Positions 1 through 63,990 are shown, counted from the whole stretch's first letter. The stretch: 63,990 nt of DNA, filler included, from an uncultured bacterium (GCA_964609495.1; 12 parts of 12 records of this genome joined end to end with filler, not necessarily neighbours in it); one strand, 5' to 3'. Numbers and translations: made by a program. The notes: generated by a model from the letters alone, not told the origin.

Positions 1-218
1 CTCCATCTTCATTATTCCCAATTATGATATCAGTCATTTATAATTCCTCCCTTAAATTTTGCGCTTTATAATCCGACTAAAATAGTAATATATCATTATC
101 AAAAAATTGCTACTACTAAATACTTATCTGTGATAAGCCAAGGTATAAGGAGGGGTAATTACTGAGATTAAGGAGAGGAATTTTGTATCTTCCAAACAAT
201 CCTGTCTTAATTAAACCT

Positions 219-695
219 CTAGGCAGAATCCTTCTTTCTATATCTCTTTTCCTTGAGCCTTTTTATCTCCTCTCCAAAGCTCTCTACATCCTTAAATTGT
301 CGATAAACGGAGGCAAATCTCACGTAGGCAACCTCATCTAATTCCCTCAACCGCTCGACAATCATCTCTCCTATCTCGCGACTTGATATCTCCTTATCCA
401 TTCGACTGCGCAATTCTGCCTCGATCTCACCAACCAAATTATTTATAACTTCTAACGATACTGGTCTCTTCTCACAAGCTTTCAATATACCTGTCCTCAC
501 TTTCTGAGGCTCGAAAAATTCTCTTCTCCCATCCTTTTTTATAACTACTAAGGGGATCTCCTCTAATCGCTCATAGGTGGTAAAGCGACGTCCACATTTA
601 ATACATTCCCTTCGTCGCCTAATTACATTACCATCTTGCGCTGGGCGCGATTCTATAACTCTACTCTCCGGATACTTGCAGAATGGACACCTCAA
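219..695 (-). CDS. nrdR: Transcriptional repressor NrdR
   Basis: MRCPFC..SRVIESR..IRRRRECIKCGRRFTTYE zinc ribbon, ATP-cone, and AYVRFASVYRQF motif. Confidence 0.97.
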   Translation of the reverse strand: MRCPFCKYPESRVIESRPAQDGNVIRRRRECIKCGRRFTTYERLEEIPLVVIKKDGRREFFEPQKVRTGILKACEKRPVSLEVINNLVGEIEAELRSRMDKEISSREIGEMIVERLRELDEVAYVRFASVYRQFKDVESFGEEIKRLKEKRYRKKDSA

Positions 696-736
696 AACTC
701 TTCACCTCAATATTAACATCCCTGATTCGTTTTTTA

Positions 737-788
737 ACACTATATATTGTGCTATTAGTATTGTAGCACTCTATATATTGAGTGTCAA
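737..788 (-). promoter_or_regulatory. sigma70 promoter of nrdR overlapped by two tandem NrdR boxes
   Basis: acactatatattgtgc (737-752) and actctatatattgagt (768-783), 31 bp apart, match the acaCwAtATaTwGtgt consensus. Minus strand reads TTGACA-17bp-TACAAT (788-760). Confidence 0.88.
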
Positions 789-911
789 GCGAAGATAAAG
801 ATCATTATATCAATTTAATCCAGCTAATCACCCTTTATCATCGATTATCACCGATTATCTTAGAATTATTAGTAATTAGATCTATGCCGAAGAAATAATC
901 ACTATTACTAG

Positions 912-945
912 AAAAAATGAGCAGATGAGATATCTCATCTGCTCA
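912..945 (-). terminator. Rho-independent terminator
   Basis: 12-bp perfect stem tgagcagatgag/ctcatctgctca followed by T6 on the minus strand, downstream of the metallophosphoesterase. Confidence 0.8.
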
Positions 946-1015
946 CTATATTCGATATTAAGTTAACTGAGATTCTACCTAGCCTCGGTAGGTTTTATCC
1001 GCCCTTTTTACTAAT

Positions 1016-1504
1016 TTATATCTCCACTATCTCTATCTCCAATGTATCCAGATCAAGGATTCCTACGGTAGCCTTTCCTGATAGGTATCCACTTCCTGCT
1101 CCCGGATTAATAACTAGCCCTTTTCTCCTCTGTATATCAACTTTATGCGTATGCCCATAGATGATAACATCGTATTTCCCACTCTCAGCTAGGATATCTA
1201 TGAAAGTGGGATAATGCATTATAATTATTCTCCTCTTTTCGAGAGTCAATTCGTGGTGCCTCTCGTATATCTCCCCTATTTTAAACTGTTCGAAAGCACT
1301 TCTCAAGCCGAATTTCTCCCCATCGTTATTGCCAAAGACTCCGATCAGCTTACATTCGAGATCTCCGAAGACCCTTGCGGTGAAAGGCGAGACGAAATCA
1401 CCCGCGTGCAATACAACTTCCACCTTAGAAGAGTTAAAGAAATCCACCCCATGCTTGATCTTGCCCAGATTATCATGAGTATCGGATATAATGCCGATCT
1501 TCAC
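1016..1504 (-). CDS. YfcE/MJ0936-family metallophosphoesterase
   Basis: SDTHDN, HAGD, GNND, YGHTH and NPG motifs. Confidence 0.92.
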   Translation of the reverse strand: MKIGIISDTHDNLGKIKHGVDFFNSSKVEVVLHAGDFVSPFTARVFGDLECKLIGVFGNNDGEKFGLRSAFEQFKIGEIYERHHELTLEKRRIIIMHYPTFIDILAESGKYDVIIYGHTHKVDIQRRKGLVINPGAGSGYLSGKATVGILDLDTLEIEIVEI

Positions 1505-1573
1505 GATATACTCCTCCTTAAAGATATATTTATGACCCCCAGCCTCTCAAAATCAATATCTGACCCTCGACAT

Positions 1574-1846
1574 CTATCTTCTTTTATCTCTCCTGCCCTT
1601 TTGGAAGATAGGAAAACTATCCAATACCTTTATAATCGCTCCCCAAACTATCATCCAGAAGATAAGGTATAATACCGTAAGTCCGGGATCGAAACCAGGA
1701 AGATTCGCGGCCTCCCCCTCTTCCCCTTGACCTTGCTCTTCTGTCACTTGTCCTCCTGCTGGCACTTCTTCCTGAGCAAAGGCTGGAGCTACCATAGGCA
1801 AACAGAGAACTATTAACGCTAAACATACCGATATCTTTAACAACAT
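1574..1846 (-). CDS. Small exported/membrane hypothetical protein
   Basis: Signal peptide (AFA|Q), acidic linker, C-terminal TM helix and basic tail. Confidence 0.6.
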   Translation of the reverse strand: MLLKISVCLALIVLCLPMVAPAFAQEEVPAGGQVTEEQGQGEEGEAANLPGFDPGLTVLYLIFWMIVWGAIIKVLDSFPIFQKGRRDKRR

Positions 1847-1925
1847 CTAAAGCCCCCAAAGATTCAAGGTATCACCATTATATATTTTACTCTATTTTAG
1901 AAGAAATTGCAAGGGGAGGAGTCCT

Positions 1926-3245
1926 CTATTCGGGATAAACCTCGCGTCTATCAATAACTCTCTTTGCCTTTCCAGTGCTCCTCTCAATCGTTCTCGGCTC
2001 GACTAACTTTATCTTAGTGGACAACCCTAGAATATCTCTCATCCTATTAGTTATCGTCTTCTCCAAAGCTCTGAGCCTCTTCATTTCGTCAAAGAAGATG
2101 CTCTCGGAAACCTCCACCCATATCTCTATATCATCCAAAGCTCCTTTCTGCCGATCAACTATGATCTGATAATGAGGTTCAGTATCATCTATCTCTAAAA
2201 GGACATGCTCGATCTGAGAGGGGAAGATATTCACTCCTCTAACGATGAGCATATCGTCCGTTCTTCCCCTAACTCGTTCCATCCTTATCAGAGTTCTTCC
2301 GCAAGGACAAGGCTCATCGTTTAGACTGGATATATCCCTAGTTCGATAGCGAATAACCGGGAAGGCCTCCTTAGTCAAAGTGGTGAAGACAAGCTCTCCT
2401 CTCTCTCCGATAGGCAAAGCCTCACCAGTTTCAGGATCGATGACCTCCGCGATGAAATGATCTTCAAAGATGTGATGACCATTTCTCTCTAAGCATTCTC
2501 CAGCCACCCCAGGGCCAATCACTTCGCTTAATCCATAGTTATCCGTAGCTGTTATTCCTAACTTAGACTCGATCTCTTTTCTCATACTCTCCGACCATGG
2601 TTCAGCCCCAAATAATCCGTGTTTGAGCTTGAGATCTCCACGCGAAACCCCCATCTCTTCCGCCAATTCCAATAAATATAGCGCATAGGAAGGAGTGCAA
2701 ACCAAAGCGGTAGTGCCAAAATCCTGCATTACCATAATCTGTCTTCGGGCATTGCCGCTGGAGATAGGGATAACTGTCGCTCCGATCTTCTCCGCTCCAT
2801 AATGCAAGCCAAAGCTTCCCGTGAAGAGACCATAACCAAAGGCGTTCTGTATCACATCCTCATCGGTCACTCCTCCGGCGATCAGGAATCTAGCTACTAA
2901 CTCGCTCCAAGTCTCAAGATCATTCTTCGTATATCCAACCACAGTTGGCTTACCAGTTGTCCCCGAGGAGGAATGGATACGCACGACCTCCTTTAAAGGC
3001 ACGGCAAACATTCCAAAAGGATAATTCTCTCTCAAATCATCCTTGGTGGTAAAGGGGAGTAGAGTTAAATCATCAAGAGTCTTTATATCCTCTGGCTTCA
3101 CCCCTGCCTCATCGAAAGCCTTGGTATAATGAGGGACTCTCTCATAAACTCGTTTGACAGTCTCTTTCAACCTCTCAAGTTGAAGTTCACGAAGTTCCTC
3201 CCGCGGCATGCACTCATACTTTTCGTCCCAGATCATATCTGTCAT
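1926..3245 (-). CDS. paaK: Phenylacetate-CoA ligase
   Basis: [21 protein letters not shown] and [13 protein letters not shown] motifs. Confidence 0.92.
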
Positions 3246-3254
3246 CTCCTAAAT

Positions 3255-4568
3255 CTATTGATTAATCCCTTTCCCTCTTAAATCTATGACCCTCTTTACC
3301 TTTCCTCTCGCCCGTTCCATAGTTCTCGGCTCGACTAATTTCACTTTAGGAGCAATACTCAATACATTCTGCATACGTTCTATGATCTTACGTTCTAGTT
3401 CTTGTAACTTCTTTATCTCATCGAAGAAGTTCAATTGAGCTACCTCTATCCATATCTCCAACTCATCCAAAGCACCTTTTCTATCAACTACTACCTGATA
3501 GTGCGGTGTGGTCTCCTCGATCTCCGACAGAACGCTCTCGATCTCGGAGGGGAAGACATTAACTCCGTTAATGATAAACATATCATCAGTTCGACCAGTT
3601 ACCCTCGACATCCTAATAGTGGTTCGACCACAGGGGCAGATATCTCTATTAAGAGAGGCGATATCTCCCGTTCGATATCTGATCAGAGGAAAAGCCTCTT
3701 TAGTAAGGGTGGTTAAAACTAACTCGCCCGTCTCACCATAAGGGAGTAATTCACCACTATTGGGATCGATCATCTCAGGGAGGAAATGATCCTCCGCGAT
3801 GTGCAATCCGTTTCTCTCTTCGCACTCTCCTGCTATCCCAGGACCAATTATCTCCGTCAAACCATAATTATCCGTGGCTCTGATCTTCAATCTCTCCTCT
3901 ATCTCTTTTCGCACCTCCTCCCCCCAAGGTTCCGCTCCGAATAATCCTAACCTGAGAGCTAAATCCTCGCGTTTGATATCCATATCCTCAAGAGTCTCGG
4001 CTATATGCAGTCCGTAGAAGGGGGTGCAGATCAAGACGGTCGTCCTGCAATTGCGCATGATCATAATCTGCTTCTCTGCGCTGACCGAGGAGCTAGGGAT
4101 AACAGATGCTCCCACCTTCTCCGCTCCGTAGTGGAATCCTAAGCCTCCTGTAAAGAGGCCATATTCGAAGGCTATCTGAACGATGTCATCTTTGGTAACT
4201 CCTGCGGCTACCAGAACCCTGGCGACCATCTCCGTCCAATGTTGGACATCATTCTCCGTATAGCCCACTATTACCGGTTCTCCCTTAGTTCCCGAGGTGG
4301 TTTGAATCCTCACCACGTCTCGCAGAGGAAGCGCGAACATTCCATAAGGATAGTTATCGAAGAGGATACTTTTGCTCGTAAAGGGGATCCTAATTATATC
4401 CTCCAAAGAAGTTATATCCTCCGGGCCCACCCCTGCCTCATCGAACAGATGTCTATAGGAAGGAACGTTCTTATACACTCTATTCAAGATGGCTTGCAAT
4501 CTCTCTAACTGAAGTTGCTTCAATTCCTCTCTATCCATAGTTTCGTATATCTTATTCCAGATAGCCAT
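3255..4568 (-). CDS. paaK: Phenylacetate-CoA ligase family paralog
   Basis: TTSGTKG, YGLTE, RYRTGD and GRTDDM motifs; tandem paralog of the downstream gene. Confidence 0.88.
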   Translation of the reverse strand: MAIWNKIYETMDREELKQLQLERLQAILNRVYKNVPSYRHLFDEAGVGPEDITSLEDIIRIPFTSKSILFDNYPYGMFALPLRDVVRIQTTSGTKGEPVIVGYTENDVQHWTEMVARVLVAAGVTKDDIVQIAFEYGLFTGGLGFHYGAEKVGASVIPSSSVSAEKQIMIMRNCRTTVLICTPFYGLHIAETLEDMDIKREDLALRLGLFGAEPWGEEVRKEIEERLKIRATDNYGLTEIIGPGIAGECEERNGLHIAEDHFLPEMIDPNSGELLPYGETGELVLTTLTKEAFPLIRYRTGDIASLNRDICPCGRTTIRMSRVTGRTDDMFIINGVNVFPSEIESVLSEIEETTPHYQVVVDRKGALDELEIWIEVAQLNFFDEIKKLQELERKIIERMQNVLSIAPKVKLVEPRTMERARGKVKRVIDLRGKGINQ

Positions 4569-4643
4569 TTTGAATGAGTTTACAAAGCTTGTAGAACAAG
4601 CTTTGAAGGCTGCCTTTCTTCAGCCCACTCTATCATCACTTTA

Positions 4644-4833
4644 AAGGAAACTTTTTAATTCTGGTAACTTTCTAACCTTATATATTTTGGAAGCGAAAGT
4701 TACCAGAACACTTGAAGCTCTATTTGTATAAGAGGGGTTGAAAAGGTAACTTTTTTAACCGTGAGTTCTATTTGAGGCAAAAAGTTACCTTTTAGGGAAG
4801 AATTTCTCCCCAATTGCCGGCAAAAGTTTCCTT
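4644..4833. mobile_element. Composite palindromic MITE (TIR AAGGAAACTTTT, TA flanks) with nested internal units
   Basis: TA|aaggaaactttt...aaaagtttcctt|TA, with two internal GGTAACTTT...AAAGTTACC hairpin units. Confidence 0.75.
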
Positions 4834-5567
4834 TACTCCCACACTTCCTTATATTCTCGCCCTAAATAGGCTCGTCTAACCTCTTTATTCTCTAATAGCT
4901 CCTTCGCATCTCCTTGCAAGACCACTCTTCCTGTCTCTAGGACGTATCCCCTGTCAGCGATAGCTAGAGATTGTTTAGCATTCTGCTCGACTAAGAGGAT
5001 AGTTGTCCCCCGCTCCCTGAGTTCCTTTAAACTCTCGAAGATACTTCTGGTCAAGATGGGAGCTAAACCTACAGAAGGCTCGTCTAATAGAAGGAGTTTA
5101 GGGTGAGCCATTAGCGCTCTTCCTATAGCCAACATCTGTTGCTCCCCTCCACTCAAGGTGCCAGCCAATTGGTCAACCTTCTTCTCCAGCACTGGGAAGA
5201 GGGAGAAGACATAAGAAATATCACTATCTATATCCTCTCTATGATCCCTCCTATAGCGAAGATACGCCCCTAAGAATAGGTTATCCATAACCTTGAGGGA
5301 ACCGAATATCTGACGACCCTCTGGCACCTGACATATCCCCATCTTCACTATTCTATCCGGAGGAGCATTGCTTATCTTCTTCTCCTTAAACAATATCTCC
5401 CCTTTAGCACAGGGAATTAATCCGGAGATAGTATTCAAAGTAGTAGTCTTTCCAGCACCATTAGCTCCAATGAGGGTAACGATCTCCCCTTCATTAACGT
5501 GTAGAGAGACATTTTTCAACGCTTGAACTCGACCATAATAGGTAGAGACGCTTTGCATTCTAAGCAT
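4833..5567 (-). CDS. livF: Branched-chain amino acid ABC transporter ATP-binding protein
   Basis: GANGAGKTT, VPEGRQIF, LSGGEQQMLAIGRALM and LLVEQN motifs. Confidence 0.93.
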   Translation of the reverse strand: MLRMQSVSTYYGRVQALKNVSLHVNEGEIVTLIGANGAGKTTTLNTISGLIPCAKGEILFKEKKISNAPPDRIVKMGICQVPEGRQIFGSLKVMDNLFLGAYLRYRRDHREDIDSDISYVFSLFPVLEKKVDQLAGTLSGGEQQMLAIGRALMAHPKLLLLDEPSVGLAPILTRSIFESLKELRERGTTILLVEQNAKQSLAIADRGYVLETGRVVLQGDAKELLENKEVRRAYLGREYKEVWE

Positions 5568-5586
5568 CTTCTCTCAGCCCCTTTTA

Positions 5587-5691
5587 AGGGAAACTTTTTA
5601 ATTCTGGTAACTTTCTAACCTTATATATTTTTGTCTGCGAAAGTTACCAGAACACTTGAAGCTCTATTTGTATAAGAGGGGTTGAAAAGGT
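5587..5691. mobile_element. Second copy of the composite MITE, truncated by the contig end
   Basis: Near-identical to 4644-4747 in direct orientation. Confidence 0.75.
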
Positions 5692-5791
5692 NNNNNNNNN
5701 NNNNNNNNNNNNNNNNNNNNNNNNNNNNNNNNNNNTTAATTAATTAANNNNNNNNNNNNNNNNNNNNNNNNNNNNNNNNNNNNNNNNNNNN
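5692..5791. other. Artificial contig linker (first of 11)
   Basis: N44-TTAATTAATTAA-N44. Others at 11464-11563, 17189-17288, 22853-22952, 28513-28612, 34095-34194, 39615-39714, 45055-45154, 50494-50593, 55830-55929, 61003-61102. Confidence 0.99.
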
Positions 5792-5863
5792 GGGGGGGTT
5801 ATAACTCGATCTGAAATCATTTTGATCCCCGATTCTATATGCATCCCGGTGAGGCGATTCAAC

Positions 5864-5892
5864 TTTACAGAATCCCCAAATTATGATATAAT
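5864..5892 (+). promoter_or_regulatory. sigma70 promoter (extended -10) of the GH57 gene
   Basis: TTTACA-17bp-TATAAT with a TG extension. Confidence 0.7.
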
Positions 5893-5991
5893 CAAACAAG
5901 AGAAATATTTATAGCTCTCTTCTCGAGAGAAGGAAGATCAGAAATCCGTGAGATTATTGACTATGTTAATAAATATTTAAGGAGGTTTGTT

Positions 5992-7689
5992 ATGCCAGTT
6001 GGTTCTTTTACTTTCGTTCTACATAGTCACCTTCCCTATTGTCGAAAGGCGGGGATATGGCCTTTTGGAGAGGAGTGGTTACACGAAGCCTTGAGTGAGA
6101 CCTATATACCTCTTCTCAATGCGCTTTATGATCTAGTGGGCGAGGGAGTTAAACCTTATTTAACTTTAGGATTGACTCCCGTATTGGTCGAGCAGTTAAG
6201 TGATGCTTATCTATTGGAGAAATTCACCAAGTATGTGGAAACTAAATTGGAGAATTGTGCTGAGGATATCAAAAGATATTCTGGAGAGGATGAGGAGAGA
6301 GCGGCTTTAGCCCATTTCTACCAGGAGTGGTATGCTAAGATATTGCACTCCTTCCAGGATAGATTCGGAGGGGATATAGTAAAAGCCTTTCGCGATCTTC
6401 AGGAGGGAGGATATATCGAGATAATCACCTCCGCCGCTACCCATGGCTATCTTCCCCTTCTGGGGCGTGATTCCTCGATCTACTTTCAGATTAAGACCGC
6501 GGTAGATTCCTACAAGAGACATTTCGGTCGTCAACCTAGGGGTATCTGGCTTCCTGAGTGCGCCTATCGTCCGGGGTATGAATGGGTATCTCCGGTCGAT
6601 GAGGAAGCCAAACCAGTATTTAGACCAGGGATAGATAAGTTCTTGATCGAGAATAAATTGGAGTACTTCATAGTTGATACCCATACCCTGGAAGGAGGGG
6701 CAACTCTAGGGGTTTATGCGGCTCGTTTCCCCGCTCTAAATAGATTATGGAAACAGTTTGATAAAGAATATGTTGAGATTAAAACCAAGGAAACTAAGAC
6801 TACCTACCGTCCCTATCTGCTGAGATACAATCAGGATTTCGTCTCCATCTTTGGGCGTAACGAGAGGAGCGGACTGCAAGTTTGGTCAGCGGAATGGGGA
6901 TATCCGGGAGATGGTTGGTATCGAGAGTTTCATAAGAAGGATCTCAATACTGGTTTACAATATTGGCGAGTCACCTCTAGCGATGCAGATCTTGGCTCTA
7001 AGGAATTGTATAATCCGCAGATAGCTATGGAGAGGGTGGAGGATAACTCCAATCACTTTGTATCGTTGATGAAAGAATTACTGGCTGATTACAGCTCTAA
7101 ATCGGTGGAGCCAGGGATAGTTGTTGCCCCTTATGATGCGGAGTTGTATGGGCATTGGTGGTTTGAGGGGGTGGAGTGGATCAAACGAGTTCTGCGCAAG
7201 ATGGATAAAGATCCCGATATAGAGCTAACGACCGGGGGACGATATCTCGATAAATATCCTGCTACTGTGGTCGTCAGCCTTCCCGAAAGCTCCTGGGGAA
7301 AGGGAGGATATCACTTTATATGGCTTAATCCCGATAACGAATGGATATGGGCCTATGTCTATCGCGCTGAGGAGAGGATGGAGGGATTCGCTACTAAGTA
7401 TAAAGATACCGATGATGGAGATCTCAAGCGAGTCCTCAATCAGGCGGCACGCGAGTTACTGCTTATGGAGAGTAGCGATTGGCCCTTCTTAATATCCACT
7501 GGTCAAGCTAGGGATTATTCAGCTCAACGTTTCACTGAGCATAAGGATAAGTTTGAGCATATAGTGAAGCATATCGAAAGCGGAGATCTCAACGAGAATT
7601 TCTGGAGATGGTTAGGTGAGATCGAGGAGCAGGATAATATCTTCCCAGATATAGATTATAGAAACTACAGGGGAGATGAGGAAAGCTAG
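5992..7689 (+). CDS. GH57 1,4-alpha-glucan branching enzyme (DUF1957)
   Basis: VLHSHLPY, GEEWLHEA, ATHGYLP, GIWLPECAY, PYDAELYGHWWFEG and ESSDWPF motifs. Confidence 0.93.
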   Translation: MPVGSFTFVLHSHLPYCRKAGIWPFGEEWLHEALSETYIPLLNALYDLVGEGVKPYLTLGLTPVLVEQLSDAYLLEKFTKYVETKLENCAEDIKRYSGEDEERAALAHFYQEWYAKILHSFQDRFGGDIVKAFRDLQEGGYIEIITSAATHGYLPLLGRDSSIYFQIKTAVDSYKRHFGRQPRGIWLPECAYRPGYEWVSPVDEEAKPVFRPGIDKFLIENKLEYFIVDTHTLEGGATLGVYAARFPALNRLWKQFDKEYVEIKTKETKTTYRPYLLRYNQDFVSIFGRNERSGLQVWSAEWGYPGDGWYREFHKKDLNTGLQYWRVTSSDADLGSKELYNPQIAMERVEDNSNHFVSLMKELLADYSSKSVEPGIVVAPYDAELYGHWWFEGVEWIKRVLRKMDKDPDIELTTGGRYLDKYPATVVVSLPESSWGKGGYHFIWLNPDNEWIWAYVYRAEERMEGFATKYKDTDDGDLKRVLNQAARELLLMESSDWPFLISTGQARDYSAQRFTEHKDKFEHIVKHIESGDLNENFWRWLGEIEEQDNIFPDIDYRNYRGDEES

Positions 7690-7736
7690 ATCGCATAGCG
7701 TCGAGTGTTTACACCTGACATCAAACTTTGCTGATA

Positions 7737-7783
7737 AAGGAAACTTTTGCAGGCAACAGAACTCAAGGTTCAAAAGTTTCCTT
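7737..7783. mobile_element. 47-bp monomer MITE/palindromic repeat
   Basis: aaggaaactttt-23nt-aaaagtttcctt; reverse-complement match to 45178-45224. Confidence 0.75.
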
Positions 7784-7851
7784 CTTGGTCTTTGAGCAGA
7801 TAATCGGAGTATCATATTCTCAGTTCTTCGTTAGGGAGTTAAAGACTAATT

Positions 7852-7950
7852 CTCCATCACCCTATCCCTCTCCCACGAGGGGAGAGGGAACATTGGGATA
7901 AGCTTGCTCTCTTTAGTTTCCCCTCCCTTGAGGGGGATTTAAGGAGAGTT
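7852..7950. repeat. BoxC-like CCCTCACCCTATCCCTCTCCC...GGGAGAGGG palindromic repeat
   Basis: Same motif at 30186-30224 and 58853-58962; partial copies at contig starts 45155 and 50594. Confidence 0.75.
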
Positions 7951-8024
7951 CGAGATCTAACAGGAGAAAAACCTTCAATAGTCCTATTAATTCGGTAAAG
8001 ACCAATAAAATAAGGCTCTGAAAT

Positions 8025-8945
8025 ATGCGCGTTCTAACTGCTCTAATTTCGGTTTTGATAATATCTTTAAGCATTATTAATTTGGTTTCTGGGGAGGAAC
8101 TCGACAAGGATACTCTCTTCTCTCACTATGATTACGATCGCCATCAACCTTTGGAGGCGACCGAGGCGCTTATCTATGAAACAGCCCTCTTCCAGGAGTA
8201 TAAGATCACCTATCATAGTGTAAATGATGAGATAGTCCCTGCTCTGCTTACCATCCCTAGGAAAGGTCAGAAGCCCTATCCAGTGATCCTGTTCCTTCAT
8301 GGCCATGGGGGAAGCAAGGGCGACATAGCCGATTTTATCGAGCCTATGTCCAACTATGGTTATGCTATAGCGTCTTATGACGCCCAGTATCATGGAGAGA
8401 GAGCTCAGTTCGGTAAGGAGATATACTCAACTGATTTAGAGGCAGATAAAGAAGCGATAATTCAGACTATTATAGATGGACGGCGAGCGATCGATTATCT
8501 GGAGACCAGAGAGGATATAGACTCCGAGCGCATCGCTATGGTAGGCGGAAGTATGGGAGCTATACTAGGTTGCGTTCTGGCAGGGGTGGATGATCGGATC
8601 AAGGTTCCAATTCTCGTTGTCGGCGGAGGGGATATGCCCTTGATGATCGAGACGAGTGAGATGAGCGAGATGAGAGTGATAAGGGAGAGTCTTGACCTAA
8701 GCTATGAGGAACTTAGGGAGATGACCGAAGAGATCGATCCTATCAACTTCGTCAAATATATCTCTCCTCGTCCTCTACAGATGCATAATGGACTCCACGA
8801 TAAGATAGTTCCCACCGAGAGCAATCGCCTTCTTTTCGAGGCAGCTAAAGAGCCTAAGAAGATCTATTGGTATGATGCGGGGCATGATCTGCCTCTGGAG
8901 TATGTCTTTGTTCGAGTGTTGATGTGGTTACAACGATATCTTTAG
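8025..8945 (+). CDS. Secreted alpha/beta hydrolase (esterase/peptidase)
   Basis: Signal peptide, LHGHGG, nucleophile elbow GGSMG, and D..H triad residues (HDKIV, AGHDL). Confidence 0.85.
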   Translation: MRVLTALISVLIISLSIINLVSGEELDKDTLFSHYDYDRHQPLEATEALIYETALFQEYKITYHSVNDEIVPALLTIPRKGQKPYPVILFLHGHGGSKGDIADFIEPMSNYGYAIASYDAQYHGERAQFGKEIYSTDLEADKEAIIQTIIDGRRAIDYLETREDIDSERIAMVGGSMGAILGCVLAGVDDRIKVPILVVGGGDMPLMIETSEMSEMRVIRESLDLSYEELREMTEEIDPINFVKYISPRPLQMHNGLHDKIVPTESNRLLFEAAKEPKKIYWYDAGHDLPLEYVFVRVLMWLQRYL

Positions 8946-8967
8946 TCGAGTTTGAAAATCAGAGGGA

Positions 8968-9268
8968 GTCAACAACCTCTACTGATTGAAAATCAGTAGG
9001 GGCTTGCGAGAGCAAGCCCTGGTTGACTAGGAGGCACTGATATGGTGCAGAAGTTAGCGAAGAGAGATCACATACATACCCTAGAATACTCCTCTCGTTC
9101 TAGGCTCTATGGCTTGTTATTAAACAGTTCTGAGGGTAGGAACAGTGTGACAGGCTTAAAAACCTTCGCTAACAACTCCGAAGAGGCTCTAACCCACCAT
9201 TAGGTGGAGGAACACTTTATATTAGTGTTCAAAACTCAATCAGTCGGGGTCTTCGTGCCTGATTTAAG
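8968..9268 (+). ncRNA. Standalone HEARO/omegaRNA (non-autonomous IscB-type IS200/IS605 element)
   Basis: GTCAAC-hairpin-GGCTTGC/GCAAGCC-GTTGACTAG, then GCAGAAGTT...CCTAGAA-TACTCCTCTCG-TTCTAGG-CTCT...TTAAACAG...CAGTG...AACAACTCCGAAGAGG. The end fragment is followed by ATGA. No IscB ORF. Confidence 0.8.
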
Positions 9269-9319
9269 ATGATAGGGTGATGAGCTAATGATTGGTAGAT
9301 CGGGAAGAGGAGACAAGAA

Positions 9320-11463
9320 ATGAAGCTTGAGATTGGACAACTGATAGATAATAGGTATCAGGTAATAGATACATTAGGGCAAGGGGGAATGGGAGCAGTT
9401 TATAAGGTATATGATATAGCCTCCGATCGAGAGATAGCCCTTAAGATCCTATCCCCGGTGCTTACTCAAGATGAGGAAACTAGAAGATTTCGGAGGGAGT
9501 TCCGAGCGATAGCTAAATTAAAGCATCCCAACGTTATATCTGTATATGATTACGGGATCGATAGCAAGCGGAACATTCACTATTTCACTATGGATTATAT
9601 AAAGGGGAGAGATCTGGGGAAGTTTTGCTCTGAGATTGCCGAGCCACGAGAGGGGAACTTCCTATCGGATGTTCAACTCGAAAGATTGATCAACGTCTTC
9701 ATCCAAACTAGTAAAGCTCTAAGCTATGTCCACTCCCAGGGAGTTATCCATCGCGATATCAAGCCAGGGAATATTATGGTCAACTATGAGAATGTAGTCA
9801 AGCTGATGGACTTCGGAGTGGCTAAGGTAGTCGATGCCTCGCTCCGTTTGACACGAACAGGCACTATTATGGGAACAACCTTCTATATATCTCCTGAGCA
9901 AGCTCAGGGGCATGGGGTCGATTTGCGCTCCGATCTCTATTCGCTTGGTGTAGTTCTCTACGAGGCTTTGACGGGAAAATTGCCCTTCGAAAGTGATGAT
10001 CCTTTCTCGGTGATCTTTATGCACGTGGCGGAGATGCCGCTCGAGCCTCGTAGGCATAACCCTGAGGTCCCCCGAGATTTGGAGAGAGTTGTTCTTCGCC
10101 TGATGGAGAAGGATCCAGCCGATAGATATCAATCTGCTGGCGAGCTAATCACTGCCTTAGAGGAGTGCAGACCTGGGGTTAAGATATCGGCAGAGGCGAT
10201 CTCCGAGACGGGAATAACGACTCCGAAGGTAGCGAGACCAGATCAGATATTCAGAGCGAAGTTGATCGGACGAGATGAGGAATTAGAATCGATCAAGAAG
10301 TGCTTAGAGCGAGTTTTAAAGAGAAATGGAGAGCTAGTTATTATTGGAGGAGAGGTGGGTATCGGTAAGACCAGATTAGTGGAGGAGCTATTCAATTACG
10401 GACGTCCGAAGGGATTAAAATTCATCACTGGAACTTGTCATGAGGAAGAAGGATCTATATCCTATCAACCATTTATCGAGTTGCTTAGGCAGTACTTCCG
10501 CGATGTTAAATTATATCAAGATATCGAAGCAGTCCGAGTAGTAGTAAAGGGATTAGAACCCGAACTTATCAAGTTTGTCCCCGATCTCTCTCAGATGGTT
10601 ACCGAGGTTGTTCCCAGTGTGGAGTTACCTCCAGAGCAGGAAAAGAGCAGATTATTCGATTCGATCTGTCGATTTCTGATAAATGTATCCGAGCGAAATC
10701 CTCTGTTGCTTCTTCTCGATGACTTACAGTGGGCAGATGAGATGACTCTGCAACTTCTCCACTATGTAGCTCGTAATATCAGGAATAGTCGCGTTCTTAT
10801 CTGTGGCACCTATCGAGAGGAGGAGAGCATCGGTAAACATCCCTTAGTTGAGCTAATGCGTCGAATGAGCAGAGAGAGGATATGCCAGAAGATCACCCTC
10901 GAGCGCTTATCCTTGAGTGAAACTCGAGAGATGATTTACTCCCTGTTGGGAACTGGAGATTTGTCATCTGACTTCGAGGTGGTAATTTATGAGGAGACGG
11001 AGGGGAATCCCTTCTTTATCGAGGAAGTGATAAAATCATTGGTTCAGGAAGGGGTATTATATCAACAACACGGCGTATGGAGGAAGCGGTTGGATACAGG
11101 GAGGATCGAGATACCTTCCACTATAACCGATGTAATTGGAAGAAGGTTAGGACTGCTGGATGAGGAGAGCCGAGAGGTTTTAAGTTTAGCCGCATTGATC
11201 GGGAAGAAGTTCGATTTCGATGTGCTGATGGAGTTGAGCGGAAAAGATGAGGATGAGCTGTTGGATCTGATAGATGAGTTATTACGGACTCAATTGATAA
11301 GAGAGGACGAGGTGTCACTTGGTGATAGATACCTCTTCGCCCATATAAAGATGAGAGATGTGCTATATGAGGAGATAAACAAGAGGAGAAGAAGGAGATT
11401 GCATCGGAAGGTGGGAGAAGTTATTGAGCAACTGTGTGGGGATGAAGTAGAGGAGTATATCGG
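9320..11463 (+). CDS. Ser/Thr protein kinase fused to an AAA/STAND ATPase (3' truncated)
   Basis: LGQGGMGAVY, HRDIKPGN, DFG, then LIGRDEE, GEVGIGKTRL, DDLQWAD and GNPFF. Confidence 0.9.
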
Positions 11464-11563
11464 NNNNNNNNNNNNNNNNNNNNNNNNNNNNNNNNNNNNN
11501 NNNNNNNTTAATTAATTAANNNNNNNNNNNNNNNNNNNNNNNNNNNNNNNNNNNNNNNNNNNN

Positions 11564-11852
11564 TTAGCTCATTTACTGGCCTATTCCACCCAAATGATCT
11601 TCCAAAATCTCCGTGAAGCATCTTCCACACCCATTTGATATACTGAAGATGCATAGGCCTATCTAAATCATACTGTTTTTTCAGAGCAGCAATTTGGGCT
11701 TCATCAACACGGGTGCCTTGCGATTCCAACAACATTACGTAGGAAGTCAAATAATCACCGGGAGGAAGTTGAATAATAATAAAGGCAACCACAGATACTA
11801 CCAGCAGGACAACGATCATATAAAGAATTCGACGAAGGACATAAGATAGCAT
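11564..11852 (-). CDS. ABC permease DppB/OppB (5' part, truncated)
   Basis: MLSYVLRR..IIQLPPGDY..GDFGRSF. Confidence 0.88.
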
Positions 11853-11919
11853 CTTTATCCCCTCGATAGAATTTCTGCCCGGCAAGATACGGAAAGCCGG
11901 GCAGAAAATTTAGCTCTAA

Positions 11920-13863
11920 TTACTCTTGCTTGAGGAAGAATTGTTCGGGATGATAAGGATAGAACCATAACTCATCCCAAACCCAGGCGCCTTTTTCTGG
12001 GATATTGCGCAAATTATTCTTAGCTATAATAGGCTGAGGAGCCATACCCACAACCCCAATTGTCCAGAGATTCTCAGCCTGGGAGCGCAATATATTTTTG
12101 CCCCACTCTACATCTAGGGTTTCCTGCCACTTTTCCCACCACTCGAAAAGTTGCTTTATGTCATCAGGGGGCTCTTCGCCTTCTGCTCCTCCGGTCTCAT
12201 ACCATTGCGCCCATAGTGGACACCAATCCCTATCATCTCCCACGCCGGGAACAAACCACCTACGATCCAGAGGACCAAAGCAATCGACACTTGCATCTCC
12301 GTGCCATAGAGCCATCGGAGATAAATTCGCGCGATATTGCGTTCCGACTAGCGTTCTGGTGCCTTCTTTTAACTTTACATCAATACCGACTCTCCCCCAG
12401 TATTCCACCACTAGCTCAGAAACTTCCCTCTTTGGCGTCTCACTTTGGAAGAAATTAAACGTCCAACCTAACTTCTTGCCATCGGGACGCAGACGATATT
12501 CGCGGTTTTCATCCCACTTCAGACCCATCTCATCTAGAAGAGCATTAGCTTTGTCGGGATCATGTTCAGCGTAGGCAGTGGCAAATTCTGGCTCAATATA
12601 CTTAGAGCCATCTATGAAGGTCATCTGGCGAGGAACTCCTAACCCAAAGAAGATAACATCGTTAATCTCCTCTCGATCAATGGCTAAGGACAAAGCTTGG
12701 CGGAATCTTAAATCTCGGAATATATCCCGTAGAACAGTATCCTCCTCATAGGTCATATTGACCTGATATACAACTTCTGAGCCCTTACCACTGCTCCATA
12801 GAAGCACTCGGTAATCGCCTTGCTCTGCGTTCTCCTTATAAAGAGGATAGTTCAGCACGCTGGTATTAAAGCCTGCGCAGTCAAGCTCTCCACTTACTAT
12901 CTTGGCATTATACATCTCTACGTTCTCGACTTTTTTAATGAGGATTTTGTCGATATAGGGAAGTTGGTTTCCAGCGGTATCTACCTTCCAGTAGTAGGGA
13001 TTCCTCTCGAAAGTGCTTATATCCGTCCCATACTTTGCAAGATAGTAAGGAAGGACAGTAGGAAGATCAGGATTTTCCAGTGGTTGACCGCACCAGGAGC
13101 GTCTCTTATTCTCAAATAACTGATACCAATAGTCGAGTCCCGCGTCCTTGGCCATCTCCTCCAGCTCCTCTATAGGAGCGTATTTAGGATGGAATTGCTT
13201 TAGATAGTGTTTAGGCTCTATACCATACATCCAATGAGCAAGCTGGAGCAGTATAGCCGCGTATGGCTCGGCGAAGTGGAGGGACACCGTATAATCGTCT
13301 ATCTTCTTTACTTCCATTGGTTCATCACCTGGAGACCACTGCTTGGGTAAGACAGGGGTGAGATCCTCGTTCAAAATAATATCCTCATACCAGAACATAA
13401 TGTCATCCGCGGTGAAAGGCTCCCCATCTGACCACTTCATTCCCTTCCTTAGATGTATGGTTAAAGTCTTTTTATCCTCAGAAAGCTCGTAAGCCTTCGC
13501 CACACCGGGAACTATAGTTGAAAGATCGTAATCTATACGAAACAAATTGTCCAATCCCAGCAGACTTATACCATCTCCCCAATAGCCAAGATATACCCGA
13601 GCTAGATAGAGTGTTCCTCCATATTGACCGGTCTCCTCCACGGGCTCAATCACCATTACGTCCTCGGGCAATCTCTCTTCCAAGGCAGGAAGTTCCCCCG
13701 CTGCTACAAGTTCTGCCAGCATCGGGGCTTCATTGAACTTCTCCGGTAGTGGGCCAGTTTCGACCCCTCTAGGAGTGAATATAGGACCTTCCTCCGCTGA
13801 TACTACTGAAGATACAACTAGGATAACCGCTAAGCAACTAATAAGTAGTAAACCTCTCTTCAC
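11920..13863 (-). CDS. ABC transporter substrate-binding protein, family 5
   Basis: Signal peptide, EAPML..GELP.LEERLP, LRKGMKWSDGEPFTADD and GNQLPYID motifs. Confidence 0.93.
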   Translation of the reverse strand: MKRGLLLISCLAVILVVSSVVSAEEGPIFTPRGVETGPLPEKFNEAPMLAELVAAGELPALEERLPEDVMVIEPVEETGQYGGTLYLARVYLGYWGDGISLLGLDNLFRIDYDLSTIVPGVAKAYELSEDKKTLTIHLRKGMKWSDGEPFTADDIMFWYEDIILNEDLTPVLPKQWSPGDEPMEVKKIDDYTVSLHFAEPYAAILLQLAHWMYGIEPKHYLKQFHPKYAPIEELEEMAKDAGLDYWYQLFENKRRSWCGQPLENPDLPTVLPYYLAKYGTDISTFERNPYYWKVDTAGNQLPYIDKILIKKVENVEMYNAKIVSGELDCAGFNTSVLNYPLYKENAEQGDYRVLLWSSGKGSEVVYQVNMTYEEDTVLRDIFRDLRFRQALSLAIDREEINDVIFFGLGVPRQMTFIDGSKYIEPEFATAYAEHDPDKANALLDEMGLKWDENREYRLRPDGKKLGWTFNFFQSETPKREVSELVVEYWGRVGIDVKLKEGTRTLVGTQYRANLSPMALWHGDASVDCFGPLDRRWFVPGVGDDRDWCPLWAQWYETGGAEGEEPPDDIKQLFEWWEKWQETLDVEWGKNILRSQAENLWTIGVVGMAPQPIIAKNNLRNIPEKGAWVWDELWFYPYHPEQFFLKQE

Positions 13864-14076
13864 TTCTCTTCCCTCCTTTGTAAAATTGAATTTTTGAGAA
13901 TCTCATCTTTTGCTCGTCTTTATATCTCTTCTAAGTTATGCGGAAAAAATCACCTCCTTCATACTATAATTATACAGTACCTCTAGCTTTGACGAAGAAC
14001 TCTTGTAGAACTAAGGTATCAGCATCCTAATTCCAGCTCTAAAACAAAATATGTTTAACTTAATTAAACTAATTTC

Positions 14077-14105
14077 ACTATATCATAAAGCCTAAAAGAT
14101 GTCAA
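14077..14105 (-). promoter_or_regulatory. sigma70 promoter of the SBP gene
   Basis: TTGACA-17bp-TATAGT with TG; homologous to 17419-17447. Confidence 0.7.
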
Positions 14106-14249
14106 CCTCTCATTAATCTTTGACAAATAAAATAGGATATAGGATCACCAACTCACGAATTCATTCATTGGGTTTACATATCCTATATCCCCCTTAATAT
14201 CCTTAATAATTACTGAAGAGAATCACAATAAATTCAAGAAATAAATCAT

Positions 14250-15245
14250 TTATCCTCCTCGACTTTCATATCTAATACGAGGATCTACCCAAACCAACAG
14301 AAGGTCAGAGACAAGGGTCCCTATCACTGTCAAGAAAGTCAGGAACATAATAGTGCTTCCCGCTAAAAACATATCCTGACTCATCAAAGCTCGAAAAAGC
14401 AGAGGACCCGTAGTGGGCAGACTAAGGACTATCGCCGTGAGAGTTTCCCCAGAAACAATAGCCGGAAGGGTCCAACCTATAGTGCTTATTATAGGATTAA
14501 TCGCGACCCTCACTGGATACTTGAAGAGAAGGGTCCTCTCCGCCACTCCCTTAGCCCTAGCGGTGATGACATATTGTTTGCGAAGCTCATCCAATAGACA
14601 TCCCCGCATAACTCGAATGAGACCAGCGGTGCCCGCCGTGCCAATAACTATTATCGGAATGGGAAAGTGTTTTAGCATATCCCAAATTTTCGCGAAATTC
14701 CAGGGGGCTAACTCATACTCCGGGGAGAAAAGACCGGTCACACTGAGTCCAAGATATTTGAAGAAGACAAACATCAATATCAAAGCCAGGAGGAAGTTAG
14801 GAGTAGCCAGGCCGATAAAACCAAATACAGTGAAGGTGTAATCACCAAGAGAATACTGATGAGTAGCTGAATAAATCCCGATAGGAACGGCGACGATATA
14901 GACGAAAACAAGAGTAGAAAGCGATATCATCACCGTCAATGGCAATCGCTCAGCTATTAGATCTCTCACTGGTTTATTCCATTCAAAGGACCTCCCAAAA
15001 TTCCCGTGAAGCATTTTCCACGTCCACATAAAATACTGTTGATACATCGGTAAATCCAAGTAATATTGTTTTCTCAGGGAGGCAATTTGTGCTTCGTCAA
15101 TATCCTGGCCTTGGGTCCTTAATTGCATTATATAAGAGGTTAAATAATCACCAGGGGGAAGCTGAATAATAACGAAAGCAACGATAGAAATCACGAATAG
15201 AATAATAAACATATAAAGAACTCGGCGAATAATATATGATGTCAT
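14250..15245 (-). CDS. ABC permease DppB/OppB
   Basis: LPPGDY, ERLPLT, EAA loop (YVITARAKG) and DPRIRY motifs. Confidence 0.93.
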   Translation of the reverse strand: MTSYIIRRVLYMFIILFVISIVAFVIIQLPPGDYLTSYIMQLRTQGQDIDEAQIASLRKQYYLDLPMYQQYFMWTWKMLHGNFGRSFEWNKPVRDLIAERLPLTVMISLSTLVFVYIVAVPIGIYSATHQYSLGDYTFTVFGFIGLATPNFLLALILMFVFFKYLGLSVTGLFSPEYELAPWNFAKIWDMLKHFPIPIIVIGTAGTAGLIRVMRGCLLDELRKQYVITARAKGVAERTLLFKYPVRVAINPIISTIGWTLPAIVSGETLTAIVLSLPTTGPLLFRALMSQDMFLAGSTIMFLTFLTVIGTLVSDLLLVWVDPRIRYESRGG

Positions 15246-15315
15246 CTTTTAACCTTCCTATATATGAGGACTTCTGTCCCAAAACAGGACAGAAGTCCTC
15301 GTGAATTAGTCTTAA

Positions 15316-17188
15316 CTACTCACTCTTGAAGAACCACTGCATTGGATATACGGTTTTGTCCCAGTTAGGACCATCGCCATACAGTGCTTCCTCGACGACA
15401 TTTCTCAGATTGTTCTTCGCCGCTACAGGAGCTGGAGAGTAACCTACAGTGCCAATGATAACCAGTTGCTCGGAGAAGAAGTCCCATATCTCCCGAGCTA
15501 ATCGCTGGTAGTCTTCATCAGTCGTAGCAGTATACCATTCATCCATCGTCTTCCACTGCTCCTTCCATTCCTCTGGTGGCTCTTCTCCTTGCTCTCCTCC
15601 CGTGTCACGCCATAGACCCCACTGGACCGCATAACCCATCTCACTTCTGGGATTGAACTTGGTAGCCCGAGGTATGTAACAGCGAATCTCCTCCATACGA
15701 TCTGAGTGCCACAAACCTACATCCAATTCACCTGCCGCGTATCGTGTCCCATGAAGCGAACGTTGCACTGTCTTAGGAATCACATCGACTCCACACGCTC
15801 CCCAATACTCCTTCACTAACTCAGTAACTTTGGTAACCGCGGGGAACAATCCTTCGACTATCTCTATAGTCACACCTAGGCGTTTGCCGTCAGGTCTTAG
15901 ACGATACTCATGCTCTGCATCCCACTTAAGTCCCATCTCGTCTAAGAGGGCATTAGCCTTATCGGGATCATACTCAGTGTAAGCTTCTCCCCATTCCTCT
16001 TTGTAGAAGCTACAATCAGGAGAAACTGTCGATTGGATTGGGACAGCCAATCCGAAATAGGCAGCTTCATTAATCTCATCCCGATCGAGCGCTATGGACA
16101 TCGCTTGACGGAATCTAATATCCTGGAAGATCTCCCGCAGAACAGGATCAGGATGATTTAAGTTGAAGGCATACTGTATCACTTCAGCTTCAGCAAGTTT
16201 CCAGGTCAGAACACGGTAATCGCCTTTCTCGGCATTCTCCTTGTAAAGGGGATAGTTCTCCAGCTTTAACATCATTCCGCTGAAAGTTAGCTCTCCTGCT
16301 ACTGTCCTCATATTGACCATTTCCGCATCGGCCATAGTGGTAACCACTACCTTGTCAATATAAGGAAGCTGGTTTCCAGCAGTATCTACCGCATAGAAAT
16401 AGGGATTCCTGGTCCACACTCGAGCGGTAGTGGTGACTTCCTCGAGCATCCAGGGAGAGACTACCGGAACACCAACATGATCCCAGGCTCCCCAGCCCAT
16501 ACTCTTGTGGAAGTTAAAGGCTTGCCACCAGTGATCATAACCCTCATCTTGAGCTATCTTATCTGCATCGGGATTATACTTTATGTGCCACTTCTTTAGG
16601 TAATGCCCAGGATCGTAGAAGAGGTTCTGAACAGTCTGCCAGTTGGTCATCATACCGATAATGGGGGGATATGGCTCAGGAAGGTGTATCCGTAAGGTAT
16701 AATCATCTACCTTCTCAAATTCCGGGAACTCCCCCTTTATATTCCACCAACTAGGTGGTCCTGCGGGAGAAAGCTCCTCATTTAACGCCTCATCTTCCCA
16801 CCAGAACATTATGTCATCGGTGGTGAAGGGATGTCCATCTGACCACTTCATCCCCTTCCTCAAGTATAGCGTAAAGGTCTTCTTATCCTCGGAAAAATCA
16901 TAAGCTCTAGCTACATCAGGGAATACCTGCGTGCAGGTGTTATCCACCTGGAACATATATTGCTCTATCATCCCATGCTCGGGATCCCACATTGTAGCAG
17001 GTCCTAGGGAGGCTTCATACATCGTTCCCCCATACTGTCCGATCTCCTCTATCGGCTCCACCACTAAAGGCTCCTCAGATACTCTCTCCTCTACCGGGGG
17101 AAGCACTCCGGCTTTCACCATTTCTGCTAACATAGGTGCTTCACCATATTTCTCTGGTAGAGGACCAGTTTTCATCCCTGTAAAGGTA
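15316..17188 (-). CDS. ABC substrate-binding protein, family 5 (5' truncated)
   Basis: Same family motifs as 11920-13863. Confidence 0.92.
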
Positions 17189-17289
17189 NNNNNNNNNNNN
17201 NNNNNNNNNNNNNNNNNNNNNNNNNNNNNNNNTTAATTAATTAANNNNNNNNNNNNNNNNNNNNNNNNNNNNNNNNNNNNNNNNNNNNT

Positions 17290-17388
17290 ATGTTTCTGAC
17301 TTTTTTGACGGTGATAGGAACTCTTATCTCTGATCTGCTGTTGGTTTGGGTAGATCCTCGTATTAGATATGAAAAGCGAGGAGCTTAA
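17290..17388 (+). CDS. 3' end of a DppB permease
   Basis: MFLTFLTVIGTLISDLLLVWVDPRIRYEKRGA*. Confidence 0.85.
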   Translation: MFLTFLTVIGTLISDLLLVWVDPRIRYEKRGA

Positions 17389-17418
17389 AATTTATTGTGA
17401 TTTTTCCCTCTCAAGAGG

Positions 17419-17447
17419 TTGACATTTTTGAGAATGTGTGATATAGT
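17419..17447 (+). promoter_or_regulatory. sigma70 promoter
   Basis: TTGACA-17bp-TATAGT with TG. Confidence 0.7.
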
Positions 17448-17517
17448 AGTAACGTATAGTACACTTAATATGTTTTGTGGTGGAGTTGTGAACTTCACTT
17501 AGCTATGAGGTTGCTCT

Positions 17518-18177
17518 ATTATCATAGTTGTAGCTATACCCATAGGAATCTACTCAGCTACCCATCAGTATTCTTTTGGTGATTACACCTTTACTGTATT
17601 TGGTTTTGCTGGCTTGGCTACCCCTAATTTTCTCCTGGCCTTGATATTAATGTTTATCTTTTTCAAATATTTTCATATTAGTGTGGGTGGTCCTTTCTCG
17701 CAGGAGTATGAGTTGGCTCCCTGGAGTTTAGCGAAATTCGTCGATCTGTTAAAGCATCTCCCTATTCCCGTAATAGTGGTTGGTACAGCTGGCACAGCCA
17801 GTCTCATTTGAGTTATGCGAGGATGTCTATTGGATGAACTTCGCAAACAGTACGTCATCACTGCTAGGGCTAAAGGAGTGGCGGAGAGGACCCTTCTCTT
17901 TAAGTATCAAGTGAGGGTCGCGATTAATCCCATAATAAGCACTATCGGCTGGACACTTCCGGCCATCGTCTCTGGGGAGGCTATTACCGCGAGAGTTCTT
18001 AGTCTGCCCACTACAGGACCTCTGCTTTTTCGGGCCTTGATAAGCTAGGATATGTATTTAGCAGGAAGCACTATTATGTTCCTGACTTTTTTGACGGTGA
18101 TAGGGACCCTTATCTCTGATCTTTTGTTGGTTTGGGTAGATCCCCGTATTAGATATGAAAAGCAAGGAGGATCTTAA
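17518..18177 (+). pseudogene. 5'-deleted DppB permease pseudogene
   Basis: Colinear with the C-terminal two-thirds of 14250-15245. In-frame TGA at 17809-17811 (CGA in the paralog) and TAG at 18046-18048 (CAG in the paralog). Confidence 0.88.
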
Positions 18178-19305
18178 GTGGCTACAATAGAGGAAAAAAT
18201 TAGCGCTGGAGAAATTACTGCTGAAGAAAGATACTATATGGCCTCCCAGTGGCAGCTTATGTGGCGAAAATTTATAAAGCATAAGTTGGCTATTTTGGGG
18301 GGAACTATATTAATCATCTTTTATTTTGTGGCTATATTCTGCGAGTTCTTCTCTCCTTATGATATATATAAACGTTACACAAAATATATCTATTGTCAAT
18401 CTCAGAGGATCCACTTCTTTAGTGAAGAGGGCTTTCATCTTCGTCCCTTTGTTTATGGGCTACATAGGGAGGTTAATCCAGAAACCTTTCGCAGGATATA
18501 TACTGAGGATAGAAGTGTGAAATATCCGATCTACTTCTTCGTCCACGGTGATGAATATAAATTCTGGGGTTTCTTCAAGACAGATATTCGCTTTATGGGG
18601 GTAGAGGAGCCCGGAGTAATATTTCTCTTCGGGACGGACGATTTAGGTAGGGATCTATTTTCTCGCAATATTCACGCCGCTCGTATTTCTCTATCTATAG
18701 GTTTAGTAGGAGTATTTTTAAGTTTTATATTAGGCTGTATATTAGGAGGGATCTCGGGATATTATGGGGGAACCGCTGATATGATCATCCAGAGAGTCAT
18801 AGAGTTCTTAATCTCTATACCAACCATTCCTCTCTGGATGGCCTTGAGCGCAGCCCTGCCGGCAGATTGGTCAGCCATTAAAACTTACTTCGGTATTACT
18901 ATTATTCTCTCCATTGTGGGCTGGTGTGGCTTAGCCCGGGTAGTTCGGGGGAAGCTTTTGGAGTTAAGGGAGGAGGATTTCGCTATGGCCGCTAAGGTTG
19001 CCGGGGCAGGTGAGGGACAAATAATCGTAAGGCATCTTCTTCCTTCCTTCCTAAGTTACCTCATAGTGAGTTTAACCTTAGCTGTACCCGGTATGATCTT
19101 AGGAGAGACTTCTTTGAGCTTCCTAGGTCTTGGGCTTCGCCCACCAGTGGTTAGTTGGGGAGTACTACTGCATAATGCGCAAAATGTCCGTACCGTTGCT
19201 CTTCATCCTTGGCTTTTACTTCCGGCGCTTTTTGTTATTATTACGGTGTTAGCTTTCAATTTCTTAGGAGATGGCCTGCGTGATGCGGCTGATCCTTATA
19301 AGTAA
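18178..19305 (+). CDS. ABC permease DppC/OppC
   Basis: FGTDDLGRDLFSR and FNFLGDGLRDAADP motifs. Confidence 0.93.
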   Translation: MATIEEKISAGEITAEERYYMASQWQLMWRKFIKHKLAILGGTILIIFYFVAIFCEFFSPYDIYKRYTKYIYCQSQRIHFFSEEGFHLRPFVYGLHREVNPETFRRIYTEDRSVKYPIYFFVHGDEYKFWGFFKTDIRFMGVEEPGVIFLFGTDDLGRDLFSRNIHAARISLSIGLVGVFLSFILGCILGGISGYYGGTADMIIQRVIEFLISIPTIPLWMALSAALPADWSAIKTYFGITIILSIVGWCGLARVVRGKLLELREEDFAMAAKVAGAGEGQIIVRHLLPSFLSYLIVSLTLAVPGMILGETSLSFLGLGLRPPVVSWGVLLHNAQNVRTVALHPWLLLPALFVIITVLAFNFLGDGLRDAADPYK

Positions 19306-19319
19306 AGGGGATATGAGGA

Positions 19320-20315
19320 TTGAAAGATGAAAATAATCTCTTATTGGAGATAAAAAACCTCAAGACCTACTTTCAATTAGATGAGGGCGTCTTGAAGGCA
19401 GTGGATGATGTCAGCTTTGAGATAAGAAAAGGGGCAGTTTTAGGCGTAGTGGGAGAATCGGGCTGTGGTAAAAGTGTTACCGCTCAATCTATTTTAAGGA
19501 TAGTTCCACCTCCGGGGAAAACCGATGGTGAGATCTTACTTCACCAGGATAATGAGGTTATTGATCTTGCCAAGTTAGATCCTTCAGGGGAGGAAATTAG
19601 GAGCATCAGAGGTAAAGAGATAACTATGATCTTTCAAGAGCCAATGACCTCTCTTTCCCCCGTTCATACTATAGGAAACCAGATTATGGAAGCTATTCTC
19701 CTCCACAGGGATATGAGTAGGGAAGAGGCTAGAAAGCTAGCCATAGAGATGCTCGATGACGTAGGCATTTCTAGTCCAGAGCAGATGGTAGATGATTATC
19801 CTCATCAGCTTTCCGGTGGTATGCGCCAGAGAGCTATGATCGCCATGGCCCTATCCTGTAATCCCAGCCTCCTCATCGCTGATGAACCTACCACAGCTTT
19901 GGATGTTACCGTTCAGGCTCAGATTTTGGATCTGATGAGGCACTTACAGGAGGATTTCGGAATGTCTATTATGTTTATTACTCATAATTTAGGTGTTATC
20001 GCGGAGATGGCTGATGAGGTAGCAGTTATGTATCTGGGGAAGGTGGTAGAGTATGCTGATGTAGATACTATATTTCATAATCCTAAGCATCCCTACACGA
20101 TAAGTTTATTAAGATCTATTCCTAAGGTGGGCAGAAAAGCAAGGATTCGCCTTGATACTATTAAGGGGACAGTACCTCTTCCCCTTGAGCTTCCTGAAGA
20201 ATGCTCATTTTATCCCAGATGTTCTGAGGCTATGGAAGGCGTCTGTAACGCGGGCATTCCTCCTTTAGTTGAGATAGAGGGAGGACATAAGGTGAGATGC
20301 TATCTTTACACATAG
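19320..20315 (+). CDS. ABC ATP-binding protein DppD/OppD
   Basis: [24 protein letters not shown] and C-terminal Cys motif. Confidence 0.93.
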
Positions 20316-20535
20316 TATTTGACAGACAATAATTTCTGCTTAAATTTGTGACAAAAATGCTTACTTATCTTGAAAGTAAGAGCTAAAGATAAGGACAGAA
20401 GGAGGTGGTAATAAATAGGCTGTTAGCTGGGGCAAGGGAAAACTTTCTAAAAAGAAGTGTCGAAAGATTAGTTTTTCTTTCAAGGGCTTTCCGCAGAAGA
20501 AGGAATCAAATCTATCCAGACAAGGAGGAAAACAA

Positions 20536-22458
20536 GTGATCCGGAGATTAACAGTGGTTTTATTAAGTGGGGTAATATGTTTGTTGTTAGGATTGACTTC
20601 AGCATTAGCGGTAGAGTACAATGAAGCTCCCATGCTTAAAGAGAAGGTAGCTGCAGGAGAGCTTCCTCCAGTAGAGGAAAGACTTCCTGAGGAGCCCTTA
20701 GTGGTAGAGGTAGTGGAAGAGATTGGCCAGTATGGTGGCACGCTCCATATGCTTACTCCTGTACCTAATGATATGGATGATTGTGACACCTTCAACGAAC
20801 AGTGTGTGCTTCGTATGTCTCCTGGTTTGACAACTATAGAGCCTAATATTGCCAAGGGCTGGGAGTTCTCAGAAGATGCGAAAACCTTAACCTTATTTCT
20901 CCGCAAGGGAATGAAGTGGTCGGATGGAGCACCTTTTACCGCTGATGATGTAATGTTCTGGTATGAGGATGTCGTTTTAAATGATGAGCTTACCCCAGTT
21001 AAGCCAGGAGACTGGTCTCCTGGGGGAGAGCTGATGAAGGTGGAGAAGATAGATGATTGGACAGTTCAGTTGCGCTTTGCTGCCCCCTATGCAGTCGCAA
21101 CTCTAATGTTAGCTCACTCCTGGGGGATGCCGAGTTCCTTCTTTTACCCCAAACACTATCTGAAGCAATTTCACCCTAATTATGTTCCCATGGAAAAGCT
21201 CAAGGAAATGGCAGAAGAAAGAGGCTTTGACCACTGGTACGAGCTCTTTAGGGAAAGATCCAGACATGATTCTGGGGTGCCCTTAGACAATCCTGATTAT
21301 CCTGTGGTCAATCCATATTATCTTAAAGAGAAGACGCCAGGATATTGGTCCTTAGAGAGGAATCCTTATTTCTGGGCAGTGGATACCGAGGGGAATCAAC
21401 TTCCATATATTGATGGGATTTTGCTTACCCTGGTTGAAGATAGGGAGATGGTCGCCTCCAAAGTAGCCACTGGTGAAGTCGATTGGGCAGCCAAGGAGAC
21501 AGCTCTGAAGGATTATCCCCTTTACATGGGAAATGAAGAAAAAGGCAACTTCCGGGTAATTCTGTGGAAGTCTATTTTCGGAGGAGATTGTGTCTACCAA
21601 TTTAACCAAACCTATAAAAAAGATCTTGTCCTGCGGGATATATTACGGGATTTGAGATTCCGTCAGGCTTTATCTCTGGCCATTAATCGGGAGGAGATTA
21701 ATGAGGCTCTTTACTTTGGAAAAGCAGTTCCTCGTCAATGGACAGTTATCCCGGCGTGTAGCTATTACGAGGAGGAATTTGCTGAATCTTATGCGGAATA
21801 CAATCCAGAGGAAGCTAACCGGCTCTTAGATGAGATGGGTTTGGATAAAAGAGATGAAGCTGGTTATCGCTTGAAGCCAGATGGCAAAAGACTGGCCTTT
21901 ACCATTGAGTATTACCCTATCGAGTCACCTAAGACTCCTATCTCCGAGATGGTAAAAGAGTATTGGGGAGCTGTTGGGGTTCAAGTATCCTTAAAGGAAA
22001 TTAGTGGAGAGTTAAGCGCAATGCGTTATCCGGCAAATGAAGTTGCAGTTGGGGCCTGGCACGGAGACGTAACTACAGATATTCTCTTTCCTATTTTTCC
22101 TTGGCAGTATGTCCCCTATGCGCTGCACTGGGGAACTACCTTCTGTCCATTATGGGCTCAATGGTATAACACCGGAGGGGAAGAAGGCGAAGAACCTCCC
22201 CAAGAGGTAAAGAACCTTTACAAATGGTGGGAGAGCTTAAAGGCCACTACGAATGAAGAGGAAAGGATCGAGCTGGGGAAAAAGATTTTGCGTTCCCAGG
22301 CGGAAAACTTATGGTGCATTGGTGAGGTAGGCTGTGGTCCCATCCCTGTTATAGTGAGAAGTAATTTGCGGAACGTTCCAGAAGAAACATACTATGGTTG
22401 GGATACTCTTTTTGGTTATTACGTTCATCCCGAACAATTTTTCTTTAAGCAGGATTAG
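20536..22458 (+). CDS. ABC substrate-binding protein, family 5
   Basis: Signal peptide and family-5 motifs; paralog of the two SBPs above. Confidence 0.93.
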   Translation: MIRRLTVVLLSGVICLLLGLTSALAVEYNEAPMLKEKVAAGELPPVEERLPEEPLVVEVVEEIGQYGGTLHMLTPVPNDMDDCDTFNEQCVLRMSPGLTTIEPNIAKGWEFSEDAKTLTLFLRKGMKWSDGAPFTADDVMFWYEDVVLNDELTPVKPGDWSPGGELMKVEKIDDWTVQLRFAAPYAVATLMLAHSWGMPSSFFYPKHYLKQFHPNYVPMEKLKEMAEERGFDHWYELFRERSRHDSGVPLDNPDYPVVNPYYLKEKTPGYWSLERNPYFWAVDTEGNQLPYIDGILLTLVEDREMVASKVATGEVDWAAKETALKDYPLYMGNEEKGNFRVILWKSIFGGDCVYQFNQTYKKDLVLRDILRDLRFRQALSLAINREEINEALYFGKAVPRQWTVIPACSYYEEEFAESYAEYNPEEANRLLDEMGLDKRDEAGYRLKPDGKRLAFTIEYYPIESPKTPISEMVKEYWGAVGVQVSLKEISGELSAMRYPANEVAVGAWHGDVTTDILFPIFPWQYVPYALHWGTTFCPLWAQWYNTGGEEGEEPPQEVKNLYKWWESLKATTNEEERIELGKKILRSQAENLWCIGEVGCGPIPVIVRSNLRNVPEETYYGWDTLFGYYVHPEQFFFKQD

Positions 22459-22590
22459 GTAGAGGAATATAGGTGGGGAGGCTTCTACGTATAGAACCTC
22501 CTCACCTTATAGTAAGGACATTGAAGTAGAGCTTTATGGAGGTCTATTAGTTTCATATAGTCAACAAAAAAACATCAAGGAGGTAGTAAG

Positions 22591-22852
22591 TTGAACGGGA
22601 TAAAGCCAATTGACGTGAAGGTGAACATCAAGCCTGTATCAAACCAACTTATCCACAGCGCTTCGTATGAGGGGCCATGCCGAGTTGGGGAGAGAGAGAA
22701 CTTGACGCCAGAAGCCGATAGGCGAAGAGGCGAGAGGCAATTCGATATGTTTGTAGAGAATATAAAGAAAAATCTGCGTCCCGATGTGGAACTTATGGAG
22801 CCGGTCTATATAGAGTGGGGCGACGATTTCGTGATTCCTGAAAGTGAGCTCA
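22591..22852 (+). CDS. Hypothetical protein, possibly L-fucose/arabinose-isomerase-like N-terminus (truncated)
   Basis: Strong RBS (aggaggt), TTG start and HSASYEGPCR motif; the family call is tentative. Confidence 0.5.
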
Positions 22853-23073
22853 NNNNNNNNNNNNNNNNNNNNNNNNNNNNNNNNNNNNNNNNNNNNTTAA
22901 TTAATTAANNNNNNNNNNNNNNNNNNNNNNNNNNNNNNNNNNNNNNNNNNNNGACTATCGAGGGGTTATTCACTGCTATGGCAGCTTTTGGCACTATCAA
23001 CACCAAACAGGAAGACTACCGATTTTTAAGCTGTATTTGGAGTTAAATGTAAGGATCTGGAAGGTGCTTATTT

Positions 23074-24936
23074 TTACATAAAATCTCCCTTGTTTCTATC
23101 GATTCGCCGATCGGGTTGGTAGTTGGGAACAACCTCCTTCAATTTCTCAATTATCTCCTCCACCTTCATAGTATTAGCTAGTTCCTCTAATTCCTCCAAT
23201 CTATCCTCAAGATCAGAGCTTCGCTTGTTATCATTCGATCTGGCTAAGAAGATCTTCTGATGAGCTGTGCGAGAGATCTCCTCATCAACAGTGGTCAGCT
23301 CCTCCAGAAGTTTCTCTCCTGGTCTGATCCCGGTGAACTCTATCCTAATATCCTTATCAGGAGTATAGCCCGATAGCTTGATCAAGTCTCGTGCTAGATC
23401 GAGGATCTTCATCGGTTGCCCCATATCCAAGATGAAGATCTCTCCTCCCTCCCCCATAACACTAGCCTGAAGGACCAACTGAGCCGCCTCAGGGATCGTC
23501 ATAAAGTAGCGCACCATCTCTGGGTGAGTAACGGTGACTGGACCTCCGCGAGCTATCTGCTTCTTAAAGACGGGGACCACACTACCATGGCTTCCTAAAA
23601 CATTGCCGAAGCGAACGGTGATGAACTTTGCCTTATCCTTCTCTGCCAGATATTGGACTATCAACTCAGCAACTCTCTTGGAAGCTCCCATAATACTCGT
23701 TGGATTCACCGCTTTATCCGTGGAGATCATCACGAACTTCTCTACCTCATATTCGATCGAGAACTCCGCCAAGGTCTTAGTCCCGATTATATTATTCTTA
23801 ACTGCCTCCTCTGGATTTCGCTCCATAAGAGGGACATGCTTATAGGCTGCCGCGTGGAAGACCATAGTGGGGCGATGGATGTCGAAGATCTTCCTCAGCT
23901 TGCTCTTATCCTGGATATCTCCCACAATCGGAAGTATCGACAGATCATGGCTATAGGGTCTAAGCTCCAGGTCTAGTTGATAGAGATCGTTCTCCCCCTG
24001 ATCCAATAAAATCAACTGATCAAGCTTAAACCTGACCAGTTGCCGACATAACTCCGAGCCGATAGAACCTCCCGCCCCGGTGACCAAGATACGTTGTCCC
24101 CTTAAATCAGCCGCGATCCTATCGAGATTTATATCAACTTGCTCGCGGCCCAGAAGGTCTTCGAAGTGGACTTCTCGAACATTGTTTAAGGTGGCTTTGC
24201 CGTTCATCAACTCATAGACGCTAGGGACGATCTTGAAGCCGGCTCCAGTCTCCTCGCAGATGGTAGCTATCTCTCTGAGCCCTGGCCTGCCTACCATCGA
24301 GGGCATAGCCACTATTATTTCATCCACCTTCTTATTTCGAACTACCTGAGGGATATCATGTCTAGTGCCTAATACTTTGACTCCGTGAATATACATCCCT
24401 TTCTTATCCGGATTATCATCGATGAAGCCCACTGGTTCATATCCTAACTCTCGATGCTTCCGCATATCCCTCAGGATCCTCTCCCCCGAATCCCCTGCTC
24501 CGACGATCAAGGTGCGTTTGGGAAATTTTACTCCTCCCTTTACTCCTCTCTCCTCTATTATCCTCCACCAGAATCTAACTCCTCCAATGAGGAGAATATT
24601 GAGGATCCAATCGATGATCAACACCGATATAGGATATTTAAAACTAGTCAAGGCTAAAGCTGGAATCGATATTATAACAGAGCTTATAGTTACCGCTTTG
24701 GATATAGTGATAAGAGCGCTAACGCTTGCATACTGCCACATCCAGCTATATAGTCCTAAATAGTGATAGACAAGTATGCGAATTAAAATAATGAGAAAGA
24801 ACAGCTCCCAAAATTGATATATAGCTGTTCCAGGAATTTTACCTTCGAATCTAAGCAAAAAAGCCGATATATTGGCGGTGCTAACAAGTAGAATATCGAG
24901 AATAACTAAGAACAAACCAGTTCGGCTTTTAAACAT
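23074..24936 (-). CDS. CapD/PglF-type membrane UDP-GlcNAc 4,6-dehydratase
   Basis: N-terminal TMs, GAGDSG, TGAGGSIGSEL, AAAYKHVP, ISTDKAV, RFGNVLGS and RPGEKL motifs. Confidence 0.93.
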   Translation of the reverse strand: MFKSRTGLFLVILDILLVSTANISAFLLRFEGKIPGTAIYQFWELFFLIILIRILVYHYLGLYSWMWQYASVSALITISKAVTISSVIISIPALALTSFKYPISVLIIDWILNILLIGGVRFWWRIIEERGVKGGVKFPKRTLIVGAGDSGERILRDMRKHRELGYEPVGFIDDNPDKKGMYIHGVKVLGTRHDIPQVVRNKKVDEIIVAMPSMVGRPGLREIATICEETGAGFKIVPSVYELMNGKATLNNVREVHFEDLLGREQVDINLDRIAADLRGQRILVTGAGGSIGSELCRQLVRFKLDQLILLDQGENDLYQLDLELRPYSHDLSILPIVGDIQDKSKLRKIFDIHRPTMVFHAAAYKHVPLMERNPEEAVKNNIIGTKTLAEFSIEYEVEKFVMISTDKAVNPTSIMGASKRVAELIVQYLAEKDKAKFITVRFGNVLGSHGSVVPVFKKQIARGGPVTVTHPEMVRYFMTIPEAAQLVLQASVMGEGGEIFILDMGQPMKILDLARDLIKLSGYTPDKDIRIEFTGIRPGEKLLEELTTVDEEISRTAHQKIFLARSNDNKRSSDLEDRLEELEELANTMKVEEIIEKLKEVVPNYQPDRRIDRNKGDFM

Positions 24937-25034
24937 AATCTCGCCTCATAGTTAATATCTTAAAAGCACCTATTATAGCCTTTATCGTCCTCTCCTAAAG
25001 TGTAATTCAAGTATATCACAGAAATCAGGATATG

Positions 25035-27428
25035 TCAAGAGTATCTCTTTTGATAGGCGTAGATTGTAACTATTCCTAAGAGTATAAATATAACGATATT
25101 TAGGATTAATTTAAGCACATAGATAGGAACTCTCAACTTTATTTCTCTCTCCATCATAGCTTGAGAGGGGAATAAATATTTAGTAGGGATTACATAATCT
25201 CTTCTATCATTTGGGGGATGCCAAGATATAGCTAAACGGCTTGTTCCCATTGAATTGGAATATTTAATATATGCTTTATAAAATTTCTTTTTTAACTTGA
25301 CTATACTCAAGAGAGGTTTTACCTTACCTGTTCCAGTTTCCCTACTCTCGCCTTCTATGGTTTCAAATATTGGTTGATCATCCAGATAGAAATTAACCCC
25401 CCCTTTAGGATCAGCTTTAAATATATATTCGCCGTCCTCGGGAACCAGAAGATATCCCCTCCACTCCGCGCTGAAAGGGAAATGTCTCAAAGGTTTCACT
25501 ATATTCGGTTGTTCGGATAACTTATCCCTGGTATCCCAGTCCTCTTCTCGAGCATAGATCTGAAAGCTCTCGACCTTCGAGAAATCCTTTATATCGGTGA
25601 AAGAAGATAAGGGGATTAAAGCTTGGGCTTCACCTATCTGGGAGGAGATATCCATAGATATTAGGGGGGTGATAACTATAGAAAATGGATCTCTCTCGAT
25701 CTCGCGCAAAGATTTCATATCAAAGGGATTATAAACCTCAATGATATCCTGAACATCCCCCCAATCATCCTCCCTAGCATATATCCTGAGGTACTCGATA
25801 TCTTCCCAATCCCTTATCCCAGAGAAATCCTTTAGCGGAACTGATACGTATATCCTCTCCTCGGGGGATATCTCCTCCTTCCAGTCATTCTCTCTAGCGT
25901 ATATCTGGATATACTTTAATCGACTCAGATCGAGGTTAAAATCCTTCAGAGAGATCAAAACTTCTATCTCCCCAACTTCACGTCGAGGATCTGGCTTCGC
26001 ATAGTTATAGATTAGGGCGGTGTGTTCGCCCTTATCATCAGCAAGGGCGATGCGAGGCGATAATCTGAAGAGGGAGGAAAACTTCAGGGTGAGTTTGAGA
26101 TATTTATATTCGGGGGCCTCTAAGGAGGAAGGAAGCGGAGATTCCACGAAATCTCTTTGTAGCACATTCCACTTATCGGGTTGAACTCCATCGTTATAAA
26201 ACATCCACTTGAGGGAGTGTTTGCCATCCTTTGTCCATTCCTTGCTTACAGTAACCTCTGAGGATTCATTCCAGCTCCAACTTTCGGGGATAGAATCCCC
26301 TTCAAAATCATCTAAGACTAGCTTAGATATACCATCCTCCTTTACTAACTCGATAGCGTCAACATAGATCGGGGTGCCAGCTTTCGCCTCGAAGAAGAGA
26401 GTGGCTTTGCCCTCTGGTGAGATATAAGGATCTTGCATACCGATAAGGGTTTCATTAATACTCAGGGGTTGAGCTTTCCCCTCCTCCATATCCCCCAGTT
26501 CATCTGACCCTCTGCCTAATTCGATCCGCAAGGGACTTCTGAATTCCGAGTCCTTCCTCATCTCAAATCTCAGATAATCGTAATCGGTTAAATCCAAACC
26601 TAGATCGTGCTTCTCAACGGAGTTCCATTCGTTAGGAGGATAGCCATCGTTATAGAATATCCAGCGCAGGGAATGTCTGCCATCTCCAGGCCAGATCTCG
26701 GCGATAGAAAGCTCTCCTAAGCCCTCTCTATATTTCCAATCAGGAGATAACTCCCCCTCGAAATCATCCACTATAAGTGGTGGCTTTTCTGGATTCTGAC
26801 TTATAAAACGGATATTATCAAAAAAAATTGGGAGCCCGATCTTCCTGCCTAAATTCACATAACTGGCTTCCTTATTATTTGTAACTAGCTGGACTCGAAA
26901 GGGCTTTTCCCATCGATCGTCTGCCTTTAGCCTGAAGGTCAGATACCCTCCCTCCGACATATCCATATTTAAATTATCCTTAGCGATTAGGTTTATCTCA
27001 TTCGGGATCTTCCCATCATCATAGAAGACCCAATGCAAGGAGGATTTCCCCTTACCAGCCCAACTCTCGTCGATCCTCAATTTGCTCAACTGCTTTTTCC
27101 ATCGCCACTGCTTTGATAATTCACCACCCTCGAAATCATCTATCACTATCGGATTAAGCGATAATTCAGCATCCCTCCTAAGATATTCTATATCATCTAT
27201 AAATATAGAGGTATCTATGGTAGAAAACCAACGAAAATCGATCTTCGGATCTACTCTGGTAAGCTGTGGCTCTCCCTCCCAGGAAGCATTGGGATAATAA
27301 CTTCCCCTCAAGCCGTTGACCTTAGTAACGTTCAAGATAAGGAAGATGGCAAAGGCGATCAACACTATTGTGACTAATAGGGATATCGGTCTATTTTTGA
27401 AGTAATCGATCAAACGTGTATTCCGCAT
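25035..27428 (-). CDS. Membrane-anchored protein: split PA14 domain with three inserted CBM-like modules
   Basis: PA14 N-part GLRGSYY..TRVDPKIDFRW and C-part FSAEWRGYL..IPTKYLF; three DDFEG..SL.W.FY.DG repeats and three IYARE.DW repeats; TMs at both ends. Confidence 0.7.
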   Translation of the reverse strand: MRNTRLIDYFKNRPISLLVTIVLIAFAIFLILNVTKVNGLRGSYYPNASWEGEPQLTRVDPKIDFRWFSTIDTSIFIDDIEYLRRDAELSLNPIVIDDFEGGELSKQWRWKKQLSKLRIDESWAGKGKSSLHWVFYDDGKIPNEINLIAKDNLNMDMSEGGYLTFRLKADDRWEKPFRVQLVTNNKEASYVNLGRKIGLPIFFDNIRFISQNPEKPPLIVDDFEGELSPDWKYREGLGELSIAEIWPGDGRHSLRWIFYNDGYPPNEWNSVEKHDLGLDLTDYDYLRFEMRKDSEFRSPLRIELGRGSDELGDMEEGKAQPLSINETLIGMQDPYISPEGKATLFFEAKAGTPIYVDAIELVKEDGISKLVLDDFEGDSIPESWSWNESSEVTVSKEWTKDGKHSLKWMFYNDGVQPDKWNVLQRDFVESPLPSSLEAPEYKYLKLTLKFSSLFRLSPRIALADDKGEHTALIYNYAKPDPRREVGEIEVLISLKDFNLDLSRLKYIQIYARENDWKEEISPEERIYVSVPLKDFSGIRDWEDIEYLRIYAREDDWGDVQDIIEVYNPFDMKSLREIERDPFSIVITPLISMDISSQIGEAQALIPLSSFTDIKDFSKVESFQIYAREEDWDTRDKLSEQPNIVKPLRHFPFSAEWRGYLLVPEDGEYIFKADPKGGVNFYLDDQPIFETIEGESRETGTGKVKPLLSIVKLKKKFYKAYIKYSNSMGTSRLAISWHPPNDRRDYVIPTKYLFPSQAMMEREIKLRVPIYVLKLILNIVIFILLGIVTIYAYQKRYS

Positions 27429-27446
27429 ATCTATTGCATTTCGATC

Positions 27447-28512
27447 TTATGAGTTTGTCTTCTCCTTCCTGACTTGAATAAGGATATCTCTTATCTCATC
27501 CAAGAGGGGTTTTAGCTCCTTCACTTCTGCCAGAGTAAGCTCATCTTCTAGCTTCATAACCTCGTTAAATGTATCTATAGCCCTTTGAGTATAGACTGGC
27601 CCTCTTTGGGCTACAGTCCCCAGATACCAATCGATCATTCCTCCCCCGTAAAGAACCCTTATCTTCTGAGTTAGGTTAAGTGGACTGTTCAACGCCCCGT
27701 CATAGGCTGCCATAGCCTCTTCGAAAAGACGTTCCTCTCGCAATAGATCTCCCTTTTCTATAACTCCGGCCGCCATAACCTCGCGATATAGCTTCTCCAG
27801 CTTCTCCGCCCTTTCAACAGGAATATCGCGTAATATCTGGAGCGCACCTTCCAACTCGTCGAGATCGTTATTTAGCAGCCCTAAAGCGAATTTACTCCTA
27901 GCCCAATAGATACGCTTATTGGGGAAATCTACGGGAACACTTCTTCTTTCCTCCTTCAATTTCTCCAAAAGCTCGATCCCTTTGGCGAATAGGGTCTCCG
28001 CTTGAGAGAAGTTGAACTCTTTGAAATAAGAGACCGCGTCATCTATGGCCTTCGCCGCTTCTGCTCTATCCCGTTTGACATCAGCGGACTCGAAGTATTC
28101 TATCGCCAGCGAAACTCTACCTATAAGTCCTTCCTTCTCGGCTTTTAGCTCGATCTTATTATCCCCCTCCTTCAATTCGACCTCAAAGGCGAACTTCCCC
28201 TCATCCAGATGGATAGTTTCAGAACGATCGTCTATCTTAACATCTAAGGAGGAGATCTCGACGGGAGCAACTACTCCTTTTATCAACTGAATCTGAGTAT
28301 CGGCGGTGAAAGTGCGGTCCGTAGGAAGCTCAAGCTGAATTTGAGGGGCTGTTATATCTACCACCCTGATCATAGCTATATTGCGTCCTAATTCCCTTCC
28401 CTCAGAATCTTTGAAGATAGCGATTATATTACCATCTCCCGCCTCCTTAGGGGTAAAGACCCCCGCATCTGATATCTCACCTAATTCTTCGGGATACACT
28501 TCCCAGCTAAGT
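27447..28512 (-). CDS. Ig-like plus TPR-like protein (5' truncated)
   Basis: DITAPQI..LKEGDNKIELKA Ig-like segment followed by helical repeats. Confidence 0.6.
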
Positions 28513-28612
28513 NNNNNNNNNNNNNNNNNNNNNNNNNNNNNNNNNNNNNNNNNNNNTTAATTAATTAANNNNNNNNNNNNNNNNNNNNNNNNNNNNNNNN
28601 NNNNNNNNNNNN

Positions 28613-28722
28613 AAAGGAAACTTTTGCAGGCAATAAAACTCAAGTGTTCTGGTAACTTTTGCTTCCAAAAAATATATAAGGTTAAAAAGTTTCCTTTTCA
28701 AGGGGGAAGATCCCTCTCCTCT
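28613..28722. mobile_element. Rearranged copy of the palindromic MITE family
   Basis: aaaggaaacttttgcaggcaataaaactcaagtg-ttctggtaactttt...aaaaagtttcctttt plus a small hairpin. Confidence 0.7.
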
Positions 28723-28745
28723 AAGAAAGTGAGGTAGAGAGGGAA

Positions 28746-30152
28746 ATGATGCGTCAACACCAAGAATTAGCTCTAAAGCAGAAAATGATCGTTACTCCTC
28801 AGCTCAAACAATCCCTGGATATCCTTCAACTTACTAATCTCGAGTTAGCTCAATATCTCCAACAGAAGATGTTAGAGAATCCAGCTCTAGAGTCAATCGA
28901 GGAAGAGGAAGAGACTGAACAAGAGGATGAGGAAGAAGACGAAGTCTCTCCTGAGTTGGGGGAGGAATGGCTGGAGTATTTTGGCCCTGACAGTGGAAAT
29001 GATGAGGAGTACTATAGACCAAGCGATGATACCGCCTATGTGAGTGATATTATAGAGGACACTATATCTTACCCCAGTTCCTTCAGAGATGATTTGATCT
29101 CTCAGCTTCACTTTAAAGTTTCCTCTCCAGAGAAGATGGGACTTTTGGCTCTGTTGGTAGCTAATTTAGATGACGATGGTTATTTCCGCAAGGATATTAA
29201 CGAGATGGCTAAGGATTTTGGTATTCCAGTAGATGATATAGAGAAAGGTCTTAGGCTCATCCAGAGCTTGGATCCTCCAGGGATAGCCGCTAGGAATCTA
29301 AAGGAATGTCTGCTTATCCAAGTTAAGAGATTGGGGATACCGAATGAGGTTGTCATAGCTCTCATTAGCAACTATTTGGAAGAGTTGGGGAGGGGAAAGT
29401 ATAATAAGATCATAGAGGAGATGAAGATATCTAAAGAGGAATTAAGAGAAGCCCTAGAGGAGATCAAGAAGCTTAATCCTATCCCTATGTCCGGTTCCTC
29501 AGCTACAGAGCAGGGAAGCTACATAACCCCGGATGTTATAGTCAGAGAGATAGATGGAGAATGCTATGTGATGATAAACGATAACTCAGTTCCTCGCTTC
29601 AGGATAAATCCTTTTTATAGGCGAATACTCAAGGAGAAGAGAGAAGAAGGAGGAGACAAGAAAGCTTATGAGTATGTAAAGGATAGGATAAACGCGGCGG
29701 CTTGGCTCTTAAGATGTGTTGAGCAAAGACGTAATACCATCTATCAAGTGACCAAGACGATCTGTGATCATCAGAAGGACTTTTTCAAGAAGGGTGTTGA
29801 GGCCTTAAGGCCTCTCAATCTGGTGGATATCGCTGACGAGTTGGGGATTCACGAATCCACCGTCAGCAGAGTTACGAGTAAGAGCTACATTCAAACTCCA
29901 CGCGGGGTGTATCCCTTCCGCTTCTTCTTTCCTACAGAGCTATCCTCAAGCGACGGGACCGGGGTCTCCTCGACCTCTGTCAAAAAGCTAATTCAGGATA
30001 TAATCCAGAGTGAGGATCCCAAACATCCCCTATCCGATGAAAAAATAGCCCAGAGGCTTAAGGAGCAAGGGATAGGGATAGCTAGGCGGACGGTAGCTAA
30101 ATATCGCAATGAAATGAAAATCTTATCCGCCAGACAGAGGAAAGGGATATAG
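28746..30152 (+). CDS. rpoN: RNA polymerase sigma-54 factor
   Basis: ENPALE, DPPGIAAR, HESTVSR and RpoN box ARRTVAKYR. Confidence 0.97.
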   Translation: MMRQHQELALKQKMIVTPQLKQSLDILQLTNLELAQYLQQKMLENPALESIEEEEETEQEDEEEDEVSPELGEEWLEYFGPDSGNDEEYYRPSDDTAYVSDIIEDTISYPSSFRDDLISQLHFKVSSPEKMGLLALLVANLDDDGYFRKDINEMAKDFGIPVDDIEKGLRLIQSLDPPGIAARNLKECLLIQVKRLGIPNEVVIALISNYLEELGRGKYNKIIEEMKISKEELREALEEIKKLNPIPMSGSSATEQGSYITPDVIVREIDGECYVMINDNSVPRFRINPFYRRILKEKREEGGDKKAYEYVKDRINAAAWLLRCVEQRRNTIYQVTKTICDHQKDFFKKGVEALRPLNLVDIADELGIHESTVSRVTSKSYIQTPRGVYPFRFFFPTELSSSDGTGVSSTSVKKLIQDIIQSEDPKHPLSDEKIAQRLKEQGIGIARRTVAKYRNEMKILSARQRKGI

Positions 30153-30185
30153 AAGGGGATAACCGAGGCAAGCCCGAACTTATTT

Positions 30186-30224
30186 CCCCCTCACCCTATC
30201 CCTCTTCCACGAGGGGAGAGGGAA
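30186..30224. repeat. BoxC-like palindromic repeat
   Basis: ccccctcaccctatccctcttccacgaggggagagggaac, embedded in a ccgaact/agttcgg stem. Confidence 0.75.
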
Positions 30225-30268
30225 CTTAAGTTCGGTTTAGAGGGTTTTTCCCTCTAAAGGAAGAAATT

Positions 30269-30937
30269 TTGAGGATAGATTTTCGCAGAGCCAGAGAGAT
30301 TATGGTAAATGGGCAACTTAGAGCCAGGGGAATCTCCGATGAAAGAGTCATATCTGCTATGAGGAAGGTTCCACGGCATGAATTTGTTCCTTCAGATTAT
30401 CAGAAGCAGGCTTATTCGGACCATCCACTCCCCATTGGCTTTGGACAGACTATATCTCAACCCTTTATGGTAGCGATGATGACTGAATATCTTCAACTTA
30501 CTGGAAAGGAAAAGGTCCTAGAGGTAGGAACGGGATCTGGATATCAGGCCGCAATATTAGGAGAACTAGCAGCTTTTGTTTATACTGTCGAACGTAATGA
30601 GATCCTGGCGAAAAGGGCTGAGAAGAAGCTGGCTGAACTTGGTTATGATAACATCAAGGTTATAGTAGGAGATGGATCTCAAGGCTTGAAAGAATTTTCC
30701 CCCTACGATAGGATAGTGGTTACCGCCTTCTCCTCCTTTGTACCTCAGACCTTAAAAGAACAATTGAGCGAGGGAGGGAGGCTTCTTATCCCGATAGGAG
30801 ATCCTCGCTATCAGACCTTGATCTTAGTGGAAAGGAGAGGAGAGGAGTTCATACAAAAAAGTATAACCGGTTGTGTTTTCGTCCCTCTGATAGGGGAATA
30901 TGGCTGGAGATCGCAGGATAATAATAAACAACTATGA
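30269..30937 (+). CDS. pcm: Protein-L-isoaspartate O-methyltransferase
   Basis: VPRHEFV, GQTISQP, VLEVGTGSGYQAA and FVPL motifs. Confidence 0.96.
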   Translation: MRIDFRRAREIMVNGQLRARGISDERVISAMRKVPRHEFVPSDYQKQAYSDHPLPIGFGQTISQPFMVAMMTEYLQLTGKEKVLEVGTGSGYQAAILGELAAFVYTVERNEILAKRAEKKLAELGYDNIKVIVGDGSQGLKEFSPYDRIVVTAFSSFVPQTLKEQLSEGGRLLIPIGDPRYQTLILVERRGEEFIQKSITGCVFVPLIGEYGWRSQDNNKQL

Positions 30938-32259
30938 GAGTTATTGACGATACGATCATCGCTTCGGTTCAGAGGGCCAATATATTGCCCCTTACTTCCG
31001 AATGTAACCTCGATTGTTCATTCTGTAGCCATAAATTTAATCCCGCTGAGATCGAAGTCTATACCATTTCCTCCCGTCCAATTGAAGAGATAGAGGCATC
31101 CTTTGAGTTCCTATCTCCGAAAGAGAAAATAGTTATCGGAGAATCAGCCTCTAAGATCATAGAAGGAGAACCATTTCTTCACCCTAACATCAGGGATATA
31201 TTAAAATCGATCAGGAGACGCTTCCCCGAAATTCCGCTTCAGATAACTACTAATGGCACTTACTTAACCAAAGATAATATAGAACTTCTTCAAGCTCTAT
31301 CGCCGCTAGAGCTTTACGTATCTTTAAACAGCGATGATCCTCATAAGAGAAGTCTGCTTATGCGAGATAGGAGGCCCGAGATCGCTATCAAGGGGATAGA
31401 GCATCTAGCTGAGGCTGGAATCCCTTATCACGGAAGCTTAGTGGCGATGCCTTGGGTAGTAGGTTGGGACGATATAGCTGAGACGATTCGCTATTTAGAT
31501 CGCAATCTCGCTTCTACTATAAGAGTCTTTATCCCTGGATACACCCACCTAGCTCCACCTTCCTGGCCAGAACCAGATATACTTCGCTCTGAATTATCAT
31601 CCTTCGTCCTCAAGATGAGAAAGATAATAGATACACCTCTGCTCCTAGAACCTCCCCTTTTAACTGATCTCATCGCCGAGGTTGTCGGAGTTATCAGGGA
31701 TTCTCCTGCCAGCGAAGTTGACATAAAGATGAGAGATAGAATAGTGAAAGTTGCGGGAGAAAAAGTTACCTCTCGTGCTGAGGCTTTCTATCGCTTAAAA
31801 CGTTTGGCTGATCCAACGATGATCCTCGAACGCGAGGGGAAAGAGTTCTCGGTAAGATTAAATAAAGAAGCCGGGGAGAGTTCTGGCTTAGTATTCGAAA
31901 ACGATATTGAACCTTATCTACTCGATAGCTTAGAGATGATAAAGGCAAGGTATAAACAAGATGAGGTTTGGGCGCTGGTAGCTTCCTCCAGCTCTACTAT
32001 CTTGAGAAAGATTATGCAACCTCTAGGAATAGAAGTGGTAGAGGTGAAAAATAGATTCTTCGGAGGCACGATCTCCTCGGCTGGTCTCTTAGTGGTTGAT
32101 GACTTTCGAGAGGCGTTAAGAGAGAAGGTAAAAGATGGTAAATATCCAGAAGTGATATTAGTTCCCTCTATAGCCTTCGATGAGAGAGGGAGGGATCTTA
32201 GAGGAGAATCTTATCTGGAGTTAGCAAAAGAGTTCGATATTATATTAGAGCTAGGGTAG
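30934..32259 (+). CDS. Radical SAM / PDZ / DUF512 protein
   Basis: CNLDCSFC, EGEPFLHP, ITTNG and NRFFGGTISSAGLL motifs. Confidence 0.85.
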   Translation: MRVIDDTIIASVQRANILPLTSECNLDCSFCSHKFNPAEIEVYTISSRPIEEIEASFEFLSPKEKIVIGESASKIIEGEPFLHPNIRDILKSIRRRFPEIPLQITTNGTYLTKDNIELLQALSPLELYVSLNSDDPHKRSLLMRDRRPEIAIKGIEHLAEAGIPYHGSLVAMPWVVGWDDIAETIRYLDRNLASTIRVFIPGYTHLAPPSWPEPDILRSELSSFVLKMRKIIDTPLLLEPPLLTDLIAEVVGVIRDSPASEVDIKMRDRIVKVAGEKVTSRAEAFYRLKRLADPTMILEREGKEFSVRLNKEAGESSGLVFENDIEPYLLDSLEMIKARYKQDEVWALVASSSSTILRKIMQPLGIEVVEVKNRFFGGTISSAGLLVVDDFREALREKVKDGKYPEVILVPSIAFDERGRDLRGESYLELAKEFDIILELG

Positions 32260-32296
32260 TTATCTTTAAAAGCGTGAATTTTTATAGAAAATATAT

Positions 32297-32325
32297 TTGA
32301 CAAAGAGCTTTAATCTGGGTATAAT
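32297..32325 (+). promoter_or_regulatory. sigma70 promoter
   Basis: Perfect TTGACA-17bp-TATAAT. Confidence 0.85.
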
Positions 32326-32345
32326 ATAGACAACTAAATACCAAC

Positions 32346-32447
32346 TTAACGTGGAGGTAATGATCCTATAGTCTGTATCTGGGCACTTAGACTATAGGGG
32401 AGCCAATAGTGAAACCAGCCACTACTATATTCGTGGGTGGTATTTTT
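32346..32447 (+). ncRNA. Cyclic di-GMP-II riboswitch with overlapping terminator
   Basis: GTGG-A-GGT-AATGA-cctatagtct-...-TGGGCACTT-agactatagg-GGAGCC-AATAGTGAAACC-AG-CCAC (kink-turn and pseudoknot pattern), followed by an accagccac/gtgggtggt stem and T-tract. Confidence 0.85.
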
Positions 32448-32631
32448 AATTCCCTCAAGCTCATTGGACTTCGTAAAACAATCTAATTTGGTAGTATGAG
32501 TGATATTTGACAAATTAAACCACCTCCCAGAGGCGAGCTCCAAAAAGGAGAAAATGAAAGTGAAGAATTTAATAATGATAATGGTTGACATTTGGAAAAA
32601 TAAATCAAGAGCTATAAGGAGGTATAATATA

Positions 32632-34094
32632 ATGAAAAATACAACAATACTAAATAGACCGATTAGTATCAGAGCCCTGTCAGTGGTGAGTCTGATATTT
32701 ATCATCAGCATAGTTGCTTCTATTTCTGCTTCCGCTCAAGATAATACCTGGCTACAGACTGGGGATCTTGGAGACGAATATATACGTTCATTAGGAATTT
32801 CACCAAATTATGGTAGTGATAGCACGATCTTTGCGGGAACTACGGGAGAAGGAGTCTTCAGGTCCACGGACGGAGGAGCAAACTGGTATGCGGTTAATAC
32901 GGGGTTAACAGGTTACGCTCTATATGTGTATGCTCTAGCGTTCTCCCCTGCTTATTATAGTGATAACACAATCTTTGCGGGAACTAATGGAGGAGGAGTC
33001 TTCAAGTCCACCAATGGAGGAGTAAGCTGGAGTGCATTTAATACGGGGTTAACAGATCTAGATGTGCGGGCCCTAGCGATCTCTCCCAGTTATAGTTTGG
33101 ATAGCACGATCTTTGCCGGAACTTATGGAGGAGGAGTCTTCAAGTCCACCGGAGGAGGAAACTGGAGTGCGGTTAATACGGGATTAACAAATCTATATGT
33201 GCTTTCCCTAGCGATCTCCCCTGGTTATTATGAATCGGGTACTGATAAAACGATCTTTGCCGGAACTGATGGAGGAGGAGTCTTCAAGTCCACCAATGGA
33301 GGAGGAAACTGGAGTGCGGTTAATACCGGGTTAACAGATCTAGATGTGCGAGCCCTGGCGATCTCCCCCAATTATGCCAGTGATAGCACTCTCTTTGCGG
33401 GAACTGCGGGAGGAGGAGTCTTCAAGTCCACCGGAGGAAACTGGAGTGCGGTTAATACGGGGTTAACAGATCTAGATGTGCGAGCCTTAGCGATCTCCCC
33501 TGTCTATTATAGTGATAGCACGATCTTTGTGGGAACTTGGGGAGGAGGAGTCTTCAAGTCCACCAATGGAGGAGCAAGCTGGAGTGCGGTTAATACGGGG
33601 TTAACAAAGCTATTTTTGTGTGCCCTAGCGATCTCCCCTGGTTATTATATTGATAGCACGATCTTCGCGGGAACTGTGGGAGAAGGAGTCTTCAAGTCCA
33701 CCAATGGAGGAGCAAGCTGGAGTGCGGTTAATAGGGGGTTAACAAATGTGTATGCCCTAGCGATCTCCCCTGGTTATTCTACTGATCAGACTATCTTTGC
33801 GGGAATTTATGGAGAAGGAGTCTTCAGGTCCATGAATGAAGGAGGAAGCTGGAGTGCAGTTAATCTGGGGTTAACAGATCTAGATGTGAAAGCCCTAGCG
33901 ATCTCCCCTGTTTATTATAGTGATGACATGATCTTTGCGGGAACTGATGGAGGAGGAGTCTTCAAGTCCATCAATGAAGGAGGAAGCTGGAGTAGTGTTG
34001 GTAATGTTAGTACGGGGTTAACAGATCTAGATGTGCGAGCCCTAGCGATCTCCCCTTATATTGCTCAGACGATCTTTGCGGGGACTCATGGAGG
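32632..34094 (+). CDS. Secreted BNR/Asp-box beta-propeller repeat protein (3' truncated)
   Basis: AAGGAGGT RBS before ATG 32632, signal peptide, and 10 visible ~50-aa repeats TIFAGT.GGGVFKSTNGG.SW. Confidence 0.88.
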
Positions 34095-34265
34095 NNNNNN
34101 NNNNNNNNNNNNNNNNNNNNNNNNNNNNNNNNNNNNNNTTAATTAATTAANNNNNNNNNNNNNNNNNNNNNNNNNNNNNNNNNNNNNNNNNNNNGATCTG
34201 AAATCATCACGAAGTAAAGACTTTTTGATCCCCGATTCTATATGCTTCCTTAACCTTATTTTGTC

Positions 34266-34294
34266 TTGACATTAAATCTAACTCTTGGTATAAT
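34266..34294 (+). promoter_or_regulatory. sigma70 promoter of the PEGA-dnaA operon
   Basis: Perfect TTGACA-17bp-TATAAT. Confidence 0.85.
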
Positions 34295-34358
34295 TAAGTT
34301 GTGTGTGAAAACGAATTTTTCTGTATCTAATAGCGACTATAAAGTTGTAACCCCTAAG

Positions 34359-34521
34359 TTATCCACAGTTGTGGATAACCTTGTGAATAACCTGCTAACC
34401 CTCTCAAAATTTAGGTTTTAGAGATCATAGTAACTTAATAGAACATCACAACAAGATGAGAAATACCAAGATAAATAAGGGATATGGATTTATCCACAAC
34501 TTATCCACAGCTTGTGGATAA
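34359..34521. promoter_or_regulatory. DnaA-box cluster (upstream half of a bipartite oriC)
   Basis: TTATCCACA/TGTGGATAA at 34359, 34370, 34489, 34501 and 34513, plus TGTGAATAA at 34382. Confidence 0.9.
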
Positions 34522-34549
34522 CTACCACCTCCAGAAAGGAGAAATAACT

Positions 34550-36454
34550 ATGAAAAAGACCCTTCGGAACTTATTTTCAATACTCCTATTATCATCTGTG
34601 CTCTGTCTTATCCTGTCAACAACTGGTTTTGCTGGAGAGTCGAGTTCAACAATGTCCGGCGCCCTAAATGTATTCTCTACGCCTTCTCAGGCCAAGGTAT
34701 ATATAGATGGCGAGTATAAAGGTCAGACTCCTCTTATCCTCTTGTCTAAAGATAAAATACCTATTGGCAAGCACGAACTCAGAATAACTTTAGAAGGGTA
34801 TTCAGATTGGGTTAAAGAAATAGAAATTATGGCCTATGAAGGGACGAATATCACTGCTAAACTGAAGAGAGCTTATAATCCAGTTGATATACTCTCACTG
34901 CCTGAAGGGGCAGACGTCTATATTGATGGGGAATATAAGGGCAAAACCCCCTTGAGCCTCTCTCTAGCCGATAAGATCGCGATAGGTTCTCACAGGGTGA
35001 AATTATCTTTAGGGGGATATAAAGATTGGGAAAAGAAAGTCCATGTTCTCCTCTCCGAGGAGAGGACAATCGTAAAAGCCAAACTTGAGAAATCGCGAGG
35101 GATGGTGGAGATATCATCTATTCCCTCTTCTGCTAAAATCTATATTGATGGAGAATATAAAGGAGATACTCCCCTATCTCTTTATGCAGAAGAGCACGTG
35201 GACTTTGGTCATCATAACCTCAGGCTATCTTTGGATAACTATAGAGATTGGTCGAAGGAGTTCGATTTTAAACTTGACGACGAAATCAAGATAGAAGCCA
35301 ATCTCGTGATGCTCCCTAAATCTCCAGAAGAAGTTGATCTGACCCAATTCCTGCCTCCTAATTCTAAGATAGATAATATCAAAATCGGGAATACTGATAT
35401 GGATCCCGAGGAGGAGATCGTAGTCGCTTTTCGAGTAAAAGATGAGCCGAGGGGACAATATCACCAAAGCACTCTGATGGTGATCGGCTGGGATGGGGCG
35501 ACCTCCCAATATGTGAAAGCCTGGCAGACTGAGATGCGCCCTGACAGCGAATTAGGAAGCATCGCCATCTATAGACTAGACCTCCAAGACCTAGATGGAG
35601 ATAGAGTAAATGAGATAGTAGCAGGCTCCAGTCCTTATTCTCACTTTCCTTTGATCTTCGTATATAAGTTTGAGTCCCCCCAATATACCCTGATAAGCAA
35701 GCCCGAGATGAGATTCGGACTCAAGGGAGTCCCAGAGCTTCTCGTAGTGGATCATAATAGACGATTCTCAAGCGATGGAAAACTTCAATATATAAGTGGA
35801 AATATCGAGAATGTAAGCGAGATGAAGGCTTATAACGTTAGGGTAATGGTCTCGATATTTGATAGGGATACTAAGGAGCTAAGATCATCCTCGGTTGCCT
35901 ACATACCTGTAATAGAAGCGGAGAGCAGTACTCCCTTTGAGCTGATGTTCCCTCGGGAGATAGATAGGATAACCTACTATAAAGTGGAGGCTACCGTATC
36001 CCAAAATATCCAGATGGTTGACTACGAACATCTGAAGCAAAGGCTAGAAAAAGAGAGAGCCGCGCTAACTGTCGAAGCGAGGATAGAGGAAAAGGCTGAA
36101 GCTGAACTATCAGAGAGAGAAGAAGAGATCAAAGCCGCCTTGGAGAGACTCAAACTTGCCGAACAATATATGGAGACAGCCGCCTCGCTGAGGAACGAAA
36201 TCATCAATATGAGAAGGATATTCCCTCAGAATAGAACTTATAACCCTATCTGGTGGTGGAATAGAGCTAAAGAGTTATGTGAGGTCGTGATAGCCACTGC
36301 CGGTACTCAATTTATAGCCGAGGAGGAGGAATTCGTGATCAATGCTAAAAATAGGCTAGAGGAAATAGAGGCTCTACAGAGGCAATTTGAGGAAGAGCTA
36401 ATCCACTTAGGAGAAGAAGGCCTAATGTGGATGACCGAAGCTGATTATCAATAA
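34550..36454 (+). CDS. Exported PEGA-domain protein (3x PEGA, FG-GAP-like, FxLYD-like, helical tail)
   Basis: AAGGAG RBS before ATG 34550, signal peptide, three S.P..A.VYIDGEYKG.TP repeats and DLDGDRVNEI. Confidence 0.85.
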   Translation: MKKTLRNLFSILLLSSVLCLILSTTGFAGESSSTMSGALNVFSTPSQAKVYIDGEYKGQTPLILLSKDKIPIGKHELRITLEGYSDWVKEIEIMAYEGTNITAKLKRAYNPVDILSLPEGADVYIDGEYKGKTPLSLSLADKIAIGSHRVKLSLGGYKDWEKKVHVLLSEERTIVKAKLEKSRGMVEISSIPSSAKIYIDGEYKGDTPLSLYAEEHVDFGHHNLRLSLDNYRDWSKEFDFKLDDEIKIEANLVMLPKSPEEVDLTQFLPPNSKIDNIKIGNTDMDPEEEIVVAFRVKDEPRGQYHQSTLMVIGWDGATSQYVKAWQTEMRPDSELGSIAIYRLDLQDLDGDRVNEIVAGSSPYSHFPLIFVYKFESPQYTLISKPEMRFGLKGVPELLVVDHNRRFSSDGKLQYISGNIENVSEMKAYNVRVMVSIFDRDTKELRSSSVAYIPVIEAESSTPFELMFPREIDRITYYKVEATVSQNIQMVDYEHLKQRLEKERAALTVEARIEEKAEAELSEREEEIKAALERLKLAEQYMETAASLRNEIINMRRIFPQNRTYNPIWWWNRAKELCEVVIATAGTQFIAEEEEFVINAKNRLEEIEALQRQFEEELIHLGEEGLMWMTEADYQ

Positions 36455-36474
36455 TCAGAGGAAGTCGATGGACT

Positions 36475-37848
36475 ATGGAAGATGAGTTAGCCCTGGTATG
36501 GCGAGATATAATAGAGATAATAGAGCAGAAGATGAACAGTCCAAGCCTAGATACCTGGTTGAAGATGACTCAACCTATCTCCTTTTCCGACAATGTTATC
36601 ACTATCGGAGTCCCCAATGAATTCTCCAAAGATTGGTTGCAAAAACGCTATCTAGGGCCGATTATGGATAATTTGGGGGTAAAGAATAAGAAGTTGAGCA
36701 AGGTCAAGATCGAACTAGTTATCTTCCCTTCCTTCGATTCGGAGGAGTCAAATGGCAGAAAGATAGAAATATCTTCCCGTCCAATTCAAAAGGTAGAAGT
36801 TGCCAGTCCCCTTAAAGCAAAGACAAGAACTTCTCCTCCTCTGAACCCTAAATATACCTTCGATTCCTTCGTGGTGGGAAATAGCAATCGTTTAGCTCAT
36901 GCTGGAGCATTAGCCGTAGCCAGGGCTCCAGCTATCGCTTATAATCCGCTCTTCATATACGGGGGAGTGGGGCTGGGAAAGACTCACTTAATGCAAGCCA
37001 TCGGGCATTATATATTAGAAAATAGTCCCCCGATGAGAGTGGTTTATATCTCTACCGAGAAGTTCACCAACGATATGATCACCTCTATCAAAGAGGATGG
37101 GATGCTGAGCTTCAGAAACAAATATCGTTCTGTCGATATCCTCCTCGTCGATGATATTCAATTTTTAGCTGGTAAGGAGAGAACTCAAGAGGAGTTCTTT
37201 CATACCTTCAATGCTTTACACGAGGATAATAGGCAGCTCGTTATCTCCTCCGATCGCCCCCCCAAGGAGATTCCCACCTTAGAGGAGCGCTTAAGATCTC
37301 GCTTTGAGTGGGGACTGATAACAGATATTCAGTCCCCAGATTTGGAGACGAGGATAGCTATTCTCCAGAAGAAAGCGGAGCAGGAGAACTTCAAAATACC
37401 CGATGAAATATTGATTTTCATAGCGGAAAGAATACAGACGAATATTAGAGAACTGGAGGGGGCTCTTATAAGGCTACAAGCTTATGCCTCTTTATCTAAT
37501 AATGAGATAACTATCCCCGTAGCCAATGAGATAATAAAAAGCACCTTCGCCACCGCGACTAATATAGTTACTATAGCTAATATTCAGGAGGTAGTAGCCG
37601 CTAACTTTGATTTGACCATCTCCGATCTAAAATCAAAAAGACGCACTCAAGATATAACGTATCCTCGTCAAATAGCTATGTATCTTTGTAGAGAGTTGAC
37701 CAATCATTCTCTTCCCCAGATCGGAGAGAAATTCGGAGGGAGAGATCACACCACAGTAATTTATGCCTGTGATAAAATTAAGAGTGATATGAAGAGCGAA
37801 CCCTCTCTTAGAGAGAAGATACAGGAGTTAATCACCAGATTAGTATAA
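36475..37848 (+). CDS. dnaA: Chromosomal replication initiator DnaA
   Basis: LNPKYTFDSFVVG, YGGVGLGKTHL, DDIQFL and GGRDHTTV motifs. Confidence 0.98.
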   Translation: MEDELALVWRDIIEIIEQKMNSPSLDTWLKMTQPISFSDNVITIGVPNEFSKDWLQKRYLGPIMDNLGVKNKKLSKVKIELVIFPSFDSEESNGRKIEISSRPIQKVEVASPLKAKTRTSPPLNPKYTFDSFVVGNSNRLAHAGALAVARAPAIAYNPLFIYGGVGLGKTHLMQAIGHYILENSPPMRVVYISTEKFTNDMITSIKEDGMLSFRNKYRSVDILLVDDIQFLAGKERTQEEFFHTFNALHEDNRQLVISSDRPPKEIPTLEERLRSRFEWGLITDIQSPDLETRIAILQKKAEQENFKIPDEILIFIAERIQTNIRELEGALIRLQAYASLSNNEITIPVANEIIKSTFATATNIVTIANIQEVVAANFDLTISDLKSKRRTQDITYPRQIAMYLCRELTNHSLPQIGEKFGGRDHTTVIYACDKIKSDMKSEPSLREKIQELITRLV

Positions 37849-37869
37849 AGGGAAAGGAGTATATCGAAA

Positions 37870-38367
37870 ATGAAACGTATCCTGGCACTTATGATAGCCT
37901 TACTCATAATCATAGGGATAACATTCCCGGTCTTTTCCCAAGGAGAAAAGTTATCCTATCAGGAGTACTGGTATGGGGGTTTCCTAGTCTATATATGGCA
38001 GATCATGGAATACTCAACGACTGGAGGAGTTACCTCTATAAGCGATCAGTTGTTGATAAACGAGCTAAGGGATATAATGCTCCTGATAAATTTCAACCTA
38101 GCTCAGCTCCAAGAGGGAGCTGAGTACGAGATAATAAACCTTCGACTGAAATCCCTAAACAGGAAACATGAGGATATCAAGGGAAAGTTCGAGGAGCTTC
38201 CTGAAAAATTCCAAGATGAAAATCTAAAGATAGCCTTAAATGTAGTGGAGCAGATGTTAGAAAGAACTATAGAAGCAACCGAAAGAGGAGTAACTATCAA
38301 GAAGAATGATCTAGCGAATCTATATGATGAGGCTCTAACTAGGCTCGCCCAAGCGATGATGAAGTAG
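37870..38367 (+). CDS. Exported helical hypothetical protein
   Basis: RBS aaggag and signal peptide MKRILALMIALL..VFS|Q. Confidence 0.75.
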   Translation: MKRILALMIALLIIIGITFPVFSQGEKLSYQEYWYGGFLVYIWQIMEYSTTGGVTSISDQLLINELRDIMLLINFNLAQLQEGAEYEIINLRLKSLNRKHEDIKGKFEELPEKFQDENLKIALNVVEQMLERTIEATERGVTIKKNDLANLYDEALTRLAQAMMK

Positions 38368-38369
38368 GT

Positions 38370-38600
38370 TGTGGATAACCCTGTGGATAACTTGTGGATT
38401 AGTTGTGGATTAACTGTGGATAACGTTATAGACAAGAATTACCTGTGGATATTGTGAATAAGTTGTGGATAAAAATAGCTACTTATCCACAACTTATTCA
38501 CAGGCGAAAATCAGTATTTAAGATCACTTTCAATACTTATCCCCATTATCCACAACACTTACTACTATTACTAATATATATTTAAATAAAGATAATAGTA
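38370..38600. other. oriC: DnaA boxes, DnaA-trios and AT-rich DUE
   Basis: About 12 perfect or near-perfect DnaA boxes. Tandem boxes at 38537-38554 are followed by TACTACTATTACTAATA and an AT-rich stretch, as in the B. subtilis basal unwinding system. Confidence 0.93.
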
Positions 38601-38643
38601 ACAGTACGCGTCGAGGAAGAAATCTAATTAAGGAGGATCATTT

Positions 38644-39614
38644 ATGAAGATAATCTGTAGCAAAGATAAGCTCTTCTCTGGAATACAAATTGTGAATAGA
38701 GCAGTATCTAGCAGAAGTACTATCCCTACCCTGACTGGCATCCTTTTCTCAGCGGAAGAGGAGAGATTAACGCTAACCTCTACTGATATGGAAATAGGTA
38801 TGGAATATTCTATACAGGCTGACATATCTGAGGAGGGAAAAGTAGTAATTCCAGCGAGGTATATAACTGATATTGTGCGAATGCTTCCTGAACAAGAGAT
38901 TACTCTAACCTCTGATCAAAACAATCGAATTAATATAACTTGTGGACAAGCGTTTTTTGATATCCAAGGTATGCCAAGCGATGAGTTTCCAGTTATATCC
39001 GATATAGAGGAGAAAAGTCGCTGTTCTCTTCCTCAGAAGGTGCTTTCTGAATTGATTCGATATACCGCTTTTGCCGCCTCTAAGGATGAGGCAAGGATAA
39101 ATTTAACTGGTGTCCTCTTCCTCGTGGAGAATAATGAGCTGGAGATGGTAGCAACTGATGGACATCGCTTAGCTACTAAAAAGGTGGTATTAGGGGAGGA
39201 GGAGAGTATTGGTGAATATAATGTTCTTATTCCCTCCCGAGCTTTGGCTGAGTTAAATAGGCTTCCTCTTGAAGAAGAGAAGGAGATAGAGATAGTATTT
39301 GGTGAGAATCAGATAATGTTCAGAATGGGAGAGGTAATTTTAATTTCTCGCTTGATTGAAGCAGAATTTCCTAACTATCGTCAAGTTATCCCTACTGACT
39401 TGACAATTAGGATAGTAGGTAAGGTCTCCGAGTTCTTAGCGGTGTTGGAGAGAGTGTCACTTTTAGCCAAGAGAGATTCTAACGTGGTCATTCTTCATCT
39501 AGGCGAGGATACGCTTACAGTTACCTCTAGCGATCCGGATGTTGGGCAAGCTAAGGATATAATCGAGGTGGAGAAGGAAGGAGAGGAGTTAGAGATAGCT
39601 TTTGATGCTAGATT
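38644..39614 (+). CDS. dnaN: DNA polymerase III beta clamp (3' truncated)
   Basis: STDMEI, VATDGHRLA and SRLIEAEFPNYRQVIP motifs. Confidence 0.97.
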
Positions 39615-39715
39615 NNNNNNNNNNNNNNNNNNNNNNNNNNNNNNNNNNNNNNNNNNNNTTAATTAATTAANNNNNNNNNNNNNNNNNNNNNNNNNNNNNN
39701 NNNNNNNNNNNNNNG

Positions 39716-39790
39716 AAAATAATTACCTCTCGGATACCTAGCGATCTACCAGCCTTCTTAAAAGAGATTATAGCCACGTTAAAGGAGTAG
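39716..39790 (+). CDS. C-terminus of a PfpI/DJ-1 family protein (fragment)
   Basis: KIITSRIPSDLPAFLKEIIATLKE* matches the ITSR.P.DLPAF C-terminal motif. Confidence 0.65.
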   Translation, partial: KIITSRIPSDLPAFLKEIIATLKE

Positions 39791-39919
39791 AACGTTATAT
39801 AAACATAGCTTGAAACCCCTTAATCTGACTTTGGCAGAAACAAAGGTCGATCTAGCCGAAAATAGTGAATCACAACGGGTGGCTACCCTAGTAACCACCC
39901 ATTTTTCGATTCACTGCCG

Positions 39920-40885
39920 CTAGGAACTAACCGAGTCTACGACCTTTCCTGTCCTAGATGACTCCTGAATAGCCAGGGCGATCTTAAGAGCCTCAAAGCC
40001 ATCTTCAGCAGTGATATCGGGCTTTTCATCTTTCGCAAGGCAATCGATGAAGTGTCTGCTCTCCTGAAGATAAGGATCCTCTCCAGATGGTAACTCCAAA
40101 GTTCGCCCCATCTTATCGGATATCAATTTCATCCGCAACTGACCAGCCTCATAGCTTATTCCTCCCTTAGTGCCGGTGACCCCGATCGATACCCTCTCCA
40201 GAGGTGAGGCCCAACTGCCATTAGCCAGCCCCGTTCCATTTTCGAAGGTGAGGATACTGGAGATATTAGTTTCAATCTTTATCTCGGGATTGACCTGCGC
40301 TATCTTTCCATATACCGTCTTGACCTCTCCTCCTACCCAGCGATGCCAATCTAGGTCATGGGTGAAGAATTCAACAGTCATCCCCCCACTTAGGTCGGGA
40401 TCAGCAACCCAAGTTCCTACTGGAGCGAAGTAGGAATACCTATTGGACCAAGAGGTAACGAGATCTCCCAACTCACCTGAAGTGAACATATCTCTTATAG
40501 TTTTGAAAGCTGGAAAGTAGCGTAAGACATAACCCATCATCAACCTAATCCCGTTCTTCTCTACTGCCTCTAAGATTTTATTCGCCTCGTCAAGAGTTAT
40601 CTCTATTGGCTTCTCGCAAAAGATATCCTTCTTAGCCTCTGCCGCCGCCACGGCATGCTCCTTATGCACAAAAGGAGGGGAACAGATATATACAGCATCA
40701 ACGTCGGAATCGAGAAGCTCTTCATAAGAGGGAAAAACCTTCGTCTCATAATCCTGAGCAAAGGACTCGGCTCGGCTATTATCTATATCATATACTGCGG
40801 TTATCTTGACATTATCCAACTTACTGAGCGATTGAGCATGGACTTTAGCTATTCCTCCAGTCCCAATCATCCCCACTTTTATCAT
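39920..40885 (-). CDS. Gfo/Idh/MocA oxidoreductase
   Basis: GMIGTGGIA, CEKP and GG....H.LD motifs. Confidence 0.9.
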   Translation of the reverse strand: MIKVGMIGTGGIAKVHAQSLSKLDNVKITAVYDIDNSRAESFAQDYETKVFPSYEELLDSDVDAVYICSPPFVHKEHAVAAAEAKKDIFCEKPIEITLDEANKILEAVEKNGIRLMMGYVLRYFPAFKTIRDMFTSGELGDLVTSWSNRYSYFAPVGTWVADPDLSGGMTVEFFTHDLDWHRWVGGEVKTVYGKIAQVNPEIKIETNISSILTFENGTGLANGSWASPLERVSIGVTGTKGGISYEAGQLRMKLISDKMGRTLELPSGEDPYLQESRHFIDCLAKDEKPDITAEDGFEALKIALAIQESSRTGKVVDSVSS

Positions 40886-40903
40886 AACTCTCCCTCCTAT
40901 CTT

Positions 40904-41650
40904 CTAGTTCTCATCTCTCATTAACTTGTTTGCTACAAGCTCCAGGGCATCTTCGAGTTCTATCGCTCTCGTATATAAAGCCGTCCCGATTATTATCCCC
41001 TCTATCCCGATCTCTTCGAGCTGAATTATATCCTTGATATCGTTCAAGGATGAGATCCCCCCAGAGACGATGACTGGAATATCAACTCCTTGGGCCACCC
41101 TCCTCAAGCTCTCCAAATTAGGTCCTCTCAACATTCCATCCCTTATAATATCAGTGAATATAATTCGGGTAACTCCTACTTTCTCCATCTCCTGAGCCAG
41201 AGCTAAAGCCTCCTTAGTAGCTACCTCCTGCCATCCTTTAATCGCCACTTTGCTCTCCCTTGCATCTATCCCCACGACTATCCTCTCCCCGAAGCTATCT
41301 ACCATCCTCTTGACAAGCTGAGGATCGGATAGAGCCGCCGTCCCCAATATCACCCGCTCTACTCCCATCCGTAAAACTTTAGCGATAGTATCCTCGCTCC
41401 TAAGACCTCCTCCTAACTGAATAGGAATGTCGATCTCGGCTAATATCCTGGAGATTATGTTCAAGTTCTGTGGCTCTCCAGTGAAAGCGCCATCTAAATC
41501 TACGATGTGAAGAAATCTCGCTCCCTTATCTTGCCAGAGTCGAGCTATCTCCTCAGGCTTATCGGAGAAGACCGTCTCCTCCTCCGGCCTTCCCTGAACT
41601 AGTTGAACGCAACGTCCCCCCTTTAAATCCACAGCAGGAAAGATCAGCAT
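40904..41650 (-). CDS. hisA: ProFAR isomerase
   Basis: PAVDLKGGRCVQL, HIVDLDGA, GGGLR and TDIIRDGML motifs. Confidence 0.96.
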   Translation of the reverse strand: MLIFPAVDLKGGRCVQLVQGRPEEETVFSDKPEEIARLWQDKGARFLHIVDLDGAFTGEPQNLNIISRILAEIDIPIQLGGGLRSEDTIAKVLRMGVERVILGTAALSDPQLVKRMVDSFGERIVVGIDARESKVAIKGWQEVATKEALALAQEMEKVGVTRIIFTDIIRDGMLRGPNLESLRRVAQGVDIPVIVSGGISSLNDIKDIIQLEEIGIEGIIIGTALYTRAIELEDALELVANKLMRDEN

Positions 41651-42255
41651 CCGTTTACCAACCTCCCGAAGTTCTCCAAAATCTTCAATCCAGCTTTTTG
41701 ACTCTTCTCCGGGTGAAATTGAACTGCAAAGAGATTATCCCTCCACACCGCTACCGGAAATTCATAGCCATAATCGGTAGTAGCCGCGATGACCTCCTCT
41801 TCTTCTGGGGCGATATGATAGGAATGAACAAAGTAAAAGAAGGATTCATCGGTTAGCCCCTCGAATAGCGGAGCCCATCGTTTGATGGACAATTGATTCC
41901 AACCCATATGAGGAACTTTAAGCTCGGTTCTTATCAGCTTTACTTTGCCTCTGAGAACTCCCAAACCTGCTATCCCTTCACCCTCCTCACTTCCCTCGAA
42001 GAGAAGCTGTAACCCTAAACAGATCCCTAAGAAGGGTTTCCCCTTATTTATCGTATCAAGGACTACCTCGGTCAGATTCAGCTTTCTGAGGTTGGACATT
42101 GCATCTCCAAAAGCTCCTACGCCAGGGAGCACAACTCCCGAGGCATCCTCGATCTTGGTGGGATCATTCGTAATTTCGGTGTTGTATCCTACTTTCTCAA
42201 ATCCCTTCTGAACGCTCCGAAGATTTCCCGCCTCGTAATCAATTATGGCTATCAA
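41644..42255 (-). CDS. hisH: Imidazole glycerol phosphate synthase glutaminase subunit
   Basis: LPGVGAF, GICLGLQLL, PHMGWN and QFHPEKS motifs. Confidence 0.97.
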   Translation of the reverse strand: MIAIIDYEAGNLRSVQKGFEKVGYNTEITNDPTKIEDASGVVLPGVGAFGDAMSNLRKLNLTEVVLDTINKGKPFLGICLGLQLLFEGSEEGEGIAGLGVLRGKVKLIRTELKVPHMGWNQLSIKRWAPLFEGLTDESFFYFVHSYHIAPEEEEVIAATTDYGYEFPVAVWRDNLFAVQFHPEKSQKAGLKILENFGRLVNGC

Positions 42256-42316
42256 CTTTTATTTGCTCTCCATTCCGCAACTAATCTTTGTTCGCTAATT
42301 AATTTTCGATTTTTGA

Positions 42317-42416
42317 AGCAGAAGTTTCCTTATTAATATTAGAAAAGGTAATTTTTTTAACCGTGAGTTCTATTGACTGCAAAAAAGTTACCTTTCAGGG
42401 AAGGATTCTTTCCCCT
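42317..42416. mobile_element. Partial copy of the palindromic MITE family
   Basis: aaaaggtaattttttt-aaccgtgagttctattgactgc-aaaaaagttacctttc-agggaagg..., matching 4741-4811. Confidence 0.7.
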
Positions 42417-45054
42417 TTACAACTGATTCAGCTCAAACTTAGTATTCATTATCAGCTCGTCCACAACCCTCCAAATCTCGTAATTCTCAGGATCAATAGC
42501 GATAATATCTAGATAGATCGGTAGAAGTTCAATACAGAGGGCTAGAGAGGAGACTTCCTCCCCCTCATTGCCTCCTTGAGCTTTCTTTTCCTCAGCCTCA
42601 TCGATTAATTTTTGTATAGCCTCGTTAGCTAATTTTCTGCTTCTGGATTCTAAATCCAACCTCGTAGGATAACGATAGCACAATTCTCTCATAGTCCTTA
42701 CTGCTTGAAGGTATCTTCCCCTCTGGAACATATCATCCGCTTGAGATAACCTCTCAGCGATATTATGCTCTCGTATTATCTCCTCCATCAATCTGCTAAC
42801 CTCAAAATCATATCGTCCCTCGGGATCATATTGAATTATATATTCACAATAATTACGCGCTTCATCATATCGTTTCGCCTCCAGATAATATTGAGCTAGT
42901 ATGAGTTTGACTTCCATATCATCTCGTCTCTGAGCTTCCAAATTTTTGAGAAGCTCAATACTTCCCTCTAAATTCCTGGCGTCCCTCTCCTGCCTCGATC
43001 TTTCTATCACTTCCCTCTTATGGACCTCATTCAACTTGAGTTGAATCTCAGGATCGGTCGGCTCGATCTGTCTTGCCTCCTCCAACTCCCGTCTAGCCTC
43101 GCTCCACTTTCCCGCATTAATATAATTATCCCCCACAGCTTTACGATAGGCGATACCGATCCTCCGCTCCAAACTGATATCATCAGAGGCTATATCTGGT
43201 AACTCCTCGCGTAGTTGACTAAGTAGCTCCTGAGCCCTTCTAATATCCACTATATCGCCCTTCTCCAGGTTATTCTTGACCTCCAGGGCTAACTCCTCTC
43301 TTAATTCATCACGTATATCAGTGAGGAGCGCGACCACCTCCCTTATATGAGAAGAACGAATATCCGATATCTTATTAAGTCCCTGAAAAGCTTCCCTTAA
43401 ACGTCCCTTCTTTCGATAGTCTTCCGCTACTTTTAACATATTTCGGACATATTCGTCATCCTCTTTACGCTTTTGAATCCTATTTAGATATCTCTCAGCT
43501 TGCTCCTTCTTATCTCCTCCCAAGGATATAACCTGCTCAAAGCAATCTCTAGCTCTATCAAGATCATCTTGATCATAAGCACTTACTCCCTCGTTATAGA
43601 TTAGATTAGCTTGAGCCTTATCTCTTAACAACCGGGCCTTATCATAATTCGGATTCTTCGCTAAACATTTTTCACATAATTCTATACTCGCCTTACAGTC
43701 AGCTCTTTCAAGAGCTTTACTTGCATCAGCGCAATTTTCAGCAATAATCTTGCTCTCTATAAACTTTAAGCGGATTCGATCTAGCTCAATGCTATCCTCA
43801 GAAGAGAGCTCATTCAACCTCTCCAGTTCCTTTTCTGCCAGATCATATCTCTCCTCCTCTATATAACTTTCGACAACCTCAATCGTCCGGAGAATATTCT
43901 CTCTCAGTTTCATAGTTTGAACAATATCATCTAAGAGAGAGCGGATCTTATCCCTAAAACTCTCTAGCCTCTTATTATCACCGATCTTCTCTAAAATTTC
44001 CAAGGCTAACCTTTTAGCTTCTTCGAAGTTATCTTCTTTAAACGCGGTTTCCGCTTTTATATAATCTAGCTCCAACTCCCCTCGAGTTTGAGCCGCTATC
44101 CCTCCCTCCACCCTTTCGAGATATTCATCTGCCTCTGGTATATTCAGCTCGAGTAGCTTCACTTTACCTAAAATAGCTTTAGCCTCGTCATAACTCCCCT
44201 CGTTCGTCAATTTAGCTGCTTCATCTAAGAGCGTATTTGCTTCCTCTCGAACATTCTCCAATTTTATCACATGTTCGAGCTCAGATTCTAGACGCTGTTG
44301 AACCTCATCGGGTAACATAAAAAGATTGAAAGCATCAAGCAAGATCCTCTCTGCCTCGTGGGGATCTCCTTTTTCCAAAGCGGCTTCAACATCATTCATA
44401 TATTTCATAGCTCTTTGAGAGGAGAAGGTTCGAGCGGCAGCCTCGACCTCGGTCAAGGCCTCGAAGAGCTTCCCTCCATCAGCGGTCTCCGTAATACCCT
44501 CTCCTATAAGCTCTTCTATCTCTGTTAAAGCCTCCTCATATTTCCCCACTCTTCTATAGTTATCTATTCTTCCTAATTTATCCATAAGGGTATTTCTCCG
44601 CTTTCGAACATCCGCTAACATACTCCTCAGCTCTTCATCATCGTGCTTAAGTCTAAAAGCATCCTCGAGCAACTTTAAAGCTTTACTATAGGAGATCACC
44701 TTCCCATCCTCAATCAGAAGTTTAGCCTCGGCTATCGAACCACTTACATCCCTCTCTAACTCTACATTTACTCTTTCCCTTGCGATCTGAGTGAGGAGCA
44801 CGCTCGCCTCCTCGTTACCCGAATCTAGCTCTAAGATTCGCTTACAATATTTCTCAGCAGTCATAAGATCTTTATTTTGTATAGCCTCTTTCGTTTTATC
44901 AATCGCTGACTTTATACTTTCCTCTAAGGAATTTCGAGCTTTATCGAGAAGGTCTGATATGTCGCTGTTATCAGGATCAAAGGTCAGAGCTAACTTCAGA
45001 TCGTTAATACAGGATTTATAATCTTCTCTATTAAACTCGCCCAAAGCCTACTCG
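42417..45054 (-). CDS. Large TPR/helical-repeat protein (5' truncated)
   Basis: Repeated TPR-like helices (L..DP.N..A). Confidence 0.8.
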
Positions 45055-45177
45055 NNNNNNNNNNNNNNNNNNNNNNNNNNNNNNNNNNNNNNNNNNNNTT
45101 AATTAATTAANNNNNNNNNNNNNNNNNNNNNNNNNNNNNNNNNNNNNNNNNNNNGGGAGGGGTTAGGGGAGGGTGTA

Positions 45178-45224
45178 AAGGAAACTTTTGAACCTTGAGT
45201 TTTGTTACCTGCAAAAGTTTCCTT
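45178..45224. mobile_element. 47-bp monomer MITE with TA duplication
   Basis: TA|aaggaaacttttgaaccttgagttttgttacctgcaaaagtttcctt|TA, adjacent to a BoxC-like end (45155-45176). Confidence 0.78.
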
Positions 45225-45296
45225 TATCTAAGATAAGTCCAAGGCTTAATCTGATTCCGAATATCTCAGATAAAACAACCTGAAACTCTTCTGATA

Positions 45297-46172
45297 TTAC
45301 TCAATCAATGAGAAGTGCTTTATCCCGCGTCGACATCGATGCACATCGCATAGACGCTCCAACGCTCCGAAAATCTCCTCGTGCTCTAACGCCTCCCAAG
45401 GGTCTATCGTCGAGTAAAGTGAGGAGAAAATCTCAATAGCGGAAGCAGATCCTAACTCAGATAAGATTCGCCTAATGCTGAGATGTAACCACCCCTCTAG
45501 GTCGCTGTAGTTATGCTCGTCATCAAACCGGACTGGCGGTTGGGAACGGGGCATCCATCTTCCTCCCCTCCTCTTAAAGCATCCAATACCCCAGGGTCTC
45601 GGCTGTTTCGCCTTTTCTTTGTCCAGAAACTCGATCCGATCATCCCATAGGATGTATTCAATGGACTCAGGAGGCAGACCTGAGTGAAATCGGAAGATAT
45701 CCACGCTCTCTTGTTCATAATTTATCCCTGGCTTTACTTCCCTTCTATCTAACAATAGAACAACGGTAGCCGAACCAGCTCTGTAGTTAGAGGCGCGACT
45801 TCGGGTGTACGCATGAGCGATCTTAGGCTCTAACGTAGTCCAAAGACCTCGCTTATGGAATAGACCGACTTGATTGATCTGCACAGCTCGCTTCTCCGAT
45901 GTCCCGTGCCAAAGCACGAGAGCATTCTCTCCCAGTTCGCAGTATCGAGCGCTGGCTGGACAACCGTGCATCACCGCCCACAGGTTCAGATCGGCTGTTC
46001 CACTTATCCGACGCCGTGCGGAGTAGGCATGCGCAGCCAACGTAGCATTCCATCCTGTGCTGGATCGGGGAAGATACTCCAGGTCCTTGAAGCCACTGCG
46101 AACCAGTTTCCGATTCCTATGCCAATCTATTTTCTCCTCAAAAGCCGAGAAATTGCAAGATCTCAACCTCAT
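45297..46172 (-). CDS. Hypothetical protein with an ADP-ribosyltransferase-like core
   Basis: LWHGTS...GLWTT....AHAY resembles the H-x-T / G-x-Y-x-T / A-x-x-Y motifs of the ART fold. Confidence 0.5.
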   Translation of the reverse strand: MRLRSCNFSAFEEKIDWHRNRKLVRSGFKDLEYLPRSSTGWNATLAAHAYSARRRISGTADLNLWAVMHGCPASARYCELGENALVLWHGTSEKRAVQINQVGLFHKRGLWTTLEPKIAHAYTRSRASNYRAGSATVVLLLDRREVKPGINYEQESVDIFRFHSGLPPESIEYILWDDRIEFLDKEKAKQPRPWGIGCFKRRGGRWMPRSQPPVRFDDEHNYSDLEGWLHLSIRRILSELGSASAIEIFSSLYSTIDPWEALEHEEIFGALERLCDVHRCRRGIKHFSLIE

Positions 46173-46249
46173 AGATATTCTCCAACTTCGGTCTCTTCTA
46201 TGATGCTGGAAAACAATGCTACCAACAATGTAGTGTTAAGTGTCGGTTG

Positions 46250-47071
46250 TCATCGTAGAATGGGCCCTCCCACAGCGGCATCATTGCACCGGCCACACCT
46301 GGGGTCGCCGCAATGGGTCAAGCCCGGCTCCTCCCGAATTGCCCTTGTCGTAACCTCCAGCACATCCTTCGCAGGGAAGACTCGCCAGATGCTCTGACCG
46401 ACTCTCGTCTCTCTCATCATAGGGGAAAGGATCGGTTCAAGGTTGACAAAACCATCCGAACATCCTCCTGCTTCACACTCTATAGGTCGTTGATCAAGAC
46501 CGTTCGCCCACCGTCGAAACAGATTACGTCCTGCCATCCGCTCTGCTAAGTGTATGAGTGTCATCTTGATGAGACCAACCCCCATAAGCACGACTGAGCC
46601 ATTTGCTTCAGCCAACGCCTTGAGCGGGGCATATACGTTCAATGGCTCCTGCCCGGGAATCAGCTCCCGCGCAAGAGGCCCAACCGCGGTAAACGAGCAG
46701 AGTGGATGATTGCCACGGACTCGCTGGGGCATCGCGACAACCGCGGCTGGGATAGCACCCATATCCTGGTCGATTTCCATAGCATCAGGGGTGTATACGC
46801 GCCCGATTCCCGACGTTGATCCCTTAAATGTATCATAATTCCATCCATTTCGTGCTGGCCGCTTATCTGGGGGCGGAGGGACGGTGAAGAACATATATGA
46901 GAAAGTAGGCACCAGAAGGGTGCAACGCTCCGCCAATAGTCCATCGACTACCGCTGATGCCCCTCCCGCCACCCACCCGAATGAGCTTAGGGAAGAATGA
47001 ACACAGAGCGGATTGCCAGACAAGTCAAGATCTCTTATAGCCTCACGAATATCCCGACTAGTAACTATCAT
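46250..47071 (-). CDS. AAC(3)-family (aminoglycoside 3-N-) acetyltransferase
   Basis: VHSSLSSFGWVAGG, LLVPTF, HPLCSF and T.IHLAE motifs; RBS GAGGAGG before ATG 47071. Confidence 0.85.
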   Translation of the reverse strand: MIVTSRDIREAIRDLDLSGNPLCVHSSLSSFGWVAGGASAVVDGLLAERCTLLVPTFSYMFFTVPPPPDKRPARNGWNYDTFKGSTSGIGRVYTPDAMEIDQDMGAIPAAVVAMPQRVRGNHPLCSFTAVGPLARELIPGQEPLNVYAPLKALAEANGSVVLMGVGLIKMTLIHLAERMAGRNLFRRWANGLDQRPIECEAGGCSDGFVNLEPILSPMMRETRVGQSIWRVFPAKDVLEVTTRAIREEPGLTHCGDPRCGRCNDAAVGGPILR

Positions 47072-47153
47072 ATAGAGATCCTCCTCGTAGCTGTGTGCAT
47101 AGTTTGTATCTGATGTTACTCGTAACATCTCAAAGCAGAAACTTCGATGAATC

Positions 47154-47771
47154 CTAAAGCCTATATAAGACTCCTAAGTAGAAATCAATAAGGCTAAATG
47201 TTTCCTTCTCCGCGAAGATCTGATGATAGGTGAGACTGCCATCTAAGGTGAGTAGAGAGCCTAGGGCATACTCAATACCTCCCCCAAGATTAATCCCTAG
47301 ATCAGCTTCATTTAATCCTTCCGGGTATTCAGATAGAGGGAAATCTGTGCTCATATAATACAAGCCTAATCCACCCTTAAGGTAAGGATTAATAGGGATG
47401 TAAACATCAGAATAAGTTATCAGTTTGAACTTACCCGCCATAGTTATAGCCGCTAGATCGAAGCTTTCATAAGTTATGTAGGGCGAGTAAAGAGTGCAGG
47501 GCAAACTAGTCAAGTATAAGTCAAAATCTAGGGAGAAATTTGGATCAACATCGTATTGAATTACTCCTTTTACCCCTCCTCCAGCCTCGAAATAGTCTCG
47601 AAGTTCATCGGGATGAACAAGACCAGTAGCGCAGAATCCCCCACCTAATTGCAAGTTAGTTCTGCCTCCTACGGTGTATATAACTATACCTCCATCTCTA
47701 GCGAAGGCCGAAGAAGATGCGATTAATAGCGATAAACTGGCTATCCCAATAATCATTAGAACTCTCCTCAT
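47154..47771 (-). CDS. Outer-membrane beta-barrel protein
   Basis: Signal peptide, NPYLKGGLGLY, LGINLGGGIEY and a C-terminal GVLYRL strand. Confidence 0.78.
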   Translation of the reverse strand: MRRVLMIIGIASLSLLIASSSAFARDGGIVIYTVGGRTNLQLGGGFCATGLVHPDELRDYFEAGGGVKGVIQYDVDPNFSLDFDLYLTSLPCTLYSPYITYESFDLAAITMAGKFKLITYSDVYIPINPYLKGGLGLYYMSTDFPLSEYPEGLNEADLGINLGGGIEYALGSLLTLDGSLTYHQIFAEKETFSLIDFYLGVLYRL

Positions 47772-47977
47772 AGCAGATCCTCCTTTGATAGTTATTTCTC
47801 CTCGAACTTGCTAATTATCCATCGAGATAATCCTCGATGCTCCTTACTACTAATACTCCTTAACTCGACTTTAAGTTTCCTCATTCGTTCATAATATTAG
47901 AAGATAGAAGTCGGAAAATGAAAAGGGGATTCTCTCACCCTATTATTACGACAAGGCGAATCCCCAAACTATCAGAG

Positions 47978-49771
47978 CTAACTCTTCTCATCAGGAATTA
48001 TCTTTAGATGCAAATCTCTTAGATGAACTTCATCTATCTCCGCAGGAGCACCAGTTAAAGGACATACCGCGGTGGCAGTCTTGGGGAAGGCGATCACATC
48101 ACGGATCGAATCATATCCTGCCATAAGCATAAGTAAGCGATCTAAACCTGGAGCGATCCCACCATGAGGAGGCGTTCCATACTCAAAGGCATCTAGGAGA
48201 AAGTTGAAGCGACGTCTAACTTCCTCCTCAGGCATCCCAGTGATAGAGAAGATCTTCTCCTGGATATCACGATTATGTATTCTTATACTTCCACTTCCCA
48301 GCTCCACTCCATTCAGAACAATGTCATAAAGCTTCCCTTTTACCTTGAGTGGATCGGTATCCAATAGAGGTATATCCTCATCCCTAGGCGAGGAGAAGGG
48401 ATGATGCATAGTCTTCATTACCTGTTCCTCCTCATCCCATTCGAAGAGAGGAAAATCTACTATCCATAGGAAATTCCAGAGGCTTTTATCTATGAGATTC
48501 AATTTATCCCCCAGATGTAATCTCAGTCTGCCTAAAACATCCGCTACCACCTTCGGCTTATCAGCTACTACCAATAGCAGATCGCCTGCTTTAGCCTGGG
48601 CCTTAGTCTTGATCGCTTGTAGCTCTTCTTCGGTCAAGTACTTGATGATTGTCGATCGTGTTCTTACTTCAGTGATAGCTAGCCAAGTTAATCCCTTAGC
48701 GGAGAAGCTCTGAGCTATCTTCACCAGATCATCAACATCTTTTCGAGAGAAGCTGGCACATCCACGAGCGTTTATAGCCCTTATCTGTCCTCCAGCGGAT
48801 AGGACATTCCTGAAGACTCGGAACTCACAGTTTCTCAACTCCTCGGAGAGATCGATTATCTCCATTCCAAAGCGAGTATCTGGCTTATCGATTCCGAAAC
48901 GATCCATAGCCTCCTGATAGGTTAAACGAGGAAAGGGCTTGGCAAGTTCTATCCCCATCACTTCTTTGAAGAGATAACACATCATCCCTTCCGTTACCCC
49001 TAGGACATCCTCAACATCCACGAAGGACATCTCGATATCGATCTGGGTGAACTCCGCCTGTCTATCGGCTCTAGCATCCTCATCCCGAAAGCATCTGGCG
49101 ATCTGGAAGTATTTATCTATACCTGCTACCATCAATATCTGCTTGAACAATTGGGGCGATTGAGGTAGAGCATAGAACTTCCCGGGGTTAAAGCGACTAG
49201 GAACGACATAATCCCTAGCTCCCTCAGGGGTGGACTTTATAAGCATCGGGGTCTCTATCTCCCAAAATCCCTGACTATCCAGATAATCGCGGATCGCCTT
49301 TACCGCTCGATGACGAAACTCCATTATCTTTATCCGATTAGGTCTTCTCAAGTCTATATAACGATACTTCATCTCGAGCATCTCATCTATCCCGTCATCA
49401 TCGACGATTGAGAAAGGAGGAGTCTTGGATACGTTAAGCACTCTAACTTCACTTGCCACTACTTCAACTTCTCCCGTATCGAGATTTGGATTCTCCATTC
49501 CCTCTGGGCGAGCTCGAACTTTTCCCTTCACCGCTAGGACATATTCGGCTCTAACTTGATCTGCCTTCTCATAAGCCTCTCGGCTAGATTGAGGATCGAA
49601 TACTACTTGGACTATGCCCGCTCTATCCCGAAGATCTATGAAGATAACCCCTCCATGATCTCTCCTCCTTTGAGCCCAGCCATTCAAGATTACCTCCGAG
49701 CCAATATCCTTCGTCCTTAATTCTCCGCAATAGCTAGTTCTTTTCAGTTCTCCGAGTTGCTCTAAAATCAT
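47978..49771 (-). CDS. aspS: Aspartate-tRNA ligase
   Basis: RDHGGVIFIDLRD, STPEGARDY, LPQSPQLFKQ and PPHGGIAPGLDR motifs. Confidence 0.97.
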   Translation of the reverse strand: MILEQLGELKRTSYCGELRTKDIGSEVILNGWAQRRRDHGGVIFIDLRDRAGIVQVVFDPQSSREAYEKADQVRAEYVLAVKGKVRARPEGMENPNLDTGEVEVVASEVRVLNVSKTPPFSIVDDDGIDEMLEMKYRYIDLRRPNRIKIMEFRHRAVKAIRDYLDSQGFWEIETPMLIKSTPEGARDYVVPSRFNPGKFYALPQSPQLFKQILMVAGIDKYFQIARCFRDEDARADRQAEFTQIDIEMSFVDVEDVLGVTEGMMCYLFKEVMGIELAKPFPRLTYQEAMDRFGIDKPDTRFGMEIIDLSEELRNCEFRVFRNVLSAGGQIRAINARGCASFSRKDVDDLVKIAQSFSAKGLTWLAITEVRTRSTIIKYLTEEELQAIKTKAQAKAGDLLLVVADKPKVVADVLGRLRLHLGDKLNLIDKSLWNFLWIVDFPLFEWDEEEQVMKTMHHPFSSPRDEDIPLLDTDPLKVKGKLYDIVLNGVELGSGSIRIHNRDIQEKIFSITGMPEEEVRRRFNFLLDAFEYGTPPHGGIAPGLDRLLMLMAGYDSIRDVIAFPKTATAVCPLTGAPAEIDEVHLRDLHLKIIPDEKS

Positions 49772-49789
49772 ATTGGAACTCTCCTCCTA

Positions 49790-50493
49790 CTAGTAGCTTT
49801 TAAATAGTTTTCCCCACTCCGTTTTCATAAAGTCATCTACGACTCTCGTCCCCTTTAAGGGATACCAGATAAGATCATGATAGAGATAAGAGCCAAAGAC
49901 GAAGAGATAGACTAATGGAGTTTGGAAGAAAAGCTTTTGGATACCCCTTAGAGGGCCGAACCATAAGAGATCACCTACAGCACTAGCCGCGTTATCACCA
50001 ACTTTGAAGTGAAAATCGACCTCTGATACATTCTCTCCCACTATATCTATATTAGAGATATCCCCATTACCCAGCTCCAATTCATCAGCCAGCCTTATAT
50101 ATTCGATGGACAGCGGATCGAAACCCATCATCTTCGCCGCCACAGCATCTATAGCTACACAATCACCGCTAGCGAGGATATAATTCTTTATATGAGGCGT
50201 CATAGTTCTTGGACCTGGTCCAGATCCGCAGGTCGTTCCATCCATAACCGCGAAGATACCACTATGGATCTCCTTCTGTATTATCAGAAGATCGACTAAG
50301 GTCTGATGTATAACGCTATGAGTGTAATGCCTTTTGGTATTGAGGAGTCCGCCAAAGGCGTTCTTCATCGCCCCGGTAGTGGTCGTGTAGATGTGGGTCT
50401 TAACCGTGGGAAGATGAAGGATATTCTTGCCGAGGAAGTAATCGGGGATAAAGATACCCTCTGGATAGATGTCATATAGGACCTTCATCGAAC
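49790..50493 (-). CDS. DUF362 family protein (5' truncated)
   Basis: LPTVKTH, TGAMKNAFG and D.VAIDAVAAKMMGFDP motifs. Confidence 0.85.
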
Positions 50494-50665
50494 NNNNNNN
50501 NNNNNNNNNNNNNNNNNNNNNNNNNNNNNNNNNNNNNTTAATTAATTAANNNNNNNNNNNNNNNNNNNNNNNNNNNNNNNNNNNNNNNNNNNNGGAGGGT
50601 GTAATATAAAGTAAATTAGATCTTAGATCCCAGATTTTATATGCATCTCACTCTGCCAATATTGA

Positions 50666-50694
50666 TTGACAATATAGCCTTAGTTTGATATAAT
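50666..50694 (+). promoter_or_regulatory. sigma70 promoter
   Basis: TTGACA-17bp-TATAAT with TG. Confidence 0.85.
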
Positions 50695-50783
50695 ATCGTC
50701 AAGTTCTATATCCACTTTGGCGGAGAGAAGTTAAGAGAGAGTCGAGTTTTTAAGCAGAATAATAGGTAGGAGGATGATCGAGG

Positions 50784-51095
50784 ATGAGTTTACCAGTCCT
50801 TATAGAGGAGGAAATTGAGGCGTTGATCGAAGTTGGACGTTTCTCTTCCCGAGAAGATTTTGTAGAGGAAGCAATAAGATTCTTCCTCCAGGTCAATGTA
50901 GAGCTAAGGATAGATGCCGCTATAAAATTATATCTAGATAAAGAAGTAAGTCTAGGTAGAGCTGCAGAGATCGCTGGCCTGCATATAGAAGAATTTAAGA
51001 GTGTTCTCAAGAGTAGGGGGATAAAGATAATAGTTGAAGCTCCTTCTGAAGAGCAGATGAAAAGAGAAACAGAATTGATGAGGAAGCGAAAATGA
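50784..51095 (+). CDS. RHH plus UPF0175 antitoxin
   Basis: GRFSSREDFVEEAIR (RHH) and LYLDKEVSLGRAAEIAGL (UPF0175). Confidence 0.8.
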   Translation: MSLPVLIEEEIEALIEVGRFSSREDFVEEAIRFFLQVNVELRIDAAIKLYLDKEVSLGRAAEIAGLHIEEFKSVLKSRGIKIIVEAPSEEQMKRETELMRKRK

Positions 51096-51220
51096 ACCTA
51101 ATTTTCGATACTGATGTTCTTTCTATGTTTGCAAAAGTAAAGGCTATAAATCTTCTGAAGAAGCTCTATATTGATGATAATGTTTATATCTTAATTATTA
51201 ATCAAGGAGGGGAAAAATCT
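51092..51220 (+). pseudogene. Remnant of a PIN/DUF3368 toxin, in frame with proA
   Basis: ATGA overlap with the antitoxin stop; MNLIFDTDVLSMFAKVKAINLLKKLY is a PIN-domain N-terminus. Confidence 0.7.
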
Positions 51221-52477
51221 ATGACTATCCAAGAGATGGTAATCGCTAAAGCCAAAGCCGCGAAAGAATCTGCTAATAAGCTAGCTACTGCCTCCTCAGA
51301 GGTTAAGAATGAAGCCCTAAACCTTATGGCCAAGGCATTAGAGGATAGGGCCGAGGAGATCATCAAGGAGAACGCTAAAGATCTCGAGTATGCTAAGGAG
51401 AAGAATCTATCGAGCGCGATGATCGATAGACTCACCCTGAATCCGAAACGCATCGCCAAGATGGCTGATGGATTACGCGAGGTGGCTATGCTACCTGATC
51501 CGGTGGGCAGGGTCACCGCTGGCTGGAGACGTCCCAATGGAATCCTCATCGAGAAAGTTACCGTGCCACTCGGAGTCATTGGCTTCATATATGAATCTCG
51601 TCCTAACGTGACCGCTGATGCAGCCGCTCTCTGTTTGAAGTCGGGCAATGCGGTGATACTGCGTGGAGGATCAGAAGCGATCAACTCCAATATAATCATC
51701 ACTCATATCCTTGATGAGGCGACAGGGGAGACTGGCATCCCTAGAGATGTTATCCAGACGATCGAGACGACCGATCGAGCAGCGGTAAATGTAATGCTCA
51801 AATTAAATGAATATCTGAGCTTAATCATCCCTCGCGGCGGAAAAGGGCTGATCAAAACAGTAGTGGAGAATGCCACGGTTCCAGTTATTAAACACTATGA
51901 GGGAGTATGTCATACCTATGTTGATAAGGATGCGGATTTGGAAATGGCTTATAATATCTGCTTTAATGCTAAGGTCCAGCGTCCGGGCGTTTGTAATGCG
52001 ATGGAGACGATGTTAGTCCACAAGGATATCGCGGGCGATTTCCTTCCCACGATGGCAAGCAAGCTCCGATCTGCGGGAGTGGAGATGAGAGGGTGTGCTG
52101 AAACTAAGAAGATCCTATCTGATATCAAGGAGGCCACCGAGGAAGATTGGTCAACCGAATATCTTGATCTGATCCTCTCGATCAGGATCGTGAATGATCT
52201 CGATGAGGCTATCGAGCACATAGTGCGCTATGGTTCTCAGCACTCTGACGGTATCGTCAGCACTAACTATAATGCGGTGCATAAGTTTATGGAGAAGGTC
52301 GATTCTGCGGCTGTCTTTGCCAACTGCTCCACTAGACTGCATGATGGTTTTGAATTTGGTTTAGGTGCTGAGATCGGTATCTCAACTGATAAACTTCACG
52401 CTAGAGGTCCGATGGCGCTTGAGGAATTGACGAGCTATAAGTATATCGTCTGGGGAGAAGGACAAATTAGGCGATGA
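51221..52477 (+). CDS. proA: Glutamate-5-semialdehyde dehydrogenase
   Basis: IYESRPNVT, LKSGNAVILRGGSEA, CNAMET and GAEIGISTDKLHARGP motifs; own RBS aaggagg before ATG 51221. Confidence 0.96.
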   Translation: MTIQEMVIAKAKAAKESANKLATASSEVKNEALNLMAKALEDRAEEIIKENAKDLEYAKEKNLSSAMIDRLTLNPKRIAKMADGLREVAMLPDPVGRVTAGWRRPNGILIEKVTVPLGVIGFIYESRPNVTADAAALCLKSGNAVILRGGSEAINSNIIITHILDEATGETGIPRDVIQTIETTDRAAVNVMLKLNEYLSLIIPRGGKGLIKTVVENATVPVIKHYEGVCHTYVDKDADLEMAYNICFNAKVQRPGVCNAMETMLVHKDIAGDFLPTMASKLRSAGVEMRGCAETKKILSDIKEATEEDWSTEYLDLILSIRIVNDLDEAIEHIVRYGSQHSDGIVSTNYNAVHKFMEKVDSAAVFANCSTRLHDGFEFGLGAEIGISTDKLHARGPMALEELTSYKYIVWGEGQIRR

Positions 52478-52599
52478 AATATGAAATTCGCTTCTATGAT
52501 GATTATAGTGGAGGTCACGACTCAGCAGGATAATCTGCATATTATGCCTCCAGTCTTCAAGACTATATACATCTCGCCTTATGATTAGTCCTATCATTC

Positions 52600-52638
52600 A
52601 GGTGAGATTCATTAAATTAGTGAATCTCACCTTTTTTG
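52600..52638 (+). terminator. Rho-independent terminator
   Basis: aggtgagattca/tgaatctcacct stem followed by a T-tract. Confidence 0.85.
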
Positions 52639-52654
52639 TTAGTGAGGTAAAGCT

Positions 52655-54571
52655 ATGGAGAGAATGAGAAAACACATAAATGAAGTAACTATAACTTTTG
52701 CGATAATCTTTATAATCTTATCATTCCTCTATATAACACAAGGACATAAAGTATTATGGGCTGATGGATACTATTACTACGTCTATTTAAGATCAGCGAT
52801 TATAGATTTCGATATAGACTTCAAGAACGAATATGAGATGGTTCCCGATCCCTTCTATGCCGTTAGATTAGCGAGAGGGGAAAAAGATAGCTACGTTAAT
52901 ACTTTTCCCATAGGAGCGGCGATCTTATGGTCCCCTTTCTTTCTCCTCGCTCACTCCCTCGCCCTTATCCTAAGCAAGTTGGGTTATAATATCAATCCAA
53001 ATGGTTTCTCTCCTTTGTATATAAAGATGACTTTATACGGGACCACATTATACGGTTTTCTATCCCTGATATTAGTATATAAATTATGTTCCAGATTCTT
53101 CTCCCGAAGGGTATCTCTCGCGGCTACCATAGCCACAAGTTTCGGGTCGTTTATCCTTTGGTACATAGCTTATGATCCTTCAATGCCTCATGCTATCGCC
53201 GGTTTTGCGGTATCTCTATTCATCTATTACTGGCTCAAGACGAACAATAATCGTAGTCTAAAGGAGTGGATCGTTCTCGGAGCTATAGCTGGATTGATGA
53301 TGTTAGTGCGATCTCAGGAAGGATTATTTATGATCGTAGTCGCTATCGAATTATCGGTATCTCTATATGAATCGATTAAAAGTAGAAATTGGTTGCGTTT
53401 ACGAAGATCGCTCTTTTTCGGTCTCATTTTCATCTTAACCGTTATAATAGTCTTCTCTCCCCAGCTATTCTCCTGGAAATATATGTTCGGTGGATTTTTC
53501 AGCACTCCCCAAGGTAGAGGATTTCTCAAGTGGGGTCGTCCCTTGATGGGCAACGTTCTTTTTTCTACGAGAAGCGGTCTATTCGTTTGGAGTCCTATTC
53601 TCTATCTCTCAACGATAGGTTTACTTCTATTATACAAGAAGAATCGCCTTTTCTTCCTATCCTTACTCGTAGCTTTTATTTTACAATTATATCTAAATAG
53701 TATAGTGAAGGATTGGTGGGCTGGGACATCCTTTGGAGCGAGGAGATTCGGGGATTGCCTCCCGATCTTTGGTTTAGGACTGGCTGGACTTCTGGAATGG
53801 TTCTACTCTTTTTTAGAGATACATCTGAATTATAAGCTTATACTTAAACTCATAACTCTATTATTAATCTTGGTATTTATAGTAATTAATATAGGTTTTA
53901 TAGGGGGCTATAGGATAGGTATCGTTAGTCCCGATGCCTGTTTTCAGGTGGATTCGGCACTAGTTTCTATGGTAAGAGTTGGTTTACCTAAGATCTACCA
54001 TATAACCGGCAATCCTTTCTCCTTTCCAGCCAACTGGCTCTTCAGCTTAAAATATAAGGTATCCCCTGCTGATTATGATATATTAGTTGGTCAATATTTC
54101 ATATTTGGTCCTAGTAATTATGGTTCCGTTCTCGATTTTGGGAAGAAAGAGCACGACAAGTTCCTAGTGGAGGGCTTCTCCCCTCCTCAGACTCAGGAAG
54201 ATAGAATCACCCTGGTATGGTCGAATGAGGAACGATCAAGAGCTTTGGTCCCTCTCAACAATTATGGTAAAGATTACCTCTTCACTTTCCGAGTAGCTCC
54301 TTTTCTATACCCTAATTCACCTCCTCAGACCTTGAAGATAACTTTGAATAGAAGATTTCTCGCCGAATTAAAATTATCTCCCGATTGGAACGAGTATAAG
54401 GTCCGAGCGCCTAAGGGGAGGATAAAATATGACATAAACGAATTGATCTTCGAGTATGGCTATGCTATATCACCGAGAGAATTAGGGATAGGGAACAGCA
54501 AGCATAAGATCGGAGTTGCGTTCGACTATCTGAGATTTGAACTTTTGGATCCTGAAGAAAGGGGTGAATAA
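52655..54571 (+). CDS. GT-C fold (ArnT/PMT-like) membrane glycosyltransferase
   Basis: ADGYYYYVYLRS, multiple TMs, WWAGTSFGARRF and a soluble C-terminal domain. Confidence 0.75.
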   Translation: MERMRKHINEVTITFAIIFIILSFLYITQGHKVLWADGYYYYVYLRSAIIDFDIDFKNEYEMVPDPFYAVRLARGEKDSYVNTFPIGAAILWSPFFLLAHSLALILSKLGYNINPNGFSPLYIKMTLYGTTLYGFLSLILVYKLCSRFFSRRVSLAATIATSFGSFILWYIAYDPSMPHAIAGFAVSLFIYYWLKTNNNRSLKEWIVLGAIAGLMMLVRSQEGLFMIVVAIELSVSLYESIKSRNWLRLRRSLFFGLIFILTVIIVFSPQLFSWKYMFGGFFSTPQGRGFLKWGRPLMGNVLFSTRSGLFVWSPILYLSTIGLLLLYKKNRLFFLSLLVAFILQLYLNSIVKDWWAGTSFGARRFGDCLPIFGLGLAGLLEWFYSFLEIHLNYKLILKLITLLLILVFIVINIGFIGGYRIGIVSPDACFQVDSALVSMVRVGLPKIYHITGNPFSFPANWLFSLKYKVSPADYDILVGQYFIFGPSNYGSVLDFGKKEHDKFLVEGFSPPQTQEDRITLVWSNEERSRALVPLNNYGKDYLFTFRVAPFLYPNSPPQTLKITLNRRFLAELKLSPDWNEYKVRAPKGRIKYDINELIFEYGYAISPRELGIGNSKHKIGVAFDYLRFELLDPEERGE

Positions 54572-54573
54572 GC

Positions 54574-55812
54574 TTGGAAAGTGAGATCCAAGAGGAAAAG
54601 CTACCTCCTTCCATCTTTCGTAATCGAAGTTTCGTCTCGGTCTGGATAGGGCAGTTGATCTCCGTGATCGGGGATGGCATTTATCAGATCGGGCTGATGT
54701 GGTGGGTTATGGACAAAACTGGGTCAGCTACGGCTATGGCGACGGTCGCTATCTTCGCCTCTGTACCGGGGGTCCTATTAGGACCCATAGCTGGGGTCTA
54801 TGTCGATCGTTGGGATCGCCGACGCTTAATGATCTGGACGGACCTGCTAAGGGCAGGAGTGATAGCTGTTCCAGCTCTTCTCTTGGAAATAGGAAGGCTA
54901 GAGGTCTGGCATATCTACATAGTGGCTACTCTTCTCTCCACCTTCAGCACCTTCTTCTTTCCCGCGATGGGAGCCTCGATACCAAATATTGTCAGGAAGG
55001 AGCAACTTACTCGCGCTAATTCGATCAACTATACCACCTTTAGTCTTTCTGGCATTCTAGGACCCGCCCTAGGAGGGATGGCAGTTGCCACCTTGGGAAC
55101 AAAAGGAACGATGTATTTAGATGCTCTAACCTTTGTGATGTCTGGTATTGCGATCTTCATCGCTTCTATTCCCAGTCCTTCCCTTCAAAGGGTAGCCGAG
55201 GAGAGTAAATCAGTTCTAGGGGATCTAAAGGCAGGATTAGCCTACCTATTCGCTCAGAAATTGTTGTTTGGTATGATGATTCTCTCCAGCATCGCCAACT
55301 TCTTCGCTGCTCCTATAGGAATATTGATCCCAATTATGGCTAAGCAAGTCCTAAATGTAGGACCGGAGGGTTTTGGATACCTAAGTGCTTCTTTACCTAT
55401 TGGGATGCTTATCGGTTCGCTTGCTTTGGGAGCGATGAAGGAAGTGCATAGTAGAGGGGTTAAGATAATATGGTCTATGATCTTGGCTGGTTTGTGTTTA
55501 TCCCTCTTCGGAGTGAGCAGGAATTTGTGGCTATCTATGGGAATATTCATAATAGGCGGAGCTTTTATAGCCGTGATAAATGTACTCATTCAAGTGATCT
55601 TTCAAACCTTCATCTCTGATGAGATGCGAGGACGGGTGTTTGGAGCGATAGGAACTTTGAGTCAGGGACTACGACCGATAGCCTTGGGCTTTGCGGGAGG
55701 GCTAACCGATGCTCTAGGAGCGCCTTTAATGTTAATTATAAGTGGTATTGCAGTAGCTATAAGTAGTTTGTTAGGGGGATATTTAGTCCCAGGACTAAGA
55801 AAGCTGGATTAG
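54574..55812 (+). CDS. MFS transporter (DHA3/MefA-like)
   Basis: About 12 TMs, GVYVDRWDRRRLMI and MRGRVFG motifs. Confidence 0.9.
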   Translation: MESEIQEEKLPPSIFRNRSFVSVWIGQLISVIGDGIYQIGLMWWVMDKTGSATAMATVAIFASVPGVLLGPIAGVYVDRWDRRRLMIWTDLLRAGVIAVPALLLEIGRLEVWHIYIVATLLSTFSTFFFPAMGASIPNIVRKEQLTRANSINYTTFSLSGILGPALGGMAVATLGTKGTMYLDALTFVMSGIAIFIASIPSPSLQRVAEESKSVLGDLKAGLAYLFAQKLLFGMMILSSIANFFAAPIGILIPIMAKQVLNVGPEGFGYLSASLPIGMLIGSLALGAMKEVHSRGVKIIWSMILAGLCLSLFGVSRNLWLSMGIFIIGGAFIAVINVLIQVIFQTFISDEMRGRVFGAIGTLSQGLRPIALGFAGGLTDALGAPLMLIISGIAVAISSLLGGYLVPGLRKLD

Positions 55813-55929
55813 AGACGGTTAATCTGAGCNNNNNNNNNNNNNNNNNNNNNNNNNNNNNNNNNNNNNNNNNNNNTTAATTAATTAANNNNNNNNNNNNNNN
55901 NNNNNNNNNNNNNNNNNNNNNNNNNNNNN

Positions 55930-58814
55930 AATACCCTGAACGTTGCTAATCCGAATCCTTCTATGGAGATCGAGAGCGAATTATCCTTCATCTCAAGGGG
56001 CTTGATATCATTCTCCGTGAGATCCGTCAGGAAGGCTTTTTCGCTCTTCACAAATGGTAGAATTATCTTAGCTTCGACGCTCTCCCCTTTGACCTCCAAC
56101 AATCTAACTATAGCTCCTCTTCCATCCTCCGCCTTCTTTATATCTAGGACTATTACGTTCGGTTTATCCACCTCGCATCCGCTATAGTTCGTCGCTGATA
56201 GAGCTCCCCTTTGCTCGCCTCTCAACGTTGCTGTTACGAAGGGATTATTGTAGCTCCAGCCGAAACGAGTAGCGGAGATGTTATCACAGCTTCCTTTGTG
56301 GCTGGTTATGGAGAAGCGAAAGGTCAGTTCTCCACTTTGACTGGCGGGGAAATTAGTGTACCAGTAGTTATTCATTATGAATGCGAAGAGAGTGCTATTA
56401 TCTATCTTCAACTCCCTCAACCACTTTCCAGTATTTATACCTCCTAACTGAATAAGAGGGGTGTCCATAGTTGCCCAAGTTACTCCATATTCGGGATTGG
56501 AGATATCCGCCCAGTATTGAATCGAATACCAATCTCGGCAAGTGCCAGGAAGTTGCTCCTTCTCTGGTATGGCTATAGCATCGGCAAACTCGCATCTTAT
56601 TTCGCTATCGGGGACATTGAAGGGGAAAGCATAATATATCCCTTCGGGATCGAAATTGGCTTCCTTAGTTAAGCGATTGACTATATCTACCCGCTTGATC
56701 CCTTCATAGAGTATAACTTCTTGCTCGATATCGGGACATTTATCACCTCTGGTCTTGGCGATCAAGCTGGTCATAACTGGACCCTTCCAGCCGATCTCGA
56801 TCTCAGCTTTGGTCGGACTCGATCTGTGGAACTTCGTCCCCTTCTCTCGATCATCTATCGACTTTCTTCCCCCTTCCGGAGTCTCGAATATATATTGATT
56901 AAGCTTATATCTGCTCTTCTTATCCACTAGCTCAACTCTCAGCCCCTTGTCATAGATACTCGTTATCCCGCCGGTCTCCTCATCTAATACAATCCTATAA
57001 AATTTATTCTCTATAGTATTATCCTTTGTCGTTACCCTGCTCTCGAAAGTTGGTCTGTCCTTTTGGGGAATAAATTTGAAAGTTTGATATCCCAGAGAGG
57101 GGATATCTCTTCCAATAAAAGCTATCTCGACAACCTCTTCAGGATAGAAGAGACCGCGTCTGATGGAGGAAAGCACTTGATAAGCTACCTCTTCGCCACT
57201 TCGAGGATCGATTAGGGAGAATCCTTTATCCTCCTCAACTATATCTCTGGGTATAAATACTCGCGTTAAATCCGATCTCCTCCAGGACAGGGGATTGAAT
57301 ACCGCGATCGCTGCCTTATCAGGCACACTAATTTGAGAGAATAAGTGCTTTTTCGCGTTATCGAGCAATTCATCCGTTATGAGGGAGGCATTATATATAA
57401 ATGAGGATTTGATAGCCCACTGTCCCTTAGTCTGATGTGCATAGGGATAGTCTATACTTCCATAATAACCCCAAGTATGCTCATCGAAGAAGATCAGGGA
57501 ATCATAGGCTTTGTCGATATCCTCTTTCGGATAACGGCGATCATCATCTCCAGTTGAGGCTATCGTTTCCATCTCCTCGGTGGCTATCAACTTCCCCTGA
57601 GTCGCTCTGCTGAGAGAGGTCTCATAGGCGGCTGAGACGTTTCCATCTGCCCACCAATCTGCCCAAGCGCCTCTATACTCAGGAATAACATCTCTATATT
57701 TACCCTCCATATACTCGAAGAACTCCCGATTAGTGCTCATCATAAGCTTGGGATAAGCCCATCGTTCGTTCCACTCTTTAGCGATCTCCGCGGTCTCAAG
57801 GATGGGAGGTTGATTATCGAGCCAGCCAGTTCTCAAACTGATCGCATCATAAGGATATCCATCCCTCTCCATCTTCTCCAAGTATTTCGGAAGGGATTCA
57901 TAAGCTATATCATAGCTTCTACTCACCCCTAATATCTTACCCTCTCCATAGCTCATCTGAGGATCGGCATACCAAGTTAGAACCTTATCTCCATTAGCCC
58001 CGACCCAATAAAATGGCTTATCTATCGTTGGGGATTTAGCCCTGATGTAATTGGGTGAGGCGGAGAAATACTTTATCCTGCTTTTAACTAGCATCTGAGG
58101 GAGAGCCCAGGTGAAGCCCGGGACATCGGTATTCATCGCACAGGTGATATCCAATCCATAATCCCTTCTCAGTTTATTTGCGAAGTAGAGCATCCTTATA
58201 TATTCCTCGTGACCATATAGCTCGGTCAATTGAAGATAAAGGGCGGTAGGTTCTATCCGACCCTTCCCGATCCAATACATAAGCTCATAGATCTTATCCG
58301 CAGGTCGATTCTCCAGGTAGTGCTTAATCTGCCATGATACCTCACATACCCATTTGAATTTAGCCCCTTCGGGAAAATCATCTGTTGCTCGACAATATTC
58401 CATCGCCTGATCGATAAAAGCGAGGTGTTTCTCATATACTCTCGTCTGGAGATCTGTATAGCCTATATCGGTATGGGTATGATGGATGCCGTATATAAGC
58501 CAATGTCTTTGGGGAGTTATAGTGATCATTCGCGTTCTTCTCTCATTGCCGATAGATAAGGTGAATATCGCTTGGGCTGGCTCTTTCACCTCATCAACCT
58601 CGATGAGATGAGTGCTTTCATAAGAAGCGACATCATCGAAGATAAACTTCGATTTCGCTCCCTTCATTTCACATTCGATCTCAGCTCTCATTCCAGCTTC
58701 AGCATTCTTTATAAGTGCTTTTAGAACCTGTTTTAATTTGCCATCTCTCCTCACTAGAAAGATAGTAGGAGTGATCTTAAAATCTATTATAGGCTCATCG
58801 ATCATTATGCTCAT
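55930..58814 (-). CDS. GH38 (alpha-mannosidase-like) glycoside hydrolase (3' end at gap)
   Basis: HHTHTDIGY, DVPG, WADWWADG, FDEHTWG, VFNPLSW and KKAEDGRG motifs. Confidence 0.85.
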
Positions 58815-58852
58815 CCTCCTTTGAAATTCTTCGCTAGGGAGTTCAGGAATGA

Positions 58853-58978
58853 TTCCCCCCTCACCCTAGCCCTCTCCCACAAGGGGAGAGGGGACGTAAT
58901 TAAGTCCCTCTCTTGATGAGAATAGTTTCCCCTCCCTTGATGGGAGGGGATAGAGGAGGGTGTAAAGGGAACTTTTTT
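58853..58978. repeat. BoxC-like repeat pair plus a MITE arm
   Basis: ccctcaccctagccctctcccacaaggggagagggg...ttcccctcccttgatgggagggga...gggtgTAaagggaacttttt. Confidence 0.75.
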
Positions 58979-59115
58979 GAAACTACTTAACCGAGAAGTG
59001 GTCATAATTAATCATAAATATCGTTATAGCGTGAAATGGATAAAGTTGTAATTATTTTAAGATGTAGTCTTAGAGTATGTTCTTGAGGATTTATGTCCAT
59101 CCCTCACTTAACCAA

Positions 59116-60369
59116 CTAGATATGCCTTATAGCATCTATCGGCTTCAGCTTAGAGGCTTTATAAGCTGGATAGAGGGTGGCGATGATAACCAATATGATT
59201 CCAAAGATCAGAGCGGTGAAGAGCATACTAGCCTTGAAGGAGGTATAGAAATATTGTCCAGTGAGAGGCATTCCCCAGCTTTCCATATCCATTCCCATAG
59301 AGATTCCTGTGGTAGTGAAATATTCCGTAATTAAGCCTCCTATAGCACATCCTACCAGCGAGCTAGTTAATCCCAAGATCAATCCCTCGAAGAGGAATAA
59401 GATTACTACTTGACTTCTCTTGATCCCCATAGCTAGCATCATACCGACCTCTCTAGTCCTCTCTAATACAGCCATCAACATCGTGTTTATTATGATCGAG
59501 GCTACAATAACGAAGACAAAGAACAATATGATCATAAATCCTTTAAGCTTAGCTCGAGCTATGGCAATGGCGTCTCCCTCCAGATCTCTCCAGGTATGAA
59601 ATTCCAAACCTGATATCGAACCGCCTATACTTTGCTGAAGCCCTTCTTTAACTTTATCATCGTTGTCTGGATCATCTATCGTCATCGCTATCTCTGATAC
59701 GCCTCTCCCCATATCGAGCAGTTGTTGAGCTTGGGTTATGGGGATGAATACCATCATCCTCTCATATTCGGGAAGATTGGCGCGAAATATCCCCACTACC
59801 TCGAAGTCCATCGCATTCACCGCGCCATAAGCGGTTTCAGTGGCTATGGTGAGGATATCGCCCAGCTCAGCATTCAGCAGGATAGTCATCTCCTTGCCTA
59901 TTAGTATGCTAGCCTCATCACCACTTGCTAGATATCTACCTCTCTCTTGAGTAACTTGAACTAAGGAGCTAACTCTGGGTTCCGAAACAGGCTCAATACC
60001 AATTCCTAAAGTTGGCATTGAATCTATACCATTGCTAACAGTTCCCACAAATTTTATCCTAGAGGTTACATCTTCAACGGATGGGTCTTTCTTCAGTAAC
60101 TCCTTGAGTTGAGAAGGATCATCTATCGAGAGCTCCAAGGCGATCTCCTCATCCTCCTTTTCCCTCTCAACATATCCCTCGGAATGAATTTGAATATGTC
60201 CCGTCTTAGTTCTGATCAGATTATCTATCATCTGATCTTCCATTCCTTTGAAGAAGCCTAAGGCCAGGACTACAGAAGCCACGCTGATCACTATAACTAC
60301 TGCATTAATTAAAGATCTTCGCCTATTTCTCAGCAGATTGCGAGCAGCCATCTTAAAGAGCATCCACAT
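59116..60369 (-). CDS. FtsX/LolE-like ABC permease
   Basis: RNLLRNRRRS, ERTREVGMMLAMG and YPAYKASKLKP motifs. Confidence 0.9.
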   Translation of the reverse strand: MWMLFKMAARNLLRNRRRSLINAVVIVISVASVVLALGFFKGMEDQMIDNLIRTKTGHIQIHSEGYVEREKEDEEIALELSIDDPSQLKELLKKDPSVEDVTSRIKFVGTVSNGIDSMPTLGIGIEPVSEPRVSSLVQVTQERGRYLASGDEASILIGKEMTILLNAELGDILTIATETAYGAVNAMDFEVVGIFRANLPEYERMMVFIPITQAQQLLDMGRGVSEIAMTIDDPDNDDKVKEGLQQSIGGSISGLEFHTWRDLEGDAIAIARAKLKGFMIILFFVFVIVASIIINTMLMAVLERTREVGMMLAMGIKRSQVVILFLFEGLILGLTSSLVGCAIGGLITEYFTTTGISMGMDMESWGMPLTGQYFYTSFKASMLFTALIFGIILVIIATLYPAYKASKLKPIDAIRHI

Positions 60370-60398
60370 CTATCTTCCACCTCCCGATCGATTTTAAA

Positions 60399-61002
60399 CT
60401 AACCCACATCTCTTAGAGCCTCTACTGGTCTTAACTTAGAGGCCATATAGGCTGGATAAAGAGTTGCCAAAATCGAGATGATCAAGCCGAAAAAGAAGAT
60501 GGTTATTAAGCTATTCCAGGAGAAAGCCGCAGTTATCATCTCCAGAGGAAAGGCATTCCACGTCTCTTCAGGAAGCATATCCTTGGCGCCTCCAAAGTAA
60601 GACCATAATACTTCTATGGGGACTTCATGAGCTTGGAGATAAAGGATCATACCAGTTCCTATCGAACATCCGATAGCAGATCCGATCAGCCCTAATATGG
60701 CCCCTTCCCAGATAAATAGGGTTATGATCTGTCTTCCTTTTACTCCCATTGCTGATAACATCCCGATCTCCTGGGTTCTCTCATATACAGCCATAATCAT
60801 CGTATTAACTATACCTGCCGCCGCCAAAAGGAGAATAAGCCCGCTTATTCCTCGAACAATGGGACGACCCATCGCCATATATTGTTTGATCACCGTTCCC
60901 AAATCTAGCCAGGTATGGACCTCTAAGGGAAGTACTTGCTTTTTGAAATCCTCCCTTAGATGATCTGCTACAACCTCTGTCTGTGTTTCATCCTTGAGAC
61001 GA
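60399..61002 (-). CDS. FtsX/LolE-like ABC permease (5' truncated)
   Basis: ERTQEIGMLSAMG and YPAYMASKLRPVEAL motifs. Confidence 0.88.
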
Positions 61003-61102
61003 NNNNNNNNNNNNNNNNNNNNNNNNNNNNNNNNNNNNNNNNNNNNTTAATTAATTAANNNNNNNNNNNNNNNNNNNNNNNNNNNNNNNNNNNNNNNNNN
61101 NN

Positions 61103-61127
61103 CTCTATTGCCGGCAAAAGTTTCCTT
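61103..61127. mobile_element. Right arm of the MITE at a contig start
   Basis: ctctattgccggcaaaagtttcctt, matching 4813-4833. Confidence 0.7.
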
Positions 61128-61314
61128 TTTTATACGGAGGAGGAAATTAAGCGGTTTTGTTTTTGGTATAGATATTGAAATTAGATACTGCTTGTGGTAA
61201 AATAGACCTGGGGACTCATAGCTAACTAGTTATGAGCTATTTGTATCTGTTACTAGCAAGGATAGCGATTGTCAATTGATTTTTGAGTAGAGCAAAGGAG
61301 GTTTTATATACCCA

Positions 61315-62316
61315 ATGAAATTAGGATTCGATACTTATAGCTACCGCCTCGCCAAATTAGATGTCTTCGGCTTCCTCGAGGCGGCGAAGGAGCTAGGTCT
61401 AGATGGAGTTATGTATTCTGGTATGGATGGTTTCAAGAGCCTTGAGGAGCCCTATGTCTTGAAGGTGCGCCACAAGGCGGAGGAGATGAACCTCTACGTT
61501 GAAGCTGGAATGAACAGCTATTATGATATATCGAAATGGGAGAAAACTCCCGCCCTTAAAGATGATCTCAACTACTGGGTGTGGAGGCTGGAGAAGATGC
61601 TCAAGGTGGCGCATACTCTTGGCTCCCCAGTATTGCGCACCTTCCTCGGTCATATCTATAATCGTCTCGCCTCAACTCCTATCTCCGAACAGATAGAGAA
61701 AGCTATCGCTATCCTGAAGAAAGCCGCTCCTATTGCGGAAGGACAGGGAGTAAAGATTGGGCTGGAGAATCATTGCGACCTCACCTCTAAGGAGATGCTC
61801 ACTATAATCGAAGAGGTCGATAGCGAATATGTGCGAGTATGCCTCGATACTGGCAATCCCCTAACAGTTATGGAGAACCCGGTATATGCGACTGAGATAC
61901 TTGCCCCTTATACCTGCTGCACTCATTTTAAGGACGCGGCTCTTCAGATGACGGAGGAGGGTTTGGAGATCGTGAGCACTCCTTTAGGAAAGGGAAACGT
62001 CGATCTGGTCAAGATAACCAAGATACTGAAGGATAAATGCGCTGATATTAACCTAAGTATGGAAGTGCATAGTGAGGTCACTTTCCCTGGGAAAGTCATA
62101 TTTGATGAGAGCTTCTGGAGAGCATTTCCCACCACAACCCCTTATGACCTGTCTCTGATGCTCTCTATGGTCTGGAAAGGAGCGAAGAAGCCAGCCCTTA
62201 TGGAGGACATTCTACTAATGGATGAGGCAGAAGAAGGAGAATTAAGGAAACAGGAGTTTGAACACCTCAAGATAAGCACTAAATATGCTAGAGAAGAGCT
62301 AGGGATTGGAAAGTAA
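61315..62316 (+). CDS. Sugar phosphate isomerase/epimerase (xylose-isomerase-like TIM barrel)
   Basis: LENH, LDTGN, HFKD, LGKGNVD and E motifs. Confidence 0.88.
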   Translation: MKLGFDTYSYRLAKLDVFGFLEAAKELGLDGVMYSGMDGFKSLEEPYVLKVRHKAEEMNLYVEAGMNSYYDISKWEKTPALKDDLNYWVWRLEKMLKVAHTLGSPVLRTFLGHIYNRLASTPISEQIEKAIAILKKAAPIAEGQGVKIGLENHCDLTSKEMLTIIEEVDSEYVRVCLDTGNPLTVMENPVYATEILAPYTCCTHFKDAALQMTEEGLEIVSTPLGKGNVDLVKITKILKDKCADINLSMEVHSEVTFPGKVIFDESFWRAFPTTTPYDLSLMLSMVWKGAKKPALMEDILLMDEAEEGELRKQEFEHLKISTKYAREELGIGK

Positions 62317-62426
62317 GAATTATCTATCTGATTTCCAACTTTCAACTCAGGGAGGTGAGAAGGGGACTCTTTAGATATTATTTCGATCAGTTCCAGATAA
62401 TTATCACTAAAAAGGGGGGAAAGTAA

Positions 62427-63227
62427 ATGGCAGAAAAGAGAGAAACAAAAGCCCTGGAGATAGGAGAAGCCAAATCTTTGAAGGCGGATATCAAGTTCGG
62501 TTTAGGTAAACTTAAGATAGGTGTGGGAGCAGGAGATAAGCTCTGTCTCGGGGATTTTAGCTATGATGATCGCTGGATCACGCCAGAAGTGGAGTATAAG
62601 GAAGCGGAGGGAGTGGGAAAACTGACGGTATCCCATAAGGGTGATCCTCTCGACTGGATAAGCATTGCTTTAACTGAGATCTCTAAGGATATTATTAAGT
62701 GGGATTTAAGATTCACCGATCAAATTCCCATAGACTTAACGCTCAATATGGGGGCTAATGATTGTGATGTAGATCTGACTAGCCTAAAGATCTCTGCTCT
62801 GGAGATGAATATAGGAGCTACTGATATGGACCTCTGGTTCAACGAGCCAAACGAGATTGAACTGAAGAGCATCAAAGTGCGAGCTGGAGCAGCCGATCTA
62901 GTGATGAAAGGTCTGGGGAATGCTAATATGGATGCTTTTGAGTTTCAAGGTGGAGCGGGAGATTTCAAATTGGATTTCTCCGGGGATCTCAAGGGGGAAG
63001 TGAAAACGAAGTTTAGCATGGGGGTTGGCAAGCTCGACCTCCAGGTGCCAAAAAGCCTTGGGGTAAGGATAAAGGTAACGTCCTTTCTTGGAGATCTCAA
63101 TATGCCGGGGTTAAATAAGGTGGATGGTACTGCGGTAAGCGAGAATTACGATACCGCGGAAGGAAAGCTCGATATCGATCTTGATATGGGCTTGGGGCAG
63201 TTCAACTTCAAGTTCATCGAAGCCTAA
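62427..63227 (+). CDS. Toast-rack / DUF2154-like beta-solenoid protein
   Basis: Repeated GAG/GVG beta-turn motifs and LQVPKSLGVRI. Confidence 0.7.
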   Translation: MAEKRETKALEIGEAKSLKADIKFGLGKLKIGVGAGDKLCLGDFSYDDRWITPEVEYKEAEGVGKLTVSHKGDPLDWISIALTEISKDIIKWDLRFTDQIPIDLTLNMGANDCDVDLTSLKISALEMNIGATDMDLWFNEPNEIELKSIKVRAGAADLVMKGLGNANMDAFEFQGGAGDFKLDFSGDLKGEVKTKFSMGVGKLDLQVPKSLGVRIKVTSFLGDLNMPGLNKVDGTAVSENYDTAEGKLDIDLDMGLGQFNFKFIEA

Positions 63228-63307
63228 CTTTAATGGTATGCTCATAGTCGCCAACTACTTAAAGTTGGCGACTATCTGTCTTTAATTCAATCTGGGGAGG
63301 AGGATCG

Positions 63308-63904
63308 ATGAGCGATCTGAAGATATTAGGGATAAGTGGTAGTCCTAGAAAAGGGAGAAATACCGACTATTGCGTTAAGGAAGCACTGAAGGTGGTCGAA
63401 GAGGAGGGTTTAGAGCCTCAATTCTTGAGCTTAGCCGATAAGGAAATCAAGCCTTGTACCTCCTGTTGGGTCTGTCGAGAGAAGAAGGAATGTAATATAA
63501 GGGATGATATGGACGAGATTATCCCTAGGCTGGAGGAGAGCGCGGGTATAATAATTGCATCACCGGTATATATGGGTTTAATGAGTGCTTCTCTGAGAGC
63601 GATGATGGAGAGGGCTCTGGTCACCAGAATGCGCGATTTTAGTCTGCATAATAAGGTAGGTGGAGCGATAGCGATAGGTGGTGGTCGCAACGGAGGGCAG
63701 GAATATACGATTCACGGAATACACAATTGGTTTATGCAAGTGGATATGATCGTAGTCGGCGATGGGAAACCTGAAGGGCATTATGGGGGAATGGTATGGT
63801 TAGCTGGGAAGGATGCTGAGCACGATGAGGACGGATTGAGGACGGTCAGAAGTGTGGCTAGAAGGGTGGTGGAGGTAGCAAAGCTGATCTGGGGGAATAG
63901 ATAA
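63308..63904 (+). CDS. Iron-sulfur flavoprotein (multimeric flavodoxin/Isf family)
   Basis: GISGSPRK, CTSCWVC..C, ASPVY and GGRNGGQE motifs. Confidence 0.9.
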   Translation: MSDLKILGISGSPRKGRNTDYCVKEALKVVEEEGLEPQFLSLADKEIKPCTSCWVCREKKECNIRDDMDEIIPRLEESAGIIIASPVYMGLMSASLRAMMERALVTRMRDFSLHNKVGGAIAIGGGRNGGQEYTIHGIHNWFMQVDMIVVGDGKPEGHYGGMVWLAGKDAEHDEDGLRTVRSVARRVVEVAKLIWGNR

Positions 63905-63990
63905 ATATATTGAAACTACTCCTAAATTCAGCTAAGCACGTGAACATCGGCGTGCTACGAGATTTTGGTTTGAACTCCCCTAATCCACCC

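Follow-up and report, generated by a model that had tools for sequence, protein, structure and literature searches.

Contig C225 (window positions 5792-11463) carries an ORF-less mini-element of the ISC/IscB type, PATE-like in form, that spans 301 bp on the + strand (8968..9268) and whose limits were set by an alignment of its copies. On its 5′ side lies the gene of an alpha/beta-fold hydrolase of 306 amino acids (8025..8945, +), an ORF that matches AXE1, BD-FAE, DLH and other hydrolase families of Pfam and whose stop codon is 22 bases from the element. On its 3′ side, 51 bases beyond the element, starts the ORF of a Ser/Thr protein kinase with an AAA_16 ATPase domain (9320..11463, +; Pfam scores of 175 bits for Pkinase and 105 bits for AAA_16), which is cut by the contig end at 11463. 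All three lie on the + strand, and a pattern scan of 8600-9450 found neither a sigma-70-like promoter nor a terminator. Among the hydrolase's distant relatives (27-42% identical; L100, L102 and about 25 other metagenome loci), a Ser/Thr kinase gene is often found at most 2.5 kb away, mostly upstream rather than downstream as here, and the hydrolase-kinase pairing may be older than the genome in which we found it.

The window, by which we mean the whole stretch of DNA analysed, is 63,990 bases long and consists of 12 small contigs of one metagenome-assembled genome (C224-C232, C234, C235 and C289) with N runs between them, the spacers being pairs of 44-base runs. ORFs that span the N runs are not real, an end of the kinase frame at 11515 being one example. 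The genome, hereafter G000, comprises 3.78 Mb in 349 contigs, is 99.45% complete by markers and is the sole member of its phylum in the genome collection, a lineage with no close relative there. The 40 other genomes searched are kin to G000 at the domain level at best, and none of the 40 yielded a HEARO match. On a different contig of the window, we also observed a cyclic di-GMP-II riboswitch aptamer (RF01786; 32344-32429, +) that scores 60.1 bits against a cut-off of 53.5.

An omegaRNA scaffold in a mini-element with one half hairpin

The HEARO RNA reportedly goes back to Weinberg et al. in 2009. At the C225 locus, its Rfam covariance model (RF02033) matches 8968..9193 (+), a full-length omegaRNA scaffold, with 130.5 bits against a gathering score of 83, over model positions 1-211 of 211 and with an E-value of 8.6e-27 in a search of the whole window. 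HEARO is the only Rfam family that matches there, even when E-values up to 1 are admitted. The first-pass annotation had recognized the layout of a HEARO/omegaRNA from the sequence alone and had proposed an Rfam search as a check; with a significant match that takes in the entire model, this identification is borne out. The C225 copy forms 61 of 61 consensus pairs, and compensatory changes were seen in 27 of the 61 in an alignment of nine of the genome's 12 copies, the fold consensus having been built from those same sequences and therefore leaning towards them. Scaffold identity to the C225 copy is 92% for C82, 88-89% for C5 and C77, 87% for C3 and 78-79% for C31 and C46. At eight positions the C225 copy differs from all four close copies; five of these positions are paired, and pairing is kept in all five. 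The changes at 9077/9109 and 9081/9103 look compensatory and private among the close copies, and the same states are found in the distant copies of C6 and C17; they may have been inherited or converted rather than selected in the C225 lineage. Because the same states recur in distant copies, the argument that such changes prove selection in the C225 lineage is weakened, and we do not count them as proof.

The element had been described as having no nuclease, and this proved correct: between 9193 and the kinase gene an iscB ORF (RRXRR plus HNH) is absent, with four remnant codons only. No ORF of at least 60 amino acids with a protein family lies inside the element, and the only frame inside it, of 53 amino acids at 9042-9203, has no Pfam match. 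A conserved mini-ORF leading from the dead iscB start to the TGA of the ATGA was considered and rejected, the frame being open in the C225 copy and closed by a TGA in the hairpin in C5 (both read by eye).

The sequence blocks singled out by the first-pass annotation are all in place, every one on the + strand. The element opens with GTCAAC (8968-8973), which is closed by GTTGAC (9022-9027). A guide-side subterminal hairpin (8976..9002) follows 8 bases inside that end, with arms at 8976-8987 and 8991-9002 that read CCTCTACTGATT and AATCAGTAGGGG in the C225 copy, and a near-identical counterpart stands at the opposite end of the C5, C46 and C82 elements. The guide adaptor begins with this stem-loop, which is also likely to be the hairpin that TnpA binds at the guide-side end, and a role of the adaptor region in transposition is described in PMC9581776. 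Then come GGCTTGC/GCAAGCC (9001-9007 and 9013-9019), CCTAGAA/TTCTAGG (9080-9086 and 9098-9104), a TTAAACAG block (9120-9127) and a AACAACTCCGAAGAGG block (9171-9186). The last hairpin, CCACC/GGTGG (9194..9211), contains the former iscB ribosome-binding site GGAGGA (9206-9211), and both are conserved in copies still carrying iscB; the Shine-Dalgarno sequence likewise sits in the terminal hairpin of the IsrB omegaRNA (PMC9581776).

The rest of the element is short. An alignment with the iscB gene of C31 identifies 9219..9230 (+) as the remnant of the first four iscB codons, ATA TTA GTG TTC, in which ATG has become ATA. At 9238..9249 (+) lies the distal half of an ATGA-side hairpin, AATCAGTCGGGG, with the proximal half missing: both arms, CCCCGACTGATT and AATCAGTCGGGG, are present in C5, C46 and C82, and the C225 copy has the second only. 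Comparison of the copies gives a spacer of 19 bases from the foot of this hairpin to the element end (9250..9268, +). The hairpins thus stand 19 bases (ATGA side) and 8 bases (guide side) from the ends, a spacing that may resemble the layout of IS608, with its two like hairpins about 19 and about 10 bases from the ends. The 3′ end of the element, GATTTAAG, directly precedes ATGA (9269..9272, +), which copy comparison and the published ISC target mark as the transposon target site and the presumed IscB target-adjacent motif.

Both limits proposed by the first-pass annotation, together with the ATGA, are upheld by the other copies and by the published ISC target, in which insertion falls between N and ATGA (PMC4810608). 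Similarity upstream among the 12 copies begins exactly at GTCAAC, and the 5′ flanks are unrelated. At the other end, C5, C46, C82 and C31 share with the C225 copy an end of the form CCTGATTT(A/G)AG, followed by ATGA and then by unrelated host sequence. The conserved termini and the insertion directly 5′ of ATGA are those of a PATE-like element; of the subterminal hairpins expected at both ends, the ATGA side keeps the distal arm only. Because half of that hairpin is gone, the C225 copy is, judged by its sequence, a remnant of a non-autonomous ISC element and not a competent one.

Sister copies and the loss of iscB

A HEARO search of G000 returned 12 matches over the cut-off (113-157 bits) and two below it. 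A complete iscB follows two of the 12, in C31 (413 amino acids) and C77 (399 amino acids), both with RRXRR and HNH and 77% identical to each other. In C3 the start of an iscB follows and is cut by the contig end, and the C343 copy, with 51 bases only after HEARO, cannot be judged. In eight of the 12 (C17, C5, C225, C82, C1, C6, C46 and C275), the 1.5-1.8 kb that follow contain no iscB. RRXRR, the N-terminal domain of IscB, occurs at six places in G000; further iscB pieces lie at contig ends in C275, C76 and C5, which with C3 makes four cut by contig ends. The suggestion that an IscB and further copies should be sought in the rest of the assembly was thus well placed, as G000 holds 12 HEARO copies and, away from the C225 locus, two complete iscB genes and four cut pieces.

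The 3′ end could be placed in 10 copies, eight of them before ATGA and two before ATAA (C1 and C275; ATAA read by eye). A 3′ hairpin and a spacer of 19 to 20 bases precede ATGA in C5, C46, C82, C77 and C6, and C77 has the same two-end arrangement with its own hairpin at both ends. The weak HEARO matches L013 (C201, 1501-1599) and L014 (C78, 1501-1612), with 31.6 and 29.9 bits, keep the first ~57 bases, that is, the closing stem and the first two guide-adaptor hairpins, and look like ends-only remnants of the same HEARO family. With iscB-linked copies, ORF-less copies and copies of the first ~57 bases all present, G000 holds a series of full elements, guide-RNA-only elements and end fragments.

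Two of the copies have surroundings of their own. The full element of C31 is without the terminal hairpin seen in C5, C46 and C82, and the stop codon of its iscB is the TGA of the target ATGA, which overlaps the ATG of the rlmN-like gene behind (an ATGA stop/start overlap). The standalone copy of C275 is followed by tRNA-Asn(GTT) and then by a TnpB-like gene (HTH_OrfB_IS605 and OrfB_IS605), possibly frameshifted, and a piece of iscB lies upstream of this HEARO copy at the contig end.

Comparison of these copies indicates when iscB was lost. The complete IscB of C31 begins with MLVF (ATG TTA GTG TTC), and the C225 copy has ATA TTA GTG TTC at the aligned place, so that the earlier guess of a decayed MLVF start holds. 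Both the ATA in place of ATG and the break that follows codon 4 are common to C225, C5, C82, C6 and C46, which are five unrelated loci. Because five copies at different loci share both features, the sequences indicate that iscB was lost once in this group, before the element landed at the C225 locus, and that the mini-element spread as such. The first-pass annotation had the iscB ORF deleted from this element: the loss itself stands, four codons being left, and its placement at the C225 locus does not, the deletion being shared by five loci. The ATG is intact in C1 and C275, and C17 is of a different subfamily, from which it follows that ORF-less forms arose more than once. Compared with C5, C46 and C82, the C225 copy has neither the GC-rich hairpins inside the element nor the terminal hairpin's proximal arm, an absence which the alignment marks as a second, smaller deletion private to this copy.

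Mobilization would call on a Y1 transposase (tnpA), for which the 349 contigs yielded a single match over the cut-off, with the caveat that a tnpA may be unassembled. This match (68.2 bits; L001, contig C343, 1221-1463, +) is a frame of 80 amino acids that covers profile positions 37-104 of 121; the HUH-type motif is kept, the start of the domain is lacking, and the 5′ end of another HEARO element has taken the place of the 3′ part. A second Y1 match is below the cut-off and contains stops. Since half of the terminal hairpin is missing and the assembly has no intact tnpA, the C225 copy is probably immobile and fixed in place.

The placement of the sister copies shows a further pattern. In seven of the eight ATGA-ending copies, the ATG is the start codon of a long host frame (L005 in C5, L011 in C46, L007 in C82, L010 in C6, L015 in C31, L016 in C77 and L002 in C17), and the C225 copy is the only one not at a start codon. 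The host frames there are those of rplO/L15, NUDIX, RlmN, dihydroorotate dehydrogenase, an LptC-like protein, a weak Asp23-like match (below the cut-off) and one without a family. Shine-Dalgarno-like motifs were read by eye 7-11 bases from the end of the 5′ flanks of C5, C77, C46 and C82. The start-codon copies split the old ribosome-binding site, now in the 5′ flank that is the guide, from its ATG, and a long co-directional frame lies upstream in 9 of the 12 copies. In part this pattern follows from the ATGA target together with selection against insertions inside genes. A bolder reading, to which we give very little credence, is that ORF-less omegaRNA elements became built-in parts of host transcription units, co-transcribed with host genes. 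If this were true, IscB binding or omegaRNA folding could determine how the gene that follows is translated, the dispersed guides would form a guide library for a few IscB proteins in the manner of a CRISPR array, and the C225 copy, ahead of its kinase gene, would be an example of such a unit.

The predicted guide, its population alleles and the fate of the RNA

With 16 bases taken as the length of an IscB guide, the predicted guide is the host flank directly 5′ of the scaffold (8952..8967, +), conservation starting only at GTCAAC; in OMEGA systems the guide lies just outside the transposon end (PMC10691335). A search of G000 found no second site for this 16-mer at 0 or 1 mismatch. There are nine sites with two mismatches, 0 of 9 directly before ATGA or ATAA, and one site with three mismatches that has ATGA following.

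The guide shares an 11-base repeat, TTGAAAATCAG, with the element's own end hairpin (8952-8962 in the guide, 8986-8996 in the element, both +). The first-pass annotation had remarked on this identity, and it goes beyond chance: the window holds two copies of the 11-mer where 0.08 would be expected, and a count of two or more came up in 0 of 100 shuffles. Similarity of flank and element around the repeat extends to 15 of 16 bases with one gap and no further, a score reached in 5 of 2000 shuffles. That the repeat is left over from an older element end, since decayed, is a possibility that the comparison neither supports nor excludes.

The stretch was found, at least in part, in 24 runs, all of DNA; samples of the salt-marsh or marsh-sediment type contain it. 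Both junctions are spanned by contigs from three other public runs, each belonging to a different study (5′ side: records 1, 10 and 18; 3′ side: records 7, 13 and 21), so that the insertion does not stem from a faulty assembly. In run X4, one contig (record 25) joins 8951 to 8986 and skips the 34 bases between the two TTGAAAATCAG copies, with which some of the guide, the GTCAAC strand of the closing stem and the first arm of the hairpin are lost. This allele is a natural deletion by recombination between the two copies of the repeat, and since parts of guide, stem and hairpin are lost in it, at least some of the population can dispense with the RNA. The joint 8967-9269 that an empty site would have was not seen in the contigs of four runs (X1-X4), and contigs drop rare variants. 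No metagenome contig matched the 33-base 5′ flank in an exact scan, the best of the hydrolase relatives in such contigs is 42% identical and too far for a comparison of junctions, and the 40 other genomes, all related only at domain level, contain no junction match. With no empty site found, the limits of the insertion rest on comparison of the copies and not on a filled/empty pair.

Taken together, these observations make it very probable that the C225 element is a protein-less deletion derivative of an IscB/ISC element (IS200/IS605 superfamily), with an intact omegaRNA that could be loaded in trans, now idle and fixed in place. What it keeps is the omegaRNA scaffold, the iscB ribosome-binding site, four dead-start codons and the last 31 bases (half hairpin and 19-base spacer). 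The RNA would be made by read-through from the hydrolase gene, the likeliest source given that the space between the two genes shows neither a promoter nor a terminator pattern and that the element shares their strand. The 5′ flank, about 16 bases (8952-8967), would serve as the guide, and one of the IscB proteins of G000 would load the RNA in trans, as published for standalone omegaRNAs, which work in trans with compatible effectors (PMC10691335, PMC9581776). Candidates for a compatible effector in G000 are the two complete iscB genes, whose own omegaRNAs are 88% (C77) and 78% (C31) identical to that of C225; because the nearest iscB-linked omegaRNAs are only 87-88% (C3, C77) and 78% (C31) identical, compatibility with an IscB of G000 is assumed. 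The natural target would be the empty site, a guide match followed by ATGA: in the published work, IscB uses an RNA that runs across the transposon end, with the host flank as guide, and cuts the rejoined empty site so that the element is restored (10.1101/2023.03.14.532601). As the guide has no target in the genome, and as an empty site is unlikely to arise with half of the hairpin gone, the C225 RNA is probably loadable and idle, a structurally intact guide RNA gene without a target in G000.

Alternatively, the element might be an inert fossil, which makes no stable RNA, binds no IscB and has merely not yet decayed. We regard this as unlikely, although it is the most serious of the alternatives: the guide matches nothing in G000 but its own site at 0 or 1 mismatch, the transposase hairpin is lost, the natural 34-base deletion allele destroys the guide adaptor, and the element has no promoter pattern of its own. 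Yet at 78-92% identity to the other copies, the scaffold still forms 61 of 61 pairs and scores 130.5 bits, against 135.8 and 124.8 for the iscB-linked copies, and as it lies in sense orientation between two genes that run the same way, without a terminator pattern, some transcription is likely. The opposite possibility, that the element is an active homing guard, is one that we consider improbable. Here, TnpA encoded on unassembled DNA would excise the element, and IscB with the RNA would cut the empty site and thereby cause the element to be copied in again, a role published for IscB and TnpB at their own elements (10.1101/2023.03.14.532601). The omegaRNA fold is intact, iscB genes are present in G000, the mechanism is published for IS200/IS605 elements (10.1101/2023.03.14.532601), and repeats often remain unassembled, so that a tnpA could be missing from the 349 contigs. 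Against this, the ATGA-end hairpin has no proximal arm, unlike those of C5, C46 and C82, and the sole Y1 match over the cut-off is an 80-amino-acid frame without a domain start that a HEARO element has cut; the failure to see the 8967-9269 joint in four runs points the same way, weakly, as contigs drop rare variants.

Finally, the stretch might not derive from a mobile element at all, and be a cis-acting, riboswitch-like leader of the kinase gene or an artefact of assembly. A position on the strand of the kinase gene, 51 bases short of its start, would suit a leader, but the same RNA stands at 11 other, unrelated loci of G000 and HEARO is its only Rfam match; an artefact is contradicted by the independent contigs of three runs that bridge both junctions. 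Either version is thus scarcely credible, and the derivation from an ISC element, with an omegaRNA that is probably loadable and idle, is the reading with which we compare the published systems.

Relation to known IscB-type elements

The full-length match to RF02033 makes the C225 element a HEARO, and the 'and ORF' part of that name is what is absent from it. The kinds of element to which it belongs (standalone omegaRNAs, PATE-like elements and ISC elements inserted between N and ATGA) are already in print, and what is new is the instance only; knowledge of OMEGA systems is unchanged by the C225 locus. Its interest lies in a natural standalone IscB guide RNA whose whole family, with iscB elements, guide-RNA-only elements and ends-only remnants, is seen in one genome, and this family shows a form without nuclease that first spread in that state and afterwards decayed further where it had landed. 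It also makes available two natural IscB proteins of about 400 amino acids and eight spare guide scaffolds for studies of cross-compatibility. The biological role of standalone omegaRNAs is described in PMC10691335 as still open, and the C225 locus alone cannot settle it.

Standalone omegaRNAs of OMEGA (IscB) systems were first reported by Altae-Tran et al. 2021, according to PMC10691335 and PMC9581776. As described in these two sources, they resemble the C225 copy in having no adjacent effector or transposase, with effector loci elsewhere in the genome, in taking the flank as guide, and in occurring as several copies at different sites, evidently mobilized. Function in trans was established there by experiment, whereas here it is inferred; in addition, the C225 copy has lost half of one terminal hairpin, and its host is the sole member of its phylum in the genome collection.

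The PATE-like, protein-less relatives of the IscB/TnpB insertion sequences of Geobacillus stearothermophilus (Meers et al., 10.1101/2023.03.14.532601) are similarly close. They too are short, non-autonomous elements of the IS200/IS605 type with conserved ends and no gene, and they often encode an omegaRNA that needs the nuclease of another element in trans; Meers et al. also place HEARO at the transposon right end. They differ in host and in sequence family, and an active TnpA was tested there, whereas the assembly of G000 holds a fragment only.

For the ends themselves, the closest comparison is with the ISC transposons of Kapitonov et al. 2016 (PMC4810608), several families of which have 5′-GT termini and insert between N and ATGA, as verified there with empty sites. 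ISC1-1_MA and ISC2-1_MS share with the C225 copy a 5′ GTCA, insertion 5′ of ATGA without target duplication and subterminal hairpins, and the ATAA variant of the target, seen here in C1 and C275, is found among them as well (PMC4810608). Those transposons are full elements that encode IscB or IsrB, in contrast to the C225 copy, which has the ends and the RNA without the gene.
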